This document shows positions 1-64,000 of a stretch of 64,000 bases of DNA, in pieces. How positions within the stretch are numbered: the first letter of the stretch is position 1; each line of letters opens with the position of its first letter. This stretch comes from Patescibacteria group bacterium (GTDB lineage Bacteria; Patescibacteriota; Minisyncoccia; Phycocordibacterales; JAKAEA01). The DNA is taken from assembly GCA_040387855.1 (NCBI GenBank), contig JAZKCY010000001.1, forward strand, positions 718,922-782,921. The letters are read 5' to 3'. The position numbers and the translations under genes are program-made. Under the pieces are notes generated by a model that was given only the letters and a program-made list of their open reading frames with translations, made no database searches and was not told the DNA's origin.

Positions 1-274
1 GAGCTAGATCAGGTGTGAGGTAAATTTGATATGAAGGATTAAGTGTTGCATTTCCATCCGGTGCTTCAATAGCTTCAAGTAATGAATCAGTCATGAGAAT
101 ACTATCAACCTCGAGCTTATCGAGAATTGACGCAACCATACTTTCTTCCTGAAGGATAAGCGCTGCAAGCAAGTGCAATGGATTAACGTGATTTTGACCA
201 CGTTCAATCGCAAGCTCATGTGCCCGTCGGATAGCCTCTTTGGCTTTTGTCGTAAAATTACTTAGTGGTGGCAT
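1..274 (-). CDS. Clp-family AAA+ chaperone ATPase (ClpB/ClpC-like), N-terminal fragment; the gene runs off the window start
   Basis: The reverse-strand translation from ATG at 274 reads MPPLSNFTTKAKEAIRRAHELAIERGQNHVNPLHLLAALILQEE..., a typical Clp_N repeat (the 'HVNPLHLLAAL' motif). It is in frame all the way to position 1 and is absent from the ORF track because it is truncated. Confidence 0.7.
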   Translation of the reverse strand, partial: MPPLSNFTTKAKEAIRRAHELAIERGQNHVNPLHLLAALILQEESMVASILDKLEVDSILMTDSLLEAIEAPDGNATLNPSYQIYLTPDLA

Positions 275-357
275 GAATGTGGTTATTAAAGGCTAATGCA
301 ATAACTCGTTTCAGAAATCAGTATATTAGCAATGACTTATTTGTCTTTCGGGAGCTG

Positions 358-1539
358 TTATTGTGTAATAATTATATTCGTTATTTTCTTCAAAGTCAAA
401 TCAAGATCTTTCTTTGTTGTAGCACGTCCAAATGTAAATCGTAGTGATGATGCTCGACACTGTTTCCCCCGTTCTCCGAGAGCATCAACAACATATGAAT
501 ACGACTCTTCTGAAAGATTCATACACGAACTAGCCGACGAACAAGCGATTCCTTCATGATCAAGCTTGATTACTGCAAATTCTGCATCAAGTCCCGGAAT
601 ACATATATTCACATTGTTTGGCAATCGTCGTGTGATGTCTCCATTAATAGAGACGTCGGGTATATATTTTATTACAGACTGGATAAAATATTCTTGAAGT
701 TTTGCTAAACGTTCTGATTCTTCTTCACGCATTGCATGAGAGATTTTTAACGCTTCAGTCATTCCTACAATTCCAGCTACGTTTTCTGTGCCTGATCGCA
801 ATCCTTTTTCTTGGCCTCCTCCCCGAATGATTGGCGAAAGTAACACATGTCGCTTTGCAGCAAGAAGTCCAACACCTTTTGGTCCATAGAGTTTTGATGC
901 ATCAAGGGTCATCATATCTACTCCAAGCTTTTGAAAACTAATATCAAGATAATTTGCAGCTTGGCTCGCATCAGTGTGAAGATACGGATAGGCATTATCA
1001 AGATTATTCTCTTTTTTATATTCAGCAATCATTCGTGAAATTTCTTTTACGGGCTGAATAGTTCCAATTTCATTACTTGCAAGAATTATTGTTACGAGAA
1101 CTGTAGTTGGCTTTAATGCTGCTTTAATCTTTGTAGGATCAACAATTCCATTTTCTTCAACTGGCACATACGTTACTTCCCCGCCTTCTTTCTCTATAAA
1201 TCTACACATTTCTAAAATCCCCGGATGCTCTATATTTGTAGTAATAATATGAGGCTTACTGTCTTTTAATTCTTTTTTCCAATAATTAAATGTACCCAAT
1301 ACAGCAAGATTATCAGCTTCAGTTCCACTTGCAGTAAAAATAATTTCTTCAGCTTTGCAATTTAAAATCTGAGCAATATCTACTCGTGCCTGCTTTACAG
1401 GTGCTTTAGCCTCAAGTCCTTCCTTATATATAGCAGAAGGATTTCCAAAGGTTTCAGAGAAATAAGGAAGCATGGCTTTCAACACTCGTTTGTCGAGCGG
1501 TGTTGTGGAAGCATAATCTAAAAATATTCGTTTACTCAT
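358..1539 (-). CDS. cysteine desulfurase (class V aminotransferase, IscS/NifS family)
   Basis: The 393-aa product has the N-terminus 'IFLDYASTTPLDKRV', a PLP-lysine region 'DASKLYGPKGVGLL', and family-wide similarity. Confidence 0.9.
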   Translation of the reverse strand: MSKRIFLDYASTTPLDKRVLKAMLPYFSETFGNPSAIYKEGLEAKAPVKQARVDIAQILNCKAEEIIFTASGTEADNLAVLGTFNYWKKELKDSKPHIITTNIEHPGILEMCRFIEKEGGEVTYVPVEENGIVDPTKIKAALKPTTVLVTIILASNEIGTIQPVKEISRMIAEYKKENNLDNAYPYLHTDASQAANYLDISFQKLGVDMMTLDASKLYGPKGVGLLAAKRHVLLSPIIRGGGQEKGLRSGTENVAGIVGMTEALKISHAMREEESERLAKLQEYFIQSVIKYIPDVSINGDITRRLPNNVNICIPGLDAEFAVIKLDHEGIACSSASSCMNLSEESYSYVVDALGERGKQCRASSLRFTFGRATTKKDLDLTLKKITNIIITQ

Positions 1540-1566
1540 ATATATAATGTGCTACTATAGGATATC

Positions 1567-2055
1567 ATGCCTTTTGTTCTTACACCCACCATACTTATTT
1601 ATATACTAGCTGCAGTTCTCGGTATTTTTATTATTATCCTTCTTGTATGGATGAATAAAATGAATAACCGCCTCAAAGGATTGCTCCGAGGTAAGAATGC
1701 ACTCACCCTTGAAGATTCGATTGGTAACATTACCAAAGAATTGCAGGATCTCAAACTTTTCACAAAAGAGATGGAAGAATATCTCACAACTGTTGAAACT
1801 CGACTGAAAAATAGTTTGCAAGCTGTAGAGACAATTCGTTTCAACCCATTTAAAGGAACTGGATCTGGCGGCAATCAAAGTTTCTCTACTTCTTTCATAA
1901 ATGAACACGGCGACGGTGTTGTGCTTACAAGTATGTATACTAGAGATCGTATCAGCATGTTTGCTAAGCCTCTCAAGAAATTTGAATCAGAATTTGAACT
2001 TTCTGAAGAAGAACTCGAAGCAATTGAAACCTCTAAGAAGAAGCTCGAGAAGTAA
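1567..2055 (+). CDS. hypothetical membrane-anchored coiled-coil protein (DUF4446-like architecture)
   Basis: The 162-aa product has an N-terminal TM helix 'ILIYILAAVLGIFIIILLVW' followed by a charged helical region. The ORF fills the gap between the cysteine desulfurase gene and infB. Confidence 0.6.
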   Translation: MPFVLTPTILIYILAAVLGIFIIILLVWMNKMNNRLKGLLRGKNALTLEDSIGNITKELQDLKLFTKEMEEYLTTVETRLKNSLQAVETIRFNPFKGTGSGGNQSFSTSFINEHGDGVVLTSMYTRDRISMFAKPLKKFESEFELSEEELEAIETSKKKLEK

Positions 2056-2097
2056 AAACTGGCCAATTAGAGCATTTTGTAGTATTATGTTTCAACT

Positions 2098-3597
2098 ATG
2101 GCAGAAAAAACAACTCTCATTGAACGTCCTCCGGTAATTGCCATCATGGGCCATGTTGACCACGGGAAATCAACGTTGCTCGACTATATCCGAAAGACTA
2201 ATATTGTAGAAGGTGAAGCGGGTGGAATTACCCAGCGTATTTCTGCATATGAAGTAATGCACAAAGGTGCAGATGGTAAAGAGCATGCTATTACATTTCT
2301 TGATACTCCTGGTCACGAAGCGTTCACCGCTATTCGATCACGAGGCGCAAAAGTAGCAGACATTGCTATTCTTGTTGTGTCTGCTGAAGACGGAGTGAAG
2401 CCTCAAACTATTGAAGCTCACAAAATTATCGTTGCTGCAGGAATCCCATTTATTGTTGCTATTAATAAGATTGATAAAGAAGGTGCAGACATTGATAAAA
2501 CTAAAGTAAGTCTTGCTGAAGCAGGAGTATACGTAGAAGGATTTGGTGGAGATATTTCTTTTGTACCTATTTCTGCAAAGACTGGTCAGGGCGTTTCTGA
2601 TCTTTTGGATATGGTACTTCTCCAAGCTGAACTTGAGGCTCTTCAGGGTGATCGATCTGTTCCTGCTGAAGGAATTATTATCGAAGCAAACCTTGATAAG
2701 CGAAAAGGAATCTCAGCTACAATCATAATCAAGAACGGAACACTCAAGACCGGACAGTTTGTCCTTGCTGATACTGCTATTGTTCCTGTACGAATGGTAG
2801 AAAACTTTTTGGGTAAGCCTATAAAAGAAGCAACCTTCTCAAATCCCATTCGACTCATTGGATGGAGTGAACTTCCAAAAGTTGGAACCTCAATCTTTTC
2901 TGTGAGTTCAAAGAAAGAAGCAGATCAACTTATTCTTGATCGAAAAAATGGTAAAGCTCCATTAAAGAACACTCCTGTTAAAGAAACAGATGAAGCAGTT
3001 ATCCCTATTGTACTCAAGGCTAATGAAGCTGGAGGTCTTGAAGCTCTTGAACATGAAATCAAAAAAGTAAAAAACGACCGGGTGCGAATTAAGATAATTT
3101 CTAGTGGGGTTGGAGATATTACAGAAAACGATGTGAAGCTTGCTAGTGGCCGTGAAAACACTATTGTTCTTGGATTTAATCTTAAAGTAGATGCACAAGC
3201 AAAGTCTTTAGCTGAGAAAACAGGAGTTGTTATTCAGACATTTGATATTATATACAAGCTTTCTGAATGGCTTGAAAATGCAATCAATGAACGAACTCCA
3301 CGAATGAATGTAGAAGAAGCTACAGGAACTGCAAAAGTTATTCGTCTTTTTAGTAAGACTAAGGATAAACAGGTGCTTGGAGGTAAAGTAGAAAAAGGAG
3401 TAATTATGTTGAATGCCGAAGTTAAAATCTTACGACGTGATTTTGAAGTTGGCCGTGGACGAGTACGAGAACTTCAGCATCTTAAAAACAAAGCGACAGA
3501 AGTACCAGAAGGAAAAGAATTTGGCGCACTCGTTGAATCAAAGATTGAAATCGCTCCTGGCGATCGTCTTGAAGCATTTAATGTTGTTCAAAAATAA
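2098..3597 (+). CDS. infB: translation initiation factor IF-2 (short form without the N-terminal extension)
   Basis: G-domain motifs 'AIMGHVDHGKSTLLD', 'DTPGHEAF' and 'NKIDK' are present, and the C-terminal IF-2 domains are conserved. The length is 499 aa. Confidence 0.93.
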   Translation: MAEKTTLIERPPVIAIMGHVDHGKSTLLDYIRKTNIVEGEAGGITQRISAYEVMHKGADGKEHAITFLDTPGHEAFTAIRSRGAKVADIAILVVSAEDGVKPQTIEAHKIIVAAGIPFIVAINKIDKEGADIDKTKVSLAEAGVYVEGFGGDISFVPISAKTGQGVSDLLDMVLLQAELEALQGDRSVPAEGIIIEANLDKRKGISATIIIKNGTLKTGQFVLADTAIVPVRMVENFLGKPIKEATFSNPIRLIGWSELPKVGTSIFSVSSKKEADQLILDRKNGKAPLKNTPVKETDEAVIPIVLKANEAGGLEALEHEIKKVKNDRVRIKIISSGVGDITENDVKLASGRENTIVLGFNLKVDAQAKSLAEKTGVVIQTFDIIYKLSEWLENAINERTPRMNVEEATGTAKVIRLFSKTKDKQVLGGKVEKGVIMLNAEVKILRRDFEVGRGRVRELQHLKNKATEVPEGKEFGALVESKIEIAPGDRLEAFNVVQK

Positions 3598-3599
3598 CA

Positions 3600-3926
3600 A
3601 TGGCCTCAGAATTTCGAACACAAAAAGTTGAAGAAACCCTTATGCATCTTGCTGCAGAATTTTTGCAGCGAGAATCAAATAGAATTTCTCTTATTACAGT
3701 TACCGGTATAAAACTTGCTGATAGATACACAAAAGCTGTTATACTGTTGAGTGTACTCCCCGACCATAAGGCTCCAGAGGCGCTTGACTTTGTACGTCGA
3801 AAAAGGTCAGAATTCAAGGAGTACATCAAGAAGCATAGTAAATTGCAGCGGCTTCCGTTGGTGGATTTCGAAATCGATTATGGTGAAAAGAATCGACAGC
3901 GTATTGAAGAGATAAGTAATCAGTAG
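3600..3926 (+). CDS. rbfA: ribosome-binding factor A
   Basis: The 108-aa product has RbfA-like sequence ('RISLITVTGIKLADRYTKAVILLS') and sits immediately downstream of infB in the conserved infB-rbfA arrangement. Confidence 0.85.
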   Translation: MASEFRTQKVEETLMHLAAEFLQRESNRISLITVTGIKLADRYTKAVILLSVLPDHKAPEALDFVRRKRSEFKEYIKKHSKLQRLPLVDFEIDYGEKNRQRIEEISNQ

Positions 3927-3932
3927 TATTGT

Positions 3933-4006
3933 GGTGTAGTGGCGAAGCTGGTTAACGCGGCAGTCTGCAAAACTGCTATGCGCCGGTTCGATCCCGGCCT
4001 ACACCT
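3933..4006 (+). tRNA. tRNA-Cys (anticodon GCA)
   Basis: Manual cloverleaf. Acceptor ggtgtag/ctacacc; anticodon stem gcagt/actgc with loop ctGCAaa; T-loop ttcgatc; U73 discriminator as expected for Cys. CCA is not encoded. Confidence 0.85.
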
Positions 4007-4021
4007 CCGTTAGTAAAATAT

Positions 4022-4103
4022 GCCCGAGTGGTGGAATTGGTATACACGCACGACTTAAAATCGTGTCTCGCAAGGGATGTGGGTTCGACTCCCACCTCGG
4101 GCA
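4022..4103 (+). tRNA. tRNA-Leu (anticodon TAA), type II with long variable arm
   Basis: Acceptor gcccgag/ctcgggc; anticodon stem cacga/tcgtg with loop ctTAAaa; long variable arm; T-arm gtggg-ttcgact-cccac. Confidence 0.85.
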
Positions 4104-4114
4104 CAGATAAAATC

Positions 4115-6511
4115 ATGACTTCATTAAAGAAGAAGCCAATTATTGCATTTGATGGAACATGTCCAATGTGTACTGTTGTAGTGGACACCATCGATTCTTC
4201 TTCTCAAGTTAAAAGTTTCGAAAAGCAAGATACGAATTCTGGTCCAGAAATCTTATATACAGATATATCTGGGAATACATATAGAGGATCACATGCTATT
4301 TTAAAAATACTTGCCCACTATCCTCGTTTTAAATGGGTTGCACAGATCGGCTCTCTTCCAATCATTAGAAATATTCTTTCTATTGGATATAAACTCGTTG
4401 CTCACAATAGACATTTCATCTTTGGTCCTACGAGCACTTTGTTTTGGGTAAAGAATAGCATTGCAGTTGCGACAATCATTGGCCTTTTAGGATCTATTTA
4501 CCTCTGGATTGGAGAGCGCACATTCCCCTACTTGCCTGTCGTTAAAAATACGTCATTATCGTACCCATTTGATGTACTCTTATTTATAATAATTTTGATA
4601 TCACTTTTGGTAAGTCTATTTAGCGCATACCCCAAAAAATATCTACTTATTAGCGGTGCTGGAATTATCATCTTTGCATTATTTGATCAGGCACGATGGC
4701 ATCCTTGGGTATATCAGTACGTATGGATGATTGGAATTCTTGCACTCTTTTCTTGGAAACATTCAGATACAGAAAATCACAATAGTATTATAAAAATATG
4801 CCAACTAATAATTGGTAGTATCTATATATGGAGTGGAATTCAAAAAATAAATCCAAGTTTTATTCTTGAAGTATTCCCGTGGCTAGTACAACCAATTACT
4901 CAATTTTTACCAAATAGCATTTATCCAGTTATTTTACTTTCATCGGTATTCACACCATTTATTGAACTTGGAATTGGTCTTGCATTACTTTCAAAGAAGT
5001 TTAGAAAAATCGGAATAATTGGAGCTATTAGCATGCATCTATTGATTCTTACAACTCTAGGTCCATTAGGACATGGTGTAAATGCTATTATCTGGCCCTG
5101 GAATATTGTAATGATTGTGCTTGTACTCATACTCTTTTCAAAAAGCACATATTCATTTAGAGATATTTTACTTCCAAAAAAAGGTGTAGCTCACAAAGTG
5201 TCGCTTGTAACATTCTTAATAATTCCTTTCTTTAGCTTTATTGGTATTTGGGATTCATATCTTTCATTTGCCTTATACTCAGGCAATGCACCTCAGGCAC
5301 ATTTATATGTTTCGGATGCTGTAAAACCATTATTGCCATCGATTATTCAGGCAAATACAGTTGCACTTGAAAAAAATGGAATGAACGAGATAAGCATCTA
5401 CAAATGGTCTATGCAAGAACTCAATGTTCCTCAGTATCCTGAAGAGCGAATATATAGGAATGTAGCAAAGTATGTATGTTTGTTTGCCACAAAACCTTCA
5501 GATGTTCAGCTTTCTCTTGTAAGTAAGCGTAATATTTTTACTGGAGAGCGTACTACTAAAGAAATCGAATGTAGTTCAATGTTTGTTACTCCTCTTTCTT
5601 CAAATGAATATATTGATTTTAAAAACAAGCTACTAGGTATTTTAGCTACATCCTCACCTCGTGAAGCTATGTCTACATTGTTACTTGATTCAAAGACAAA
5701 TCCCGAAATTGCGCGAAGCTGTCATTCATTTGCACATGCTATTGGTCATGGAGCATACCTAAAATATAAAGATTTTTCTGAAGCATTAGTCTATCTCAAT
5801 GAAGCATGTAATTCTGGCTATATTCATGGAGTTATAGAAGAATATTTTATTCAAACCGAAGATGATGATGCCGGAATAGAAGGGATTAAAAAAGTCTGTG
5901 GATCATATCCTCAAGGTACGTTTAAAAGCTGGCAATGCTATCACGGCACAGGTCATGGCTTTATGTTTTATACAGAAAACGATTTACCTAAATCGTTAGA
6001 ATTTTGTTCTACGTTTAGTTCAAACTTTGCAGAAGAAAACTGTATGAATGGAGTACTTATGGAAAACTTTAATACAACAGATAAAATGCATCCTTCTCTC
6101 TTTATTAAACCTGATAGCTATTATCCATGTGATACATCTCTCATAGCTGATGGCATAAAAGATGATTGTTATGCGTATGCACCTTCATGGTTCCTATCTC
6201 AACATCCTAATGATTATTCTTTAGCATTACAGTGGTGTCAGACTGTAGATACTAAATATCGCGGCTCTTGTTATTTTGGTGTTGGAAATCAAGCTGCAAA
6301 AGATCTCGTTAATAATCCAAAAGAAGTAGAGAATATTTGTAATGGTGCGCCTATTCTCTACAAACAATCATGTATTATAGGAATGTCACAAATGCAGGTG
6401 CTTTACCATGCATCTCCCACAACAGCGCGTGAAGTGTGTTCTATACTCGAGATAAAAAACCAAAACTATTGTTATAAAACAGTTGAAAGCACTGAGTACT
6501 TATTTAAATAA
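4115..6511 (+). CDS. multidomain membrane protein: N-terminal DCC-family thiol-disulfide oxidoreductase (DUF393), HTTM-like polytopic membrane domain, and C-terminal Cys/His-rich ~45-aa repeats
   Basis: The track ORF starts at 4028 inside tRNA-Leu, so I moved the start to the ATG at 4115 (MTSLKKKPIIAFDGTCPMC...). The DCC signature is 'FDGTCPMC'. About 8-9 TM helices follow, and then about 6 repeats of the form x2-C-x3-G-x-G-(H), for example 'SCHSFAHAIGHGAY', 'QCYHGTGHGFMF' and 'SCYFGVGNQAA'. Confidence 0.75.
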   Translation: MTSLKKKPIIAFDGTCPMCTVVVDTIDSSSQVKSFEKQDTNSGPEILYTDISGNTYRGSHAILKILAHYPRFKWVAQIGSLPIIRNILSIGYKLVAHNRHFIFGPTSTLFWVKNSIAVATIIGLLGSIYLWIGERTFPYLPVVKNTSLSYPFDVLLFIIILISLLVSLFSAYPKKYLLISGAGIIIFALFDQARWHPWVYQYVWMIGILALFSWKHSDTENHNSIIKICQLIIGSIYIWSGIQKINPSFILEVFPWLVQPITQFLPNSIYPVILLSSVFTPFIELGIGLALLSKKFRKIGIIGAISMHLLILTTLGPLGHGVNAIIWPWNIVMIVLVLILFSKSTYSFRDILLPKKGVAHKVSLVTFLIIPFFSFIGIWDSYLSFALYSGNAPQAHLYVSDAVKPLLPSIIQANTVALEKNGMNEISIYKWSMQELNVPQYPEERIYRNVAKYVCLFATKPSDVQLSLVSKRNIFTGERTTKEIECSSMFVTPLSSNEYIDFKNKLLGILATSSPREAMSTLLLDSKTNPEIARSCHSFAHAIGHGAYLKYKDFSEALVYLNEACNSGYIHGVIEEYFIQTEDDDAGIEGIKKVCGSYPQGTFKSWQCYHGTGHGFMFYTENDLPKSLEFCSTFSSNFAEENCMNGVLMENFNTTDKMHPSLFIKPDSYYPCDTSLIADGIKDDCYAYAPSWFLSQHPNDYSLALQWCQTVDTKYRGSCYFGVGNQAAKDLVNNPKEVENICNGAPILYKQSCIIGMSQMQVLYHASPTTAREVCSILEIKNQNYCYKTVESTEYLFK

Positions 6512-7546
6512 AATATAGTTATATATATTTTTTATATCTTGCTTGAGCTCATCTGCAATATACAGATAATTATAAGGTTTAATTCTCTCTTCATATCTAA
6601 GTAATTTCTGCACAATATAAACTGTCGCAACTCCTAATACGAGCCCAGCAATAATATCGATGCCATAGTGTTGAATCGTAAATAGTGTCCCTAGCATATT
6701 TAAGATAAACCAAGGCACTAGAATATATCCTGAAGGCCTCCAAAGGCTCATAGCTGCATATAAAACGAGTATTGCCCATACAATGTGCATGCTTGGATTT
6801 GTGCTTACACTTAGCAATTTTCCAGCTGGATCAATCCAAAAACTGTCTATCTTGTCTATTTCTTGTGTGAGGTTCTCTGACAGCTTCATATTTTCTACTG
6901 AAGCCTGAATGTCAGAACTTATTGGCGCATTCAAAATATTTAATCTATACATTTCACTTGGAGCGATAGATGGCCATAATGCCCAGCATGCATACCCAAG
7001 TACATGTGAAATAAAAATACTTAAGATAAGTATTCTAAATACTTTCTTATTCATGCAGAATGCAAATACAAGAACTCCTAAGAGCAACAAAAATGCAGCA
7101 TGATATGAATACACTATAAGCATCTCTAAGAATACTGGATATGATATAGAGTGAATAAAAAAAGCTGGGTATACTCCAAATATCTTTTTATCAAGCATCA
7201 TGTACCAGTTACTTATTTCTGTAACTCTTTCAACAGATTGATGAGCAAATAAATAAAGAGTTGATAGTGCTAAAGTCACTAGTTCTAAAGACACAATACC
7301 TACAAGAACGATGCCACTCACAACTAGCTTCACAACAACATTATAAGAATGTTTATGCGCCACAAGCCATAAAGATTTTAAAACTACATAGCAGGCAATA
7401 CTCGCAATAAATACAGAGAGTAATACAATGAGATCGCCCGACAACGGTACCGTGTTTTTTGATCCATCAAAAAATATAAACAGTAAGAAAAGAACTGCGG
7501 GCACAACAATACAGTATAGTTCTAAGGGAAACTTACGTAACCACAT
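6500..7546 (-). CDS. PAP2-superfamily integral membrane protein (phosphatidic-acid-phosphatase / sphingolipid-phosphotransferase-like)
   Basis: The 348-aa polytopic product carries the PAP2 C2 and C3 motifs 'PSMH' and 'HYGIDIIAG'. Its 3' end overlaps the convergent upstream gene by 12 nt. Confidence 0.55.
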   Translation of the reverse strand: MWLRKFPLELYCIVVPAVLFLLFIFFDGSKNTVPLSGDLIVLLSVFIASIACYVVLKSLWLVAHKHSYNVVVKLVVSGIVLVGIVSLELVTLALSTLYLFAHQSVERVTEISNWYMMLDKKIFGVYPAFFIHSISYPVFLEMLIVYSYHAAFLLLLGVLVFAFCMNKKVFRILILSIFISHVLGYACWALWPSIAPSEMYRLNILNAPISSDIQASVENMKLSENLTQEIDKIDSFWIDPAGKLLSVSTNPSMHIVWAILVLYAAMSLWRPSGYILVPWFILNMLGTLFTIQHYGIDIIAGLVLGVATVYIVQKLLRYEERIKPYNYLYIADELKQDIKNIYNYILFK

Positions 7547-7616
7547 ATAGAGATTAGTATACCTGAACTTTAGCGAATATGGATTTTTTCACCATAATAT
7601 GTTATAAATTTTCTAC

Positions 7617-7689
7617 CCGCCCATAGCTCAGTTGGTAGAGCAGTCGCCTCTTAAGCGAATGGTCGTAGGTTCGACTCCTACTGGGCGGA
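7617..7689 (+). tRNA. tRNA-Lys (anticodon CTT)
   Basis: Acceptor ccgccca/tgggcgg (C1-G72); D-arm gctc-agttggtag-gagc; anticodon loop ctCTTaa; T-arm gtagg-ttcgact-cctac; discriminator A. The body is near-identical to canonical bacterial tRNA-Lys. Confidence 0.8.
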
Positions 7690-7693
7690 CAAT

Positions 7694-7735
7694 ACAACAA
7701 CCGTACACATATGTGTACGGTTGTTTGTTTCTTAT
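7694..7735. terminator. bidirectional rho-independent terminator
   Basis: A perfect palindrome 'acaaccgtacacatatgtgtacggttgt' is followed by tgtttgtttctt. It lies between tRNA-Lys on the + strand and the 3' end of the convergent 7735..10671 gene. Confidence 0.7.
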
Positions 7736-10671
7736 TAAATACCCATCATTGTTTTAGTTTGGCTGATAGCCGATGCAGCAGTATACGATGGCATCCAGTT
7801 GTCTTTTGACTGTTTTCGAGCTTCTCTAATAAAGGTGTCAAAATTTGGTTTTGTAGTCTGTGTAGCCGATGGACTTGTAGTATTTTGAAGCACTGTAAAT
7901 ACAGAACTCTGCGGTACAAGACCGTCAATTTTATTATTTCTTATGACAATATTACTTGAAGATGTTCGCCACGGGGCGGTGTTACTTGGTCGTACTCTAT
8001 ACAATTCAAATGCAACAGGCCACTTGTAAAATGTATTATTTTCTATGGTTATGTTATGAAATCCCACAGCATCATTTTGATAGGCACCATCTCCTGGCTC
8101 GAAACGAATAGCTCCATAAATTGGAGTTGTAGATTCATTGTAGGCAATAATGTTATTTGAAATTTCAACGCTTCTAATATTTGCTAGTTCGATTCCAAAA
8201 CCTCGAGGACCAGCATTTGGGCCTGAATCTATTGAACGTGTTCCCAACATAACATTATTAATAATTTTTCCTGTAACTCCTTTTGGAAACGTTTGTCCAT
8301 CTCCACGAACAAGTCCAAATGTCATATTCATTGGATTATTGTAGTAAAAATTCCCCTCAACTATTCCTCCACCTCTCACTTGAGTTCCGTGACTCGATGC
8401 ATTTGCTACAATATTATTACGTATTACCACTCCCCAGTTCATTGCATGAATGTACATATTGTGATCATAAATGGTACTTCCTGAGCCATCCAATTTTCTT
8501 CCGTTATTATCAACAACGTTATCTTCAATGATAAGTCCATTTACACCATATGCATAAATTCCCTGCGGCTTACCTCCCGATTTGTAGTTATCAACTATCA
8601 CTGAACGGCGAATAGTTATATTAGTCATAACTGGTCTATCGTTGGGTGTGTACACAAGTGGCCCTGATGAAAACACAATGCCTTTATTATGTCTTTCAAT
8701 GTAACAATCTTCAATGAGAATATTTCCTCCGCCGTTTGATGTACCTTCAAGTCCAATACCATTACCATTATTATTTCCTTTGAAATGAATACCTACAACA
8801 GCAAAATTTCTTGTATTAAATTCAAAAAACAATCCAAAATCTGAAGAAGTTATAATTGGACGAGCACCTGAACCATATGAAGTGAGTACAAATTTATCTG
8901 AATTTGATCGTCCTGAAACAACTTTGCCGTTTACAGAATTTCTAACCATACCATTCCAAGTATCCCCTTTTTTTAATCTAATCTGATCTGGATATCCTAG
9001 TCGAACTTGAGAAAATGCTTTAGCTATTGTCTTAAGTGGACTATCAATAGTTCCACTGTTTGCATCATTTCCTTCTGAACTAGACACATGTATAACCTTT
9101 GAATCAAATTTAGGTGAAATATTTGTATACCCGGTTATATTCGGATCAACAGGTAATGATGCGTTGACAATAGTTTGTGCTGTAAGTGATGTTGTACCAC
9201 CATTACCTACACAATTAATTATAAATATTTTTGTGCCTGTTGTAGTGATATTTGATAAAACCACCTCTCCTGTCGCACTTTGATTTCCACTCCAATCACC
9301 TGAAGCAGAACATCCTGTTGCATTAGTTGAACTCCATTGGATTCGAATATTTCCACCACTCGTAATCACTGGTGTAGCGTTCAATGTAACTACAGGCTTC
9401 AGACTTACTACAGGTGGAGTTACTGGTGGAGTAGTTGAATCTGTAACTGTAAACGTAATAGTTGTAGGTGTTCCCGCAACAAGTACACCATTAATCTGCT
9501 TATATGGAGTTGCAACCACGCTATGTGCACCTACCGTAGGAGTCCAAGCATTTGGTCCTTGCGCACCATCTCCAGCAAAAAAGAATGGCGCTTGAGATTG
9601 GGTTTGAAAATTGGCATTGCCATCATATCCAAACTTGACCTGCACAACATCTGCGGCAACATTTGCTTTAATGTTTATATTTTTGGAAGTAAGCGCTCCA
9701 AGATTAATGGTATTTCCAGAATTAAGACTCGTAAAACCAGGAACAATAGTTGTTGAATTTGCATAATACAATGACAAGCTATCAATTTTTGCTGAAGCAA
9801 CTGGTGCAGCAACACTAAATCGAATAACTTTTGGAGTTCCTGAAATAAAAGTACTTCCTGCTTGTTTAAACGGAGTAATAGTCAATGTGTGATTACCCAC
9901 TGTTGGCGTCCATGCATTCAATTTGCCAACTCCGTAGTCCCCCGCAAATGAATATGGTGCTGTAGCTTGAGAGGAATAATTGTCTTTTGTATCATATCCA
10001 AATTGGATTTTTGCAATCATCTCATTAGCATTTGGTTCTGCTAAAATATTTAGATTTTTAGTACCAATCTTATCAAAATCAATCACAGCTCCATCTTGAA
10101 ATACGAAATTCGCAACTGGCTTTTGGGTATCAGTATTAATTAATACTACTGTAGATATTTGTGTGGGAGGGGCAACATCAATGACGGTAAACTGAACTGA
10201 CAATGCGCGTCCAATGGTTCCTGTCGCATTTGTTTTTGAATATGGAGTAGCCTTAATAGTATGAGTACCTGTCGTAGGAGTCCATGCCCCATAATCAGTA
10301 CCTGAATCTCCTGCAAAAGAATATGGTGCTGTTACTTCAGTTGAAAAATTTGTAGTACTATCGTATGCAAAACGAACACTACCCACCGTGGCAGGATTTG
10401 TCTTAGCAACTAAATTGAGATTACGAGTGGGTAATGTCGCTAAGTTGAGTGTAGTTCCATTAGTAAAATTTTCATATCCAGGAATCACTTGATTTGAATC
10501 TGCATTTATGAGACTAAATCCAGTCACTGATGTAGAAGTGGTAAGCTGGGCAACAATTTGATTTACTGCTGCTGTAAATGACATATTATTTGTCATCAAC
10601 GCTCTTACAAAGACAAAGCTACCAATAAAAACTGCGAGTAATGCAACCGAAAGTGAGATTTTTTTTATCAC
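7735..10671 (-). CDS. large secreted protein: signal peptide, three tandem ~110-aa Ig-like repeats, and a C-terminal right-handed parallel beta-helix (pectin-lyase-fold) domain
   Basis: The 978-aa product has a GTG start, a signal peptide 'MIKKISLSVALLAVFIGSFVFVRA', and three repeats each containing '...APYSFAGD.G...AWTPT.G.H...TPY/FK'. The C-terminal half is N/G-rich with beta-helix turn motifs such as 'NILIEDCYIERHNKGIVF' and 'NNVVDNNG'. Confidence 0.8.
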   Translation of the reverse strand: MIKKISLSVALLAVFIGSFVFVRALMTNNMSFTAAVNQIVAQLTTSTSVTGFSLINADSNQVIPGYENFTNGTTLNLATLPTRNLNLVAKTNPATVGSVRFAYDSTTNFSTEVTAPYSFAGDSGTDYGAWTPTTGTHTIKATPYSKTNATGTIGRALSVQFTVIDVAPPTQISTVVLINTDTQKPVANFVFQDGAVIDFDKIGTKNLNILAEPNANEMIAKIQFGYDTKDNYSSQATAPYSFAGDYGVGKLNAWTPTVGNHTLTITPFKQAGSTFISGTPKVIRFSVAAPVASAKIDSLSLYYANSTTIVPGFTSLNSGNTINLGALTSKNINIKANVAADVVQVKFGYDGNANFQTQSQAPFFFAGDGAQGPNAWTPTVGAHSVVATPYKQINGVLVAGTPTTITFTVTDSTTPPVTPPVVSLKPVVTLNATPVITSGGNIRIQWSSTNATGCSASGDWSGNQSATGEVVLSNITTTGTKIFIINCVGNGGTTSLTAQTIVNASLPVDPNITGYTNISPKFDSKVIHVSSSEGNDANSGTIDSPLKTIAKAFSQVRLGYPDQIRLKKGDTWNGMVRNSVNGKVVSGRSNSDKFVLTSYGSGARPIITSSDFGLFFEFNTRNFAVVGIHFKGNNNGNGIGLEGTSNGGGNILIEDCYIERHNKGIVFSSGPLVYTPNDRPVMTNITIRRSVIVDNYKSGGKPQGIYAYGVNGLIIEDNVVDNNGRKLDGSGSTIYDHNMYIHAMNWGVVIRNNIVANASSHGTQVRGGGIVEGNFYYNNPMNMTFGLVRGDGQTFPKGVTGKIINNVMLGTRSIDSGPNAGPRGFGIELANIRSVEISNNIIAYNESTTPIYGAIRFEPGDGAYQNDAVGFHNITIENNTFYKWPVAFELYRVRPSNTAPWRTSSSNIVIRNNKIDGLVPQSSVFTVLQNTTSPSATQTTKPNFDTFIREARKQSKDNWMPSYTAASAISQTKTMMGI
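9410..10500. repeat. three tandem ~330-bp intragenic repeats encoding Ig-like modules
   Basis: The protein-level repeat motif YSFAGD...AWTPTxGxH occurs three times, at about aa 60-420 of the 7735..10671 product. Confidence 0.6.
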
Positions 10672-10674
10672 TGA

Positions 10675-12087
10675 ATGCCCATTAATAAATTAGTAATCAA
10701 AATATACTCATGTATTATACTATATACATATAATATGAAGCTAACCTCAAACATATATAACAAAGTAATAAAATCTATAGTTGGTCTAGTTTTATTCCTA
10801 GCCTTTTTTATTGTCTGCGCCTACTCTTATGATCCTGATTTGGGTTGGCACATTAAATCAGGACAGTACATAGTTGAAAATGGAATACCAACATACGATA
10901 TTTTCTCATATAGCGCATCAAGCTTTGAATGGATTAATCACGAATGGCTGTATAGTGTTTTAATTTCACAACTTCATGCTCTTGGAGGAGAACTTTTACT
11001 TTCACTAGTAATAGCCGGATTGTGGACTGCTGGAATACTACTTGCTAGTAGAAAATATGAGCCTTTAATCCTCATAGCAGCTGGTATCTCTATTATTTCA
11101 TTTGCAGGTATTAGACCTTCAGTATTTGCTCTTTTGTTTTTTGTACTTTTAGAAAGAATCTTAGAAAAGATATCTACCCAAACAAATAAACTACCTTTTT
11201 TAATTTCATTAATCCTGCTGTTTTTAGTTTGGGCAAATATTCATGCAAGCTTTCCCTTAGGCTTTGTTGTTCTTATTATTTTTGCTTGTTCTCACAAAAA
11301 GACTATTCCTTGGTATATATATGCTACATGTATTCTCGCATCATTTGTAAATCCATATGGGCCTCACATATATGTAGAAATTTTTAGAACTCTTACAAGT
11401 AATGATTTGCGTGCCTATGTATCAGAATGGCAAGGGTATATCATCCCCATCACCTATTTCTTTACGATATTGCCGTTACTTTTAATGTATGTTTTTGGGA
11501 AAAAGAAAGCGATCTTCGATCGTAAATACCTGTTCTCTTGTATTTTATTCTGCGCAAGTATTGTAAGCACACGTTTTTTCTTATTCTTTACAGCATACAG
11601 CCTCAGATACTTGGAAGATTATTTTATAAAATTCCGTTCGTACATTAGATCCAAAGTATCAAATGTAAGTTTTGTATATACTTATGTACTAATAGGATGC
11701 AGTATCTTTTTTGTTGGTCTCACAGAACGAGTCTCTCACGGGCAGTATTATCCAGTTCAGGCTGTGGCATATCTTCAACAAAATGCCTGTCCTGGCAATC
11801 TTTTTAATTTTTATGATTATGGAGGATATCTTATTTGGAAATTGCCTTCACATAAAGTATTTATCGATGGACGAATGCCCACATGGCGAACAGATACAGA
11901 AAATTATATGGCAGATTATGTGCGCGCAATACATGATACCGAATTTAGAAAAACTCTTTTTGATACCCATACTATTAAGTGTGTTTTATTTCCCCACACA
12001 GCAACAAATCTAATCAGCGATTTAAAAACACAAGGTTGGAATGTTTTAATTGCTGATTCTACGAGTATTCTCTTGATTCAACAATAA
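10675..12087 (+). CDS. polytopic membrane protein, probable GT-C-fold glycosyltransferase
   Basis: The 470-aa product has 10 or more TM helices. The first extracytoplasmic loop carries 'YDPDLGWHIKSG...DIFSYS...WINHEWL', an acidic DxD-like motif in loop 1 that is typical of ArnT/PMT-like GT-C enzymes. The true start may be the internal Met at 10735. Confidence 0.5.
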   Translation: MPINKLVIKIYSCIILYTYNMKLTSNIYNKVIKSIVGLVLFLAFFIVCAYSYDPDLGWHIKSGQYIVENGIPTYDIFSYSASSFEWINHEWLYSVLISQLHALGGELLLSLVIAGLWTAGILLASRKYEPLILIAAGISIISFAGIRPSVFALLFFVLLERILEKISTQTNKLPFLISLILLFLVWANIHASFPLGFVVLIIFACSHKKTIPWYIYATCILASFVNPYGPHIYVEIFRTLTSNDLRAYVSEWQGYIIPITYFFTILPLLLMYVFGKKKAIFDRKYLFSCILFCASIVSTRFFLFFTAYSLRYLEDYFIKFRSYIRSKVSNVSFVYTYVLIGCSIFFVGLTERVSHGQYYPVQAVAYLQQNACPGNLFNFYDYGGYLIWKLPSHKVFIDGRMPTWRTDTENYMADYVRAIHDTEFRKTLFDTHTIKCVLFPHTATNLISDLKTQGWNVLIADSTSILLIQQ

Positions 12088-12128
12088 ATGTTGAGAAACA
12101 AACTTAAGTATAGTAGTATAGACGGACT

Positions 12129-12210
12129 GGGCGAGTGGCGGAATTGGTATACGCGCTAGTCTTAGGAACTAGTTCCTCACGGATTGGGAGTTCGAGTCTC
12201 CCCTCGCCCA
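12129..12210 (+). tRNA. tRNA-Leu (anticodon TAG), type II
   Basis: Acceptor gggcgag/ctcgccc; anticodon stem ctagt/actag with loop ctTAGga; long variable arm; T-arm gggag-ttcgagt-ctccc; discriminator A. Confidence 0.85.
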
Positions 12211-12223
12211 CAGTCAAGCAAAG

Positions 12224-12265
12224 AACCTTACAAAGCTTTTATGGCTCTATGTAAGGTTTTTTTGT
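12224..12265 (+). terminator. rho-independent terminator after tRNA-Leu(TAG)
   Basis: Stem aaccttaca/tgtaaggtt followed by ttttttg. Confidence 0.6.
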
Positions 12266-12277
12266 GTATCTCATCTA

Positions 12278-12307
12278 TTGACAAATAGGCACATATTGTG
12301 ATATAAT
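12278..12307 (+). promoter_or_regulatory. near-consensus sigma70 promoter driving the high-GC island
   Basis: -35 TTGACA at 12278-12283; an 18-nt spacer ending in TG (extended -10); -10 TATAAT at 12302-12307. A GGAG/AAGG ribosome-binding site precedes the ATG at 12376. Confidence 0.6.
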
Positions 12308-12375
12308 ACAGTCTGGTCCTTTGACAACCCAATCTACAACACAAACACCACGTAGTACGTGGAGAAAGGCACCCG

Positions 12376-13632
12376 ATGAACCCAGTTACACAACTGATCA
12401 TTGGTGGAGTGGCGTTCCTCGTGTGCGCCCTCCTCCTCGACATCCTCTGCGAAGAGGTGTGGAGGCCGCTCAAGCCCAAGTTCATGCGTTCGTTGTTTGG
12501 CCGTAAAAAGCGGAACGACGACGATGACAACAAGCCTCAGCACGATAGTGAGGTGAAGCGTTGGAGAAAGTTGAGGACTGCGTTTGCACTAACATTCGCA
12601 GCGATCTGCTTCTTCCTCCCCTTGTTCCTCATGCGACTTGCTCTACAAGACATCGACCCTCGGCTCAACCAGCTGATGGTGTTTGTGAGCTTGTACATCA
12701 TGTGGCATTTCGTGTCTGATGTCCTGCCGAAAATTAGCGTGTACGTGCCGGAAGGACAAGGACTCCTTACCCTCAACCAGTTCACGAAGAAGTTCGTCAT
12801 CTACGGACAGGGATTTAGCTTCCGTTTCCCTTGGGAGACGGTGCACGAGAAGAACCACATCTCGCTCCAGGACCTTACAATCCAGGTGCGCAAGATCAGC
12901 ATCCCCACCAAGGGTGCGAAAATCTACTTGTCGTTCCAGTTCAGCTGGAAGCCGCGTCTGAGCGACCTCGACGTGTTCTTCCAGATCGGTGGCAACATGG
13001 CTGAAGGAGTGTCGGAGAGGTTCCGCGCTATCTTCGAGGAGTTCTTTACCTCGCAGATTCGTCGGATACCTGCCGAAGTCGCTAGCAATGGGCAAATGAT
13101 CCTGAGCTGGTTGGCCCGGTCGGTGTTTGACATCGATCAAGACGAGATCAACCTTGATGACCCAAAAATCAGGAAGATCTACGAAAGGATGTCGAAGTAC
13201 GTCACCCTCGACGGCCAGCAAGGTGCGTTGAGGAATACCCGTCGTGCTCGTGAGCGCAAGTTCGGTGTCGACATGAATACCGTTGAGATAACGGACTTCG
13301 ATTTCGACAGGGATGTCCAAGAGGCACGGAACGCCATCGACATCCTTCGCAAGATGGGCCCGGCTATGCGAAAAAGCATGGGCATCAGTCAGGAGGCTTG
13401 GGAGAAGACCTATGTTAACCCTGACGATCCTGGCGCTCATCAGAGATACCTTGAGCTGTTTCAACAGTTTACGGTCATCACGAAGGACGCCAAGTCAACT
13501 ATCGTCGCAATCCAAGGCGGTAGTAATCAGGGTGATCCGCTGGTGCGAGCTGCTCTTGCAGAGCTTGCGGCCAAATCTCCCGATCCTGTGTTCCAAGCGG
13601 CGTTTGCCCAACTCTTGGCTGCAATGAAGTAA
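12376..13632 (+). CDS. SPFH/band-7 (flotillin/stomatin/HflKC-like) membrane protein, encoded in a high-GC island
   Basis: The 418-aa product has N-terminal TM helices. Its SPFH-like core reads 'VPEGQGLL...FVIYGQGFSFRFPW-ETVHEKNHISLQDLTIQVRKISIPTKGAKIYLSFQFSWKP', compared with the family pattern V.E.E.GVV.rfG..pGlhf.iP..d.v.kvd.R.q..d...q.v.TkD. A later stretch 'FGVDMNTVEITDFDFDRDVQEARNA' matches 'GIEV.sV.I.Di.pP.eVq.Af' and is followed by a helical tail. GC is about 55-58%, against about 38% in the flanks. Confidence 0.55.
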   Translation: MNPVTQLIIGGVAFLVCALLLDILCEEVWRPLKPKFMRSLFGRKKRNDDDDNKPQHDSEVKRWRKLRTAFALTFAAICFFLPLFLMRLALQDIDPRLNQLMVFVSLYIMWHFVSDVLPKISVYVPEGQGLLTLNQFTKKFVIYGQGFSFRFPWETVHEKNHISLQDLTIQVRKISIPTKGAKIYLSFQFSWKPRLSDLDVFFQIGGNMAEGVSERFRAIFEEFFTSQIRRIPAEVASNGQMILSWLARSVFDIDQDEINLDDPKIRKIYERMSKYVTLDGQQGALRNTRRARERKFGVDMNTVEITDFDFDRDVQEARNAIDILRKMGPAMRKSMGISQEAWEKTYVNPDDPGAHQRYLELFQQFTVITKDAKSTIVAIQGGSNQGDPLVRAALAELAAKSPDPVFQAAFAQLLAAMK

Positions 13633-13653
13633 CCTTTCTACAGGAGAAACATC

Positions 13654-14004
13654 ATGGCCAAGAATAAAGGCCAAGACAACAAGTCCGACGACAAGAAACC
13701 GGATGACAAGAAACCGGAACAGAAGAAGTCGCCGGAGCAGATCAACCAAGACGAGATGAAAAATCGCTCGTCAGCGTGGATGAAAGAAGGTCGCGAGAAC
13801 GGCACTAATGGATACAAAGAGTTCTACCCGCGAAATCGTCGCGGAGGATTCTACATCCTGCATGTCATTTTCGCGCTCTGGATCGTGTACGTGGTGATCC
13901 ACACCGCGCGCGAAGAGAAGTCCAAACCCAAGCTCAAACCCCAAGAAAGGAGTGTCCCGAAATGGACAGTAAACACAGCTGGATCGCCCTCCCTATCAGC
14001 GTGA
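13654..14004 (+). CDS. small hypothetical membrane protein (Lys/Asp-rich N-terminus, one TM helix)
   Basis: The 116-aa product lies in the island, is high-GC, and has the TM helix 'FYILHVIFALWIVYVVIHTA'. It is co-directional with the island's SPFH gene. Confidence 0.5.
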   Translation: MAKNKGQDNKSDDKKPDDKKPEQKKSPEQINQDEMKNRSSAWMKEGRENGTNGYKEFYPRNRRGGFYILHVIFALWIVYVVIHTAREEKSKPKLKPQERSVPKWTVNTAGSPSLSA

Positions 14005-14606
14005 TCGTCCTAGCGTTCATCCTCCGAGACTCAGTCTCTACGTTGGTGAACAAGTGGACGACACCCGTGAGGGAGCCGACGATGCAGGAGGCCGTCGACA
14101 AGTTCAATGCCGATAAGGCACGTATCGTGGCTGAGCAGCAAGCTGCCGCGAAAGCAACGGAAGCCATGAAGGCTTCCTTGCTCGGACCGGATTCAACGGC
14201 TTCATCGCCCACGAGTTCGACAACACCGAGCGGAACGCGGATCACACCGCCGCCCGTGTTCGTGTACCAGCCGGGCACAACGCCCGACTACCTACCCTGG
14301 CCAGATGGCAGGGCAGCGCTCATCGCCCCGAGCAGGTTCGATGGCCCACTTGAAGAAGTGAGCATGCGCGCACAAGACTACTACCCTGGCCTGCCTGCAG
14401 GTGTGGTCTACGATTGCGTGATTGTCGTAGAAACCGGAAAGCAAATCTGGATCTACGGCAATGGCTTCCGCGATTCGGCAGCTCATCGACTGCCGGCTCA
14501 TACCGACCTTAGCGGAAAGCCGCTACCGCGGTACCGGCTCATCGACATGATGTCGGTGAACGAGAGTCCCGTAAAGGTGACCCTCGAGTTCAACCGGAAG
14601 AAGTAG
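13962..14606 (+). CDS. hypothetical membrane-anchored protein (N-terminal signal-anchor, Ser/Thr/Pro-rich linker, C-terminal beta-rich domain)
   Basis: The 214-aa product has the N-terminus 'MDSKHSWIALPISVIVLAFIL'. It overlaps the preceding small ORF by 43 nt, so the start is uncertain. It is high-GC. Confidence 0.5.
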   Translation: MDSKHSWIALPISVIVLAFILRDSVSTLVNKWTTPVREPTMQEAVDKFNADKARIVAEQQAAAKATEAMKASLLGPDSTASSPTSSTTPSGTRITPPPVFVYQPGTTPDYLPWPDGRAALIAPSRFDGPLEEVSMRAQDYYPGLPAGVVYDCVIVVETGKQIWIYGNGFRDSAAHRLPAHTDLSGKPLPRYRLIDMMSVNESPVKVTLEFNRKK

Positions 14607-14658
14607 CCGTTGTAGATCGGGCGAAGCAGTTCATTGTGACTTCGGTCACACAAGCCAA

Positions 14659-14697
14659 GCGAGATTTCATTGTACGCAATGAGGTCTCGCTTTTTTA
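14659..14697 (+). terminator. rho-independent terminator closing the high-GC island
   Basis: A 14-bp stem gcgagatttcattg/caatgaggtctcgc (two G·U pairs) with loop tacg, followed by tttttt. A small UUCG-tetraloop hairpin 'tgtgacttcggtcaca' sits just upstream. Confidence 0.6.
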
Positions 14698-14721
14698 TTA
14701 CTCAAATCTCACTTTTTATAC

Positions 14722-14762
14722 AAAAAAAATAACCGCTTACACATGTAAGCGGTTATTTTTTA
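14722..14762. terminator. bidirectional terminator (A-tract / palindrome / T-tract)
   Basis: 'aaaaaaaataaccgcttacacatgtaagcggttattttt'. It overlaps the stop codon of the minus-strand pilin-like gene that ends at 14760. Confidence 0.65.
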
Positions 14763-15152
14763 AAATGATCCCTTATCTATAGTCGATGGAGTAAGGATTG
14801 TATCACCATTTAAATCTTCTGCTGTTCCACCATCTGTGACAGTGCTGAAAATAAACTGTGTGATTCCAAACGCTGAGAGCATGATTGCCATACCGATGAC
14901 TGCCCAAATCATATGCTTCCGTCCTTTATCTCTCTCCTCACTACTTGCTGCATTCCAGAGATATTTTACTGCCCCATAAAGGAAATATATAAGAGCTACT
15001 GCAAACAAAAGCCAAATAAGTGGAGCTACTATTTCACTAAGAATCTTATCAACTACGGGCTGAGCCGCTCCTAATGCAGATGCTCCTAACATAATATCTT
15101 TGTAATAATTAGTCGAGAATTTCTGGCTGTGCCTGAACTCCAGGAATTTCAC
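14760..15152 (-). CDS. TrbC/VirB2-like (type IV secretion pilin-like) small membrane protein, paralog 1 (no signal peptide)
   Basis: It carries the 2-TM module shared with the four upstream genes ('IVAPLIWLLFAVALIYFLYGAVKYLW...RKHMIWAVIGMAIMLSAFGI'). An alternative start at Met21 (15092) would remove the 44-nt overlap with the upstream gene. Confidence 0.6.
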   Translation of the reverse strand: MKFLEFRHSQKFSTNYYKDIMLGASALGAAQPVVDKILSEIVAPLIWLLFAVALIYFLYGAVKYLWNAASSEERDKGRKHMIWAVIGMAIMLSAFGITQFIFSTVTDGGTAEDLNGDTILTPSTIDKGSF

Positions 15153-15504
15153 TACTATTTAGCTGAGCTGGATCCAAACCGAATGCACTGATGAGAAGTC
15201 GTGAAATACCGAAAATACCGAGGATAACGGTAACACCAACGATTGACCATACGAGGAATTCTCGTGCCTTCTTTGCATCTTCAGGTCCTTTTGCAAGGAT
15301 AACTCGGATAACTCCGATGATGAACATTACGATCGCAAGCGCAATGAAGAACGGAATAGCGTAGTTTAATACGTTAGTCAAGTTCATAATTGTCGATGTA
15401 AGTCCATCGGCATTGAATCCACTTGGATCGATATCCTGTGCAGATGCCATTGATGGTACAAGTACCAATGCAAACATGAGTGCTGCTACTATTTTCTTTT
15501 TCAT
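15109..15504 (-). CDS. TrbC/VirB2-like pilin-family protein, paralog 2
   Basis: The 131-aa product has the signal peptide 'MKKKIVAALMFALVLVPSMASA' and the C-terminal 2-TM module 'NYAIPFFIALAIVMFIIGVIRVIL...AREFLVWSIVGVTVILGIFGI'. Confidence 0.65.
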   Translation of the reverse strand: MKKKIVAALMFALVLVPSMASAQDIDPSGFNADGLTSTIMNLTNVLNYAIPFFIALAIVMFIIGVIRVILAKGPEDAKKAREFLVWSIVGVTVILGIFGISRLLISAFGLDPAQLNSSEIPGVQAQPEILD

Positions 15505-15604
15505 ACTACTATTATTTATAACGATGACCTTGCTAATAAAAAACTATATAGTGTAATTATCTCTTATTTCAACTAAAAAGACAACACAACTGTGGATATC
15601 TTAC

Positions 15605-16306
15605 TTATGTTGTATCTACTGGAAAACCAGGTGGCGTTGGCCCGGTGCCTGGAGGATAATAATCAACACCATCTGGAACTGATGATTCACAGCCGTTACT
15701 ATTTATAGTTCCAAAAACCATTCCACTGAGCAATCGTGCAATTCCCCACAAGCTAAGGATAGCGGTCATTCCTATAATACTAAACACAATAAATCTTCTA
15801 CCATCTTCAATCTTTTTTGGATCTCCACTAAAGATGTATTTTATTACACCTATAATAAATCCAATAAAGGCAACAAGGATAAGAAACGGAACAAGATAAT
15901 TACCAGCATTAACAATTTGACCTATTACATTTTCCAAAGAACTTGTTGGACCTGATGTTGGTGAAACTACACAAACTAATGGTGATTCTGCGCTTGGAAA
16001 AAAAGATCCTTTAACCAAAAGGGCTAATCCCCACACAGAGAGCATGACACTTACGGTGATAATACCGTACACAATATAGCTCCGTGCCTCTGCTATTTTT
16101 TTGGGATCAGCACTATATATATACTTAATGATACCTATAATAAATCCAATCAATGCTAATAAGAAAAATAAAGGGACAAGTGCATTTGCAATACCAATAA
16201 GCATGCCCACTAAATCTTTTAGATTTTTGGGATCATCGGCAAATACCTGATTCGGTAGGAGAATTAGTGCTAGGGTTATAATTGTTATTAATTTTTTAAA
16301 CATCAA
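15605..16306 (-). CDS. TrbC/VirB2-like pilin-family protein with two tandem pilin modules, paralog 3
   Basis: The 233-aa product has a signal peptide and two copies of the module ('LVPLFFLLALIGFIIGIIKYIYSADPKKIAEARSYIVYGIITVSVMLSVWGLALL' and 'LVPFLILVAFIGFIIGVIKYIFSGDPKKIEDGRRFIVFSIIGMTAILSLWGIARLL'). The C-terminus is Pro/Gly-rich. Confidence 0.65.
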   Translation of the reverse strand: MMFKKLITIITLALILLPNQVFADDPKNLKDLVGMLIGIANALVPLFFLLALIGFIIGIIKYIYSADPKKIAEARSYIVYGIITVSVMLSVWGLALLVKGSFFPSAESPLVCVVSPTSGPTSSLENVIGQIVNAGNYLVPFLILVAFIGFIIGVIKYIFSGDPKKIEDGRRFIVFSIIGMTAILSLWGIARLLSGMVFGTINSNGCESSVPDGVDYYPPGTGPTPPGFPVDTT

Positions 16307-16324
16307 AATAGTATTTAAACCATG

Positions 16325-16810
16325 TTAATCTGCCTCGGGTGCTGCACAAATACTTGCTCCTGGATTGAAGCTTGTTGTAATACTTGAAACTGTATTAAAT
16401 ACGACTTTTGCAATAACAGATGCTCCTAAAAGAATTGCCAATCCAATAACCGTTGTATAGAACGTACTCTTTGCTTTCTGAATTTCTTCAGGTTTACCTT
16501 GAGCTTTAATGAACAGGAATCCCGCCCAAATGATAAATAACACTCCTACAATTGCTCCAATCTCAGCTACAATATTTAGAATTTGATTAATAAGATCGCA
16601 TAAGTTCCCTATTCCGCTATCATCATCAAAAGGATTATCTAAAGCAACATCGGGCAAACCACCTGGAACAGTGGGCTCCTCACCTCCAGTGACAACAGGC
16701 GGTGCTGGAGGTGTTACTGCATCAACAGCATATACATTTCTCTGACCTACTGACGTAATAGCCAGCAGCATAAATAGCAACCCAGCTAATATTTTACAGA
16801 ATTTTTTCAT
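16325..16810 (-). CDS. TrbC/VirB2-like pilin-family protein, paralog 4
   Basis: The 161-aa product has a signal peptide and the module 'IVAEIGAIVGVLFIIWAGFLFIKAQGKPEEIQKAKSTFYTTVIGLAILLGASVIA'. Confidence 0.65.
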   Translation of the reverse strand: MKKFCKILAGLLFMLLAITSVGQRNVYAVDAVTPPAPPVVTGGEEPTVPGGLPDVALDNPFDDDSGIGNLCDLINQILNIVAEIGAIVGVLFIIWAGFLFIKAQGKPEEIQKAKSTFYTTVIGLAILLGASVIAKVVFNTVSSITTSFNPGASICAAPEAD

Positions 16811-16812
16811 AA

Positions 16813-17499
16813 TTATGGTTTTAAGAACATATTAAATTCATCACTCAAGAATGTTGAAGTAATTAAATAGACAATTAACCATGCAGAAAGAATAATAATA
16901 AATCCAATCATTACTTTGCCGGCAATTTCTTTTGCCTGCGTAACTTTTGAAGCATTGCCGCCAGCAGTGAGCAACAAAATTCCCACATAGGTAAATGCAA
17001 TTACGGTGAGTGGAATCGAAATCGTAAACATCACATTGATAAGATTTTGTATTAGAATTACAACATCATTGAAACCACATTCTTTATATTTATCATTAGC
17101 AGCAGTAAGTGCATCATCTGCCGCCCCATCAGATGGGTCAACACCTTCAAATCGAGCTTTTATTGTTTGCCCTTTTGTAAGAACTGTACCATTGTAATCA
17201 TATGTCTCACCTGTATAGGTAACATCATAATCTACTCCATGACTAACATTGTTTCTAAGATCTGGTGGAGTACCTTTATTTATCTTAAATCTATTGGCTG
17301 GAATGTATTCTCCTCCCACATTAAATTGAGCATGTTCATCATATACCTTTTGGTATGCTGTTTCTGCTTCACCAGAATATTGAGTTCCATTACAAGGAAT
17401 TATTGCTGAGAGCTGAGCTTGTGCAATAAGTGGAACTCCAACCAAAAGGAAGACTGCGAAGCAAAAACTTATTACTGATGTGAACGTGATTTTTTTCAT
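16813..17499 (-). CDS. TrbC/VirB2-like pilin-family protein, paralog 5 (larger extracellular N-domain)
   Basis: The 228-aa product has a signal peptide, an extracellular domain of about 130 aa, and the 2-TM module 'ISIPLTVIAFTYVGILLLTAGGNASKVTQAKEIAGKVMIGFIIILSAWLIV'. Confidence 0.65.
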   Translation of the reverse strand: MKKITFTSVISFCFAVFLLVGVPLIAQAQLSAIIPCNGTQYSGEAETAYQKVYDEHAQFNVGGEYIPANRFKINKGTPPDLRNNVSHGVDYDVTYTGETYDYNGTVLTKGQTIKARFEGVDPSDGAADDALTAANDKYKECGFNDVVILIQNLINVMFTISIPLTVIAFTYVGILLLTAGGNASKVTQAKEIAGKVMIGFIIILSAWLIVYLITSTFLSDEFNMFLKP

Positions 17500-17501
17500 A
17501 T

Positions 17502-18809
17502 TTATTTTACAGCCGAAATTGAATCCACCATTTCTCCATGGGCTTGTTGAATAGCATTCTCAACTCCCATTCGATTTGAAGTTACTGACTCGATCATATC
17601 TTTGAAAATAATCGCAGACTTTTTGTAATCAGGATCTAGCCACCCTCGAGAAATAAGTGCTGATGTAGCAAAAATATTTGATTCAGCTTTACTAGCATCA
17701 ATTCCTAATGAATCTCTTCGTACTGAAGGTAATGTAGTTTGCTTCACCCAAGTTGGGATTAGTTTAGCTGATGTAAGCAATCGCATAGCTTTCATTGTAG
17801 CAGCAGGATTTCGTGTACTTCGTGCGATAGATAATCCCGACATTTTTCCATAGGTCATATTGTTTGCAGCAACTCCTGTCTGAGGTTTACGTTGAGGAAT
17901 AACTGCAACATCATAATTAAGATTTGGATTTCGAATACTAATTTCCCTAAATTCACTTGCTAAGCCAAAATACACAGCTAATCTATTTGAAGTGAAATAT
18001 GTTTTTGCATCAGGAAGTGATCGATTCCAGCTATATACCTGCTTTATAGGATTAGCAAATTGCGTGTAAAACGATAATGCCGAGTTTGCAGGTGATAATG
18101 CATTTGAAGAAGCTGCTGTTGTAAGTGTAGCTCGAAGATTACCATTATTTTTAACAGTAATCGGATTACCTGCTTGCATCATAAGAAGACTCAATGTCTC
18201 TTTTGCATGAGTAATATTAGTATATTCCCCTAGTCCCACAGCACTCTGGATAATGTTTGTGGCTGCATCTTTTTTAGTAAGTTCCAATGGCAATGCTAGA
18301 AAATCTTCCCAATACTTTGGAGGAGTAGAAATAAGCGCATTAGTAAATATGTCTCTATTCCAATACATAACCATTGGATCTACAGCAAATGGTAATGCCA
18401 AAACTCCTGTTGAATCTAAGTATAGTTCACCTTCTTGAATAAATGTTGTTTTAAACTCTTTTTCCGGATAACTATCGTATGGAATCTGAGTGATTTTACT
18501 CTTGAATAGCCAAACCATGTCGTGTGGAAGTAACAAAATATCTGGACCTGTCCCACTTACAAGGGACTCAACATAATTTTGATACATTGTTTCAGGACGA
18601 AGCTGACGGTAAGTAAATGTAAATTCTTCATTTGATGAAGCTTGCGCAATTTTAAGATAGTCACTTACCATTCCTCCATCAAGAGTTCCCCAGATTTTTA
18701 CATTGTAGGTAGTGTCCTTTGTCCCTCCTTTATAAAGGGCAAACAACGTAAGACCACCTGCCACTGCTGCTATAAATATTCCAAATACTACAATCTGAAA
18801 TTTAGACAT
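17502..18809 (-). CDS. membrane-anchored extracellular solute-binding protein (ABC-transporter SBP family 1-like), orphan
   Basis: The 435-aa product has an N-terminal TM anchor and an SBP_bac_1-like fold ('VLALPFAVDPMVMYWNRDIF'). It is co-oriented with the pilin array, 2 nt upstream. No permease or ATPase gene is in the window. Confidence 0.6.
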   Translation of the reverse strand: MSKFQIVVFGIFIAAVAGGLTLFALYKGGTKDTTYNVKIWGTLDGGMVSDYLKIAQASSNEEFTFTYRQLRPETMYQNYVESLVSGTGPDILLLPHDMVWLFKSKITQIPYDSYPEKEFKTTFIQEGELYLDSTGVLALPFAVDPMVMYWNRDIFTNALISTPPKYWEDFLALPLELTKKDAATNIIQSAVGLGEYTNITHAKETLSLLMMQAGNPITVKNNGNLRATLTTAASSNALSPANSALSFYTQFANPIKQVYSWNRSLPDAKTYFTSNRLAVYFGLASEFREISIRNPNLNYDVAVIPQRKPQTGVAANNMTYGKMSGLSIARSTRNPAATMKAMRLLTSAKLIPTWVKQTTLPSVRRDSLGIDASKAESNIFATSALISRGWLDPDYKKSAIIFKDMIESVTSNRMGVENAIQQAHGEMVDSISAVK

Positions 18810-18811
18810 TG

Positions 18812-19342
18812 TTAATTTTTTCTTACGACAAACCCATAATGATGATCCCCTGCATCCATGGTGTTCACAGATACAAATCCATGTTTCTTAAAAAGCTCCG
18901 TAGCCACATCTTCAGTAACCACATGATCTGGATGTGGTCCAAGGCCTCCAAATGACTCTGCCCAATCGACAACAAGAACTCTTCCTCCTGATTTCAAGAT
19001 TCGCTTTACTTCAATAATAAAATCATCCTTCTTTTCAACTTGAAATAGTATGTTGCATACAAATGCAACATCTATAGATTGATCTTTAAGTCGAGTTCCG
19101 CCGAGCCGTTCTATATCACCGTGAATTATTTCAACGTTTGTGTAGTGAGCTGCATGAGCAGAGCTTTTAATGCGAGTAAGTAATTCTTGCTGCACATCGA
19201 TTGCATATACTCTTCCGCCAGCACCCACGGTATGAGCAGCAGCTAGTGTATAGAATCCCGAACCAGCTCCAAGATCTGCAACATACGATCCTTCAGCCAA
19301 ACCTAAACTATCAATATTTTTTTGCGGATCTGAAAATGCCAT
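18812..19342 (-). CDS. class I SAM-dependent methyltransferase
   Basis: The 176-aa product has motif I 'VADLGAGSGFYT', an acidic motif II 'VYAIDV', and 'GGRVLVVDW'. Confidence 0.8.
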   Translation of the reverse strand: MAFSDPQKNIDSLGLAEGSYVADLGAGSGFYTLAAAHTVGAGGRVYAIDVQQELLTRIKSSAHAAHYTNVEIIHGDIERLGGTRLKDQSIDVAFVCNILFQVEKKDDFIIEVKRILKSGGRVLVVDWAESFGGLGPHPDHVVTEDVATELFKKHGFVSVNTMDAGDHHYGFVVRKN

Positions 19343-19396
19343 AATATTTCTATTATAGCAGCCTCAGCATAAATATATAAGGAATAGTTATCAACA

Positions 19397-21877
19397 CTAG
19401 AGAACCACCGCACTTGCGATACCATCACCTTCTCGCATTTTCATAATTCGAACGCCCTGAGTCTGTCGTCCTAATGATGGAATTTCTTTAATATCCACAC
19501 GAATTACCTGACTCTTCTTAGACATTGCTACAAGTTCTGATTCTTCTTCGCCTGGAGCTACAACCTTTGAGGCAATAACATCACCAGTTTTTGTGGTAAC
19601 TTGAGCAGTTTTAATACCAGATCCACCTCGTTTCTGAACTTTGTATTCCTTGAGATCTGTTTTCTTTCCGTATCCATTTGCCATAACCACGAGAAGTTCT
19701 GGGTTTTTGAAATCTTTCTTCACAACATCAGCACCAATAACAGCATCACCCTTATCGAGTCGCATACCAGTTACTCCAGCTGCACCACGGCCCATTTCTC
19801 GCACATCAGACTCCTTAAATCGAATAGATTGGCCCTTAGAAGTAATAACAACCATGTCATCACCCTTATCTACATATGATACTGAAATAAGCTGATCTTG
19901 AGGAGCAAGTTTGATAGCAATAATTCCAGATCGTCGCACGTCATGGAAGCTTTCTCCAGCAACTTTCTTTGCAATACCATCACGAGTTACCATAAGAAGT
20001 GAAACAGAACTATTCTTAATTTCCTTTGGCATAGGCAAAATAGATGTAACACGCTCGCCTTGCTCGATTGCTAAGAAGTTCATAATAGACTTACCCTTTG
20101 TAGCTCGTCGGCCTTCAGGAATTTCATACATTTTCATCTGGTATGCCTTACCTTTATCAGTGAAGAACAAAAGATCGCTGTGAGTATTTGTTGTAATAAG
20201 CTGAGTTACAAAATCCTCTTCCTTTGTATCAAGGTCAACTACACCCACACCACCTCGCTTTTGCTTGCGGTATTCTTCTGGATCTGTGCGCTTGATATAA
20301 CCTCCAGATGTAAGCACAAGTACGGCTTCTTCATCTGATACAAGATCAATTTCTGAGAATGACTTCGCAGCACTCTTTACAACACGAGTTCGTCGATCAT
20401 CACCATACTTTTCTTTAATTTCAGAAAGTTCTGTCTTAATAATAGTAAGAATTCGCTTCTGATTTCCAAGAATATCTCGAAGGTCTTTGATAAGTGCCTG
20501 AATAGCTTTAAGTTCATCTTCGAGTTTCTGACGTTCAAGACCTGCAAGTTTTTGCAATCGCATTTCCAAAATAGCAGTTGCCTGTCGTTCTGAAAACTTG
20601 AACTCTTTCATCAAGTTGGCATGAGCTGTGGGAGTATCTTTTGATTTCTTGATGAGTTTGATAATTTCATCAATATGATCAAGAGCTTTCTTGAGACCAA
20701 TTAAGATGTGCTCTCGTTCTTCGGCTTTTCGTAAATCATATTCTGTTCGTCGTCGAATAACACTAATTCGGTGTTTAACGAATTCTTGGAGAATAGATTT
20801 AAGAGAAAGTGTTTGTGGCACTCCATCAATAAGGCCCACGGCATTCAAGTGGAATGTTTCTTCAAGCTGAGTGTGTTTGTATAAAAAGTTTAAAACACTC
20901 TGTGGATTTGCTCCAGATTTTAGATCAATAGCAATTCGGATGTCTTTTGTTGATTCATCTCGAAGACCTTTAATGCCTTCAAGCTTTTTGTCGCGTACTA
21001 AATCCGCAATCGACATAATAAGGTTTGCCTTATTAACTCGATATGGAATTGAGGTAATAATAATTTGAAAGTTGTCTGATTTGTTTTCAATAATTTCAGC
21101 TTCTCCTCGAGTTACGATTCCCCCCTTACCAGTTGCATATGCATGATGAATTTCTTTTTCACCATAAATAGTTCCTCCTGTTGGAAAATCGGGACCCTTA
21201 ATAAACTGTACAAGATCTTCTGTTGTAGCATCTTTGTTATCTACAAGGTGCATAGTTGCATCCACAACTTCTCGAAGATTGTGTGGAGGCATGTTTGTTG
21301 CCATACCCACGGCAATTCCAAGCGTTCCGTTTAATAGAAGATTGGGCACAGCAGTTGGAAGCACCATAGGTTCTTTCAAGGTGTTGTCATAGTTTGGACG
21401 CCAATCAACAGTCTCTTTTGTGATATCACGTAGAAGTTCAGCAGTAATTCGTGACATCTTTGCTTCGGTATATCGCATAGCAGCTGGTGAATCTCCGTCG
21501 ATAGATCCGAAGTTTCCTTGGCCCCAAATAAGTGGATAGCGCATACCGAAATCTTGAGCAAGGTTTACGAGCGCTCCGTATACGTTTGTTTCTCCGTGAG
21601 GGTGGTAGTTACCTGAAGTATCTCCGGCAATCTTTGCACACTTTCGAAACTTTGCTCCGGCTGTAAGGCCTAGTTCATGCATTACAAACAAAATACGTCG
21701 TTGTACAGGCTTTAATCCGTCTCGAATATCAGGAAGGGCTCGATCAGTAATAACTGACATAGCGTAATCGATATACGAATCACGCATTTCACTAATAATA
21801 CTTCTATCAACTACATTAATTCGAGTTTCAGGTACAGACGGTTCCCCTTCAGTTTTTTTGTTCGGTTTTTCTGCCAT
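19397..21877 (-). CDS. gyrA: DNA gyrase subunit A
   Basis: The 826-aa product has the N-terminal breakage-reunion domain ('[12 protein letters not shown]', '[10 protein letters not shown]') and C-terminal beta-pinwheel repeats. Confidence 0.95.
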
Positions 21878-21886
21878 AAAATATTG

Positions 21887-22300
21887 TTAGTAGGTATATG
21901 AGTAATCGGATAAGTCGGTGTCTACCTGACCTGGATCAGTAATAATAACATCGTTTGAAATAAATGAATCTTGCTGTTGAGGGATATTATTTGTTGAGGA
22001 TTCAACTTGAACTCCTGCTTCGTTTGATTTCATAAGATCCTCAAAACCCACATCTAAGTTATTTTGTAGAGATTCAAATGGTGATGCGGCCTGACTTCGT
22101 TGAGCTTCTTGAACAAACTCTTCTTGAGAAGCTTCAATCTCATCTACACGAGTCAAAATATAGAGTGGAGAAAATCGTACTGAAAACGTCATGAGCCAAA
22201 TTCCAGCAATAACAACCATACATCCCGATGAAACAGCAAATGCTATTTGCTTTTTCTTGTGGTCTGGCTTTTCACTTAACGAATCAATATATTTTCGCAT
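21887..22300 (-). CDS. hypothetical small membrane protein
   Basis: The 137-aa product has one TM helix 'IAFAVSSGCMVVIAGIWLMTF' and an acidic C-terminal tail. Confidence 0.5.
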   Translation of the reverse strand: MRKYIDSLSEKPDHKKKQIAFAVSSGCMVVIAGIWLMTFSVRFSPLYILTRVDEIEASQEEFVQEAQRSQAASPFESLQNNLDVGFEDLMKSNEAGVQVESSTNNIPQQQDSFISNDVIITDPGQVDTDLSDYSYTY

Positions 22301-22306
22301 ACGTAG

Positions 22307-22975
22307 TTAACTAATAGATAGTACTACAATTTCGGCTTCTTTGCCTTCTAAATCTTTTTTCTTAATCGTAAGTTTATCTATCGGTTTTACCGCATCACCA
22401 CCTCCTTCCTTTAAGAATACCTTGAGTGAGTCCTTATCGCCAGTGTCAGCGCCCATTGGAATTATCACCTTTGGAGAAAACTGTAATGCTAATTTATAAG
22501 AATCCGCAGGAGACAACACCCCATTACCTCCCATAGGGACAAATAAGATATCTACTTCATTCATTGCTTCTTTTGCTTCTGTAGTGAGTGCCACACTATC
22601 AAGTGCTCCTAAAATACAAATATTTATACTATCTAAATTCAGGGTATATACAGTGTTAATCTTCTTTTCACCTCCATAATTTGATTCTGAAGGAAAGCCT
22701 TTTATAAACACTCCTTTAATTTCATACTCACCAGGACCGGTAACAACAAAAGGTTGTTTATCACCAAAACCAAGCTGATCAGCACCATTAAAATCTTCGT
22801 GATTAATAGAAATAAGGGCAATATCCGCACCAAAACGAGCTGTTTTTAGCTTTGAATCTTTTGAGATAGGATTTACCGCCACCACCATGTCGCCAAACTG
22901 TAACTTAAAAAATTGATTTCCGTGATATGTAACGATCATATGCATATAGTATAGCAAATTACATAGAAACTTCAC
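22307..22975 (-). CDS. metallo-beta-lactamase-fold metal-dependent hydrolase (UPF0173-like)
   Basis: The product reads 'MIVTYHGNQFFKLQFGDMVVAVNP...', typical of MBL-fold hydrolases. The real start is probably the Met at 22939. Confidence 0.65.
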   Translation of the reverse strand: MKFLCNLLYYMHMIVTYHGNQFFKLQFGDMVVAVNPISKDSKLKTARFGADIALISINHEDFNGADQLGFGDKQPFVVTGPGEYEIKGVFIKGFPSESNYGGEKKINTVYTLNLDSINICILGALDSVALTTEAKEAMNEVDILFVPMGGNGVLSPADSYKLALQFSPKVIIPMGADTGDKDSLKVFLKEGGGDAVKPIDKLTIKKKDLEGKEAEIVVLSIS

Positions 22976-23105
22976 ATCCCCTTAATACCTTTACTTTTCC
23001 TTATTTTCCTGTATAGTAGCTGAGTCATTTTATTAGCACTGGCAAAGCGTAATCCTAGGCTCGATAGTCACGAAAGTAAGCCTAGACCGTGAACCACATT
23101 TAACT

Positions 23106-24248
23106 ATGGCAACAAAAACCACTGAGGTTACAGAGGAACCTGTAATCGCACAAGAAGAGAAGGAAGTAAAACCAAAGAAGGAGACACAGATGTCTAAAAT
23201 CTTGTCTGAGTCTATGACTCCCCCTTCAGTTGGAGATATCGTTGAAGGACCAGTTATTGGTATTGAAAAGAGCTCAATCTTTATTGACCTCCATCCATAC
23301 TCAACTGGTATTATCTATGGCCGTGAATTTATCGCAGCTCGAGATATTATCAAGAAAATTGGCCTAGGAGACCGCGTAAGTGCAAAAGTTGTTGATACCA
23401 ACAATGCCGAAGGATATATTGAGCTTTCTTTGAAAGAAGCAAAGCAAGCAATGATCTGGGGCGAAGCAAACGATGCTATCCGAGATCGACGAATCTTCGA
23501 ACTTCCAGTTACTGAAGCAAACAAAGGAGGTCTTATCATCAACTGGCAAGGTATTCAGGGCTTTCTCCCTGCCTCACAGCTTAAGGCTGAACACTACCCA
23601 CGTGTTGCTGATGGTGACAAAGACAGAATTCTAGAAGAACTTAAGAAACTTGTTGGAACACGCATTGAAGTATCTATTATTTCAGCGCTTCCAAAAGAAG
23701 GAAAACTTATCTTCTCAGAAAAGAATCTCCAGGAAAAAGATAAAGAAAAGATCATTGGTAAGTACAAGATTGGCGACGATGTAGAAGGTGAAGTAACAGG
23801 AATCGTAGACTTCGGAGTATTCGTGAAAATCGAAGACGGACTTGAAGGACTTGTTCACATCTCAGAAATCGATTGGTCACTTGTTGAAGATCCAAAGCAG
23901 CTCTTCAAGGTAGGTCAGAAAGTGAAAGTAAAAGTTATTGAAATCAAAGATAACAAAGTATCACTTTCTATCAAAGCTCTTAAAGAGAATCCTTGGAAAG
24001 AGGCTACAGCTAAGTATAAAAAAGATGATACTGTGCAGGGCGTTATTATTAAATACAATAAGCACGGCGCATTAGCATCTATTGAAGAAGGAATCGCAGG
24101 ACTTGTTCATATCTCAGAATTTGGTAGTGAAGAAAAGCTCCGACAAGCATTAGAGCTTGGAAAGAGTTATGACTTCAAGATCACGCTCTTTGATCCAAAG
24201 GAACAAAAGATGGCGCTCTCATATTCAACAAAAGAAGCTAAGAAATAA
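23106..24248 (+). CDS. rpsA: 30S ribosomal protein S1 (short, four S1 domains)
   Basis: The 380-aa product has repeated S1/OB domains ('GDDVEGEVTGIVDFGVFVKIEDGLEGLVHISEI'). Confidence 0.85.
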   Translation: MATKTTEVTEEPVIAQEEKEVKPKKETQMSKILSESMTPPSVGDIVEGPVIGIEKSSIFIDLHPYSTGIIYGREFIAARDIIKKIGLGDRVSAKVVDTNNAEGYIELSLKEAKQAMIWGEANDAIRDRRIFELPVTEANKGGLIINWQGIQGFLPASQLKAEHYPRVADGDKDRILEELKKLVGTRIEVSIISALPKEGKLIFSEKNLQEKDKEKIIGKYKIGDDVEGEVTGIVDFGVFVKIEDGLEGLVHISEIDWSLVEDPKQLFKVGQKVKVKVIEIKDNKVSLSIKALKENPWKEATAKYKKDDTVQGVIIKYNKHGALASIEEGIAGLVHISEFGSEEKLRQALELGKSYDFKITLFDPKEQKMALSYSTKEAKK

Positions 24249-24265
24249 TTTCTTTACTTCGAAAA

Positions 24266-24302
24266 CAAAAACCTCTCATAATTATGAGAGGTTTTTGTTT
24301 TA
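24266..24302 (+). terminator. rho-independent terminator after rpsA
   Basis: Stem aaaacctctcataa/ttatgagaggtttt followed by a T-run. Confidence 0.7.
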
Positions 24303-24351
24303 TTGACTTAGATATCTATTTGAGTAATCTTCTGGTTAGAAGGAGAATTCC

Positions 24352-24555
24352 ATGCGATTCATGTTTTCTGCCAATGACTGCTTCGAGATGCTGATTGTCG
24401 TACTAAAAGGCACTGCTCTACTCTGCGGTTTTATGGTGATGATGGCTATACTTGCGATCTTGGTTAAGATTTGCGAACGCAAAGAACCGAAGTCATATGG
24501 ATTCCCTGTCATCATGCCGGCACAGCCGCCGAGCAATCACGTCCCACCAACGTGA
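24352..24555 (+). CDS. small hydrophobic peptide (67 aa), hypothetical
   Basis: A strong SD 'AGGAGA' lies 7 nt upstream. The stop codon is embedded in a terminator hairpin (atcacg-tcccaccaa-cgtgat-ttttttat, 24536-24564). One TM segment reads 'GTALLCGFMVMMAILAILV'. GC is moderately elevated. Confidence 0.4.
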   Translation: MRFMFSANDCFEMLIVVLKGTALLCGFMVMMAILAILVKICERKEPKSYGFPVIMPAQPPSNHVPPT

Positions 24556-24570
24556 TTTTTTATATAAAAT

Positions 24571-25200
24571 TTAATTAAACTTCTCCATTGCTCGCTCTTT
24601 GGTCTCAAACATAATTAGTTCAAGAGCTTCAGCAACATCTTTGGCTATTTTATTGAGTTCTTCGAGTTCGTTTTTCTTAAAGGGCCCAATGATAAACTTC
24701 TCAACATCCGTTTCACCTTGAGGCTTTTTGGGCTTGCCAGCAGGTGTTAGAGGGCATATTCCCACTCGCACACGAATGAATTCCTGCGTCTTCACTGATT
24801 TGATAATTGATTCAACTCCCCTATGTCCTCCAGAACTTCTATTAAATGAAATCTTAATGCTGCCTAATGGCAAATCTAAATCATCATAAATCACAATAAT
24901 GTTGTGCGCTTTCTTAGTTGCACTTGCTTTTGACGTGAGCATTCCGATTCCTGCAAGTGTTGCAACACTCGAACCTGAACGATTCATAAAATTATTTGGC
25001 TCAACTAACTCAACATTCTCTGTAGTATTCCCAACAGTAATCTCTCCCTTAGATACAAGAGCTTTGCTTTTTATATGCTGTTTAAATTCTGGTAGAGCAT
25101 GCTTTTGTGCAAAATATTCTAAAACAATTCGGCCAGCATTGTGACGAGTATCTTTATATTCTTCACCAGGATTTCCGAGTCCAACAATAATATATGACAT
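24571..25200 (-). CDS. pth: peptidyl-tRNA hydrolase
   Basis: 'IVGLGNPGEEYKDTRHNAGRIVLE' is the canonical Pth N-terminus. The product is 209 aa. Confidence 0.9.
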   Translation of the reverse strand: MSYIIVGLGNPGEEYKDTRHNAGRIVLEYFAQKHALPEFKQHIKSKALVSKGEITVGNTTENVELVEPNNFMNRSGSSVATLAGIGMLTSKASATKKAHNIIVIYDDLDLPLGSIKISFNRSSGGHRGVESIIKSVKTQEFIRVRVGICPLTPAGKPKKPQGETDVEKFIIGPFKKNELEELNKIAKDVAEALELIMFETKERAMEKFN

Positions 25201-25276
25201 AATAATATTGTGTCACTGATTCGTCTCTTGTGTCAAATAGATCCATGTATTAAAATTATGCTCAATAAATAAACAA

Positions 25277-25849
25277 ATGAATCCTGAAAATAATAATGAA
25301 GTTAAAAAAGAAAGTTTCTGGGGTGAAATAATAAAATTTACACTGTTTGCTCTTTTAATCGTACTGCCTATCCGACTTTTCATAGCACAACCTTTCATTG
25401 TAAGTGGAGCATCTATGGATCCTGCTTACGAAACTGGTGAATATCTTATTGTTGATCAATTGAGCTATCACCTCAATGATCCTGCTCGCGGTGATGTAGT
25501 TATCTTTAAGTATCCTAAGGATGAAACAAAATACTTTATCAAGCGAGTAATTGGTCTTCCTGGTGACACAGTTCAGATTGATGGAACTCAAGTAATAATA
25601 TTTAATGATGCAAATCCTGATGGATTAAAACTTCGTGAACCATACATTTCATTTGCGAATGAAAAAGAAGATTCACTACGCGTGACTCTTAAAGATGATC
25701 AATATTTCGTTATGGGCGATAACAGACGGCAAAGCTCAGATTCACGATCATGGGGAACGCTTCCTCGTGAACTTATTGTAGGAACTCCTTTTATCCGTCT
25801 CTTCCCATTGAATAAAATAAGTGTTTTCCCAGGGGAATTTAACCTTTAA
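25277..25849 (+). CDS. lepB: signal peptidase I
   Basis: Box motifs 'SGASMDP', 'GDVVIFKYP', 'KRVIGLPGDTV' and 'YFVMGDNRRQSSDSRSWG' are present. Confidence 0.9.
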   Translation: MNPENNNEVKKESFWGEIIKFTLFALLIVLPIRLFIAQPFIVSGASMDPAYETGEYLIVDQLSYHLNDPARGDVVIFKYPKDETKYFIKRVIGLPGDTVQIDGTQVIIFNDANPDGLKLREPYISFANEKEDSLRVTLKDDQYFVMGDNRRQSSDSRSWGTLPRELIVGTPFIRLFPLNKISVFPGEFNL

Positions 25850-25855
25850 TCTTTA

Positions 25856-27031
25856 ATGGCACAACGATCAATAGATAAAGTGAAACCAAGTGTGGAATAT
25901 TGGGTCTCTCATAATATAACTAAAGCATTTGAAATTGCTCTCTATTATGGTTTTAATTACATTAGTCCTATTGTTGTAGAAAAAAGTGATATTGACGCGC
26001 TGAAAAATCTTGATGTTGATGATCTCATAGCTATCACTCCGCATGTTAAACCAGATGAAGAGTTGGCAGTTCTTCGACAGCACGTAGTAAAAAATCTTGG
26101 TCATCTGCCTTTTACACTATTCCGAGATCGAATTGTTACTGATAAAAAAAGCACTCGACATGAATGCTGTCTCGATATCATAGGAACCACTCGTCCTATT
26201 TCTGATGCTACTGTTATTAAAACAGCATATGAAATTGCACGAAAAGAAGGATTTGAAAATTTAGAATTAGAAATAAATAGTATTGGAGATAAAGATTCTC
26301 TTGCTCGTTTTAATCGTGAATTAACAAACTATTTTAAAAAACATCTCAACGAACTTGATCCAGAATGTAAGCAAGTTTTGAAAAAAGATGTGTTTGCAGC
26401 TATTACATGTACACATGAAAAATGTCAGACGATTAAAAATAATGCTCCAAAGGCAATAAATTATCTCTCTGAACCTTCACGAACTCATCTAAAAGAAATT
26501 TTAGAACAACTCGAAATGTCGAATATTCTCTATTCGATTAATAGTTGTTTGATCGATGGTCATAACTTTGCGTCGCATACTATCTTCAGAATATATGCTA
26601 CAGAAAACGAAAAGCGTATTGTGGTTGCAAGTGGCTGTCGCTGGGGAGGATTGGCAAAACGCTTGGGACTTAAAAAAGATATTCAAGGCATTAGTGCTGT
26701 TGTATCAATTAATAAACAAGAACCAAAAGCTGCAAAGAAATTACCTAAGCCAAAATTCTTCTTTATTCAAATGGGTCAAGAAGCAAAAATGCGTAGTTTG
26801 ATGCTCATAGAAATTTTGCGTGAAGCGAATATTCCAATCTACCATGCGCTTACCAAAGACAAGCTTACAGCCCAGCTTTCTAGCGCTGAAAACCTCAATG
26901 TTCCCTATATTCTTATTATGGGTCAAAAAGAGAGTATGGAGCGTACAGTCCTTGTGCGTGAAATGTACAATAGATCTCAGGAAACTGTTAAAATTGATGC
27001 TATTGCAGACTATTTGCGTAAACTTATTTGA
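25856..27031 (+). CDS. histidyl-tRNA-synthetase-like protein (class II core plus anticodon-binding domain) with degenerate catalytic motifs
   Basis: The 391-aa product follows the HisRS-like layout. It starts with a 'ALYYGFNYISPIVVEKSD' segment. The motif-2 region reads 'FRDRIVTDKKSTRHECCLDIIG', against FRYERPQ.GR.REF.Q.g.E..G in HisRS. The motif-3 region reads 'GCRWGGL', against GGRYD. The C-terminal HGTP_anticodon domain reads 'FFFIQMGQEA...PYILIMGQKE'. Confidence 0.6.
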   Translation: MAQRSIDKVKPSVEYWVSHNITKAFEIALYYGFNYISPIVVEKSDIDALKNLDVDDLIAITPHVKPDEELAVLRQHVVKNLGHLPFTLFRDRIVTDKKSTRHECCLDIIGTTRPISDATVIKTAYEIARKEGFENLELEINSIGDKDSLARFNRELTNYFKKHLNELDPECKQVLKKDVFAAITCTHEKCQTIKNNAPKAINYLSEPSRTHLKEILEQLEMSNILYSINSCLIDGHNFASHTIFRIYATENEKRIVVASGCRWGGLAKRLGLKKDIQGISAVVSINKQEPKAAKKLPKPKFFFIQMGQEAKMRSLMLIEILREANIPIYHALTKDKLTAQLSSAENLNVPYILIMGQKESMERTVLVREMYNRSQETVKIDAIADYLRKLI

Positions 27032-27052
27032 TGTGCTAATCTACATTCCTAT

Positions 27053-27286
27053 ATGATAAACGTTGAAGTACAGAAAAATAACAACGAAAACGCAACCAAC
27101 CTTTTAAAGCGCTTTACAAAGCGGGTACAAGGATCTGGAGTTCTTATGCGAGTTCGAGGCCTTCGTTATGCAGAGCGGTCAGAATCTCGCTATGTTAAGA
27201 AGAAGAGAACCTTAAAATCAATCCGTCGCCGAACAGCTCATGAAATTCAAGTGAAATTGGGCAAAGTGACCGATCAGTCTCGATAA
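27053..27286 (+). CDS. rpsU: 30S ribosomal protein S21
   Basis: 'MINVEVQKNNNENATNLLKRFTKRVQGSGVLMRVRGLRYAERSESRYVKKKR' matches the S21 pattern; 77 aa. Confidence 0.8.
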   Translation: MINVEVQKNNNENATNLLKRFTKRVQGSGVLMRVRGLRYAERSESRYVKKKRTLKSIRRRTAHEIQVKLGKVTDQSR

Positions 27287-27296
27287 TACTAACGTA

Positions 27297-27680
27297 ATGG
27301 ATAGCGCGTTTACGCTTCTCAATAAAACAAAAGGCAAGCTTCCAAGCTTGCCTTTTGCCGACATGAAAACAGCAATACTCGGAAATGGGTATGAGCTTTC
27401 TCTTGTATTTGTTTCAGAAAAAGAAATGCATGAAATAAATATGAAGAGTCGCGGCAAAGATAAGCCAACAAATATTTTAAGTTTCCCGCTTGATGCACAC
27501 ACAGGTGAAATTTTTATTTGTCCTACATATTCAAAAAAAGAAGCACCTGATTTTGATCGAACATACGAAAATTATCTCGCATTTTTATTTATCCACGGTT
27601 TGGTGCATTTGAAAGGATTCGATCATGGTAGTAGAATGGAAGCTGAGGAGGAAAAATTCCGCACACTTTTTGGAATTTAA
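27297..27680 (+). CDS. ybeY: endoribonuclease YbeY (rRNA maturation factor)
   Basis: The metal-binding motif 'HGLVHLKGFDH' is present; 127 aa. Confidence 0.85.
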   Translation: MDSAFTLLNKTKGKLPSLPFADMKTAILGNGYELSLVFVSEKEMHEINMKSRGKDKPTNILSFPLDAHTGEIFICPTYSKKEAPDFDRTYENYLAFLFIHGLVHLKGFDHGSRMEAEEEKFRTLFGI

Positions 27681-27708
27681 CTAAACCCAATCTCATTCTA
27701 ATTATCAC

Positions 27709-28884
27709 GTGGCTCGCAATATTACAGTAGGCATAGACGTAGGCACACATCATGTAAAAGTGGTGGTTGCGGAGCTTGTTCGTGGAAAAGAAAAACCATT
27801 TCCTAAAATTATTGGTACAGGTATTTCTGAAACAAAAGGATTACGTCACGGCTACGTGATGAGTGCAGCTGATGCAGCAAAAAGTATTCGACAAGCTGTG
27901 CGACAAGCAGAAAAAGCATCTGGAATAGAAATCAAACGAGCGTTTGTATCTATTGGTGGACTTGGAGTAAATGGCACTATCGCACAAAGCTCTGTAATAG
28001 TTTCTCGAGGTGACTCAGAGATTACTGACCTTGATGTAAAGAAGGCTTTAGAAGCGTGTGAAAATGAACTTCCCAATTCCCTTTCAATGAATAGAAAGAT
28101 TATTCATTCTATTCCTGTTTCATACAAAATAGATGGACGAGTTGTATTGGGCCGACCTCAAGGAATGCGTGGTATGAAGCTTGAGTCGCGAACGCTTTTT
28201 ATTACTTGTCTTGAGCAACATCTAAATGATCTTATTCAAGTTCTTGGAGATATTGGAATCGAAGTTGATGATGTTATGGCGAGTCCACTTGCATCAAGTC
28301 TTGTTGCCCTTTCAAAAACTCAAAAAATAGCTGGATGTATCTTAGCAAACATTGGATCAGAAACAGTATCACTTGTCGTCTTTGAAAATAACATTCCAAT
28401 ATCTCTTGAAGTATTTCCTCTCGGTTCTGTAGATATTACTCATGACATTGCACTTGGTCTTAAAGTTTCATTAGAAGAAGCAGAGGCATTAAAAACCGGA
28501 GTTGCTACAAATGTAAATTATTCTAAAAAGAAACTAGAAGAAATTATTGATGCACGACTCAGTGATATTTTTGAACTTATTGAAACACATTTAAAAAAGA
28601 TTGGTCGCAATGGATTATTGCCAGCAGGAATTATTATGACGGGTGGTGGCTCAGGTGTAGAAAGCATCGAAGAACTCGCACGACTTTCACTTAAGCTTCC
28701 AGCAAAGATTGGCCAAGTGTCTTTCGATGGAGATACTCGTGGACTCAAAAATAATACCTGGTCTGTTGCTTATGGATTGTGCATCCTTGGATTTACTCAA
28801 GGAGATGAGCCTTCTCTTGGAATTAAGATTGCCGTAAATACAAAAAATAGTTTTCTCGCGTGGATTAAGCAGTTTTTACCATAA
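27709..28884 (+). CDS. ftsA: cell division protein FtsA
   Basis: Actin-like ATPase with 'VGIDVGTHHVKVVVAE' and 'GIIMTGGGSGVESIEELA'. It lies immediately upstream of ftsZ. Confidence 0.88.
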   Translation: MARNITVGIDVGTHHVKVVVAELVRGKEKPFPKIIGTGISETKGLRHGYVMSAADAAKSIRQAVRQAEKASGIEIKRAFVSIGGLGVNGTIAQSSVIVSRGDSEITDLDVKKALEACENELPNSLSMNRKIIHSIPVSYKIDGRVVLGRPQGMRGMKLESRTLFITCLEQHLNDLIQVLGDIGIEVDDVMASPLASSLVALSKTQKIAGCILANIGSETVSLVVFENNIPISLEVFPLGSVDITHDIALGLKVSLEEAEALKTGVATNVNYSKKKLEEIIDARLSDIFELIETHLKKIGRNGLLPAGIIMTGGGSGVESIEELARLSLKLPAKIGQVSFDGDTRGLKNNTWSVAYGLCILGFTQGDEPSLGIKIAVNTKNSFLAWIKQFLP

Positions 28885-28990
28885 TACAATTAAATTACAG
28901 CACGAAAAGAAATAACTTCAAGTGTTTTTCTTTTATGACTCCGTATAGTATGATGTATGAACAAAAAGCAGACTAACCAGTCAAGAAATC

Positions 28991-30217
28991 ATGCCACAAG
29001 TAAAACCCGAAGTTGAATCATTTGCACGTATAAAGGTAGTAGGTATTGGAGGTTCCGGAAAAAATGCTGTTAACCATATGATTAACTCTAAGGTTAAGGG
29101 TGTAGAATTCGTTGCTATCAACACCGATGCTCAAGACCTCCACAACTCTCTCGCAAAACGAAAGATCCACATTGGAAAAAATGTAACTCGAGGACTTGGT
29201 GCCGGTATGAACCCTGAGCTTGGAAAACGAGCTGCAGAAGAAACTAAAGAAGAGATCCAAGAAGCACTTAAGGGTGCTGATATGATCTTCCTTGCTGGAG
29301 GAAAAGGAGGAGGTACTGGAACAGGTGCTATGCCAGTGGTAGCAAAGGTAGCAAAAGAAATGGGAGCACTTACTGTTGCAGTGGTTACAAAGCCTTTCTT
29401 CTTTGAAGGACAGCAGCGAATGCGATTTGCAGAACAAGGTATTGAAGAACTCAAGAAATCAGTGGATGCTATTATCATCATCCCTAACGACAGAATTCTA
29501 AATACCATTGCGAAAGACACTACAGCAAAGCAAGCATTCATGCTCTGTGATGAAATCCTAAAGCAAGCGGTAGAAGGTATTTCTGATCTTATTACAACTC
29601 CTGGAGTTATCAACGTAGACTTCGCCGACATCCGAGCAATTCTCGACAATGCAGGTTCTGCTCTTATGGGTATCGGAATGGCTAGTGGTGAAAAGCGCGC
29701 AGAAGAAGCAGCAAAGGGAGCAATCAATTCTCCACTTCTCGATCTTTCAATCCACGGTGCGAAAGGAGTTCTCTTCTCAATTGCAGGTGGTGACGATCTA
29801 ACAATGTTTGAAATTCAGGATGCAGCTAAGATCATTACAGAATCTGTTGATCCAAATGCAAAGATTATTTTCGGTACAGTTCGAGATGAAAAGCTCAAGA
29901 AAAATGAACTTAAAGTAACTGTTATTGCTTCAGGTTTCCCAGAAGCAGGACGACGAGGAGTATTTCAAGAAACTGTAATACCTGCTCAGCGTGAAGTTCC
30001 TGTTTCAGAACCTGTAGTAGAACGAGTTCCTGAACGACAAGTTATTCCTCCAGCTCAAGAGCGAGGACGAATCTACAACAGTGTAACTCCAAATCCAATT
30101 AACCCAGTTAATAAGGATATGCGAGAAGCTCCAAAACCTGTTGATGAAAAGAAAAATAACGACGATGATGACTGGGGTGCAATTCCCGCTTTCCTCCGAA
30201 GATCAAAGATTAAATAA
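28991..30217 (+). CDS. ftsZ: cell division protein FtsZ
   Basis: 'IKVVGIGGSGKNAVNHMI' and the tubulin signature 'LAGGKGGGTGTGAMPVVA' are present; 408 aa. Confidence 0.95.
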   Translation: MPQVKPEVESFARIKVVGIGGSGKNAVNHMINSKVKGVEFVAINTDAQDLHNSLAKRKIHIGKNVTRGLGAGMNPELGKRAAEETKEEIQEALKGADMIFLAGGKGGGTGTGAMPVVAKVAKEMGALTVAVVTKPFFFEGQQRMRFAEQGIEELKKSVDAIIIIPNDRILNTIAKDTTAKQAFMLCDEILKQAVEGISDLITTPGVINVDFADIRAILDNAGSALMGIGMASGEKRAEEAAKGAINSPLLDLSIHGAKGVLFSIAGGDDLTMFEIQDAAKIITESVDPNAKIIFGTVRDEKLKKNELKVTVIASGFPEAGRRGVFQETVIPAQREVPVSEPVVERVPERQVIPPAQERGRIYNSVTPNPINPVNKDMREAPKPVDEKKNNDDDDWGAIPAFLRRSKIK

Positions 30218-30220
30218 AAC

Positions 30221-30253
30221 AAAAAGCTCTGACTAAACTTCAGGGCTTTTTTG
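30221..30253 (+). terminator. rho-independent terminator after ftsZ
   Basis: Stem agctctga/tcagggct followed by tttttt. Confidence 0.6.
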
Positions 30254-30257
30254 TTAC

Positions 30258-30285
30258 TTGATTTTATGAATATTTATGATATAAT
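30258..30285 (+). promoter_or_regulatory. candidate sigma70 promoter of a GC-rich orphan transcription unit
   Basis: -35 TTGATT at 30258-30263; 16-nt spacer; -10 TATAAT at 30280-30285. Confidence 0.45.
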
Positions 30286-30330
30286 AAATATGTACTTAGG
30301 TCTTTCCATACACTCACCCACGAGGTTGCC

Positions 30331-30558
30331 ATGATGATTCCCCAGTCGATCACGGTGCGAAGCCTCGCATGTGCTTCCATAGCAAAAGCTTGGTTTAGGT
30401 CTTGGCGTCGACGGGTTTGGACGGCTCGGCTAGACAGCGCACAACGAATGCTGTCTCACCTGTCAAAAGAACCTCCCGATCCCTTCACCGATCTGTCTCT
30501 CGAAACCTACGAGCGTAGAGCTAAGGTTGCGAGAGAGAAGATCGAGCACTGGAAGTAA
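30331..30558 (+). CDS. hypothetical 75-aa basic protein in a ~340-bp GC-rich patch (could instead be part of a structured ncRNA)
   Basis: GC is about 55%, against about 37% in the flanks. The patch is bounded by a promoter at 30258-30285 and a hairpin 'cccaccttcgcgaccgcgttggtggg' plus T-run at about 30598-30632. The product 'MMIPQSITVRSLACASIAKAWFRSWRRRVW...' has no recognisable family. Confidence 0.3.
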   Translation: MMIPQSITVRSLACASIAKAWFRSWRRRVWTARLDSAQRMLSHLSKEPPDPFTDLSLETYERRAKVAREKIEHWK

Positions 30559-30646
30559 GCCGCACACGTCCACGGCATATTGGACACAGCCCACCTTCGC
30601 GACCGCGTTGGTGGGCAAAACTTTTATACTTTGATATATAAGTGCT

Positions 30647-31591
30647 TTGTTATATACTATACAAACTATGACATACGATCTCGCAATCATTGGAGGAGGA
30701 CCAGCTGGAGTAGCTGCAGGTGTTTATGCTGCTCGAAAGCGCCTTAAGACCGTGCTCATTACCAATGACTTCCAAAATCAAAGTTCTGTTTCAGAGCATA
30801 TTCAAAATTGGATTGGAACTATTTCTATTTCTGGAACTGATCTTTCAAAAAACTTTGAAGCACATCTTGAAGCCTACAAGGGAGATGTTTTAGATATCAA
30901 AAAAGGTCATTGGACCAACTCAGTAGTTAAAGAAGGAAATGAGTTTGTAATCACCACAGATAAAGAAACCTTCCGAGCAAAAACTGTGCTTACTACCGTA
31001 GGAAGTCGAAGACGAAAACTTGAAGTTCCTGGTGCAGAAGAATTTGATAATAAAGGTCTTACCTATTGTGCATCATGTGATGGTCCCCTTTTTGCTGATA
31101 TGGATGTGGTAGTGCTTGGCGGAGGAAACGCAGCATTTGAATCTGCAGCTCAGCTTTTGGCATACTGCAAATCAGTAACCCTTCTTACTCGTAATGAATT
31201 TCGCGCAGATCAAATTACTGTTGATGCTCTTCTCAAGAATCCAAAATTCAAAGCTATTACCCATACTGATATTCTCGAAGTTAAGGGTGACAAGTTTGTA
31301 AATGGCATTGTGTATAAAAACAGAAATACTGGCGAGACTATTTCACTTCCTGTTTCCGGAATCTTTGTGGAAATCGGATTACTTCCAAATACTGATCTCA
31401 TGAAAGGTGTGGTAAATCTTGATACCTACGGACACATTGTTGTAGATCCTCGCACTCAGCGAACTTCTGTTGAAGGAATCTGGGCAGCTGGAGATTGTAC
31501 CGATGGTATCTATCATCAAAATAATATTGCGGCAGGAGATGCAGTGAAGGCTCTCGAAGATATTTATATCTATCTTCATCTCAAACGATAA
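30647..31591 (+). CDS. trxB: thioredoxin-disulfide reductase
   Basis: FAD site 'DLAIIGGGPAGVAAGVYAAR'; redox-active 'CASCDG'; NADPH site 'VVLGGGNAAFE'. Confidence 0.9.
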   Translation: MLYTIQTMTYDLAIIGGGPAGVAAGVYAARKRLKTVLITNDFQNQSSVSEHIQNWIGTISISGTDLSKNFEAHLEAYKGDVLDIKKGHWTNSVVKEGNEFVITTDKETFRAKTVLTTVGSRRRKLEVPGAEEFDNKGLTYCASCDGPLFADMDVVVLGGGNAAFESAAQLLAYCKSVTLLTRNEFRADQITVDALLKNPKFKAITHTDILEVKGDKFVNGIVYKNRNTGETISLPVSGIFVEIGLLPNTDLMKGVVNLDTYGHIVVDPRTQRTSVEGIWAAGDCTDGIYHQNNIAAGDAVKALEDIYIYLHLKR

Positions 31592-31603
31592 AATCTAACC
31601 AAT

Positions 31604-31640
31604 AAAAAACCTCTCAAAATGTATTTGCGAGGGTTTTTTA
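31604..31640. terminator. terminator between trxB and a convergent small gene
   Basis: Stem cctctcaaa/tttgcgagg (one mismatch) with loop atgta, followed by gtttttta. Confidence 0.5.
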
Positions 31641-31643
31641 TTA

Positions 31644-31814
31644 TTACATGTTATCTGGAGCTTGCCCGGCAATTGGCCCTGATGATATATTATTTTCTTC
31701 CATTTCGCCATCGTTATCAAGTTCTGGCATTGAACCTATTTCTTCCGATTCAACAACATCGCCAGCATCGTCTACATCATCTGTCCCAATAACTGCATCA
31801 TCATCTTTTGCCAT
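31644..31814 (-). CDS. small acidic protein (56 aa), hypothetical; not in the ORF track (<60 aa)
   Basis: The reverse-strand ORF 'MAKDDDAVIGTDDVDDAGDVVESEEIGSMPELDNDGEMEENNISSGPIAGQAPDNM' is co-directional with, and 30 nt downstream of, the YciF-like gene. The listed + strand ORF 31648..31830 is its Ser-rich mirror. There is no clear SD. Confidence 0.3.
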   Translation of the reverse strand: MAKDDDAVIGTDDVDDAGDVVESEEIGSMPELDNDGEMEENNISSGPIAGQAPDNM

Positions 31815-31844
31815 AAATATATTTGTTTAATTTAATAAATAAAA

Positions 31845-32381
31845 TTAATCTGCCTCTTTTTCCTCATCTATATCTTCATCTTTATCACTTTTCATAAAAG
31901 CCTCTACATTCATTGCATCTTCTGCAAGCTGACTAAGCTTCTGATCAGTCTCTTCTTCTTCAGTAAGTGTCTCACCCAAAAGCTCGGCAACATCATCATA
32001 GCCCAATTGTTCAGCCCATGCACGTGCCGTACCATATCCAGCCATTTCCAAATGCTCTACATACTGCGCTGCACCAATAAGAGATGCATCAAGAGCTTCT
32101 GGCGTCATATCTTCATCCATGAGCCATTTTGCGTCTTCTACAAGCCCTCTAATTGATTCAACCTTTGTCTTTTGAGGCTTCTTTCCAAGGATTTCAAATG
32201 CTTCTTCCAAACGTTCTTTCTGTCCTATACTTTGTTCACAATGCTCGGTAAAAGCTGCTTTCAAATCTGGGCTTGAAGCTTTCTTGGCCATCTTTGGCAA
32301 AGCTTTGATAATCTCATGCTCAATATCATAGAGTGATTTAAGTTTGAGAATAAAAATGTCTTCGAGTGAACTGTATTTCAT
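31845..32381 (-). CDS. ferritin-like protein of the YciE/YciF (DUF892) family
   Basis: 'MKYSSLEDIFILKLKSLYDIEHEIIKALPKMAKKASSPDLKAAFTEHCEQSIGQKERLEEAF...AAQYVEHLEMAGYGTARAWAEQLG' aligns along its whole length with YciF-type proteins. The start is taken at the Met at 32381 rather than the track's 32501. Confidence 0.75.
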   Translation of the reverse strand: MKYSSLEDIFILKLKSLYDIEHEIIKALPKMAKKASSPDLKAAFTEHCEQSIGQKERLEEAFEILGKKPQKTKVESIRGLVEDAKWLMDEDMTPEALDASLIGAAQYVEHLEMAGYGTARAWAEQLGYDDVAELLGETLTEEEETDQKLSQLAEDAMNVEAFMKSDKDEDIDEEKEAD

Positions 32382-32515
32382 AAGATTTATATTAAACGTA
32401 TAACACAATTCATGACGAAGAAATATAGGAGAGCTTACAATGACAAAGCCCCACAAAACGCAGACGGGGGTCTTTGTCTCATGGGGCCGACTTTTTCTCA
32501 ACTCCTTTGTATGTG

Positions 32516-32872
32516 TTACTCATCTTTGATGAACTCCAGTTTCATGACGGGACCGGTGTAGAAGGAAATCTTGAGGGTTCCTTTCAAACTACAGTCCTGA
32601 GTCATCATGGGGAGGGACACCGAAGATTCACCTGCTGGTACAACGATCTTGAAGGGATTTAATCCCTGGCCGAACATGTAGTACTCACTACCCACAGTGA
32701 CGATGACGGTTTGACCAGTGTCATTGTTGAAGGTAGGTGTCATGGTGACCGATTCGGTCATGCTCAGTGGTGCTGGCGTGGGCTGTGTGTTTTTAGGCAC
32801 ATAGATGTCACAACCAGTGAGCAACACAGATACGGAGAGGAAAAGAACGCAGAGATAGTCACGAAGTCGCAT
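32516..32872 (-). CDS. putative lipoprotein (lipobox LLTGC), hypothetical
   Basis: The 118-aa product has the signal peptide 'MRLRDYLCVLFLSVSVLLTGC' with Cys+1. Its GC is visibly higher than that of its neighbours. Confidence 0.5.
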   Translation of the reverse strand: MRLRDYLCVLFLSVSVLLTGCDIYVPKNTQPTPAPLSMTESVTMTPTFNNDTGQTVIVTVGSEYYMFGQGLNPFKIVVPAGESSVSLPMMTQDCSLKGTLKISFYTGPVMKLEFIKDE

Positions 32873-32984
32873 CAGCCATTTCCTGTAAAAAAGACTAGAC
32901 TACTCACTCAAAATACATAATATCACAAAATAGCGTATTTGTCAATAATTTGATACGCCTATAAATAGCAAGAATTAGTACTTG

Positions 32985-33902
32985 CTACTTTAGAAACTTA
33001 ACAGACTGAACCGTATCTTTAATGCTGTTCTCTACCAGTGGGAAGTTCTTTTCACTTGAAACAGAAATGATTTGAAAAATCTTTAGATTATAATCAAAGA
33101 TATAATTACTTATTGTCGCTTTCATTCCCTTTTCAGTTGTTGCATTCAACTTTACATAGTATGCATCTCGTCCGTCTACTTTAACTACATAGCTTTCAAT
33201 AAACTGAGCATCTGGAAAAGTACTTCTCAAACTGTTCTCATATCTTTTAGGATCATTCTTTAGAGAATTTACAAATTCTCCCTCTGTAGTTGTAAAATTC
33301 ACGGGCAAATCCATAATTTGAACTCCAATAATAGTGTCTTCATTTCGAGTGTCATATGCTGCAACATCATAACCACCTCCATTAATTTGAGTCCAATCTT
33401 GTGGAAATGTAATTTCGTATTTATCTTCTTGATCTGTAAAAGAGTTTTCTAAGTTATCTGACTGCTGTACTGAAAATCCTCTGTTTTCAAGTGCTTTTTC
33501 TACAAGAAGCGGTTTTGCATAAAATTGAAACGTAAAGCCAATTGCAAGCAGGATAAACATTGCAATGAATGAAATTCTATTTGCTTGTTTAGCTTTAGCA
33601 GGATGTGTCTTATGCCACATGAAATACAATACAGCACCAACGATAATAGGACTTACGAGGAAATTAAAAACCCAAGTAAGTACTTTCTCCTGGGTGGTTA
33701 ATCGCTCCATATTTACGGTATCAGCCAACTCAAACTTTTTTGTTCGAGCTCCTATCATTGTTCCCGCAGCAGTAATTACAATGAGTGTTATGAATGCTAA
33801 AACTCCAGAGATTTGTGAAGCAACAGCACTCATGAGTAACCCCACAAAAAATCCATAAAACATTCCTCGTACCATTCCTTTTCTATTTATTGATGAATCC
33901 AT
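32985..33902 (-). CDS. hypothetical membrane protein with 4 TM helices and a C-terminal extracytoplasmic domain
   Basis: The start is taken at Met19 (MDSSINRKG...), position 33902. TM helices occur in the first ~150 aa, followed by a soluble domain. Confidence 0.55.
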   Translation of the reverse strand: MDSSINRKGMVRGMFYGFFVGLLMSAVASQISGVLAFITLIVITAAGTMIGARTKKFELADTVNMERLTTQEKVLTWVFNFLVSPIIVGAVLYFMWHKTHPAKAKQANRISFIAMFILLAIGFTFQFYAKPLLVEKALENRGFSVQQSDNLENSFTDQEDKYEITFPQDWTQINGGGYDVAAYDTRNEDTIIGVQIMDLPVNFTTTEGEFVNSLKNDPKRYENSLRSTFPDAQFIESYVVKVDGRDAYYVKLNATTEKGMKATISNYIFDYNLKIFQIISVSSEKNFPLVENSIKDTVQSVKFLK

Positions 33903-34004
33903 GAAGATATATAGTGATACCTCTACAATATCACACTCATACAAAACAAAAACCATCCTACTGTGTGTAAGATGGTTTTTGTTTTAATTTAGTTTCGAGA
34001 ACTA

Positions 34005-36611
34005 TTATTTGAAACTAATGTTGTCGAGAGTAAATGGCTTTGGCTTCACTCCGGTTTGACCTTGGAAAGCAATTCCAGTAATTAATTTGTTTGCTGCATT
34101 AAGTTCAGTAAGAGCAATGTCATATACTTTGTTTCCACTCAATCCCTTTGTCGCAATCACATTTCCATTTTCACCGTATACGAGAACCTGCATTGCAGCA
34201 GAATCAGCTGCCTGTCCAGTAATTTCAAAATGGAGAGTATTTTTTCCAATAGTACTGAATCCATTGCTATGGAGGAAAAATCCGGCCCATACAGAGTTGT
34301 GAGTTACGGCAATCTTATCAGTGAATGATGCAGTAGTATCCCATGACCAGTTTTCCCATCCAGCTGCCAATGCATTTTCAAATACATAGGTACTTGATGC
34401 AGGTGGTGGAGTTACTGTTCCGGTGGTTACAGCAATATCAAAGACATCAGCATTCCATGAGAACGCACCTTGCCAATTTTGATTGAAGAGTCCCACTGAT
34501 ACTTTATAGGTACCAGCTGTTGCAGGTGTAAAATTGTAGGTAAAGTGCTGAAGTTCATTCTGAGCAAAGAGTACGTTATCAGTAAATTTCTGACCAACCT
34601 GTACTCCATCTTTATATACTTCAATATCTACAAGACCTGTTCCTACCCCACCAGAATTTCTAACATCAACATTAATTGCAACGGGCTCACCTGCTTTTCC
34701 AGGAATTGGAGTCACAACAACATTTCCTAGCTCAAGCTTAAATGGAGTTTGAGTTGGTGGAGTCACTGGGGCTCGATTTTGAACATTAAATTTCAAAGCC
34801 TCATTTGTCCATTCATAAAGTCCTGCCCAGTTCTTTTGGAATAATCCAACAGTTACACGATAGTCTCCAATATTGTCTGGGAACCATGTGAAGACAAAAT
34901 CTTTAGTTCCATTAGTTGGAATTGTGACATCTTCAAGTACTTTTTGAGCTACTAGTTCTCCTGCAGTATTGTAGACTTCGATATCAACTATCATAGGATT
35001 GGCTGCTCCTGAGTTTGAAACAGTTGTTGTAATTATTGCATCACCACCAATATAGGTAGGCACAGGACTAACAACAGTCTTTACATGCTTTGGTACAATA
35101 TTATTTGCATCAGAAGGAGCTACTCGAATAACTAATTCTTGAGTATTTGTTCCACCCTTTCCATCATTTACCGTAAGACTTGCAGTATAGTTTCCGTTTG
35201 CAGCATAGGTATGTGCAGGATTTGCTAAAGTAGAATTTGTTCCATCACCAAAGTTCCATACATAGGTCAATGGATTTCCATCAGGATCTGATGATCCAGT
35301 ACTTGAAAAATTTACAACGAGCGGTGCTGCACCTGTAAGTGGAGTAGCGGTGATCTTTGCTATTGGAGCTCGGTTTGCTGTTGAATAACTGAGTCTTCGA
35401 AGCTTTCCGTCATAAATAGTTAGATAGTAAATTTTTCCATCTGGGCCAGTGATTATATCTACAGGTCCCATAGCATTGTCAAAAAACTTTTCTACAGATA
35501 CCAACGTATCATTTGGATTTACAACCATTCGATACATAGCATTTCCAGTTACATCAGCAAAAAAGTAATTTTGCATGTATTCAGTTGGATATACATTCTG
35601 TGTTGGGAATGATCCTCCTGTAATTGCGGCAGTTCCTGGACTGTGATCAAGAGCAAACAATGGATCAGTGTATCCAGTTACAGGACAATTGTATTCATCC
35701 TGCTTTATGAATCCTTCTCGGCATGGCCATCCATAGTTGGAGCCTCGCTTAACAACGTTAATTTCTTCAAAGAGTTTCCATCCCACTTCACCAGCGTAGA
35801 GAGCGCCAGTTGTTGGTCGGAAGTTAAATCGGAATGAATTTCTAAATCCGTACGCAAATACCTTTGAGCGGTTTGCATTTACATTACCATTATAAAATGG
35901 ATTGTCAGTAGGAGCTGTTCCATCAGTATTAATTCTCAAAACTTTTCCAGCAAGGTTATCAATATTCTGAGATTTCAATGCGCGTGGATCAACACTTTCA
36001 AAACCGGCTCCGTCACCGATAGTTGCATAGAGTTTTCCATCAGGACCAAATCGAAGTCCTCCTGCACTATGACTTGGAGAATCAGAGGGCATACAATCGG
36101 CATCAATTGGAAAATAATCACATGAAGGCTGAGCAGCAGTACCACTCACTTTTCCAACAATAACTACTTTACTTGATTCTGAAGCAACATCACCAATAAC
36201 TTTAATTCGCACAATTCGAGCTGTCTTTTGTGCCCAGATATCTGCAGGATTTGGTTCATAGGTATATGAGAGATATACATATCCATTTGTTGCAAACTGT
36301 GGATCAACTGCAATTCCCAAAATTCCGTGATCACTCACAGAGTTGATATCAGTAAGAGTAATAAGTGGAGTGGCTAGAATTGCTCCATTTTTATACACTT
36401 TCACTTTCCCCTCCTTTTCAGCAATAAATACACGTCCATCTGGAGTGAAGGCCATGGTTGTGGGTTTATCAAGGCCGGCTGCTAAGGTCTCGATCTGAAA
36501 TCCAGCAGGAATTTCGACTGCTGATACAGGTGTTGGAAGAACAACCGTACTAACAATCATTGCACTCAATGAGAGCAATGCTACTTTTAATAATGAATTC
36601 ATATGCGTCAA
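34005..36611 (-). CDS. large secreted protein: PQQ-dependent sugar dehydrogenase-like beta-propeller, PKD domain, two ~90-aa CARDB/Ig-like repeats, and a C-terminal beta-sandwich (carbohydrate-binding-like) domain
   Basis: The 868-aa product has the signal peptide 'MTHMNSLLKVALLSLSAMIVSTVVLPTPVSA'. Propeller motifs include 'FTPDGRVFIAEKEGKV', 'GILGIAVDP', 'RFGPDGKLY' and 'GPDGKIYY'. The PKD domain reads 'APLVVNFSSTGSSDPDGNPLTYVWNFGDG'. The repeats read 'VDIEVYNTAGE.../VDIEVYKDGVQ...'. Confidence 0.75.
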   Translation of the reverse strand: MTHMNSLLKVALLSLSAMIVSTVVLPTPVSAVEIPAGFQIETLAAGLDKPTTMAFTPDGRVFIAEKEGKVKVYKNGAILATPLITLTDINSVSDHGILGIAVDPQFATNGYVYLSYTYEPNPADIWAQKTARIVRIKVIGDVASESSKVVIVGKVSGTAAQPSCDYFPIDADCMPSDSPSHSAGGLRFGPDGKLYATIGDGAGFESVDPRALKSQNIDNLAGKVLRINTDGTAPTDNPFYNGNVNANRSKVFAYGFRNSFRFNFRPTTGALYAGEVGWKLFEEINVVKRGSNYGWPCREGFIKQDEYNCPVTGYTDPLFALDHSPGTAAITGGSFPTQNVYPTEYMQNYFFADVTGNAMYRMVVNPNDTLVSVEKFFDNAMGPVDIITGPDGKIYYLTIYDGKLRRLSYSTANRAPIAKITATPLTGAAPLVVNFSSTGSSDPDGNPLTYVWNFGDGTNSTLANPAHTYAANGNYTASLTVNDGKGGTNTQELVIRVAPSDANNIVPKHVKTVVSPVPTYIGGDAIITTTVSNSGAANPMIVDIEVYNTAGELVAQKVLEDVTIPTNGTKDFVFTWFPDNIGDYRVTVGLFQKNWAGLYEWTNEALKFNVQNRAPVTPPTQTPFKLELGNVVVTPIPGKAGEPVAINVDVRNSGGVGTGLVDIEVYKDGVQVGQKFTDNVLFAQNELQHFTYNFTPATAGTYKVSVGLFNQNWQGAFSWNADVFDIAVTTGTVTPPPASSTYVFENALAAGWENWSWDTTASFTDKIAVTHNSVWAGFFLHSNGFSTIGKNTLHFEITGQAADSAAMQVLVYGENGNVIATKGLSGNKVYDIALTELNAANKLITGIAFQGQTGVKPKPFTLDNISFK
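34409..34994. repeat. two tandem ~290-bp intragenic repeats (Ig/CARDB-like modules)
   Basis: The protein repeats 'VDIEVY...TVGLFQKNWAGLYEW' and 'VDIEVY...SVGLFNQNWQGAFSW' map here. Confidence 0.55.
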
Positions 36612-36777
36612 TACTAATGATTTTATAAATAAAAGAAACAGGAGAAGTTCATTTTCTGCCTTAATCTTGGTTTAACGTACTATATACTGAATAAGACGCA
36701 AAAATACCCCTGAGCTTACATACACTATATATAATATATACAAAACCCAGCATAGAGTATGCTGGGTTTTGCCAGGG

Positions 36778-36851
36778 TGACCCCACCGGGATTTGAACCC
36801 GGATTACAAGCTTGAAAAGCTCGTGTCCTAACCAGGTTAGACGATGGGGCC
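36778..36851 (-). tRNA. tRNA-Glu (anticodon TTC)
   Basis: Reverse-strand cloverleaf. Acceptor ggcccca/tggggtc; anticodon stem cgagc/gcttg with loop ttTTCaa; T-arm ccggg-ttcaaat-cccgg. A hairpin plus T-run terminator lies downstream at about 36744-36774 on the minus strand. Confidence 0.8.
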
Positions 36852-36947
36852 AGTTAAAGCTCAGATGAGCCGTGGAAAGAATATAACATTTTTTGAGAAA
36901 AAAGCAAAAAGTGTTAATCTAGGCCATATACAACGATAATAAATTCT

Positions 36948-37034
36948 GGAGGAGTGGCTGAGAGGTTGAAGGCACCGCATTCGAAACGCGGCATGGGGTA
37001 AAACTCATCGAGGGTTCAAATCCCTCCTCCTCCG
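36948..37034 (+). tRNA. tRNA-Ser (anticodon CGA), type II
   Basis: 'GGAGGAGTGGCTGAGAGGTTGAAGGC' is a Ser-type D-arm. The anticodon loop is ttCGAaa. There is a long variable arm. T-arm gaggg-ttcaaat-ccctc. G73 discriminator. Confidence 0.8.
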
Positions 37035-37046
37035 CTGTATAATGGG

Positions 37047-37496
37047 GTGATAGCAAGATACATCATGAACGAAGAACAGTGCGCAGGTGGAATAATATTT
37101 AATCCCTCACACGAGGTATTAGTGGTCTGCAACAAAGGCCTTACCTGGTCGTTCCCTAAAGGTCATATTGAAAACGGAGAAGATATTGTGACTGCGGCAT
37201 TCCGTGAAATAAAAGAAGAAACTGGGTTAGACAAAGCCGATCTTACACTTATTAAATCTGTCCCTTCCTATTCCCGCCCAACATTTGATCCTGAACGAGG
37301 CTATGACCATGATCGCAATAAAACGATCCATCTATTTATTTTTAAAGCTTCACGAACTGATGTGAAACCTATCGACCCAGATAATACGGATGCTCGCTGG
37401 GTTGAACCTCGTGTTGCTGAATATATATTAAGTAATCCAGGAGATATCTTAGTTTTCAAAAAGGCTCTGAGTGAGTTGCCTGAAATCTTTTCATAG
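37047..37496 (+). CDS. NUDIX hydrolase
   Basis: Nudix box 'GHIENGEDIVTAAFREIKEETGL'. The product is 149 aa; the start may be the Met at 37065. Confidence 0.8.
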   Translation: MIARYIMNEEQCAGGIIFNPSHEVLVVCNKGLTWSFPKGHIENGEDIVTAAFREIKEETGLDKADLTLIKSVPSYSRPTFDPERGYDHDRNKTIHLFIFKASRTDVKPIDPDNTDARWVEPRVAEYILSNPGDILVFKKALSELPEIFS

Positions 37497-37524
37497 TATC
37501 TTTTGTGTGATTAAATGACCCTAC

Positions 37525-37597
37525 GGGCGGTTAGCTCAGTTGGTAGAGCGCAACATTGACGTTGTTGATGTCAGAGGTTCGAATCCTCTACCGCCCA
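37525..37597 (+). tRNA. tRNA-Val (anticodon GAC)
   Basis: Acceptor gggcggt/accgccc; anticodon stem caaca/tgttg with loop ttGACgt; T-arm agagg-ttcgaat-cctct; discriminator A. Confidence 0.85.
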
Positions 37598-37686
37598 CAA
37601 AATCTGTATTTGACTTATTTAATAATCTATTGTATTTTACTCCCAGTCTTGAACATCCTCGCAATGAATGAAAGGTAGGTACAACC

Positions 37687-38424
37687 ATGTCAGAACTACA
37701 ATTGTGGGAGTGGGCGCAAAAAAATAAGGCGCCCACAAATCCCTCCCCGCTTTACGAAGCAGTGCTCATCGCCACGGTGAAGCTGCCCGACGGACTTGGG
37801 GGGCTCTGCTTCGGAGTCATGCTAGCTAGTCGTGCCAACAACGGTGGTTCGATTACCACCTGCGCCCAAACGTTCCCAGAGGGCGAAAGTTACCAATACG
37901 CCTATGCTCGTATCTGGGAGCAAGTCCCGAAGGACGGGATAATGCTCCGTCCGATCAACAAGATCGTGCCGGCAACAACAACCACGCGGGGACCGAACAC
38001 GGGCCGCCTGCAGGTGCGTGAGTTCTTCGACGGACCGATTGAGCAGGTAGATTTAGCCGTTGCAACGGGAACTGATCGCGGAGGATTGGTTTCCGTGAAC
38101 GGATTCTCCCGCATTCCGCGATTCGAGCGGTGCGACATCGGTCTGTTTAAGGACATGCAGACCAATCCACAAACGGCACTCAACCTGGTAACGGGAAAGC
38201 GAGTGCCCTACGTGGGTCAGAGCGAGTTACAGCATGGATTCGTCACCCGTGCACTTGCCACACCATTCGAGGTTGCTCATCAAGGGGTTCCCTACCTCTA
38301 CGATGACGGATTGATTAGCATTTCAAAGGGCGAAGCATCGGTTGATCTACCAGCTGCTGGAAATCAACCTGCCCAAACGGTTTCGCTCACTGTCGGTGTA
38401 GCATTCGCTCCCGGCATTCGATAA
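37687..38424 (+). CDS. hypothetical protein (245 aa) encoded on a high-GC insert immediately 3' of tRNA-Val
   Basis: GC is about 55-57%, against about 38% in the flanks. The product 'MSELQLWEWAQKNKAPTNPSPLYEAVLIATVKLPDGLGG...' has no signal peptide, no TM helix and no family I can recognise. A terminator hairpin (accac-gtaaca-gtggt-ttttttt) follows at about 38431-38455. Confidence 0.5.
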   Translation: MSELQLWEWAQKNKAPTNPSPLYEAVLIATVKLPDGLGGLCFGVMLASRANNGGSITTCAQTFPEGESYQYAYARIWEQVPKDGIMLRPINKIVPATTTTRGPNTGRLQVREFFDGPIEQVDLAVATGTDRGGLVSVNGFSRIPRFERCDIGLFKDMQTNPQTALNLVTGKRVPYVGQSELQHGFVTRALATPFEVAHQGVPYLYDDGLISISKGEASVDLPAAGNQPAQTVSLTVGVAFAPGIR

Positions 38425-38490
38425 TGCCCACCACGTAACAGTGGTTTTTTTATACTAAAATGAGATACTAACCAGTATTACATCATCTCA

Positions 38491-39609
38491 ATGTTTTCTA
38501 CTCCGCAAAAATACCTAAAAAAAATTCCAGCTGAACTCTGGTACATTCTGAAGCTATTTATTTTCTCACGAATTATTCTAAGTGTTCTTGGTTTTATTGC
38601 AGTAAAAACACTTACTATTCCGGAAGCAGCTTGGCGTTCAGAATATACGAGCAACGCACTTCTTAAAATTTGGGCAGTATGGGATAGCAAATGGTATTTG
38701 GATATTGCTCAACATGGGTATTCTGCAGTACTTCCTTTTAATTCATATCTAGAATCAAACTATGCGTTCTTCCCTCTCTACTCTCTCTGTATCAAATTAG
38801 TATCTTTCCTAACTCAAAATATTTTCATTGCCGGATTAGTAGTTTCAAATGTCTGTTTTATTGCAGCCGCATGGGTTTTTTATAAACTCATAAAATTAGA
38901 TTATTCAGAACAAGTTACAAAGAGATCTTTAAAATATTTATTTTTACTTCCAGCTGCATTTGTATTTTCTGGAATATTTGCAGAATCACTTTTTCTTCTT
39001 TTAGCATTACTCTGTTTTTATAATGCGCGAAAAAACAAGTGGCTTTGGGTTGGAATCTTTGGAATCCTTTTGGGACTTACAAAACCTTTTGCAATACTAA
39101 TTATTCCTGCACTTATTATTATCTATGGAAAACAAATTAAGCTTTCTGCATTAGCTCTATTCTCTCCTCTCATTGGAATAGTGCTTTATGGCTTTTACAC
39201 TCTTAAAGAAGTTGGTGACTTCTTTGCTTATTCACATTTACAACAGCACTCATGGGGGCATTCATATAGTGATCCTCTTACTACCGCATTTGTAGCACTC
39301 ATAAAAGGGAACATCCATGACAAGATATCCTTACTATTTGTAGCTCTTGCTATTGCATTATGTGTATTTAGCTACAAAAAAATAAAGCTCGAATATTTTG
39401 TGTTTACTGTGCTTTTATTATTATTTAACCCATTAACAGGAACATTCGCAGGATCGTTGCGCTACATGATAGTAGGATTCCCTCTTGCCCTTATGCTTGC
39501 AGTCAGCTCAGAAGAATTAGAAAAACATGAATTTCTCGCTATAGCTTTAGCTCTCCTTCAAGGAGGTCTTATGATACTATGGGTGCATAGTATTTGGTTG
39601 CTCGTGTAA
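38491..39609 (+). CDS. GT-C-fold integral membrane glycosyl(mannosyl)transferase-like protein (PIG-V/DUF2029-like)
   Basis: The 372-aa product has about 10 TM helices. Loop-1 carries 'AVWDSKWYLDIAQHGY', which matches the 'WD.gWYl.IAe.GY' motif of PIG-V/DUF2029-type GT-C enzymes. Confidence 0.55.
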   Translation: MFSTPQKYLKKIPAELWYILKLFIFSRIILSVLGFIAVKTLTIPEAAWRSEYTSNALLKIWAVWDSKWYLDIAQHGYSAVLPFNSYLESNYAFFPLYSLCIKLVSFLTQNIFIAGLVVSNVCFIAAAWVFYKLIKLDYSEQVTKRSLKYLFLLPAAFVFSGIFAESLFLLLALLCFYNARKNKWLWVGIFGILLGLTKPFAILIIPALIIIYGKQIKLSALALFSPLIGIVLYGFYTLKEVGDFFAYSHLQQHSWGHSYSDPLTTAFVALIKGNIHDKISLLFVALAIALCVFSYKKIKLEYFVFTVLLLLFNPLTGTFAGSLRYMIVGFPLALMLAVSSEELEKHEFLAIALALLQGGLMILWVHSIWLLV

Positions 39610-39633
39610 TATTTACTTCATAGAACAAACTAT

Positions 39634-40083
39634 ATGCAAGAGAAAAAAAGAGTTGGAGCTGGTTTTGGAGTCATTATTTTAAATAAAGACGGAAAAATTT
39701 TGCTCGGCAAACGACATCCTGATCCAGATAAAGCAGACTCTGCATTTAGAAGCGCTGGTGAGTGGTCACTTCCTGGTGGCAAACTTGATTGGGGTGAATC
39801 ATTTGAAACTGGTGCCATTCGTGAAGTTAAAGAAGAAACTGACATTGATATTACAAATCCCGAAGTGATTTCTGTGCACAATTGCCGTAATGAGCATGCC
39901 CACTTTATGACCGTAGGACTCATAGCACGAGAATGGACTGGTGAAGCAAAAGTTATGGAGCCTGATGAAATGGTAGAATGGGGCTGGTTTGATCTTTCAG
40001 ATTTACCGCAACCACGATACTTCCCTAGTTTTATGGTCATAGAAAATTATCTTCAAAAAAAGTTTTATATTAAACAAGATTAA
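39634..40083 (+). CDS. NUDIX hydrolase (second copy)
   Basis: Nudix box 'GGKLDWGESFETGAIREVKEETDI'; 149 aa. Confidence 0.8.
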   Translation: MQEKKRVGAGFGVIILNKDGKILLGKRHPDPDKADSAFRSAGEWSLPGGKLDWGESFETGAIREVKEETDIDITNPEVISVHNCRNEHAHFMTVGLIAREWTGEAKVMEPDEMVEWGWFDLSDLPQPRYFPSFMVIENYLQKKFYIKQD

Positions 40084-40098
40084 GCACAAAATTACGTA

Positions 40099-41274
40099 AT
40101 GAAAATTCTCGGCATTGAAACAAGTTGTGATGAAACAGCAGTCTGCATTATAGAAGCAGATGGTCGTTTGGATGCACCTCAATTCACTATTAAAGGTGAT
40201 GCTCTTTTTTCGCAAGCAAAAATGCATGCAGAATTTGGCGGCGTGTATCCTACATTGGCAAAACGCGAACATGCAAAAAATTTAGTTCCACTTTTGAAAA
40301 AGGCTCTTGAAGATGCAAAGCTCGCACTTCCAGCTCCTATACTTCTTGATCCTGAATTTGAAACAAAGCTTCAAACAATGCTAGAACGAGAGACTGGTTT
40401 ATACGATGCGGTAAAAGAATTGATTACAACCTATCAAAAACCACCTATTGATCTTATTGCTGTTACAACAGGTCCGGGATTAGAACCAGCACTTTGGGTT
40501 GGTATCGCTTTTGCAAAGGCACTAAGCCTTGCATGGAATATCCCACTTCGAGCTACCAATCACATGGAAGGACATATTGTCTCACCACTTTTAGAACCAA
40601 AAACTAAAGTAGAATTCCCCGCTGTCGCATTACTTATTTCTGGAGGTCATACTGAGCTTGTAGCGGCACGCGGTTGGATGGATTATATGATCCTAGGAAA
40701 AACACGAGACGATGCTGTGGGAGAAGCATTTGATAAGACCGCACGACTTCTCAATTTGCCGTATCCTGGAGGTCCGGAAATTTCTCGACTAGCACAAGAA
40801 GGACGCCTACGAAAAATAAAACCCCAATGGCCACTTCCACGACCTATGATTAGTACAGACAATTTAGATTTCTCTTTTTCAGGAATAAAAACTGCAGTTC
40901 TCTATCTCACTCAGAAACTTCATAGTATGCCTGAGTACTCATATTCATCAGATCTTAGCCCAGAAATTAAAATGGAAATTGCTTTAGAATTTGAAAATGC
41001 AGTAACTGATGTGCTTATTGCAAAAGCTCGAACAGTACTCAACACATATGAAGTTAAAACACTTATCCTTGGAGGAGGCGTGGTAGCTAACTCTTTTATT
41101 CGTGAATCATTTAAGAATTTAGTAAAAGAATTTCCTGAAACAAAACTTTTGATTCCAAATATTACCCATGCAACTGATAATGCGCTTATGATCGCTGCTG
41201 CAGGATATTTAAACTATCTCAAAAACGGACCTACAACTGAAGAACTTAAAGCTGAAGGAAATTTAAGTTTGTAA
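40099..41274 (+). CDS. tsaD: tRNA N6-adenosine threonylcarbamoyltransferase (Kae1/TsaD family)
   Basis: 'ILGIETSCDETAVCIIE', the metal-binding 'HMEGHI', and 'LISGGHTEL' are present. Confidence 0.88.
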   Translation: MKILGIETSCDETAVCIIEADGRLDAPQFTIKGDALFSQAKMHAEFGGVYPTLAKREHAKNLVPLLKKALEDAKLALPAPILLDPEFETKLQTMLERETGLYDAVKELITTYQKPPIDLIAVTTGPGLEPALWVGIAFAKALSLAWNIPLRATNHMEGHIVSPLLEPKTKVEFPAVALLISGGHTELVAARGWMDYMILGKTRDDAVGEAFDKTARLLNLPYPGGPEISRLAQEGRLRKIKPQWPLPRPMISTDNLDFSFSGIKTAVLYLTQKLHSMPEYSYSSDLSPEIKMEIALEFENAVTDVLIAKARTVLNTYEVKTLILGGGVVANSFIRESFKNLVKEFPETKLLIPNITHATDNALMIAAAGYLNYLKNGPTTEELKAEGNLSL

Positions 41275-41321
41275 GCCTCAGTCTCTAGAATTATAGCCCT
41301 GCTTCTGCTATACTCACTTTT

Positions 41322-43457
41322 ATGAACGACAAGTTTTTACAGCCCTACAATCCTCAGGAAACCGAGGACCGAATTTATAAAAAATGGGAAGATTCAGGAT
41401 ATTTTAATCCCGATAATTTGCCAGGTGATCGAAAGGAGACATTTACTGTTGTGCTCCCTCCTCCAAACGTAACCGGAGTGCTACATATTGGTCATGCCTA
41501 TGAAGACACGCTTCAAGATGCAGTAATTCGATTTCAGAGAATGCGAGGTAAAAAAGCATTGTGGATTCCTGGTACTGACTCTGCTGCAATTGCGACTCAA
41601 GCACGAGTGGAAAAAAACATTCAAAAAGACGAAGGTAAATCTCGTCATGATCTTGGTCGTGAAGAACTAGTAAAAAGAGTTAATGAATTTGCCAAGCAAA
41701 GTGAAAACACTATCTTAAGCCAGGTACGGAAAATGGGATCATCACTTGATTGGTCTCGCTATGCATATACTCTTGATGAAAAGCGAAACAAATCGGTAAT
41801 GACTGCATTTGTAAACATGTACAATGCTGGACTAATTTATCAAGGAGGACGAATTGTAAACTGGGATCCAAAAGGCCAGACAACTATTTCAGATGATGAA
41901 ATTGTGTATCAGGAAGAAAAAACGAAATTCTATCATTTTAAGTATGGACCTTTTGAAATAGGTACCGCACGACCTGAAACAAAGTTTGGAGACAAATATG
42001 TAGTGATGCATCCTGATGATACTCGCTATGCAAACTATATTCATGGACAGAAAATAGATCTTGAGTGGATCAACGGGCCTATAACAGCAACTATTATCAA
42101 AGATACTGCAATTGATATGGAATTTGGTACTGGAGTTATGACAATTACTCCTTGGCATAGTGCTGTCGACTTTGAAATCGCTGAACGACACAATTTAGAT
42201 AAAGAGCAGATTATTGATAAGTACGGAAAACTACTTACAACAGAAACCATTGGTGAATTTGGTGGCATAAAAATTACCGAAGCTCGACAAAAAATTGTCG
42301 AAAAGCTTCGAGCAAAAGGTTTGGTTACTAAAGAAGAAGATTATGTCCACAATATAGCGACATCAGAACGAACAGGTGCAACTATTGAACCTCAAATCAT
42401 GAAACAATGGTGGGTTGGTGTTGATAAAGAATTTACACAACACGGAAAGACAACTACGCTTAAGGAAATAATGCGTAAAGCAGTTGAAAGTGGTGAAGTT
42501 TCAATGCCTCAAGAACGATTTAGCAAATCATACTTCCATTGGATAAATAATCTTCACGACTGGTGTATCTCTCGACAAATTTGGTTTGGACATAGAATTC
42601 CAGTTTGGTATAAAAATTCAGAGATCTATTGTGGACTTGAAGCACCTCAAGGAGATGGCTGGGAACAAGAAGCAGATGTACTTGATACATGGTTCTCTTC
42701 TGCTCTTTGGACATTCTCAACTCTCGGTTGGCCAGAAAAAACTAAAGATCTGGAAACATTTCATCCCACGGCATTTATGTCCCCTGCCTATGAAATTCTT
42801 AATCTCTGGGTATCACGAATGATTATGATGAGTGGTTTTCATCTCAATCAAGTTCCCTTTAAGACAGTACTTATTCACGGATTAGTTCGAGATAAGCAAG
42901 GACGAAAATTTAGTAAATCACTCAACAACGGAGTAGATCCTTTAGACATGGTTGCAAAGTATGGTGCTGATGCATTGCGTATGGGTCTTATGGTAGGTAC
43001 AGCTATTGGTAATGATATTCAGTTTGATGAGAGTAAAGTTAAGGGTTATAAAAACTTCGCAAATAAACTTTGGAATATTACTAGATTCATTCTCACATCA
43101 GATCCAAAAGAAACATCTGATGCACTCTTACCTATTGATCAAGCACATCTTGATGCATTAAACATTGTAATAGCTGATGTGACAAAAGACTTTGAAGAAT
43201 ACCGCCTCTACATGGCTGCAGAAAAAATCTATCACTATATATGGGATGAATTGGCAGATAAAATAATCGAAGAATCAAAACCAATCTTAGCTGGTGAAGA
43301 TGCTGTTGCAAAAACATCACGACAAAATCTACTCCTTAGATTACTAAAAATAAATGTGAAAGCACTTCATCCTTTTATGCCATTTGTTACTGAAGAGATC
43401 TGGAGTATGTTACCAAATACTGATACTATGTTAATGATCGAAGATTGGCCAGTCTAA
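41322..43457 (+). CDS. valS: valyl-tRNA synthetase (compact form)
   Basis: Class I aaRS with 'PPPNVTGVLHIGHAYE', 'GTDSAAIATQARVEK' and KMSKS as 'KFSKSLNNGVDP'. The 711-aa length is short for ValRS. Confidence 0.8.
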   Translation: MNDKFLQPYNPQETEDRIYKKWEDSGYFNPDNLPGDRKETFTVVLPPPNVTGVLHIGHAYEDTLQDAVIRFQRMRGKKALWIPGTDSAAIATQARVEKNIQKDEGKSRHDLGREELVKRVNEFAKQSENTILSQVRKMGSSLDWSRYAYTLDEKRNKSVMTAFVNMYNAGLIYQGGRIVNWDPKGQTTISDDEIVYQEEKTKFYHFKYGPFEIGTARPETKFGDKYVVMHPDDTRYANYIHGQKIDLEWINGPITATIIKDTAIDMEFGTGVMTITPWHSAVDFEIAERHNLDKEQIIDKYGKLLTTETIGEFGGIKITEARQKIVEKLRAKGLVTKEEDYVHNIATSERTGATIEPQIMKQWWVGVDKEFTQHGKTTTLKEIMRKAVESGEVSMPQERFSKSYFHWINNLHDWCISRQIWFGHRIPVWYKNSEIYCGLEAPQGDGWEQEADVLDTWFSSALWTFSTLGWPEKTKDLETFHPTAFMSPAYEILNLWVSRMIMMSGFHLNQVPFKTVLIHGLVRDKQGRKFSKSLNNGVDPLDMVAKYGADALRMGLMVGTAIGNDIQFDESKVKGYKNFANKLWNITRFILTSDPKETSDALLPIDQAHLDALNIVIADVTKDFEEYRLYMAAEKIYHYIWDELADKIIEESKPILAGEDAVAKTSRQNLLLRLLKINVKALHPFMPFVTEEIWSMLPNTDTMLMIEDWPV

Positions 43458-43458
43458 T

Positions 43459-44142
43459 ATGTACACAGCATTTGTTATTTCATTTTTTAGTGGACTCCTA
43501 CCAGTACTTTTTTGGCTGTGGTTTTTTGACCATGAAGATAAACATCCTGAACCAAAACGCAGAGTCATAAAAGTTTTCTGTGCAGGTATGGTTGTCGTTC
43601 TTATTGTTATTCCATTTGAAAAGCTTGTAGTAGATTATGTAAGTGACACAACATCAATGATTGTCTTATGGGCATTTATTGAAGAGATTGCAAAATTTGC
43701 TGCAGCATATATATTTGCACTTCGGAGTCGTGATAATGACGAGCCAATAGATGCCATAATGTATCTAATTACTGCAGCGCTCGGTTTCGCCGCTCTTGAA
43801 AATATGCTCTTTTTGTTGAACCCATTACTTGAAGGAAATGTGCAGGAAGCAATTATCACTGGTAACTTTAGATTTATAGGAGCAACACTACTCCATATAA
43901 CAGCATCAAGTATGATCGGTGTTGCTATGGCATTTACATTCTATGCAGATGAATCTCGTAAGCGATTGTATATGGCAGCTGGGATAATCGGAGCTATTGC
44001 ATTGCATACCGCATTTAATTTGTCTATAATAGGAAGCGACGGAAATAAAGCAATATATGCTTTTTATACAGTATGGGTAGCCCTGGTTGTACTTCTCCTC
44101 TCGTTTGAAAAGGTAAAACAAATTAAGAAACCAATAGATTAA
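43459..44142 (+). CDS. PrsW-family intramembrane metalloprotease-like protein
   Basis: The 227-aa product has 6-7 TM helices and the PrsW motifs 'EEIAKF' (EExxK) and 'FRFIGATLLHITAS' (FxxxH). Confidence 0.55.
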   Translation: MYTAFVISFFSGLLPVLFWLWFFDHEDKHPEPKRRVIKVFCAGMVVVLIVIPFEKLVVDYVSDTTSMIVLWAFIEEIAKFAAAYIFALRSRDNDEPIDAIMYLITAALGFAALENMLFLLNPLLEGNVQEAIITGNFRFIGATLLHITASSMIGVAMAFTFYADESRKRLYMAAGIIGAIALHTAFNLSIIGSDGNKAIYAFYTVWVALVVLLLSFEKVKQIKKPID

Positions 44143-44148
44143 ATTAAT

Positions 44149-44670
44149 ATGCCAAAAGAAAAACGATCATTTTTTGAACGACTTACCGGAACAGTGAAAA
44201 TTGACCGACACGATCATGATGATGAATTAGATTTTGAAGAAGCACCTATCAAACCTGGAGTTCGACATATTGCCCCTGAACCAAAAACTATGCACAGACT
44301 AGAACAACAAGACGATTGGATTGAAGAATCAGCAGAAGAAGGACAATTAACTGTTGATGTGTATCAGACAGCAAATGATATTATTATCAAAACTATTGTG
44401 GCTGGAGTGCGTCCAGATGATTTAGATATTTCTATTAGTCGAGATATGGTAACTATTAAGGGTAAACGAGAAGAAGTACGAGAAGTTTCTGAAGATGATT
44501 ACTTCCATCGAGAGCTTTACTGGGGATCATTCTCACGAACAGTTCTTCTCCCTGAAGAAATTGATGTGGAATCTGCAGATGCACAAGAGCGACATGGCCT
44601 CCTCACTATCAAGCTTCCTAAGGTAGATAAGCGACGACAGACAAAATTGCGAGTAAAATCAAATACATAA
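44149..44670 (+). CDS. Hsp20/alpha-crystallin family small heat-shock protein
   Basis: The C-terminal alpha-crystallin domain reads 'LTVDVYQTANDIIIKTIVAGVRPDDLDISISRDMVTIKGKR...GSFSRTVLLPEEIDVESADAQERHGLLTIKLPK'. Confidence 0.8.
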   Translation: MPKEKRSFFERLTGTVKIDRHDHDDELDFEEAPIKPGVRHIAPEPKTMHRLEQQDDWIEESAEEGQLTVDVYQTANDIIIKTIVAGVRPDDLDISISRDMVTIKGKREEVREVSEDDYFHRELYWGSFSRTVLLPEEIDVESADAQERHGLLTIKLPKVDKRRQTKLRVKSNT

Positions 44671-44675
44671 AGCAA

Positions 44676-44710
44676 ACAAAAACACCCTGATCTACAGGGT
44701 GTTTTTGTTA
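44676..44710 (+). terminator. rho-independent terminator after the Hsp20 gene
   Basis: Stem aaaacaccctg/cagggtgtttt followed by a T-run. Confidence 0.7.
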
Positions 44711-44719
44711 CTAAACATA

Positions 44720-44795
44720 TGGTGCCGAGGGGCGGGCTCGAACCGCCGACCCCATCCTCTTCAGGGATATGCTCTACCAACTGAGCTACCTCGGC
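44720..44795 (-). tRNA. tRNA-Phe (anticodon GAA), with genomically encoded 3' CCA
   Basis: Reverse strand: GCCGAGGTAGCTCAGTTGGTAGAGC...ctGAAga...GGTTCGAGCCCGCCCCTCGGCACCA. It is near-identical to canonical bacterial tRNA-Phe. Confidence 0.85.
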
Positions 44796-44806
44796 ATAAT
44801 GATTAC

Positions 44807-45055
44807 TTACTCTGGCACATACATCGATTTGATCTCATCTACTGTTTTGAAAGCCTTCAGCACATCTGTTGTGTATGGCTTTATATAATAGTAGGTTACC
44901 AATGCAATTGCAATAATTACAATCAAGTATATGACCCGCGTAAACTTACGAATTACCGCTTCCCTATGTATCTTTCGCAAAATACGATTATTTTGCTCGG
45001 AAATCTGGAGCACTCGTTCTAACATGTCTCGCTCTTCCGGTAACATAGGTTTCAA
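44807..45055 (-). CDS. hypothetical small membrane protein (82 aa)
   Basis: The product has a TM helix 'VIYLIVIIAIALVTYYYI' and lies between two tRNAs. Confidence 0.4.
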   Translation of the reverse strand: MKPMLPEERDMLERVLQISEQNNRILRKIHREAVIRKFTRVIYLIVIIAIALVTYYYIKPYTTDVLKAFKTVDEIKSMYVPE

Positions 45056-45085
45056 GAGTATAGCATGAAATGGCTAACATTCAAG

Positions 45086-45157
45086 TGCCCGTGGTAGGAA
45101 TCGAACCTACATCTATCCCTTAGGACGGGACTGTTCTATCCATTGAACTACATGGGC
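45086..45157 (-). tRNA. tRNA-Arg (anticodon CCT)
   Basis: Reverse strand: gcccatg-ta-gttc-aatggatag-gaac-a-gtccc-gtCCTaa-gggat-agat-gtagg-ttcgatt-cctac-cacgggc-a. There is one A·C mismatch in the acceptor stem. Confidence 0.7.
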
Positions 45158-45175
45158 TGTAGCGGAACTATACCA

Positions 45176-45220
45176 GCAAAAAAGGCCTGAGACAATTTTG
45201 TCTCAGGCCTTTTTAAATCT
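45176..45220. terminator. bidirectional terminator
   Basis: 'aaaaaaggcctgagacaattttgtctcaggccttttt', downstream of the glutaredoxin-like gene on the minus strand. Confidence 0.7.
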
Positions 45221-45233
45221 TTCGAATTTAGAG

Positions 45234-45476
45234 TTATGCTGTTTGTTCAAGGAGAAGCTGTCGAAGAATTGGTTCATTAAATCCGATAACAACATCATCA
45301 TTAATTGCAATTACCGGCACTCCCATCTGCCCACTTTTATCTACCATTTCTTTTCGCTTTTCTGCATCAGTTCCGACATTGTATTCTGTATAACTGATAT
45401 TATTTTCCTTAAAGAAATCTTTTGCTAAATTGCAGTATTTACATACTGATGTTGAGTATATTGTTACGTTTTTCAT
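45234..45476 (-). CDS. glutaredoxin-like protein (NrdH/Grx family)
   Basis: The 80-aa product has the active site 'CKYC' and a thioredoxin-fold topology ('VPVIAINDDVVIGFN'). Confidence 0.8.
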   Translation of the reverse strand: MKNVTIYSTSVCKYCNLAKDFFKENNISYTEYNVGTDAEKRKEMVDKSGQMGVPVIAINDDVVIGFNEPILRQLLLEQTA

Positions 45477-45552
45477 ATATAAGTATTATCTTATGTATTA
45501 AATTATAGCATGTCGTTTATTGCATGCAACCACATCTATTATTGTACCGAAA

Positions 45553-45927
45553 TTATCTGAAAATATTCTTAAATTTGTCCCACCAGCCTTCTGGTTCTTG
45601 CATTATTGTGGTTGTAGGAGTTGTTTGATCTACAATGATAATCATTTGTTCCCCTGGCTTTGTAACTCCGTATTTTGAGCGGATTTCTTCTTCAATTCCA
45701 TCTTCAGTATTAAGACGCGACAACTCGCTTTTTAGTAAATCCTCTCTATCTTTTAGTTTAAGCATCTCTGCACGTGCACGTACTACATTTGCAGCACTTT
45801 CTTGTTCTTTTTGATACACACCCCAGGCAGCACGAGCAAAAAATAGCACCATGAGTGCCATTACAATCACCGTGGTTTTTGAGTAGAGTATGTGTTTAAA
45901 TTTTTTACGCTCTTGAAATTCCCGCAT
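45553..45927 (-). CDS. FtsB/DivIC-like septum-formation initiator (single TM plus coiled coil)
   Basis: The 124-aa product has a TM helix 'VIVMALMVLFFARAAWGVY' followed by a leucine-zipper-like coiled coil. Confidence 0.5.
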   Translation of the reverse strand: MREFQERKKFKHILYSKTTVIVMALMVLFFARAAWGVYQKEQESAANVVRARAEMLKLKDREDLLKSELSRLNTEDGIEEEIRSKYGVTKPGEQMIIIVDQTTPTTTIMQEPEGWWDKFKNIFR

Positions 45928-46074
45928 CTTCTCTATAGTATATAGCTATACATGATTGTGAGCAAAACAAAAAGAAAGATACTCAATGTAATCACCGTAG
46001 TAATCTGCGTAATGATTATTCTCAGTATGTTGGTAGCTTCTAGCGGACTTATTTATTAGCCCTATTTACTAATA

Positions 46075-47886
46075 CTAGTCTTCGTTTCGCATCATCTTCA
46101 AGAACACATCTTGAGGAATATTTACGTTACCCCGGCCACGTTCAAGCATCTTTTTCTTACCCTTTTTCTGCTTTTCTCGAAGTTTCATCTTTCGAGTAAT
46201 ATCTCCTCCATACATATGCTGGGTAACATCCTTTTTAAGGGCTGAAAGCGTCTCAGAAGAGATAATTCTACCCAAAGCCTTACCTTGGATCTTAGTAGTA
46301 AACATTTGACGTGGGAGGACACTATGGAGCCGAGTAACAGCTTTAATTGCTTCTTCTTCAACTCGTCGACGTGATACTACTCGTGAGAATGCGGCTACGA
46401 CTTCATCAGCAACAAGAATATCTAGTCTAGTTACATCGGCATCTCGCATTTCTGTAATCTCGTATGAAATAGAAGCATAGCCAGAAGACACACTTTTCAT
46501 TTCATCAAAGAATCCCCGCATAAGTTCTCGCAATGGCATCAAAGAATTGATTGCTGTTCGATCATCTCCAAATGTTTCTGTCTCGCCAATTTCTGCTTCG
46601 TGTTCAAACAAAAGCTGCATAGTAGGACCAATGTAATCTCCTGGCACAATAATCTTCATTGCTACCCACGGTTCACGCACAAGTTCTATCTCACTATCAT
46701 CGGGAAAATACACTGGAGAATAAATAATCACATCTTTACCAGACTGAAGCTTTACTTCATACGTAATAGATGGAGATGTAACAATAAGATTAAGATCAAA
46801 TTCTCTTCGTAGTCGTTCGGTAATGATTTCCAAGTGAAGCATACCCAAGAATCCACAACGGAATCCTCGTCCCAATGTTCCTGAAGTTTCTTCTTCATAG
46901 GTTAATGAAGAGTCAGAAAGCTTGAGCCGTCCAAGGGCAAGTTTTAATTCGGGAAAATCATCCTGACTTTCAGGATAGAGCGATGCCCATACCACAGGTC
47001 GTGGATTCATGTATCCTCCAAGCGCAGGTAATGGATGCTTTTGTGATGAAATAGTATCTCCCACTGATGCCACGCCTGGCTCTTTAATTCCCGTAACAAT
47101 GTAGCCAATTTCCCCTGCCCCTAAAAGTTCTCGTGGAGTTTCTGCTGGAGTAAAAATACCAACTTCAAGAGCTGTAAATTTTCGATCAGCGATCGTGAAA
47201 ACAAGGCCATCATTTTTTCTAATACCTCCGTCAATAACTCGCACATACACGATTACTCCTCGGTGATTAGAATACTTAAAATCAAACACAAGTGCTCGGC
47301 AGCCAAGTGTATCTACATATTCTGGTTTTGGCGGTGGTACTCTTTTTATTACCTCATCTAAAAGCGCCTGCACACCTTCGCCAGTCTTTCCCGAACACTC
47401 CAAGATTTCTTCAGGACTTACATTGAGTACACGTGAAATTTCTTCTTTTACATCTGCAGTACGTGCCAAAGGAGAATCAATTTTTGACAACACTGGAATA
47501 ATTTTGAGTCCCAAATCACGAGCCATACCAAGTGTGGTAAGTGTTTGAGCCTGAACACCCTGAGTTGCATCAACAAGCAAGATAGATCCTTCTACCGCTT
47601 TCAATGCACGTGACACTTCGTATGAGAAGTCGATATGACCTGGGGTATCGATAAGATTAAGCGTGTACTCTTCGTTACTTCCCGTAGGCTTAAACTTCAT
47701 TCGCACAGGCTGCATCTTGATAGTGATACCTCGCTCACGTTCAAGCTCCATGCTATCGAGCACTTGTTCCTGCATTTTTCGCTTCTCGATAGTATTGGTG
47801 ATTTCAAGCATTCGATCGGCCAAGGTTGATTTACCGTGGTCGATGTGGGCAATAATAGAAAAGTTGCGTATCTTCTGTAGATCCAT
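46075..47886 (-). CDS. lepA: elongation factor 4 (LepA)
   Basis: 'IRNFSIIAHIDHGKSTLADRML' is present, the LepA-specific C-terminal domain is conserved, and the length is 603 aa. Confidence 0.93.
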   Translation of the reverse strand: MDLQKIRNFSIIAHIDHGKSTLADRMLEITNTIEKRKMQEQVLDSMELERERGITIKMQPVRMKFKPTGSNEEYTLNLIDTPGHIDFSYEVSRALKAVEGSILLVDATQGVQAQTLTTLGMARDLGLKIIPVLSKIDSPLARTADVKEEISRVLNVSPEEILECSGKTGEGVQALLDEVIKRVPPPKPEYVDTLGCRALVFDFKYSNHRGVIVYVRVIDGGIRKNDGLVFTIADRKFTALEVGIFTPAETPRELLGAGEIGYIVTGIKEPGVASVGDTISSQKHPLPALGGYMNPRPVVWASLYPESQDDFPELKLALGRLKLSDSSLTYEEETSGTLGRGFRCGFLGMLHLEIITERLRREFDLNLIVTSPSITYEVKLQSGKDVIIYSPVYFPDDSEIELVREPWVAMKIIVPGDYIGPTMQLLFEHEAEIGETETFGDDRTAINSLMPLRELMRGFFDEMKSVSSGYASISYEITEMRDADVTRLDILVADEVVAAFSRVVSRRRVEEEAIKAVTRLHSVLPRQMFTTKIQGKALGRIISSETLSALKKDVTQHMYGGDITRKMKLREKQKKGKKKMLERGRGNVNIPQDVFLKMMRNED

Positions 47887-47927
47887 AGTGGGCCTATAAT
47901 AGCGTAAAATGGCTTAAATATCCAGTT

Positions 47928-49604
47928 CTAAGATTGAATCGTATCTGTTGGAATGATTTTTGCCTTCCAGATTCTTCGTTTGAGGGTGAGTGCAATATCG
48001 GTTAATTCTTTGCTTCGAAGGAGTAATAAAAGTGTAATTCCCACAAATATTCCGAGTATTCCAGATATAAATCCTTGGAAGAATATTCCCGCAAAGGTAT
48101 TAATATCAAAAACTATAGCAAACACATTCAAAAACTGGTGAGTTACTGCTCCCATTATGATTGCTGCTCCTAATGACTGAAAGAGCGTGCGGAGAACATC
48201 CTTTGAATAGCCTCTAAATTCCCTTTCAAACGATATCCAGTGCAATATCATATTGATAGTAGCTCCAATGGTAAATCCAAGTGGTAGCATAAGCACAGCA
48301 GAGCCTGGAATATCTTCAACTCGCAAAATAGTCTCAATGAAGTATCTAAAAATGCTTACTTCATTAAATACTCTCATAAGCATATATGAACAAGCAATTA
48401 TAAGAAATGCTGAAAAGAAGTTCATGAAGAGAGGCTTTTTAGTATCACCTCGCGAATAAAACGCACGTACAAAAAGCAGTGTGATACCCTGTGGAATAAG
48501 CGAAAGTGTAAACAGAGCAAGCCCTGCTGCAGTAAGCCGTGTATCAGACCAATCAAAATTTCCTGAACCCAAAATTACTCGAACAATCTGGGCTCGCAGC
48601 ACAATGAATAAAACCATAATAGGTACCGACCAAAAGATGATGTGTTTTGATGAGGTAATCATCTGCTCTAAGAATTTCTCTCTATTGCCTGAGGTATGAA
48701 GCCGAGCAAGAATTGGAAATGCCGCTAAAGAATAACTCACACCAATAATAGAAAGTGGTACGGACTGAAGATTCCATGAAAAATTGAATAGTGCAATTGC
48801 ACCACCTCCTACAGTAGCGGCAATAGAAATCAAAAAGAGTTTTGCAATTTCATTAGAAGAGATAGTGAGTGTTCGAGGTAAAGAAACTATCACTACTTTT
48901 TTAATAATTGAAAACTGTGCAGCTAAGTTTAAGCGTGGGAAAAGTGCTTTCTGATACACAAACGGTACTTGAATAAAGAAGTGAAGAAATGCTCCAAGTC
49001 CCACTCCCCATGCAAGCCCTGCAACTCCAAATAATGGATAAAAGAATACTATGCCGACAATAATACCAATGTTATAAACAACTGGACTTAAGGCATAGAT
49101 AAAGAAGCGTTTGTAGATTTGGGTAATACTAGCTAGAAAATTTGAGAACCCCAAAAAGATTGGTGACAAAAGCATAATCCGCGTCATCGTGACCAAAAGT
49201 GGAAAATCATCAGTAAACACAGGGAACAATAATCTTAACAACCAAGGAGTGAGAATGAATGCAACAATCGCAACACTACCAATGACAAAAAAGAAAACTG
49301 TAAAGATAGCATCAATAAATTCTTTTGCTTCTTTCTCTCCTTTATCCAATCGTTCCATCAAAAACGGAATAAGCACAGAGATAGAAACCACTGAGGCTAT
49401 CGATACAAACAAGAAGTCAGGAATTCTAAATGCAGCATAGTAAAGATCGAGCGTTGTCCCTGCTCCAAAAGAATGAGCCAATAATCTATCACGAATTAAG
49501 GCAAGAATCTGCGAAAGGATGGCAAAAAATCCAAGCAAATAAGCAGCCTCATGGAGGCCGCCTATTTCTTTATTCAGAAAATTAATTACTTTTCGTACCA
49601 TCAA
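47928..49604 (-). CDS. murJ: lipid II flippase MurJ (MviN family)
   Basis: The 558-aa product has 14 TM helices and the MurJ N-terminus 'AAYLLGFFAILSQILALIRDRLLAHSFGAGTTLDLYYAAFRIPDF'. Confidence 0.88.
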   Translation of the reverse strand: MMVRKVINFLNKEIGGLHEAAYLLGFFAILSQILALIRDRLLAHSFGAGTTLDLYYAAFRIPDFLFVSIASVVSISVLIPFLMERLDKGEKEAKEFIDAIFTVFFFVIGSVAIVAFILTPWLLRLLFPVFTDDFPLLVTMTRIMLLSPIFLGFSNFLASITQIYKRFFIYALSPVVYNIGIIVGIVFFYPLFGVAGLAWGVGLGAFLHFFIQVPFVYQKALFPRLNLAAQFSIIKKVVIVSLPRTLTISSNEIAKLFLISIAATVGGGAIALFNFSWNLQSVPLSIIGVSYSLAAFPILARLHTSGNREKFLEQMITSSKHIIFWSVPIMVLFIVLRAQIVRVILGSGNFDWSDTRLTAAGLALFTLSLIPQGITLLFVRAFYSRGDTKKPLFMNFFSAFLIIACSYMLMRVFNEVSIFRYFIETILRVEDIPGSAVLMLPLGFTIGATINMILHWISFEREFRGYSKDVLRTLFQSLGAAIIMGAVTHQFLNVFAIVFDINTFAGIFFQGFISGILGIFVGITLLLLLRSKELTDIALTLKRRIWKAKIIPTDTIQS

Positions 49605-49613
49605 TAATGTGTG

Positions 49614-52019
49614 CTATCGATCTTCTGTTTCTTCAGCTGCTGTATCATCTTTTAACGGTGGTCGTGAACGATCTTCAGGAGCATTATCAAGTGGAGGTTG
49701 TACTCCGGCAAATGGATCCTTTGCTGCTGTTAGATTTGTAAGAATAAGATCTATTTCTTTGTTATCAGGATTTGATTGCTTTAGCTCCTGGAATTGCTTG
49801 ATAGCTTCAGGATTCTTTCCTAATTTACTATAAGAAAGACCTAAGAAGTATTTTGCATTGGCATAATCTGGAGTCAGCGTAATTGCTTGTTCAAATGCTC
49901 CTACTGAACCAGTATAGTCTTTATTCTCATATCGTAAGAGCCCAAGTTGGAAGTATACACCTGAATTTGTAGGATTCAAGTATGCAGCATTTTCTACAGA
50001 TTTGATTGCGCTTGGTAGATCTCCCTCATTAATCTGAATTTGTGAGAGCAAGAATATTGCGTCAGTATAATCTGGCTTCAATCGTAGAGCCTCAGTAATT
50101 TCTGCTTTCGCTTTTGCAATATCCTTTTGTGCAACATCAAGTCGAGCTACAACCAATAAGATTGACGGACTCTTGGGATTGAGTCGCTTGGCTTCCATGT
50201 AGGCTTTCTGAGCTTCTGCATATGCTCCTTCAATATTGAAAGGAACAACAGATTCATATACTTTACCCAAACTCAACCAGTTTTGATAATTACTTGGATC
50301 ATTATTTACTGCACTTTGTGCTGCACCTTGAGCTCCAGCGAGATGCGCTCTAAACTGATTTTGCATAACCTCCTGAGAAATATCTTTACGTGAAAGAAGT
50401 ATATTTATTTTAATGAGATTGAGGTCAGTAAGAGTTCGGTAGTAGAGATCGTTATCACTAAGCTGAAGCGCACGTACCAAATTTTGCTCAGAAGCTTCAA
50501 CATTGGCATTTATATTTGCTTCTACGAGGGCCTTATTGTAATACACTGATGCAATAAATCGGCGACCTACTGCATAGGTAGAAATAATAAGTCCAATAAT
50601 TAGAACAATAAACACAAGTACCGATGCAAAACTTGTTCGTGGATCTTTTACAAAATTGAAGGCTCGTGTTTTTACAAGTCCCGCTTCAACGAGAGATGCC
50701 ATAAATACTCCAGTGAAAAAGAACGTGAGAATAAGTAAGGGAGCCGATGGAACATAGAAGAACAGGAAGATCCACAAATACAGTGAGAGAATAAATGATG
50801 AAACAAGAATAAATCGTGAGAATATATCTACAGTTCGAGTAAACAGCGCTTTAAAGCCCATGTAGAGAAACAGCACGAGAAATACTATCCACGAAAGAAA
50901 CCCTATAATTCCAGTTGTAACAAGAAACGTAGGGATAAGACCTATGCCGTAATTGAAATCAGTTCCCCAAAATACAGTACTGTTTATGACATCAGGTTTT
51001 GAGGTAAGCCACTCTGCTGAAAATCGATTTGGGCCAGCTCCAAACAATGGATCACGTTTGAGAGTCTGTTTTGCAATCTCCCATGTAGCTTGTAATGAAG
51101 GTCGTACTTCTACATTATCAACTACCAATCGGTTAAATATAGGTAGTGATCGATATAAGTTTCCTTGGAGGAGAATAAAAAACACTGAGATTATTAATAC
51201 AATAAGAGATACAACAGGTACAGTTCGCTTTGAGTCATCAGACTGTAGTGGCGACTCAGCATGCATATGCGCACGATTGAATGAGAAGTTATATACAAAG
51301 AAAATAAGAGCAAAGCCAGCAAGGATGTACCAAACAACACTGAAACTAATCACACTCAAGAAAAATAGTGAAATTCCAAGTATTGTTCCAATTACTATTT
51401 TCATCCACTTTTCAAGTTTTAATAGTTCAAGTGTAATGAATGAAAAGAGCGCAGCTAGACCAAAATAGATCCCCAAGTCATTCCATCCTCCAAGCAATGT
51501 CGATGTAGGGCCTGCAAATGCACTTAATGTGAGTATATTAGGTCCAAATAATAGACGGATAAACTGAAAGAGCGCCACAACTGGAATTGTGGCAATAAAC
51601 GCAAAGTATGAGTATACAACCTTTTGCTTTGTGCTAAAGAAATATGAAACAGCAAGTGCAAAGAATACGAGAGCTGCAATAAATAGTAAGCTACCTATTT
51701 CAAATCCCTGTCCTATGAGTGAGACGGTTTTTGCTGGAGATAATAATGCAGATACTGCATATGCAACTGGCACAACTGCAAGAGAAATAAATAATGGATG
51801 AGTAGGAGCTTTAATAATTCCATCTTTCAAACGAGCAATAGTACATACACACACACTTACAACAATTCCAATAAAAAGAAGTGCTACTTTTGAGAACTGA
51901 AACGGCACATACACAGAAGGAATAAAAAATATTGGTGCCAGAAAAATTACTAATAATATTGACCAATGCGCGATTTTGTCAGCCAAAAGTTCTTTTGGTG
52001 AGTGTGTATGATTTTCCAT
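49614..52019 (-). CDS. O-antigen-ligase/polymerase-like polytopic membrane protein fused to a C-terminal TPR-repeat domain
   Basis: The 801-aa product has about 12 TM helices in its N-terminal 450 aa, including the ligase-like 'DFNYGIGLIPTFLVTTGIIGF' and 'GAGPNRF'. At least 6 TPR units follow ('YYNKALVEANINANVEASEQNLVRAL', 'AEITEALRLKPDYTDAIFLLSQI', 'AFEQAITLTPDYANAKYFLGLSY'). Confidence 0.55.
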   Translation of the reverse strand: MENHTHSPKELLADKIAHWSILLVIFLAPIFFIPSVYVPFQFSKVALLFIGIVVSVCVCTIARLKDGIIKAPTHPLFISLAVVPVAYAVSALLSPAKTVSLIGQGFEIGSLLFIAALVFFALAVSYFFSTKQKVVYSYFAFIATIPVVALFQFIRLLFGPNILTLSAFAGPTSTLLGGWNDLGIYFGLAALFSFITLELLKLEKWMKIVIGTILGISLFFLSVISFSVVWYILAGFALIFFVYNFSFNRAHMHAESPLQSDDSKRTVPVVSLIVLIISVFFILLQGNLYRSLPIFNRLVVDNVEVRPSLQATWEIAKQTLKRDPLFGAGPNRFSAEWLTSKPDVINSTVFWGTDFNYGIGLIPTFLVTTGIIGFLSWIVFLVLFLYMGFKALFTRTVDIFSRFILVSSFILSLYLWIFLFFYVPSAPLLILTFFFTGVFMASLVEAGLVKTRAFNFVKDPRTSFASVLVFIVLIIGLIISTYAVGRRFIASVYYNKALVEANINANVEASEQNLVRALQLSDNDLYYRTLTDLNLIKINILLSRKDISQEVMQNQFRAHLAGAQGAAQSAVNNDPSNYQNWLSLGKVYESVVPFNIEGAYAEAQKAYMEAKRLNPKSPSILLVVARLDVAQKDIAKAKAEITEALRLKPDYTDAIFLLSQIQINEGDLPSAIKSVENAAYLNPTNSGVYFQLGLLRYENKDYTGSVGAFEQAITLTPDYANAKYFLGLSYSKLGKNPEAIKQFQELKQSNPDNKEIDLILTNLTAAKDPFAGVQPPLDNAPEDRSRPPLKDDTAAEETEDR

Positions 52020-52085
52020 ATAGATGTTTCTCTATTATAGAGCAATGTATGCCTCAACAGCAACGCATAAGTGTGCATAATAAGC

Positions 52086-52116
52086 AGAAACCACATGCTA
52101 TTAACATGTGGTTTCT
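52086..52116 (-). terminator. terminator of the RNase P RNA gene
   Basis: On the minus strand, 'agaaaccacatg-ttaatag-catgtggtttct' lies immediately after the RNA 3' end. Confidence 0.6.
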
Positions 52117-52123
52117 GATGTGT

Positions 52124-52421
52124 ATGCCTTGCATCGATAAGCCGAATTCTGTCGTGGATAATCATTTATCTGGGCCCACCCTTACGAGTGAGCTCAAGCG
52201 GCACTCCCAACTCAACCTTGCGGCTTCGTGGGCTCGGCCTTGCACCTAGGTAAGAATTTAGCCGTTTCACTCCCACTAAAGGGATTCGTCACTGTTCGCA
52301 TCTCGGTAGCTCGCATACAAGCTACGACGGGCGTTACCCGCTACCCTACTGCTCTTTCAAGCAAGTGTTCGGACTTTCCTCACCTCACCTTGCGATGAAG
52401 CGCGATTATCTAATGCAAGAT
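52124..52421 (-). ncRNA. rnpB: RNase P RNA (bacterial type A, compact ~300 nt)
   Basis: The reverse strand contains universally conserved blocks: '...GGUGAGGAAAGUCCGAACAC' (P4 5' strand, compare E. coli GGGGAGGAAAGUCCGGGCUCC); 'AGGGUAGCGGGUAACGCCCG' (compare AGGGCAGGUAACGCCUGGG); and 'CAGAUAAAUGAUUAUCCACGACAGAAUUCGGCUUAUCG' (compare CUAGAUGAAUGACUGUCCACGACAGAACCCGGCUUAUCGG). P1 is cuugcau/augcaag. A TTGATT-16-TATAAT promoter lies at 52428-52455 on the minus strand. Exact ends are ±5 nt. Confidence 0.88.
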
Positions 52422-52460
52422 ACCAGTATTATAGCATATTTACAGAGAAAATCAAGGATC

Positions 52461-53885
52461 TTATCCAATGATTCCTTTTACTACTCCCTTCAAAAGTTCA
52501 GGATTTGCAGAACCCTTTGTTGCTTTCATTCCCTGTCCTACAAAAAACATAAGTGCAGCTTCTTTTCCAGCTTTATAATCAGCAACCACTTTTGGATTGT
52601 CATCTACAAGTTTTTGCATAATTGCTTTTAGTGCACCCTCATCGTTTTTCTGAAGCAAATCATTCTTTTCAGCAATTGCCATTGGAGATCCACCCTCTTT
52701 ATACATGAGCGCAAGCAAATCTTTTGCCACACGTGAGTTCACTTTATTTTCACCAACCATTTTTATGAGTTCAGCAAAATCGTTTTCAGCAATCGGTTTT
52801 TGTGCCCAGAACTCCGGTTCTTTACGAACCATTCCTAAAAGATCAGAACTAATATAGTTTGAGGCAAGCTTAATTAGCTTTTTATCTGCGTTTAGATGCT
52901 TTATGAGCGATTCAAAATAAACTCCCCATTCTGGTTGAGTAATGTACACTTCAATATCATCATCTCGAAGTTCAAATTCTTTTTGATAGCGAGTTCGCTT
53001 ATCCCATGGTAATTCACCAAGTTCTTTCTGAAGTTCTGCTTTAGCAAATTCAGGAATTTCACTGATTTTTAGCTTTGGTAGATCGGGATCTGGGAAATAT
53101 CGGTAATCATGAGAATCTTCTTTCTGGCGCTGCGAATACGTACTCTGCTTTGCTTCATTCCAGCCACGAGTTTCCTGCACAATTGTTCCTCCACTTTCCA
53201 ATACTTCTTGATGTCGAGCTATTTCATAGTTGATAGCTTTCTCTACAGTTCTAAAAGAGTTGAGATTTTTGACTTCAACTTTTGTACCAAATTTTGTAGG
53301 ATCATCAGAGATAGAAATGTTTGCTTCCACACGCATTTCGCCTTTTTCCATGTTTGCTTCTGCAACACCTAGATATCTTAGAAGCAATTGTAATTCTTTT
53401 GCAAAAGCAACAGCCTCTTCACCTGAGTGAATTACTGGTTCGGTTACAAGCTCCATCAATGGCACACCTGCTCGGTTGTAATTCACCAGAGAATAATCAC
53501 CAGTTTCATGCTGTGATGTTCCTGTATCTTCTTCTAAATGGACTCGCGTAATTTTGAATCCCTTAAGTGATCCTCCAGAAACGAGTGGATACTTATACTG
53601 AGATATTTGATACCCCTTTGGAATATCTGGATAAAAATAATTCTTTCGATCAAATTCAGTAAAGTCAGCCAAGTCACCACCAAGTGCCAATCCCACTTTT
53701 AATACATTCTTAACTGCCTGCTTATTGATAACAGGTAATGTTCCTGGATGTCCCATACATACAGGACAAATATTTACGTTAGGTCGCTTTTCATCTGGAT
53801 CGTTCTTTGAGTTACAGAACATCTTTGTCGCAGTAGCGAGCTCAGCGTGGATTTCAAGCCCAATTGTGGCGGTGTAGGTCTTCAT
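52461..53885 (-). CDS. gatB: aspartyl/glutamyl-tRNA(Asn/Gln) amidotransferase subunit B
   Basis: The GatB N-terminus 'YTATIGLEIHAEL' and 'ICPVCMGHPGTLP' are present; 474 aa. Confidence 0.92.
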   Translation of the reverse strand: MKTYTATIGLEIHAELATATKMFCNSKNDPDEKRPNVNICPVCMGHPGTLPVINKQAVKNVLKVGLALGGDLADFTEFDRKNYFYPDIPKGYQISQYKYPLVSGGSLKGFKITRVHLEEDTGTSQHETGDYSLVNYNRAGVPLMELVTEPVIHSGEEAVAFAKELQLLLRYLGVAEANMEKGEMRVEANISISDDPTKFGTKVEVKNLNSFRTVEKAINYEIARHQEVLESGGTIVQETRGWNEAKQSTYSQRQKEDSHDYRYFPDPDLPKLKISEIPEFAKAELQKELGELPWDKRTRYQKEFELRDDDIEVYITQPEWGVYFESLIKHLNADKKLIKLASNYISSDLLGMVRKEPEFWAQKPIAENDFAELIKMVGENKVNSRVAKDLLALMYKEGGSPMAIAEKNDLLQKNDEGALKAIMQKLVDDNPKVVADYKAGKEAALMFFVGQGMKATKGSANPELLKGVVKGIIG

Positions 53886-53903
53886 AGACTCATCCTAACA
53901 TAT

Positions 53904-54878
53904 TTATACACCTCTCAAAATCTTCACAAGATCATCTTTGAGTGATTTAACAACAGCATCATCATACGCAGTCACTGTCAGTACATTTTTATTTAGTTTT
54001 GAAATCTCTTTGATCTTTGCTTTAAGTGTTTTCTCATCCACAGTGTCAGTCTTTGTGAGAATAATAAGCTCTGGCTTATCTGCCAAATCTTTACTGAATT
54101 TTTCCAGCTCTTTTCGTACGGTTGTATAGATCTCTATAATATCTTCGTTTTCCAATGACACGCAATGAAAGAGCATCTTCGTGCGCTTAATATGTCGCAA
54201 AAACTTCACGCCAAGTCCCTTACCTTCTGAGGCACCTTCAATAAGTCCTGGAATATCAGCAAGAATAAATCCTTCCATATTTCCAAGAGCTGGATCAAGC
54301 GTTGTGAAAGCGTAGTTACCCACCTTAGATCGAGCATTGGTCAATTCATTGAGTAGACTTGATTTACCAGCGTTTGGCTGACCAACAAGTCCGGCATCTG
54401 CAACGAGCTCAAGCTCTATAAAGAAATGAGCATCTTCTCCATCTTTACCTGGAGTCCATTCTGTAGGTGATGTGTTGGTAGAAGCTTTAAAATGTTCGTT
54501 ACCCAAACCTCCACGCCCTCCCTTTAATACCAAAATTTCCTGACCCTCTTTAAGGAGATTAAATACTTTGCCGTTATCAAGATTTTTAACAATAGAACCT
54601 AGTGGTAAATCAATGTAGAGAGCTTCTCCGTTTTTGCCATGACGACTATTTTTCTGTCCCGCTTCCCCTCGTTCTGCCAAAAATTCTTTTGTGTGCTTAT
54701 GTTTTGAAAGGAGCTGAATATCTCGAACAGCTCGAATGTAAACATCCCCTCCTTTTCCTCCGTTGCCTCCTGATGCACCTGAAAACTCTTTTGACTTTTC
54801 ATGAAGCCAACGAACAACACCGTCGCCTCCACGACCAGCTTTGGCGTAAAACTCTAATTCATCAATTAATGCGGCCAT
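53904..54878 (-). CDS. obg: GTPase Obg/CgtA (short, without the C-terminal extension)
   Basis: An N-terminal Obg fold with glycine-rich 'GGNGGKGGDVY' and 'GGRGGLGN' is followed by the G domain 'GQPNAGKSSLL'. Confidence 0.9.
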   Translation of the reverse strand: MAALIDELEFYAKAGRGGDGVVRWLHEKSKEFSGASGGNGGKGGDVYIRAVRDIQLLSKHKHTKEFLAERGEAGQKNSRHGKNGEALYIDLPLGSIVKNLDNGKVFNLLKEGQEILVLKGGRGGLGNEHFKASTNTSPTEWTPGKDGEDAHFFIELELVADAGLVGQPNAGKSSLLNELTNARSKVGNYAFTTLDPALGNMEGFILADIPGLIEGASEGKGLGVKFLRHIKRTKMLFHCVSLENEDIIEIYTTVRKELEKFSKDLADKPELIILTKTDTVDEKTLKAKIKEISKLNKNVLTVTAYDDAVVKSLKDDLVKILRGV

Positions 54879-54905
54879 AATAGTGTAGTCTTACCTATAA
54901 ATATG

Positions 54906-55319
54906 CTATTTGTCTAGTCGAGCTTTAATATCTTTCAAAATTGTCTCAAATAATTCAAACCTTTTTGAAAGGTGTTTAATCTCATCAGCTTCTTCCCTAA
55001 GTTCAGCGGCTTCACGTTCTACAAGCTTCTTTTCTTGTTTTAATCCCGATAATATAATTTTATCTGTTATAAAGAATGAGACGAACAAACCAGTCATTAA
55101 TAACAGCAAACAACTTACAGCTACAGAGAGCACGCCATTCAACCAATAGAGATTTTCTGGCAAGTAGAGTGAAAGTTGATCAGTCGTGACCCATACACCT
55201 CTCCAAAAAAGAACAATTCCAACTCCTCCAATAAATGTATAGATAATAGGATAGCGAGATAATCGTCCTCGAATTCTGTCCTCTAATTTATCAAAATATC
55301 TAACGATCTTTTTCAACAT
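54906..55319 (-). CDS. hypothetical membrane protein with C-terminal coiled coil
   Basis: The 137-aa product has two TM helices and then 'EKKLVEREAAELREEADEIKHL'. It overlaps the upstream gene by 20 nt. Confidence 0.5.
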   Translation of the reverse strand: MLKKIVRYFDKLEDRIRGRLSRYPIIYTFIGGVGIVLFWRGVWVTTDQLSLYLPENLYWLNGVLSVAVSCLLLLMTGLFVSFFITDKIILSGLKQEKKLVEREAAELREEADEIKHLSKRFELFETILKDIKARLDK

Positions 55320-56346
55320 GTGATGTTAGTATCATAGGATATATATGCAAAAGTGCAAAGAAGAATGCAAGAACAATTGGACCAAGAAGAAATCCTATTG
55401 GACCAAAGAAGACAATTCCACCAAGAACTGAGATCAAAACAAGGAGTGGATGGATTTTAATTCCCCTGTTTAATAAATATGGTGTGAGGAAGTTATCAAC
55501 AAGTCCAACGACTGCAACTTGCCAAATTAATAATCCAATGCCGTTTCCAGTATCGCCAATAATGAATAGATATACTACAGCTGGGAACATTACAAGAGCT
55601 GTTCCAAATCCAGGAATAAGACTTGCGATTGTTGCACACACTCCCCACAAAATAGGATTTGAAAGACCAAATATCCATACACCGAGTGCTGCCAATGTTC
55701 CTTGTACTATTGCGATTACGAGAGATCCTTTAATAACAGAATTTATTGCAGCTGAAAGTCGCTCGAGAATTTCTTGATCATACTTATTTGAGAGTGGACT
55801 CAAACTTAAATAGTGCGACTTTAATGCATCACCATCTCGAAGTAAATAAAACAACGTAATTAACATCAAAAACAAACCAATAGTTATATTCAAAAAACTT
55901 GAAAATAACGTGCCCAAATGTGAGACAACCCACTGCAATCCATACTGCACATATTCTGCAACATTAAGATTTACGTTTGGGGCAAACCCTTGAATATATC
56001 TTTCAATATTTTCCACACCTCGTGAAACCACTTGCACTCCTCCACCATTTGATGCAATTGAACTATACAATCCTTGAGCTTCAGCCAAAAGTAATCCTCC
56101 AACTAATACAAAAGGAATAAGCACAGCAACAATCACAACGCCTACGGTTGCCAAGGCTGAAATTCCTGAGCGACCATTACTATGTTTTAGAATTCGATTA
56201 TAAAGTGGTCGAAATACTACAGAAAAAGAGAACGCTAAAATAAGCGCAGTTAAAAATGGAGCAAAGATAAAAAACATAATGAGCCCAGACCCAGCTAAAA
56301 GTAACAGAAAGAAATTGTGTTGTAATCGGTTGTTTGTAGTATCCAT
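55300..56346 (-). CDS. AI-2E family transporter (PerM/UPF0118)
   Basis: The 348-aa product has the 8-TM topology and the N-terminal pattern 'FFLLLLAGSGLIMFFIFAPFLTALILAFSFSVVFRPLYNRI' typical of AI-2E/YhhT proteins. Confidence 0.7.
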   Translation of the reverse strand: MDTTNNRLQHNFFLLLLAGSGLIMFFIFAPFLTALILAFSFSVVFRPLYNRILKHSNGRSGISALATVGVVIVAVLIPFVLVGGLLLAEAQGLYSSIASNGGGVQVVSRGVENIERYIQGFAPNVNLNVAEYVQYGLQWVVSHLGTLFSSFLNITIGLFLMLITLFYLLRDGDALKSHYLSLSPLSNKYDQEILERLSAAINSVIKGSLVIAIVQGTLAALGVWIFGLSNPILWGVCATIASLIPGFGTALVMFPAVVYLFIIGDTGNGIGLLIWQVAVVGLVDNFLTPYLLNRGIKIHPLLVLISVLGGIVFFGPIGFLLGPIVLAFFFALLHIYPMILTSHVEKDR

Positions 56347-56353
56347 GATGTTA

Positions 56354-57640
56354 TTATTTAAAATATTTTTTTATACCGTGGCTTAACGCAAATGTGAGCG
56401 GCTTTCGCAAAATTACTTGAGCATTCTTTCCAAGAGGAAATTTTCGAGATGGTGAAAACACTTCATCAAACTCATCCCTACCTTCTAGTATCTTATCAGC
56501 AATGTACTCTCCAAGGCTAGCAGCCCAAGGCAATCCAGCACAAGCACCAATAAAAAACATATTTTTATTTACTGGATCTCTTCCTGCTATAGGAAGAAAA
56601 TCTTTTGATACACCTATGAGTCCTCCCCACATGTACTCAAAGTGAACAGGTACATGCGGAAATTTTTCTTTTAGATAGCGATACATTTTTCGCAAAATAC
56701 CATCTGTATATGAAGATTCATTTTTATTGTATGTATGAACAATACTTGATGAGCCAAGCAATAATCTATTACCTTCAACTAATCGATAGTATTGATATAT
56801 AAGATCAGTATCCCACACCATAACTGGTGCATTTGGAAAAAGTGCATTTACTGATGCATGAGGTAATGGCTCTGAAATAGCGAGAAACGTTTGAGCATGA
56901 TACACCTCATCTTTTGCAATGTTAAAATCTGGCAAAAATCGATCAGTACATACGACAACTTTATCGGCTTGAATAATAAACTTCTCAGTTCTAATTCCTA
57001 CAGGAGTTATTTCAGTAACAGGAGTTTCTTCATAAATAGCCATACTATCACGCTGCAATGATTCTTTGAGCTCTTGGCAATATAAATATGAAATCATTCC
57101 AAATGTATCTTTTGTACGGACACCTCCCATATATGTATCAGTACCTAAAATACTTTTAATTCTCTTTTCGTCAAAAAGAAATGCATTATACCCAGCTTTC
57201 TTTTGTGCTCTAAATTCAGCTTCAACTTTCTTGTATCCTTTTTGATCATTTGCAACGTAGAGAGAATCTTGTACAGAAAAATCACATGGAAGATTTCTAC
57301 GTTGGATTGTTTCTTTAATAGATGTGACCCCTTTTTTTACAAAATCCCACAACTTTTTTGCCTTTTCTTCACCGTATTCTTTTACCAAATCAGAAAGTTC
57401 CAGCTCTGAGTCAGGTGTGATAAATCCAGAGCTTTTTCCACTAGCTCCCGCACCACAGATTCCAGCTTCAACAACAACTACTTTCAAGTTTTTATTATCT
57501 CGTCTAATTCTTTGAGCACACATAAGTCCGGCCATGCCTCCTCCTACCACTACAATATCCACGACAAGATCCCGATCCAAATGGACCGGTTTAGGCTTCT
57601 TTAAGGTATACCAATAAACTTCTTTTGCCGGCTTTTTCAA
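56354..57640 (-). CDS. FAD-dependent oxidoreductase (DAO/glycine-oxidase-like)
   Basis: Rossmann motif 'DIVVVGGGMAGLMCA'; 428 aa. Confidence 0.7.
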   Translation of the reverse strand: MKKPAKEVYWYTLKKPKPVHLDRDLVVDIVVVGGGMAGLMCAQRIRRDNKNLKVVVVEAGICGAGASGKSSGFITPDSELELSDLVKEYGEEKAKKLWDFVKKGVTSIKETIQRRNLPCDFSVQDSLYVANDQKGYKKVEAEFRAQKKAGYNAFLFDEKRIKSILGTDTYMGGVRTKDTFGMISYLYCQELKESLQRDSMAIYEETPVTEITPVGIRTEKFIIQADKVVVCTDRFLPDFNIAKDEVYHAQTFLAISEPLPHASVNALFPNAPVMVWDTDLIYQYYRLVEGNRLLLGSSSIVHTYNKNESSYTDGILRKMYRYLKEKFPHVPVHFEYMWGGLIGVSKDFLPIAGRDPVNKNMFFIGACAGLPWAASLGEYIADKILEGRDEFDEVFSPSRKFPLGKNAQVILRKPLTFALSHGIKKYFK

Positions 57641-57651
57641 AGTAATCCTAA

Positions 57652-58116
57652 CTACTTAATAAACGTGAAAATAATAATTGCATTCGCGAGTAAGGCCACA
57701 AGATAATATCCGCTGTTTAATATATATAATGCCCAAGGCTTTGGCTTTGCATTAAAGAGATACTCTCCTGTCATTGATGTTGCAACAAATCCAACCCATG
57801 CAAACAAAGCAATGGTGAGAGCTCCGTTCATACTGAGTACAAACATATTTTCTATAAATAAAGCAAGAACATATGCCATTACCACGGCTGAGATGGCCAT
57901 AAAAACATAGGCAAATTTTGCTCGCTTCTTTGCCTCAGGGGTCATCTCAGCAGTCATGCCTACAAGTTGCATCCATTTAGTCCCAAACATGACTGGTGAA
58001 TACCAGAGCATGCCAATGACCATTGTTGAGAACGCTGCAAGCACGACAGGCAACACATTTATTGCATAGATGAGCATGTAAAATAGATCTATCTTGTAAT
58101 AGAGCGATTTTAGCAC
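57652..58116 (-). CDS. DUF1761-like small membrane protein
   Basis: The product has 4 TM helices and 'IGMLWYSPVMFGTKWM', typical of that family. The start may be the Met at 58077. Confidence 0.5.
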   Translation of the reverse strand: MLKSLYYKIDLFYMLIYAINVLPVVLAAFSTMVIGMLWYSPVMFGTKWMQLVGMTAEMTPEAKKRAKFAYVFMAISAVVMAYVLALFIENMFVLSMNGALTIALFAWVGFVATSMTGEYLFNAKPKPWALYILNSGYYLVALLANAIIIFTFIK

Positions 58117-58141
58117 GTTTTAGGCCGTTTGTCAGCTGAGA

Positions 58142-59692
58142 TTACTTTTTGAGTAAACTTGTACCAGTCATTGATTCAGGCTGCTTGATATCAAGAACTT
58201 CTAGAATAGTTGGAGTAATATCAGCAAGTCCACCGCCTGTTCGCATCTCTCCATCAGCTGATGTCAAAATTGCTGGCACGGGATTAATAGTATGTGAAGT
58301 ATGTTTGGTTCCTGTAATAGGATCGATATTTACTTCTGCATTTCCGTGATCAGCAGTAACAAATGCAACACCTCCGTTCTTTTCAATAGCTGCAATTACT
58401 CTTCCAAGTTGCATATCTACTTCCTCAACTGCTTCAATAATTGCAGGAACATTTGCGGTGTGGCCTACCATGTCAGGATTTGCAAAATTGATAAAGATAA
58501 AGTTAGTTCCCTTTTCTATTTCCTCAATTGCTTTGTCAGCAATAGCTTCTGCTCGCATCTTTGGAGCTAAATCGTGTGTTGGAACATCTTTTCGACTATC
58601 AAGAAGAATATGTGACTCGCCTTCATGAGGATTTTCTTTTCCTCCGTTTAAGAAATAGGTAGCATGGGGGAACTTTTCTGTTTCTGCCAAGTGAGCTTGG
58701 GTCATTCCTACTTTTGAGATTTCTGCAGCAAGTGTTGTTTCGATAGTTGCTTGAGGATATGCCACTTTTGCTGCGAGAGTCTTTTCATATTCTGTAAGAG
58801 TCACAAACAAGATATTGTGTGTTTCTTTTTTCTCTACAATTTTCTTTGAGATTTGTCGGGCTCGATCTGCGCGAAAGTTGAAAAAGAATACTCCATCGTT
58901 TTTTTCTACTTTCCATGCCTTTCCTGATTCATCTAGAAACACCATAGGTTCAAGGTGTTCATCGAGCTTTCCTTCTTTATAAAGTTCTCGCACAACAGCA
59001 GATGGCTTTGTTCCTTGAATTGTTTTACCTTTACCGTGAAAAAGTGCATCTTCAGCTTTCTGAATACGATCCCAGTTGTTATCGCGATCCATAGCATAGA
59101 ATCGTCCTGTAGCAGAGGCAATAAATCCAATACCAATATCTTCAAGAGATTTTTCAAGATCTGTTAAAAAGTCACCAGCACTTTGAGGAGGAGCATCACG
59201 GCCATCGGTAAATACATGAATAGCGATTTTTGTTACTCCGGCATTTTTGGCAGCGCGCACAAATGCAACGAGGTGATCTGAGTGAGCATGAACACCACCA
59301 GTTCCAAGGAGTCCTTTTACATGGAGTGTTGAATCATGCTTTTTCACATGTTCAAACAAATCTCGAAAAGCAGGATTGGTTTCAAACTCTCCGTTGGTAA
59401 TAGCCTTCGCAATTCGCACCAAGTCAGTATCAATTACTTTTCCAGCACCAATAGTAGTATGTCCGATTTCTGAGTTGCCCATCTGGCCTTGAGGCAAGCC
59501 TACAGCAAGTCCTGATGCATCAAGCAATGTATGAGGATACTTTTCCCAGAGCGCATTAAATACAGGCGTCTTAGCAGCCTTAATTGCATTATCTTTTGAC
59601 TCTTCTCGATAACCCCAACCATCCAAAACAATGAGTGTGACGTTCTTATTTTTCATAGATATATACTGTAGCATTTCATACATTTTCTTCAA
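58142..59692 (-). CDS. gpmI: 2,3-bisphosphoglycerate-independent phosphoglycerate mutase
   Basis: 'LIVLDGWGYRE', 'GNSEVGHTTIGAG' and the C-terminal phosphatase-like domain are present. The probable start is the Met at 59656. Confidence 0.9.
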   Translation of the reverse strand: MKKMYEMLQYISMKNKNVTLIVLDGWGYREESKDNAIKAAKTPVFNALWEKYPHTLLDASGLAVGLPQGQMGNSEIGHTTIGAGKVIDTDLVRIAKAITNGEFETNPAFRDLFEHVKKHDSTLHVKGLLGTGGVHAHSDHLVAFVRAAKNAGVTKIAIHVFTDGRDAPPQSAGDFLTDLEKSLEDIGIGFIASATGRFYAMDRDNNWDRIQKAEDALFHGKGKTIQGTKPSAVVRELYKEGKLDEHLEPMVFLDESGKAWKVEKNDGVFFFNFRADRARQISKKIVEKKETHNILFVTLTEYEKTLAAKVAYPQATIETTLAAEISKVGMTQAHLAETEKFPHATYFLNGGKENPHEGESHILLDSRKDVPTHDLAPKMRAEAIADKAIEEIEKGTNFIFINFANPDMVGHTANVPAIIEAVEEVDMQLGRVIAAIEKNGGVAFVTADHGNAEVNIDPITGTKHTSHTINPVPAILTSADGEMRTGGGLADITPTILEVLDIKQPESMTGTSLLKK

Positions 59693-59741
59693 TTTGACAT
59701 ATTTAAATAATATGGTATTTTAACTCCAGTCAAGGAGATAC

Positions 59742-59954
59742 ATGCCCAATCATCGAAAAGTGGTCATCGTTCAGGTGTTGGCACTCATCATCACGATCAT
59801 GATGATCGTAGGATGTTGCTACATCTGTATGACATCCAGCAGTGGCACTACCATTGTGGTGTCATCACTCGTCTGTTTAGTGGTATTGATCTTGGGTATG
59901 TACATCTGCATGCAACCAAGGAAGATTATTTCGTGGATCACACTCCGAGTTTAG
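59742..59954 (+). CDS. hypothetical small Cys-rich membrane protein (70 aa)
   Basis: The product has two TM helices. Its stop codon is embedded in the hairpin ccgagt-ttag-actcgg, which is followed by a T-run (59945-59972). Confidence 0.35.
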   Translation: MPNHRKVVIVQVLALIITIMMIVGCCYICMTSSSGTTIVVSSLVCLVVLILGMYICMQPRKIISWITLRV

Positions 59955-59977
59955 ACTCGGTTTTTTATTTTTATACA

Positions 59978-60016
59978 AAAAAAAGCCCCGGATCTAGCCG
60001 GGGCTTTTTATTTTTT
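59978..60016. terminator. bidirectional terminator downstream of eno
   Basis: 'aaaaaaaagccccggatctagccggggctttttatttttt'. Confidence 0.75.
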
Positions 60017-60020
60017 CTAA

Positions 60021-61301
60021 TTACGCTTTGAAAGCATTCTTTCCTGGAAATACTGCTTTTGCGGCAAGCATTTCTTCGATTCGGAGAAGCTGGTTGTACT
60101 TAGCAGTTCGTTCTGATCGGCAAAGTGATCCAGTCTTGATCTGTCCTGTTCCAAGTCCTACTACAAAATCTGAAATAGTTGTGTCTTCTGTTTCTCCAGA
60201 TCGATGTGATACAACTGATGTGAATCCTGCGTTTCGTGCCATCACGATAGCATCGATGGTTTCTGACACTGTTCCAATCTGATTGAGTTTAATCAAGATT
60301 GAGTTAGCAGCCTTTCGTTCAATTCCCTGCTTCAATCTTTCAGGATTAGTAACAAATAGATCGTCTCCCACAATCTGTACTTTCTTTCCAATCTTCTTGG
60401 TCATGAGTTCGTATCCAGTCCAATCATCTTCTGAAAGTCCGTCTTCAATTGAAACAATAGGATACTTTGATACCCATTCTGCATAGAGGTCTACCATTTC
60501 TTCTGAAGATAATACTTTACCTTCTGATTCGAGATGATATTTTCCATCCTTGTAGAGTTCTGATGCAGCACCGTCGATAGCAATTCCAATATCCTTTCCT
60601 GCCTTGTATCCTGCTTTCTCGATAGCTTCGAGAATTACTTCAATAGCAGCTTCGTTCTTTGGAAGTGATGGAGCAAATCCCCCTTCGTCTCCTACTGATG
60701 TTGAAAATCCTTTTGATACAAGAATCTTCTTAAGAGCATGGAATACTTCGGTTCCCATTTGAAGCGCTTGCTTGAAAGTCTTTGCTCCAACTGGCATTAC
60801 CATAAATTCCTGAAGGTCGGTTGACTTAATAGCATGCTTTCCTCCGTTTAAAATATTCATCATTGGAAGAGGCAATCGTACTTCCTTTGTCTTTGAAATA
60901 GTTTGGAAGTATTTGTAGAGAGGTTGCTTCTTTGATTTTGCTGTTGCATGTGCGAATGCCATTGAGATTCCAAGGATAGCATTAGCTCCAAGCTTTCCTT
61001 TGTTTGGAGTTCCATCAAGCTCAATCATTGCTTCGTCGATACTTCGCTGAGTAAACTCTTTTCCCTTAAGCGCTTTCTTGAGATGAGTATTTACGTTTTC
61101 TACTGCTTTCTCAACGCCCTTTCCACCATATCGCTTTGCACCGTCTCGGAGCTCTACTGCTTCATGAGTTCCTGTTGAAGCACCTGATGGTACTGCTGCT
61201 CGGCCCATTGAGCCGTCATCAAGCCAAAGGTCAACTTCTACGGTTGGATTCCCTCGAGAGTCCAAAATTTCTCGTCCCTTAATATCCTTAATTTTTGCCA
61301 T
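60021..61301 (-). CDS. eno: enolase
   Basis: '[25 protein letters not shown]' is present and the product is conserved across its full 426-aa length. Confidence 0.95.
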
Positions 61302-61382
61302 ACTGTATATAAAATAGTTATTATCTTTTTACCTAAATTCTTAACAAGAGAAGTCTATCACGTTTTTAAAGAAGGTAAAGTG

Positions 61383-64000
61383 CTATGAAAACATATCACC
61401 CACTTTAGTAGATACAAATTCCCACACTGCAGACCAAACTGAAGCAAACATGCTTGATCCTCGTCTTAAGAAGGCTTCACTTCCACCACCACCACCACCG
61501 CCACCTTGATTTCCATCGCCCGGAGGAGCTTCTTCTCCTGCTCCATCACCTCCTCCATTACCTCCACCAGTTTGCTCTCCATCACCTTCTGGAGCTGGAT
61601 CTCCAATAAACATTCCAGCGCCTGCTCCAGGCCCAGCATTTGCTCCAATTCTATAGTGAAATACCGGAGTTACTGAAACTAATGGAGTAATAGACGTATT
61701 TGATTCTTGTCCGACAGCAGTTACTGAAGATCTATTAACGGAAATTAAAATCTCGTCTGAAATTGCAATATTTGATACAGAAAGTTTCAAAAAATAATCT
61801 TTAACTGAATCAGAGGTAAATTGATTATTAAATGTAATACTTCCTTCATTTCCACTAACCAAAACTTCTCCAGCTTCAGCAACAACTGGTTCATCCTCAT
61901 TTAAGACTCCATCACTATTTGTATCTTGAACAATTTCTGCTGCAGTTATATCGCTACCAATAAACCCACGTAAAGATACTAAATTAAAAATAAGTCTATT
62001 GATAGAAATATCTTCATCTGTAGGTAACAGCTGAAACCGGAATAATGGCGAGCCTGAAATCGACGATACTCCTATGAATTGATCGGAGATCTGACCAATT
62101 GTATGATTTAAAATGGTAAGACTTCCAATAACTAGTGGTGCCATAGTATGAATTGCATTCGCAACACTTCCTGTTGCTGAAATTGTACTTCCACTAACCA
62201 CACCACTTTGAAAGATCTTAGAATTTGTTAATCCGACAGTCATCGTGTCGTCTTCTACCAAGTTTGATACAGTCCCATAAAGTATATATCCAAGATTTGC
62301 AACAGGAAGAGTGCTTGTTGCAGTAAAGGCAATCGTACCAGTGGATCCACCTATAGAAATAGTTGGTGAATTAAATACCACTTGATCACCTGAAAACTTA
62401 CGATACACAACGACATTAGTTGAGAGAGTATCATAGGCGCCAGCGTACACAACATTTCTTATCGAATCATATGCAAGTGCTTGTACTGAAGTGAGCGCAC
62501 TATCATGGCTTATTACCCAATCCCCTGAGGCATCACAACCTGATGAAGTTTCACAACTATATATTACACCCGTTTCTCCCGTTGCTGCATACATCACATT
62601 GTTTACAGAATCGAATACCAGACTATTTATATTACTATTTGAAGTATCATAACTCGTTGTCCAATCCTCTGATGCGTCACAACTTGTTGACAGAGCACAA
62701 CGATAAATAATTCCACCAGTACCTGATCCTGCATACAGGATTCTATTTTCTGTATCTATAGACAATGTGTAAATATCTGACTCAGGTGAATCAAAACTTG
62801 TTGTCCATTCCAATGCAGCATCACATCCTGTTGATGTCTCGCAGCGATACACTAATCCATTACTTCCTGTACTTGCATAGATTATATTTGATACGCTATC
62901 AACCACAAAATCATAAATTGATGATTCCGTTGAATCATAACCACCGCCAAGTTGCCAATCTATCATTGCATCGCAACCTGTACTTGTATTACATCGAAGG
63001 ATATACCCCTGACTTCCAGTACCCGCATATAAAACTCCATTTGCCGCATCAAAACCAAAGCTGTAAATAGTACTATCAGCTGTATCGTAGCTTGTCGTCC
63101 AATCACCTGAAGCATCACAACTCGTTGATAGTGCACATCGATAAATAATCCCTCCCGTACCAGAACCTGCATAGAGAACATTGTTTGTCGTATCGATAAT
63201 TAAAGAGTTGATTGTTGATTCAGTTGAATCAAGACTCGTTGTCCAATCACCTGAAGCATCACAACCTGATGAAGCTACACATCTATAGATACGACCATTT
63301 GCACCTCCCGTATAGATAACTCTATTTCTTTCATCAAAAATTATAGTTTCAATAGTACTATCCGTAGTATTACTATAGCCAGTAGACCATGACGTTGCAG
63401 CTGAAATAGAACCGTCATTATTGAGGTCTGAATATACTACAAAATCCGTCATGTCTGAATCTGAAATACCTGAAACTGATGATAAATCAAACGTAAGTGT
63501 CGTTGACGCTCTTTCTCCCAAAGTGTTGAGATTGAATCTAAAAAATCGTGTTGTTGTTGCTGTAGAACCTGCTAAAAATTTATTTGTCACCTGACTGCTC
63601 GAATGACTGGAAAGGATACTACCTCCTATGAGGCTTACTGTTTGAGTATCACTTACATCTGAAGAACTATCTGTCGGTCCATCTGTGAATAACTTCAATG
63701 CCCCAGCACCTGAATATGCAACACCTGTAAAATTCGTATATGATAGGCCGGAAATGATTATAGTTTCAAGGGCAAAATTTGAAGTCACATCAATAACTAA
63801 AACACTTCCCCCACCTTCATAACTCACCGTAGTTGAAACTTTTGAAGATCCAGTACCTGAGATTGTTGCTGTAGTATCTGTAGTATCCCAAAGGTACGTA
63901 AATCCTGTTGTAGTTGCGATAGCAATTCGGATGTTATTGGTTGCTGTTAGTGCACTACCACCAACAAGCGTAATTGGCGAAATAGGAGTAGAAGCTTGCC
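61383..64000 (-). CDS. very large secreted/cell-surface protein with about 8 tandem 48-aa Cys-containing beta-propeller-like repeats and a Gly-rich C-terminal tail; the 5' end lies beyond the window
   Basis: The reading frame is open on the minus strand from 61383 to the window edge. The listed start at 63827 is a GTG with no upstream stop. The repeats have the form '(I/V)YRC.xS.GCDA..DWTTS.DS.ES.I.S...D..N..LYAG.G..G'. A Gly/Asp tail 'GGGNGGGDGAGEEAPPGDGNQGGGGGGGG' is followed by a hydrophobic C-terminus 'VWSAVWEFVSTKVGDMFS'. Confidence 0.75.
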   Translation of the reverse strand, partial: QASTPISPITLVGGSALTATNNIRIAIATTTGFTYLWDTTDTTATISGTGSSKVSTTVSYEGGGSVLVIDVTSNFALETIIISGLSYTNFTGVAYSGAGALKLFTDGPTDSSSDVSDTQTVSLIGGSILSSHSSSQVTNKFLAGSTATTTRFFRFNLNTLGERASTTLTFDLSSVSGISDSDMTDFVVYSDLNNDGSISAATSWSTGYSNTTDSTIETIIFDERNRVIYTGGANGRIYRCVASSGCDASGDWTTSLDSTESTINSLIIDTTNNVLYAGSGTGGIIYRCALSTSCDASGDWTTSYDTADSTIYSFGFDAANGVLYAGTGSQGYILRCNTSTGCDAMIDWQLGGGYDSTESSIYDFVVDSVSNIIYASTGSNGLVYRCETSTGCDAALEWTTSFDSPESDIYTLSIDTENRILYAGSGTGGIIYRCALSTSCDASEDWTTSYDTSNSNINSLVFDSVNNVMYAATGETGVIYSCETSSGCDASGDWVISHDSALTSVQALAYDSIRNVVYAGAYDTLSTNVVVYRKFSGDQVVFNSPTISIGGSTGTIAFTATSTLPVANLGYILYGTVSNLVEDDTMTVGLTNSKIFQSGVVSGSTISATGSVANAIHTMAPLVIGSLTILNHTIGQISDQFIGVSSISGSPLFRFQLLPTDEDISINRLIFNLVSLRGFIGSDITAAEIVQDTNSDGVLNEDEPVVAEAGEVLVSGNEGSITFNNQFTSDSVKDYFLKLSVSNIAISDEILISVNRSSVTAVGQESNTSITPLVSVTPVFHYRIGANAGPGAGAGMFIGDPAPEGDGEQTGGGNGGGDGAGEEAPPGDGNQGGGGGGGGSEAFLRRGSSMFASVWSAVWEFVSTKVGDMFS
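61460..61625. repeat. low-complexity GGN/GGT codon repeat (encoded poly-Gly tract)
   Basis: The + strand reads '...ccaccaccaccaccaccgccaccttg...' at about 61489-61511 and is GGx-rich on either side. It encodes the Gly-rich C-terminal tail. Confidence 0.6.
62420..63250. repeat. about 8 tandem ~144-bp intragenic repeats
   Basis: The protein repeat 'YRCxxSxGCDAxxDW...LYAGxGxxG' recurs about 8 times across this stretch of the 61383..64000 gene. Confidence 0.6.

Follow-up and report, generated by a model that had tools for sequence, protein, structure and literature searches.

The ftsZ gene of the Patescibacteria contig investigated here is separated from the downstream trxB gene by an AT-rich spacer, in which a short GC-rich block is embedded. 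All positions given below refer to the window, that is, the whole 64-kb stretch of DNA that was analysed. Judged by a retrieval of related loci with FtsZ, the organism is a Paceibacteria/Parcubacteria-type Patescibacterium with Taylorbacteria- and Zambryskibacteria-like neighbours; the closest FtsZ protein on record is 89% identical, the closest one among genome representatives 85%. The following features make up the junction:

28991–30217, plus strand: ftsZ (408 aa), the conserved upstream neighbour (ORF; 85–89% identity to Patescibacteria FtsZ, Tubulin/FtsZ_C domains)
30221–30251, plus strand: native intrinsic terminator of ftsZ (terminator scan; 12-bp stem and T-run)
30258–30285, plus strand: sigma-70-like promoter P1, TTGATT-16-TATAAT with TG extension (10 of 12 consensus matches; AT-rich and host-like)
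30301–30625, no strand assigned: GC-rich block of foreign composition, very probably a lineage-specific insertion (composition; comparison with related loci)
30322–30325, plus strand: Shine-Dalgarno-like GAGG (read from the sequence), with a spacing of 5 nt to the ATG at 30331 and of 8 nt to that at 30334
30331–30558, plus strand: ORF75, a basic orphan ORF of 75 (or 74) aa with two predicted helices (ORF list)
30496–30536, plus strand: internal hairpin in the 3' part of ORF75, 13-bp arms with 92% complementarity, -19.8 kcal/mol (fold)
30570–30587, plus strand: small hairpin GTCCA-N8-TGGAC in the 3' UTR (sequence and fold)
30589–30628, plus strand: terminal GC-clamp hairpin (stem 30589–30616, -21.4 kcal/mol) followed by AAAACTTTTAT, a candidate weak terminator or 3' stabiliser
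30631–30658, plus strand: putative native trxB promoter P2, TTGATA-16-TATACT (consensus match), preceding the trxB ATG at 30668
30668–31591, plus strand: trxB (thioredoxin reductase-like, 307 aa), the conserved downstream neighbour (tblastn synteny)

The block has a GC content of 54.5% across its 325 bases, in agreement with the roughly 55% given in an initial annotation of this DNA. The mean of the window is 39% and the flanking spacers have 20–25%, and the GC jump at the borders of the block is sharp. Windows of 325 nt that are this GC-rich make up 1.6% of the 64 kb; the remaining ones correspond to tRNAs, the RNase P RNA, a Gly/Pro-rich coding tract and two larger islands. The GC-rich patch at 61426–61650 on the minus strand corresponds to Gly/Pro-rich low-complexity sequence close to the C-terminal end of an ORF of 814 aa (61383–63827, minus strand) and is not an island. 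The RNase P RNA, already placed at 52.1–52.4 kb by the initial annotation, was recovered by Rfam at 52122–52421 on the minus strand (bacterial class A, 121.6 bits). It comprises 300 nt compared to 367 nt of the model, with several helices truncated or missing; one 43-nt segment of the model is reduced to 5 nt, and internal deletions occur at other places too.

Gene order at the junction was compared over a large set of relatives. In 70 out of 80 related loci trxB is found 3' of ftsZ, with a spacer of 0–150 bp in about 45 of them. The trxB gene of the window shows 53–73% identity (tblastn) to the gene immediately 3' of ftsZ in most of these 80 relatives, and Pyr_redox_2 domains are present on its homologues. 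Among the seven closest relatives (FtsZ identity 85–89%) trxB follows directly in four, after a spacer of 0–70 bp, and a minus-strand gene follows ftsZ in the other three:

L082, FtsZ 89%: 59-bp spacer, then trxB
L087, FtsZ 86%: 23-bp spacer, then trxB
L001, FtsZ 85%: 0-bp spacer, then trxB
L002, FtsZ 85%: 70-bp spacer, then trxB
L085, FtsZ 87%: minus-strand cytidylate-kinase-like gene after ftsZ
L086, FtsZ 87%: minus-strand cytidylate-kinase-like gene after ftsZ
L088, FtsZ 87%: minus-strand gene after ftsZ, interrupted by the contig end

Searches with blastn, tblastn and nhmmer yielded no similarity to the block in any of 88 related loci, the closest seven included. Since the flanks are conserved, the block is very probably a lineage-specific insertion. 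Both of its sides keep the native signals, as seen by comparison with L002 and L082: equivalents of the ftsZ terminator at 30221–30251 are located 3' of ftsZ also in these two loci, and the -10 box and leader of trxB, TATACTA..ACTATGACATACGAT, are conserved with both. Across the Paceibacteria relatives (L001–L088) the spacers between ftsZ and trxB range from 0 to 3.3 kb, and the cargo found there in other lineages includes a 23S_rRNA_IVP four-helix-bundle protein, DUF559, a sortase, a cytidylate-kinase-like protein, orphans and non-coding hairpin-rich spacers. In Paceibacteria the ftsZ|trxB junction accommodates variable cargo. In one of these loci, L023, the spacer (7131–7487) is non-coding, 355 bp long and contains two long-range inverted repeats.

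The 75-aa basic ORF mentioned in the initial annotation is present within the block. Its start codon is the first AUG of the predicted transcript, and the ORF takes up two-thirds of that transcript. Its product would have a pI of 10.55, contains neither Gly nor Asn and has a first helix rich in Arg and Trp; AlphaFold2, given the single sequence, predicts with moderate confidence a helix-linker-helix arrangement (helices 8–45 and 57–74; pLDDT 71, pTM 0.32). The same annotation had seen no convincing Shine-Dalgarno (SD) sequence. This is wrong, as GAGG precedes both possible start codons, and a small protein gene thereby becomes more likely. Among dinucleotide-shuffled versions of the transcript, an ATG-initiated ORF of at least 75 aa occurred in 5.3% of cases in any frame and in 2.7% on the plus strand, and such an ORF together with an SD motif on the plus strand in 0.34%; these ORF and SD statistics are post hoc. 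The GC content of the three codon positions is flat (GC1/GC2/GC3 0.53/0.52/0.56). Under codon parameters derived from the other islands, the frame of ORF75 scores best of the six, but its value of -0.09 is lower than that of any in-frame chunk from these islands (mean 0.27, sd 0.11). The 13-bp hairpin inside the ORF likewise speaks against a coding sequence.

An SD motif (GGAG, GAGG or AGGA) was found 5' of the start in only 4 out of 49 native genes (49 long ORFs of the 64-kb window), and many native genes have a TATAAT or TATACT box just 10–17 nt before the start codon. This pattern suggests short-leader or leaderless, SD-independent initiation for the native genes. All ORFs of the GC-rich islands (starting at 12376, 13654, 13962 and 37687) are preceded by an SD-like motif, as is ORF75.

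The first of these islands, 12326–14675 with up to 66% GC, is located directly 3' of a tRNA-Leu(tag) gene (12129–12211) and looks like a classical tRNA-adjacent integration. Its ORFs code for a 418-aa SPFH/Band-7 domain protein (12376–13632) and two orphans (13654–14004 and 13962–14606), each of them preceded by an SD motif, and the end of the island is formed by a strong terminator (about 14658–14697). No relatives of this island were found in PHROG, PADLOC and viral-contig searches. The segment 14401–14700 (plus strand), which covers the 3' end of a 214-aa island ORF and the terminator, has the most extreme folding z-score of the 64 kb, -7.2. The second island, 37651–38350 with up to 60% GC, lies directly 3' of a tRNA-Val(gac) gene (37525–37598). 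It holds a 245-aa orphan ORF (37687–38424) with an SD-like AAGGTAGG motif, for which Pfam, PHROG, PADLOC and viral searches returned no relatives, and the RNA of 37700–37999 folds with unusual stability (z = -5.1).

Downstream of ORF75, the hairpin GCCCACC...GGTGGGC (30589–30616) exceeds 98% of shuffles in stability. The initial annotation had described it as a GC-clamp hairpin plus U-run. The stem exists as described; the U-run does not adjoin it, TTTT following only 5 nt 3' of the stem with AAAAC in between (AAAAC-TTTTAT). Because of this offset the terminator scan made no call at 30589–30628, and the element may be regarded as a weak intrinsic terminator at best. The smaller hairpin gtcca-cggcatat-tggac was confirmed directly upstream of it, and a second strong one, at 30496–30536, had been absent from the earlier description.

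For the predicted transcript 30292–30632 (plus strand) a folding energy of -121.7 kcal/mol was obtained, with z = -3.6; the opposite strand has z = -1.9, and the block has about -2.4 when the terminal hairpin is left out. The background for these values is formed by 214 windows of 300 nt from the 64-kb window (mean -0.42, sd 1.44, 5th percentile -3.0). Other GC-rich, ORF-bearing islands reach z-scores between -1.6 and -5.3, several of them stronger (-3.2 to -5.3) than the block, and the RNase P RNA, scored identically, has -2.2. The values for the block, the coding islands and a genuine structured RNA thus overlap, so that thermodynamics is unable to separate RNA from mRNA here, and the z-score was dropped as a discriminator between the two. 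The folding check that had been proposed for this locus gives a moderate stability (z from -2.4 to -3.6), within the range of the GC-rich coding islands.

These data bear directly on the possibility that the block is a novel, horizontally acquired structured ncRNA of about 300–340 nt, or a dual-function RNA, which extends from P1 to the terminal hairpin and contains the ORF only incidentally. The strand bias of the z-score for the whole transcript is in agreement with such an RNA, as are the two unusually stable local hairpins, the flat GC content over the codon positions and the sub-coding codon score. Moreover, other short GC-rich spots of similar size in this AT-rich genome are RNAs, namely tRNAs and the RNase P RNA. 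However, without the terminator the z-score lies inside the ordinary range of 300-nt windows and is weaker than that of several coding islands, and the combination of a first-AUG ORF with an SD motif is rare in the shuffles. Against Rfam 15 the block had no match at the gathering thresholds, under which the RNase P RNA and nine tRNAs were found elsewhere in the window. At E<=10, a search of 30150–30720 returned only terminator look-alikes on the ftsZ terminator and noise. The sole match inside the block at this level, mir-3099, was rejected as noise with 15 bits compared to a threshold of 95. Also ARAGORN detected no tmRNA; the initial annotation had likewise been unable to match the element by eye to tmRNA, SRP RNA or 6S RNA. 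Since no homologues exist among the sequences searched, a covariation signal is not obtainable, and the block is conserved in no relative. The positive evidence for an RNA gene thus consists of moderate foldability and nothing beyond. We consider an ncRNA of this kind unlikely. The more specific version, an RNA of about 330 nt, structured or also encoding the 75-aa peptide, which was acquired horizontally, captured a host promoter and would represent a new class with one sequence, is quite improbable. Of the two options offered by the initial annotation, an ncRNA or a small foreign high-GC gene, the small high-GC acquisition is the better supported one: the foreign character is borne out by the absence from 88 loci and by an SD motif like that of the other islands, and the ncRNA part is neither supported nor excluded.

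The search for relatives of the block and of its product remained negative throughout. ORF75 had no matches in Pfam, NCBIfam, PHROGs, PADLOC and the PDB sequences, and a word-indexed search over 5.8 billion clusters found no homologue. Two HMMER matches among 1.84 billion representatives were discarded as artefacts, as they are tandem-repeat proteins which sum up a weak motif over 5–8 repeats. In all six frames no protein homologue of the block was detected in three protein databases, and a six-frame chimeric query for a frameshifted pseudogene gave nothing at E<=10. With ORF75 lacking homologues, purifying selection on it cannot be shown. At the DNA level, plasmids and phages (blastn, tblastn) as well as viral contigs (protein patterns, exact hairpin strings) contained no match, and neither a homologous sequence nor a donor was found in the genome and metagenome collections searched. 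The sole match of a metagenome scan, CASIAKAWFR in locus L081, belongs to a contig with 65% GC and falls off-frame within a real gene that neighbours a transposase. It had been picked by the search pattern itself, nhmmer detected no similarity of the DNA, and it is a chance match; this example illustrates that a pattern-based locus search can yield off-frame false positives. In the same locus (86–1800) a 112-aa ORF overlaps a 459-aa transposase-like ORF by 4 nt (ATGA).

Signatures of mobility were not found at the block either: terminal inverted repeats (TIR), target-site duplications (TSD), attC sites, a nearby tRNA and an integrase are all missing. Neither the 64-kb window nor the related loci contain a second copy. 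There are no inverted repeats of at least 7 nt between the borders, as a MITE or IS element would have, and neither of the attC core motifs RYYYAAC and GTTRRRY occurs on either strand within 30286–30660. The only flanking direct repeats are 7-nt AT-rich ones which coincide with the -10 motif.

A second way to read this locus, likewise improbable, is that of passenger DNA without function, the decaying remnant of a larger foreign insertion, in which ORF, promoter match and hairpins are fortuitous. The slot is indeed highly plastic, with 0 to 3.3 kb of unrelated cargo and hairpin-rich non-coding spacers such as that in L023, promoter-like hexamers are frequent in AT-rich spacers, an ORF of 75 aa arises in about 5% of shuffles, and the six-frame search found no homologue. 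Yet the layout is that of a complete gene, from the promoter via the SD motif and the first-AUG ORF with its stop codon to the hairpin, and the SD motif is common to the ORFs of the islands and not to the native genes. The pseudogene search revealed no truncated or frame-shifted similarity to known proteins, hence no mark of a pseudogene, and streamlined genomes with near-zero spacers would be expected to purge useless DNA.

With regard to transcription, the site TTGATT-16-TATAAT, called a good promoter in the initial annotation, is present with its TG extension. It has to be read as a consensus match only, since a scan of 1.1 kb gave 5 such sites versus 1.8 +/- 1.7 expected. The P1 sequence TGATATAAT is similar to TGATATACT, the extended -10 box 5' of trxB in L002 and L082, and P1 may derive from a native promoter that was captured or duplicated. 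A target duplication is not demonstrable from P1 and P2, since their sole common part is the 7-nt -10 motif TGATATA. The similarity to the trxB promoter of the relatives is also compatible with the block being a cis-acting 5' leader or an extra promoter module of trxB, where transcripts read through from P1 and a structured leader modulates expression. Block and trxB are on the same strand, and without a U-run adjoining the terminal hairpin a read-through into trxB is plausible. However, trxB has retained its own conserved promoter and short leader 3' of the hairpin, no relative possesses such a leader, no riboswitch or leader family was matched, and the foreign composition speaks against an evolved regulatory element. 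We therefore regard a role as trxB leader as very unlikely.

An equally slight chance is left for a chimeric join of a fragment from a higher-GC organism into the Patescibacteria contig, for the window probably stems from a metagenome-assembled genome, its FtsZ, FtsA and TrxB had no exact match on record in the collections searched, and relatives of the block turned up in none of the collections, but both flanks run seamlessly into syntenic host genes within 100 bp, an internal join of 325 bp requires two independent misjoins, and the other GC-rich islands of the window are at classical tRNA-adjacent integration sites.

Considering the composition of the block, its anatomy, its status as an insertion and its lack of relatives together with the translation signals, we propose that it is a small foreign orphan gene cassette, a reading to which we assign a probability of about one half. 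According to this proposal, about 325 bp of GC-rich foreign DNA would have been acquired recently and in this lineage only, and would have been inserted at the junction between ftsZ and trxB; together with the AT-rich promoter it would form a unit of about 370 bp. Its layout would be monocistronic. Transcription would start from the host-type sigma-70 promoter P1, and a leader of about 39 nt would lead to the GAGG ribosome-binding site. From the first AUG, the ORF would then specify a basic protein of 74–75 aa (pI 10.6) with two predicted helices, in which an amphipathic helix rich in Arg and Trp is connected by a Pro-rich linker to a charged helix. The stable hairpin, serving weak termination and/or protection of the 3' end, would close a 3' UTR of about 60 nt, and trxB would retain its own promoter 3' of the cassette. 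In this reading ORF75 would be translated, and the donor presumably was an SD-using organism or mobile element with a higher GC content. The Arg/Trp-rich helix, as the only indication, suggests that the protein may be a small accessory factor that binds nucleic acids or membranes.

If expressed, the cassette would be a clean example of how the streamlined, ultra-small Patescibacteria wire in tiny foreign genes: a foreign, GC-rich and SD-bearing coding sequence would have come under a host-type promoter, with the native genes of this genome apparently lacking SD motifs. Furthermore, the locus points to the ftsZ|trxB junction as a site where cargo recurs in this clade. As a single-copy orphan without relatives, it is not assignable to a function and opens no broader question alone.

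Among known systems, RNAIII and SgrS represent bacterial sRNA or dual-function RNA genes. The block is similar to these in being a stand-alone intergenic unit of a few hundred nt with stable hairpins and an embedded small ORF. In contrast to them it could be placed in no family, is not conserved and has no target assigned to it; ORF75 occupies two-thirds of its transcript, and it is no more stable than GC-rich coding sequence from the same genome.

The morons of lambdoid phages are self-contained units of promoter, ORF and terminator that deviate in GC content and have been inserted between two adjacent, conserved genes. With its own promoter, a single small ORF, a terminal hairpin and deviant GC the block is built alike, and it sits precisely between two genes that are neighbours in the relatives. 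Unlike a moron, it is located not in a prophage but in a cellular chromosome between housekeeping genes (ftsA, ftsZ, trxB), and no similarity to PHROG, phage and viral-contig sequences places it in a phage context.

Islands acquired by horizontal gene transfer have been documented as common in Patescibacteria (PMC12455944). Compared to the ORFan islets described there, the block is far smaller, with a single 75-codon ORF, and it lacks mobility signatures such as a tRNA, an integrase or repeats as well as an identified donor. It shares with these islets the deviant composition, the absence from close relatives despite conserved flanks, the homologue-less small gene and the presence of several islands within the same 64-kb window. 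As such islands are frequent in this group, the block belongs to a known type and not to a new kind of element. Most likely, it is an ordinary small horizontal acquisition rather than a new class of RNA.

Follow-up and report, generated by a model that had tools for sequence, protein, structure and literature searches.

A GC-rich orphan gene directly downstream of tRNA-Val in a Patescibacteria chromosome, probably a small horizontally acquired islet

Phage morons are defined as genes that differ in GC content from their surroundings and that carry a promoter and a terminator of their own, gene 15 of phage HK97 being of this type (Cumby, Davidson & Maxwell 2012, PMC3594210). Single genes flanked by hammerhead ribozymes have been described in prophages (Perreault et al. 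2011, PMC3088659), and the same arrangement is discussed below for one homolog of the gene that is considered here. In the Patescibacteria, an analysis of 125 genomes revealed hundreds of islands and transferred genes, which occupy up to 13% of the genome length (PMC12455944).

The stretch of Patescibacteria DNA that was analyzed here, further called the window, measures 64,000 nucleotides and contains an orphan gene of 245 codons, ORF245. Positions 37599-38452 of the window probably represent a small, horizontally acquired accessory islet of a single gene, moron-like in its features, which occupies a variable slot between tRNA-Val and tsaD in a Paceibacteria-type chromosome. The database entry of the encoded protein describes it as hypothetical and places it in a Patescibacteria MAG, on a contig of 981,549 bp.

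The tRNA-Val(GAC) gene is located at 37525-37598 on the plus strand (ARAGORN; Rfam RF00005, 71.1 bits). Upstream of it, ARAGORN and Rfam identified tRNA-Glu(ttc) at 36775-36852 on the minus strand and tRNA-Ser(cga) at 36948-37035 on the plus strand. The three tRNA genes together span 824 bp, in line with an earlier note on this DNA that had described the site as tRNA-dense. Directly 3' of the tRNA-Val end follows an AT-rich leader of 88 nt (37599-37686, plus strand; GC 0.318) and then the coding sequence (CDS) of ORF245, which appears in the ORF list at 37687-38424 on the plus strand, starts with ATG and specifies 245 amino acids. A trailer of 66 nt (38425-38490; GC 0.348) precedes the next gene, which starts at 38491. 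The surroundings are core chromosome, with genes for FtsZ, a thioredoxin reductase-like protein, TsaD and a class I aaRS, besides the tRNAs, NUDIX hydrolases and a mannosyltransferase. The earlier note had placed ORF245 between two NUDIX genes. Both exist, i.e., NUDIX1 (37047-37496), upstream of tRNA-Val, and NUDIX2 (39634-40083), but they flank ORF245 only loosely, with the tRNA intervening on one side and the gene for the Gpi18-like mannosyltransferase on the other. The core of the earlier description, a high-GC insert directly 3' of tRNA-Val carrying one 245-aa ORF, agrees with the coordinates, the GC content and the assembly. Run SRR26324620 has also been assembled independently in Logan, and this assembly matches the window at 100% identity across 37543-41424, a segment that spans the 3' part of tRNA-Val, the leader, ORF245 and four downstream genes. 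Thus, the junctions between low-GC and high-GC DNA are not an assembly chimera.

The leader contains a sigma-70-like sequence, TTGACT-17-TATTTT, at 37610-37638, with a score of 9/12, and an SD-like AGGTAGG at 37673-37679; RNA folding revealed no stable structure in it (z = +1.03). The weak promoter that had been noted here is therefore present as a sequence, but it does not rise above background, since the scan found 34 promoter-like sites where 32.6 are expected in shuffled sequence, and a score of 9/12 is the background level in AT-rich DNA. Because the promoter-like site is no better than background, ORF245 is unproven as an autonomous unit. At the other end, a terminator scan and RNA folding located a hairpin, ACCAC-GTAACA-GTGGT followed by T7, at 38430-38452 on the plus strand, ending 39 nt before the next gene. 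The terminator hairpin reported earlier is thus present and resembles an intrinsic terminator, but it is weak, with a stem (38430-38445) of 5 bp. Transcription of ORF245 may start at the weak promoter in its leader, or result from read-through of the tRNA-Val transcript, or both, read-through being proposed because no terminator is present between tRNA-Val and ORF245. In that case, processing of tRNA-Val by RNase P/Z would free the ORF245 mRNA. Transcription would end at the hairpin at 38430-38452.

The CDS has a GC content of 0.554, with 0.618, 0.467 and 0.577 at the first, second and third codon positions (GC1, GC2 and GC3), respectively, as compared to a mean GC content of 0.390 for the window. 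In the flanking genes, GC is 0.35-0.41 and GC3 is 0.21-0.33. The excess is limited to the CDS and stops exactly at its ends. In a leave-one-out synonymous-codon likelihood with the 44 core genes of the window as the reference, ORF245 scored 7.8 SD below these genes, far beyond chance. Together with the deviating GC3, this upholds the foreign origin that had been proposed. Native codon usage, or presence of the gene with native composition at this locus in relatives, had been named as evidence to the contrary; the codon usage is deviant, and relatives have no ORF245 in the syntenic slot (see below).

The window also contains an island at 12 kb, the three genes of which (12.3-14.6 kb) deviate in codon usage by -7.8 to -10.3 SD, and ORF245 falls within this range. 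From similar GC levels, the earlier note had suggested that both derive from the same donor. GC3 differs, however (0.577 vs. 0.687; z = 3.2), and the proteins are unrelated: when ORF245 was considered as a relative of the island proteins or of other high-GC cargo, no homology was found. A shared donor is thus not supported by these data.

The ORF245 protein has a mass of 26.4 kDa and a pI of 6.2. As had been noted before, it lacks a TM helix or hydrophobic segment, the maximum Kyte-Doolittle mean over 19 residues being 1.48. Its description as an orphan is confirmed as well. Homolog searches in 5.8 billion clusters and 1.84 billion representatives yielded a family of only four among about 15 billion proteins, i.e., the window protein, P0002 (58% identity), P0051 (52%) and P0003 (49%). 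No matches were found in Pfam, PHROG, NCBIfam, PADLOC or among PDB sequences, whether the query was the single protein or the four-member set. Searches with the family alignment revealed no further members in GTDB species genomes, IMG/VR or JGI metagenome contigs, and tblastn detected no relatives in INPHARED phages or PLSDB plasmids. In the four-member alignment, residues 1-94, with 43% invariant positions including Cys41, and residues 151-215, with 38%, form conserved blocks, and residues 95-120 and the tail of residues 216-245 are variable. The ORF is intact in all four genomes, with 245-264 codons.

Structure prediction with AlphaFold2 reached a pLDDT of 30 when two sequences were supplied and a pLDDT of 48 with a pTM of 0.50 when three were supplied. 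In the latter model, only residues ~150-242 attain a pLDDT of 57-77, and these form β strands. Foldseek searches of PDB and BFVD with this model yielded nothing below E = 0.02. The top matches are weak (the PilZ structure 5y6g with E = 0.076 and TM 0.24/0.38, and a viral protein with E = 0.023); they comprise PilZ, Hcp and tail-tube-like small β-barrels, all with TM < 0.4, and have no evidential value. Two specific identities were considered and discarded. For PilZ, the motifs RxxxR and DxSxxG are not conserved in the family alignment as read by eye. For an arylamine N-acetyltransferase or papain-like enzyme with a Cys-His-Asp triad, an idea raised by an invariant CFG, the four-member alignment contains no invariant His. 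We infer that the product is probably a soluble, β-rich, cytoplasmic protein, and it would act alone, as three of the four members lack a conserved partner gene. By analogy with morons, one might guess at an accessory or conflict role, e.g., in phage exclusion or host interaction.

Each homolog occupies a different chromosomal site and none adjoins a tRNA; tRNA genes are absent altogether from the three homolog loci for which DNA was inspected, L001-L003. The three family members with DNA are all richer in GC than their flanks and have similar values for GC1 (0.60-0.63) and GC2 (0.43-0.47). L001, a locus of 3.1 kb, contains an operon of three genes (898-2714; GC 0.50) with the homolog in the middle; the operon lies within DNA of about 37-42% GC and is preceded by a promoter, TTGACT…TGTGATATAAT. 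In L002, to which L003 is identical in sequence, the homolog has a GC content of 0.56, its own promoter (TTGACT-16-TATAAT) and a strong terminator, and it adjoins a metallophosphoesterase (Metallophos) gene. An unrelated high-GC orphan of 211 amino acids follows the homolog in L002, likewise with its own promoter and terminator. The context of P0051, seen at the protein level, is ordinary chromosome, between a partial gene on one side and genes for Glyoxalase, YceG and pilin-like proteins on the other.

The site of ORF245 was compared with those in relatives, which were found by scanning metagenome contigs for the 31-mer at the 3' end of tRNA-Val; this yielded 24 loci. In two of these (L087 and L104), with a tRNA-Val identical in 73 of 73 positions, the tRNA is followed by a gene for a 188-aa protein, then by the genes for TsaD and the class I aaRS. 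In another (L093), a gene for a 211-aa SAM-methyltransferase lies between tRNA-Val and the same two genes. The divergent pair of tRNA-Ser(cga) and tRNA-Glu(ttc) is retained close by in two other loci (L107 and L108). The genes in the slot of the first three loci have native GC, and ORF245 is absent; the interval between tRNA-Val and TsaD measures 0.6 kb in the relatives vs. 2.5 kb in the window. Going by gene order, the neighborhood of tRNA-Val, TsaD and aaRS is ancestral, and the interval between the first two is a variable slot. These syntenic comparators are distant, with TsaD 42-52% identical, and show that the presence of ORF245 is lineage-specific rather than how old the insertion is. 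Among 80 TsaD loci in GTDB, from Paceibacteria, Taylorbacteria and Zambryskibacteria MAGs with TsaD up to 61% identical, the upstream region is not conserved, and the nearest relatives of the mannosyltransferase (48 and 40% identity) are not syntenic. Searches with TsaD, the mannosyltransferase and tRNA-Val found no close relative with an empty site. A side observation concerns other Paceibacteria, in which an unannotated, structured RNA derived from tRNA-Val adjoins the same tRNA and repeats its 5' and 3' ends.

ORF245 is not the only compositionally deviant unit in the window. A second tRNA-adjacent high-GC operon begins after tRNA-Leu(tag) at 12212, and at least two further high-GC mini-units are not near a tRNA. 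The first is a 75-aa ORF at 30331-30558 on the plus strand, between ftsZ and the thioredoxin reductase-like gene; the second encodes a 118-aa lipoprotein at 32516-32872 on the minus strand and has a codon usage z of -7.2. Both carry terminator-like hairpins and the best two promoter matches of a 13-kb scan (10/12 and 11/12), and both matches have a TG extension. About 58 high-GC patches were counted in related Paceibacteria loci totalling 1.44 Mb, i.e., ~4 per 100 kb, a patch being defined as at least 400 nt with a GC content at least 12 points over the local median. Many patches are filled by a single ORF, and the ORFs are mostly unrelated to one another. Six of the ten patch ORFs tested lacked a Pfam family, and the remaining ones encode OMP decarboxylase, an HTH_17 (excisionase-type) protein and PEP-CTERM proteins. 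Events of the kind represented by ORF245 are thus known and common in Patescibacteria genomes.

The position of the unit, which begins 1 nt past tRNA-Val, raises the question whether it is the remnant or a miniature of a tRNA-targeted integrative element, which a recombinase inserted at the 3' end of tRNA-Val, and similarly of tRNA-Leu, with later decay of its integrase and att sites. The high-GC operon after tRNA-Leu, the varying content of the slot between tRNA-Val and TsaD among relatives and the dynamic 3' flank seen with the tRNA-Val-derived element of other relatives are all compatible with such an origin, and the earlier note had similarly proposed a recurrent, tRNA-linked route of acquisition. 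However, no recombinase ORF is present at 36.6-41.3 kb or at 12.2-14.8 kb. The longest k-mer shared with the distal boundary counts 6 nt, which was equalled in 429 of 500 shuffles for tRNA-Val and in 436 of 500 for tRNA-Leu, and the repeat gcccac, mentioned before as a weak candidate, is accordingly due to chance. The three homologs are not located at tRNAs, and neither are two of the four high-GC units of the window. As about 15 of the 72 intergenic gaps touch a tRNA, finding two of four units beside one has a P of ≈0.19. Furthermore, the GC excess ends exactly at the CDS ends, and an insert of 0.86 kb is far smaller than a typical integrative element. Integration targeted to the tRNA is therefore unlikely, and the recurrent route lacks support. 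Most simply, the adjacency to the tRNA means that insertions are tolerated in a variable intergenic slot. An integron cassette was also considered and rejected, as no significant attC-like inverted repeat brackets ORF245.

Rather improbable, too, is that ORF245 is an old, vertically inherited gene in which high GC has been kept by selection on amino acids, on mRNA structure or stability, or on expression. The similarity of GC1 and GC2 in all members would fit such selection, as would a protein that is rich in Ala, Gly, Pro, Thr and Arg and poor in Lys and Ile, the confinement of the GC excess to the CDS, and the high GC of all members with DNA in spite of their divergence to 49-58% identity. 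But synonymous codon choice, which is independent of the amino-acid content, is what deviates by 7.8 SD, with a GC3 of 0.58 vs. about 0.25. The gene is, moreover, at a different locus in each of the four genomes and missing from the syntenic slot of relatives, its family counts only four members among roughly 15 billion proteins, although Patescibacteria MAGs number in the thousands, and unrelated high-GC ORFs show a similarly scattered distribution. With members that are 49-58% identical, all GC-richer where DNA is available and at different loci, separate acquisitions of fairly recent date fit better than ancient vertical descent.

The locus L001 deserves separate discussion. Its homolog is flanked, in the co-oriented operon, by two motifs resembling type III hammerhead ribozymes, for which a CUGAUGA…GAAA core, a junction of three stems and cleavage at an NUH were taken as the criterion. 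The predicted cleavage sites are 898 nt apart. The motif at 1451-1501 matches RF00008 with 31.1 bits (E = 5.6e-4), under the gathering score of 48.5; in the one at 2349-2399, the three-way junction is the minimum-energy fold (z = -2.07), but positions 10.1/11.1 are U·U. Each motif is followed by a conserved GTGATCTTTTGAAATCAAATA, and no exact match to this 21-nt motif behind the hammerheads was found in IMG/VR. As an observation in its own right, this hammerhead-punctuated high-GC operon may outweigh ORF245 itself in worth, as may the tRNA-Val-derived RNA of other Paceibacteria described above.

These motifs also invite a far more speculative reading, to which only a very small chance can be given: the ORF245 family could be carried by a mobile agent of Patescibacteria, unsampled and richer in GC, in which RNA-processing sites delimit the genes and these move via an RNA intermediate. 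Self-cleavage at both hammerhead-like motifs in L001 would then set free an RNA as long as the gene, the ends of which could be ligated as in retrozymes, and in the window the tRNA, which is processed by RNase P/Z, would take the upstream position of the L001 hammerhead. If true, movement at the RNA level would account for the GC excess being restricted to the CDS, for the missing integrase and att sites and for the differing sites of the homologs.

It is scarcely credible, finally, that the segment is a GC-rich structured ncRNA or an artefact of assembly or binning: a high GC content is a classic mark of ncRNA in AT-rich genomes, and family or fold matches are lacking and AlphaFold confidence is poor, but four genomes keep an intact ORF of 245-264 codons with divergence dominated by third positions, an Rfam family match at the ORF245 locus is absent, and two independent assemblies have the same sequence at the downstream junction and where the unit meets the 3' part of the tRNA. 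Between pairs of homologs, codons differ at the third position in 0.62-0.71, at the first in 0.31-0.46 and at the second in 0.25-0.34, and 66-81 codon changes per pair are synonymous only. This third-position-dominated divergence argues for translation and against a structured RNA and, judged from these alignments, ORF245 is a real translated gene under purifying selection. No hammerhead, other ribozyme or ncRNA was found at the window locus.

Acquisition of a single-gene islet thus remains the preferred explanation. The family copies would be the result of separate, fairly recent transfers out of a gene pool that is richer in GC and unsampled, with phages or other mobile elements of these bacteria as the most likely source. 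Such a source is suggested by the position of the L001 homolog between hammerhead-like motifs in an operon, which is typical of prophages; as no phage, plasmid or virus with a relative was found in IMG/VR, INPHARED or PLSDB, the mobile-element origin remains inferential. By itself, ORF245 carries little weight, being one more foreign orphan in a phylum with documented horizontal acquisition. Nevertheless, it is a clean, assembly-verified case of a foreign signal that does not extend beyond the coding sequence, and its family is a minor part of the "dark" pool of accessory genes in ultra-small bacteria, a pool whose source is unsampled.

Among the known systems, tRNA-linked islands and integrative elements share with the ORF245 unit the location directly 3' of a tRNA, a deviant composition and a variable slot. 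In contrast to them, the unit has no integrase or att repeat, comprises one gene on 0.86 kb, and has homologs that are not at tRNAs. The hammerhead-flanked genes of prophages (PMC3088659) resemble the L001 homolog, which lies between two type III-like motifs in a co-oriented operon. However, the motif match in L001 is under the Rfam gathering threshold and cleavage is predicted from sequence, and the window copy is without a ribozyme, the corresponding place upstream being taken by a tRNA.

With phage morons, ORF245 has in common that its GC content is sharply unlike that of its neighbors, that it is an extra gene relative to its (distant) syntenic relatives, that the unit is bracketed by promoter-like and terminator-like signals and encodes a small, accessory-type protein, and that the family is patchily distributed by horizontal transfer. 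Strictly, it is no moron, since it lies in the core chromosome and not between conserved prophage genes; its promoter is at background strength, and no phage with a relative is known. The islands described in Patescibacteria (PMC12455944) differ in that they were recognized at the level of islands and transfer pairs with identifiable donors, whereas ORF245 is a single orphan from an unsampled donor, but they belong to the same phylum and likewise consist of acquired genes of deviant composition, many of which are hypothetical.

The gene neighborhood of the window tRNA-Val(GAC), behind which the high-GC orphan gene ORF245 is located, was compared between window positions 36775-43457 and five metagenome contigs sharing this tRNA (L087, L093, L104, L107, and L108). 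The order tRNA-Val, TsaD, class I aminoacyl-tRNA synthetase is kept in L087/L104 and in L093. L107 and L108 also retain, close to tRNA-Val, the divergently oriented genes for tRNA-Ser(cga) and tRNA-Glu(ttc), but their TsaD is found on the other side of tRNA-Val. Among the syntenic loci, content differs only in the interval between tRNA-Val and TsaD.

High-GC patches, defined as stretches of at least 400 nt with a GC content at least 12 points over the local median, are found at approximately 4 per 100 kb in the Paceibacteria loci (~58 patches in ~1.44 Mb; L004-L110). Many of them are filled by a single ORF. Six of the ten tested patch ORFs lack a Pfam family, and the others encode OMP decarboxylase, HTH_17, and PEP-CTERM proteins. 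In L094, L095, and L103, patch ORFs are located within ~1.5 kb of the same tRNA-Val. One GC-rich patch of the window is due to an ordinary gene for bacterial class A RNase P RNA (52122-52421, minus strand; 121.6 bits).

The window contains two further high-GC mini-units, both located away from tRNAs. The first (30258-30625), between ftsZ and a thioredoxin-reductase-like gene, contains an orphan ORF of 75 aa (30331-30558; GC 0.53), preceded by a promoter (TTGATT-16-TATAAT, 10/12) with TG extension, and a GC-rich hairpin at ~30590-30625. The second (32516-32945, minus strand) encodes a lipoprotein-like orphan of 118 aa with the lipobox LLTGC, a GC3 of 0.59, and a codon-usage z of -7.2; its promoter (TTGACA-17-TATTAT, 11/12, also with TG extension) was the top promoter match in a 13-kb scan. 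A second high-GC orphan is also present in L002, one of the metagenome loci carrying an ORF245 homolog. This gene (1793-2580; 211 aa; GC 0.59; GC3 0.74) is unrelated to the homolog, comes with a TTGACT promoter of its own plus a strong terminator, and is separated from the homolog by 1 kb containing a native metallophosphoesterase gene.

The 12-kb island, another high-GC insert of the window, is a three-gene operon (12212-14760) set apart from the adjacent tRNA-Leu(tag) by a terminator hairpin. It encodes a membrane protein of 418 aa that weakly matches SPFH/Band 7, a Lys-rich protein of 116 aa with a TM segment, and an orphan of 214 aa. The operon is preceded by a near-consensus promoter (TTGACA…TGTGATATAAT) and has a terminator at ~14680-14700; it has neither an integrase nor an att repeat.

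In L001 (JGI Ga0604933_0109516), the ORF245 homolog, in a high-GC operon of three genes, lies between two motifs resembling type III hammerhead ribozymes. The first (1451-1501) matches RF00008 with 31.1 bits, below the gathering score; in the second (2349-2399), positions 10.1/11.1 are occupied by a U·U pair. Cleavage is predicted after C1456 and after U2354, 898 nt apart. Both motifs are followed by a conserved GTGATCTTTTGAAATCAAATA and then an RBS; this 21-mer had no exact match in IMG/VR.

Seven of the 24 contigs sharing the window tRNA-Val have, 3' of this tRNA, a hairpin followed by a non-coding element of 115-153 nt, which the window lacks. With tRNA-Val set on the plus strand, the element is located at L091:255-397, L092:8873-~9013, L098:113-~248, L099:113-~265, L106:110-224, L107:3471-3615, and L108:4830-4978. 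It starts with the 5' acceptor strand of tRNA-Val (GGGCGGU), contains a conserved GUGAGGAUUCGAA and a variable insert of 50-90 nt, and ends with GAAAUUCCUCUACCGCCCA, a copy of the tRNA-Val 3' end. A hairpin within the element shows four compensatory pairs, and RNAalifold predicted an acceptor-like stem and a GAGGA/UCCUC helix. ARAGORN called neither a tRNA nor a tmRNA in the element, and no gathering-level Rfam match was obtained for the four loci searched (L091, L098, L099, and L106). The element may represent an undescribed tRNA-derived RNA.
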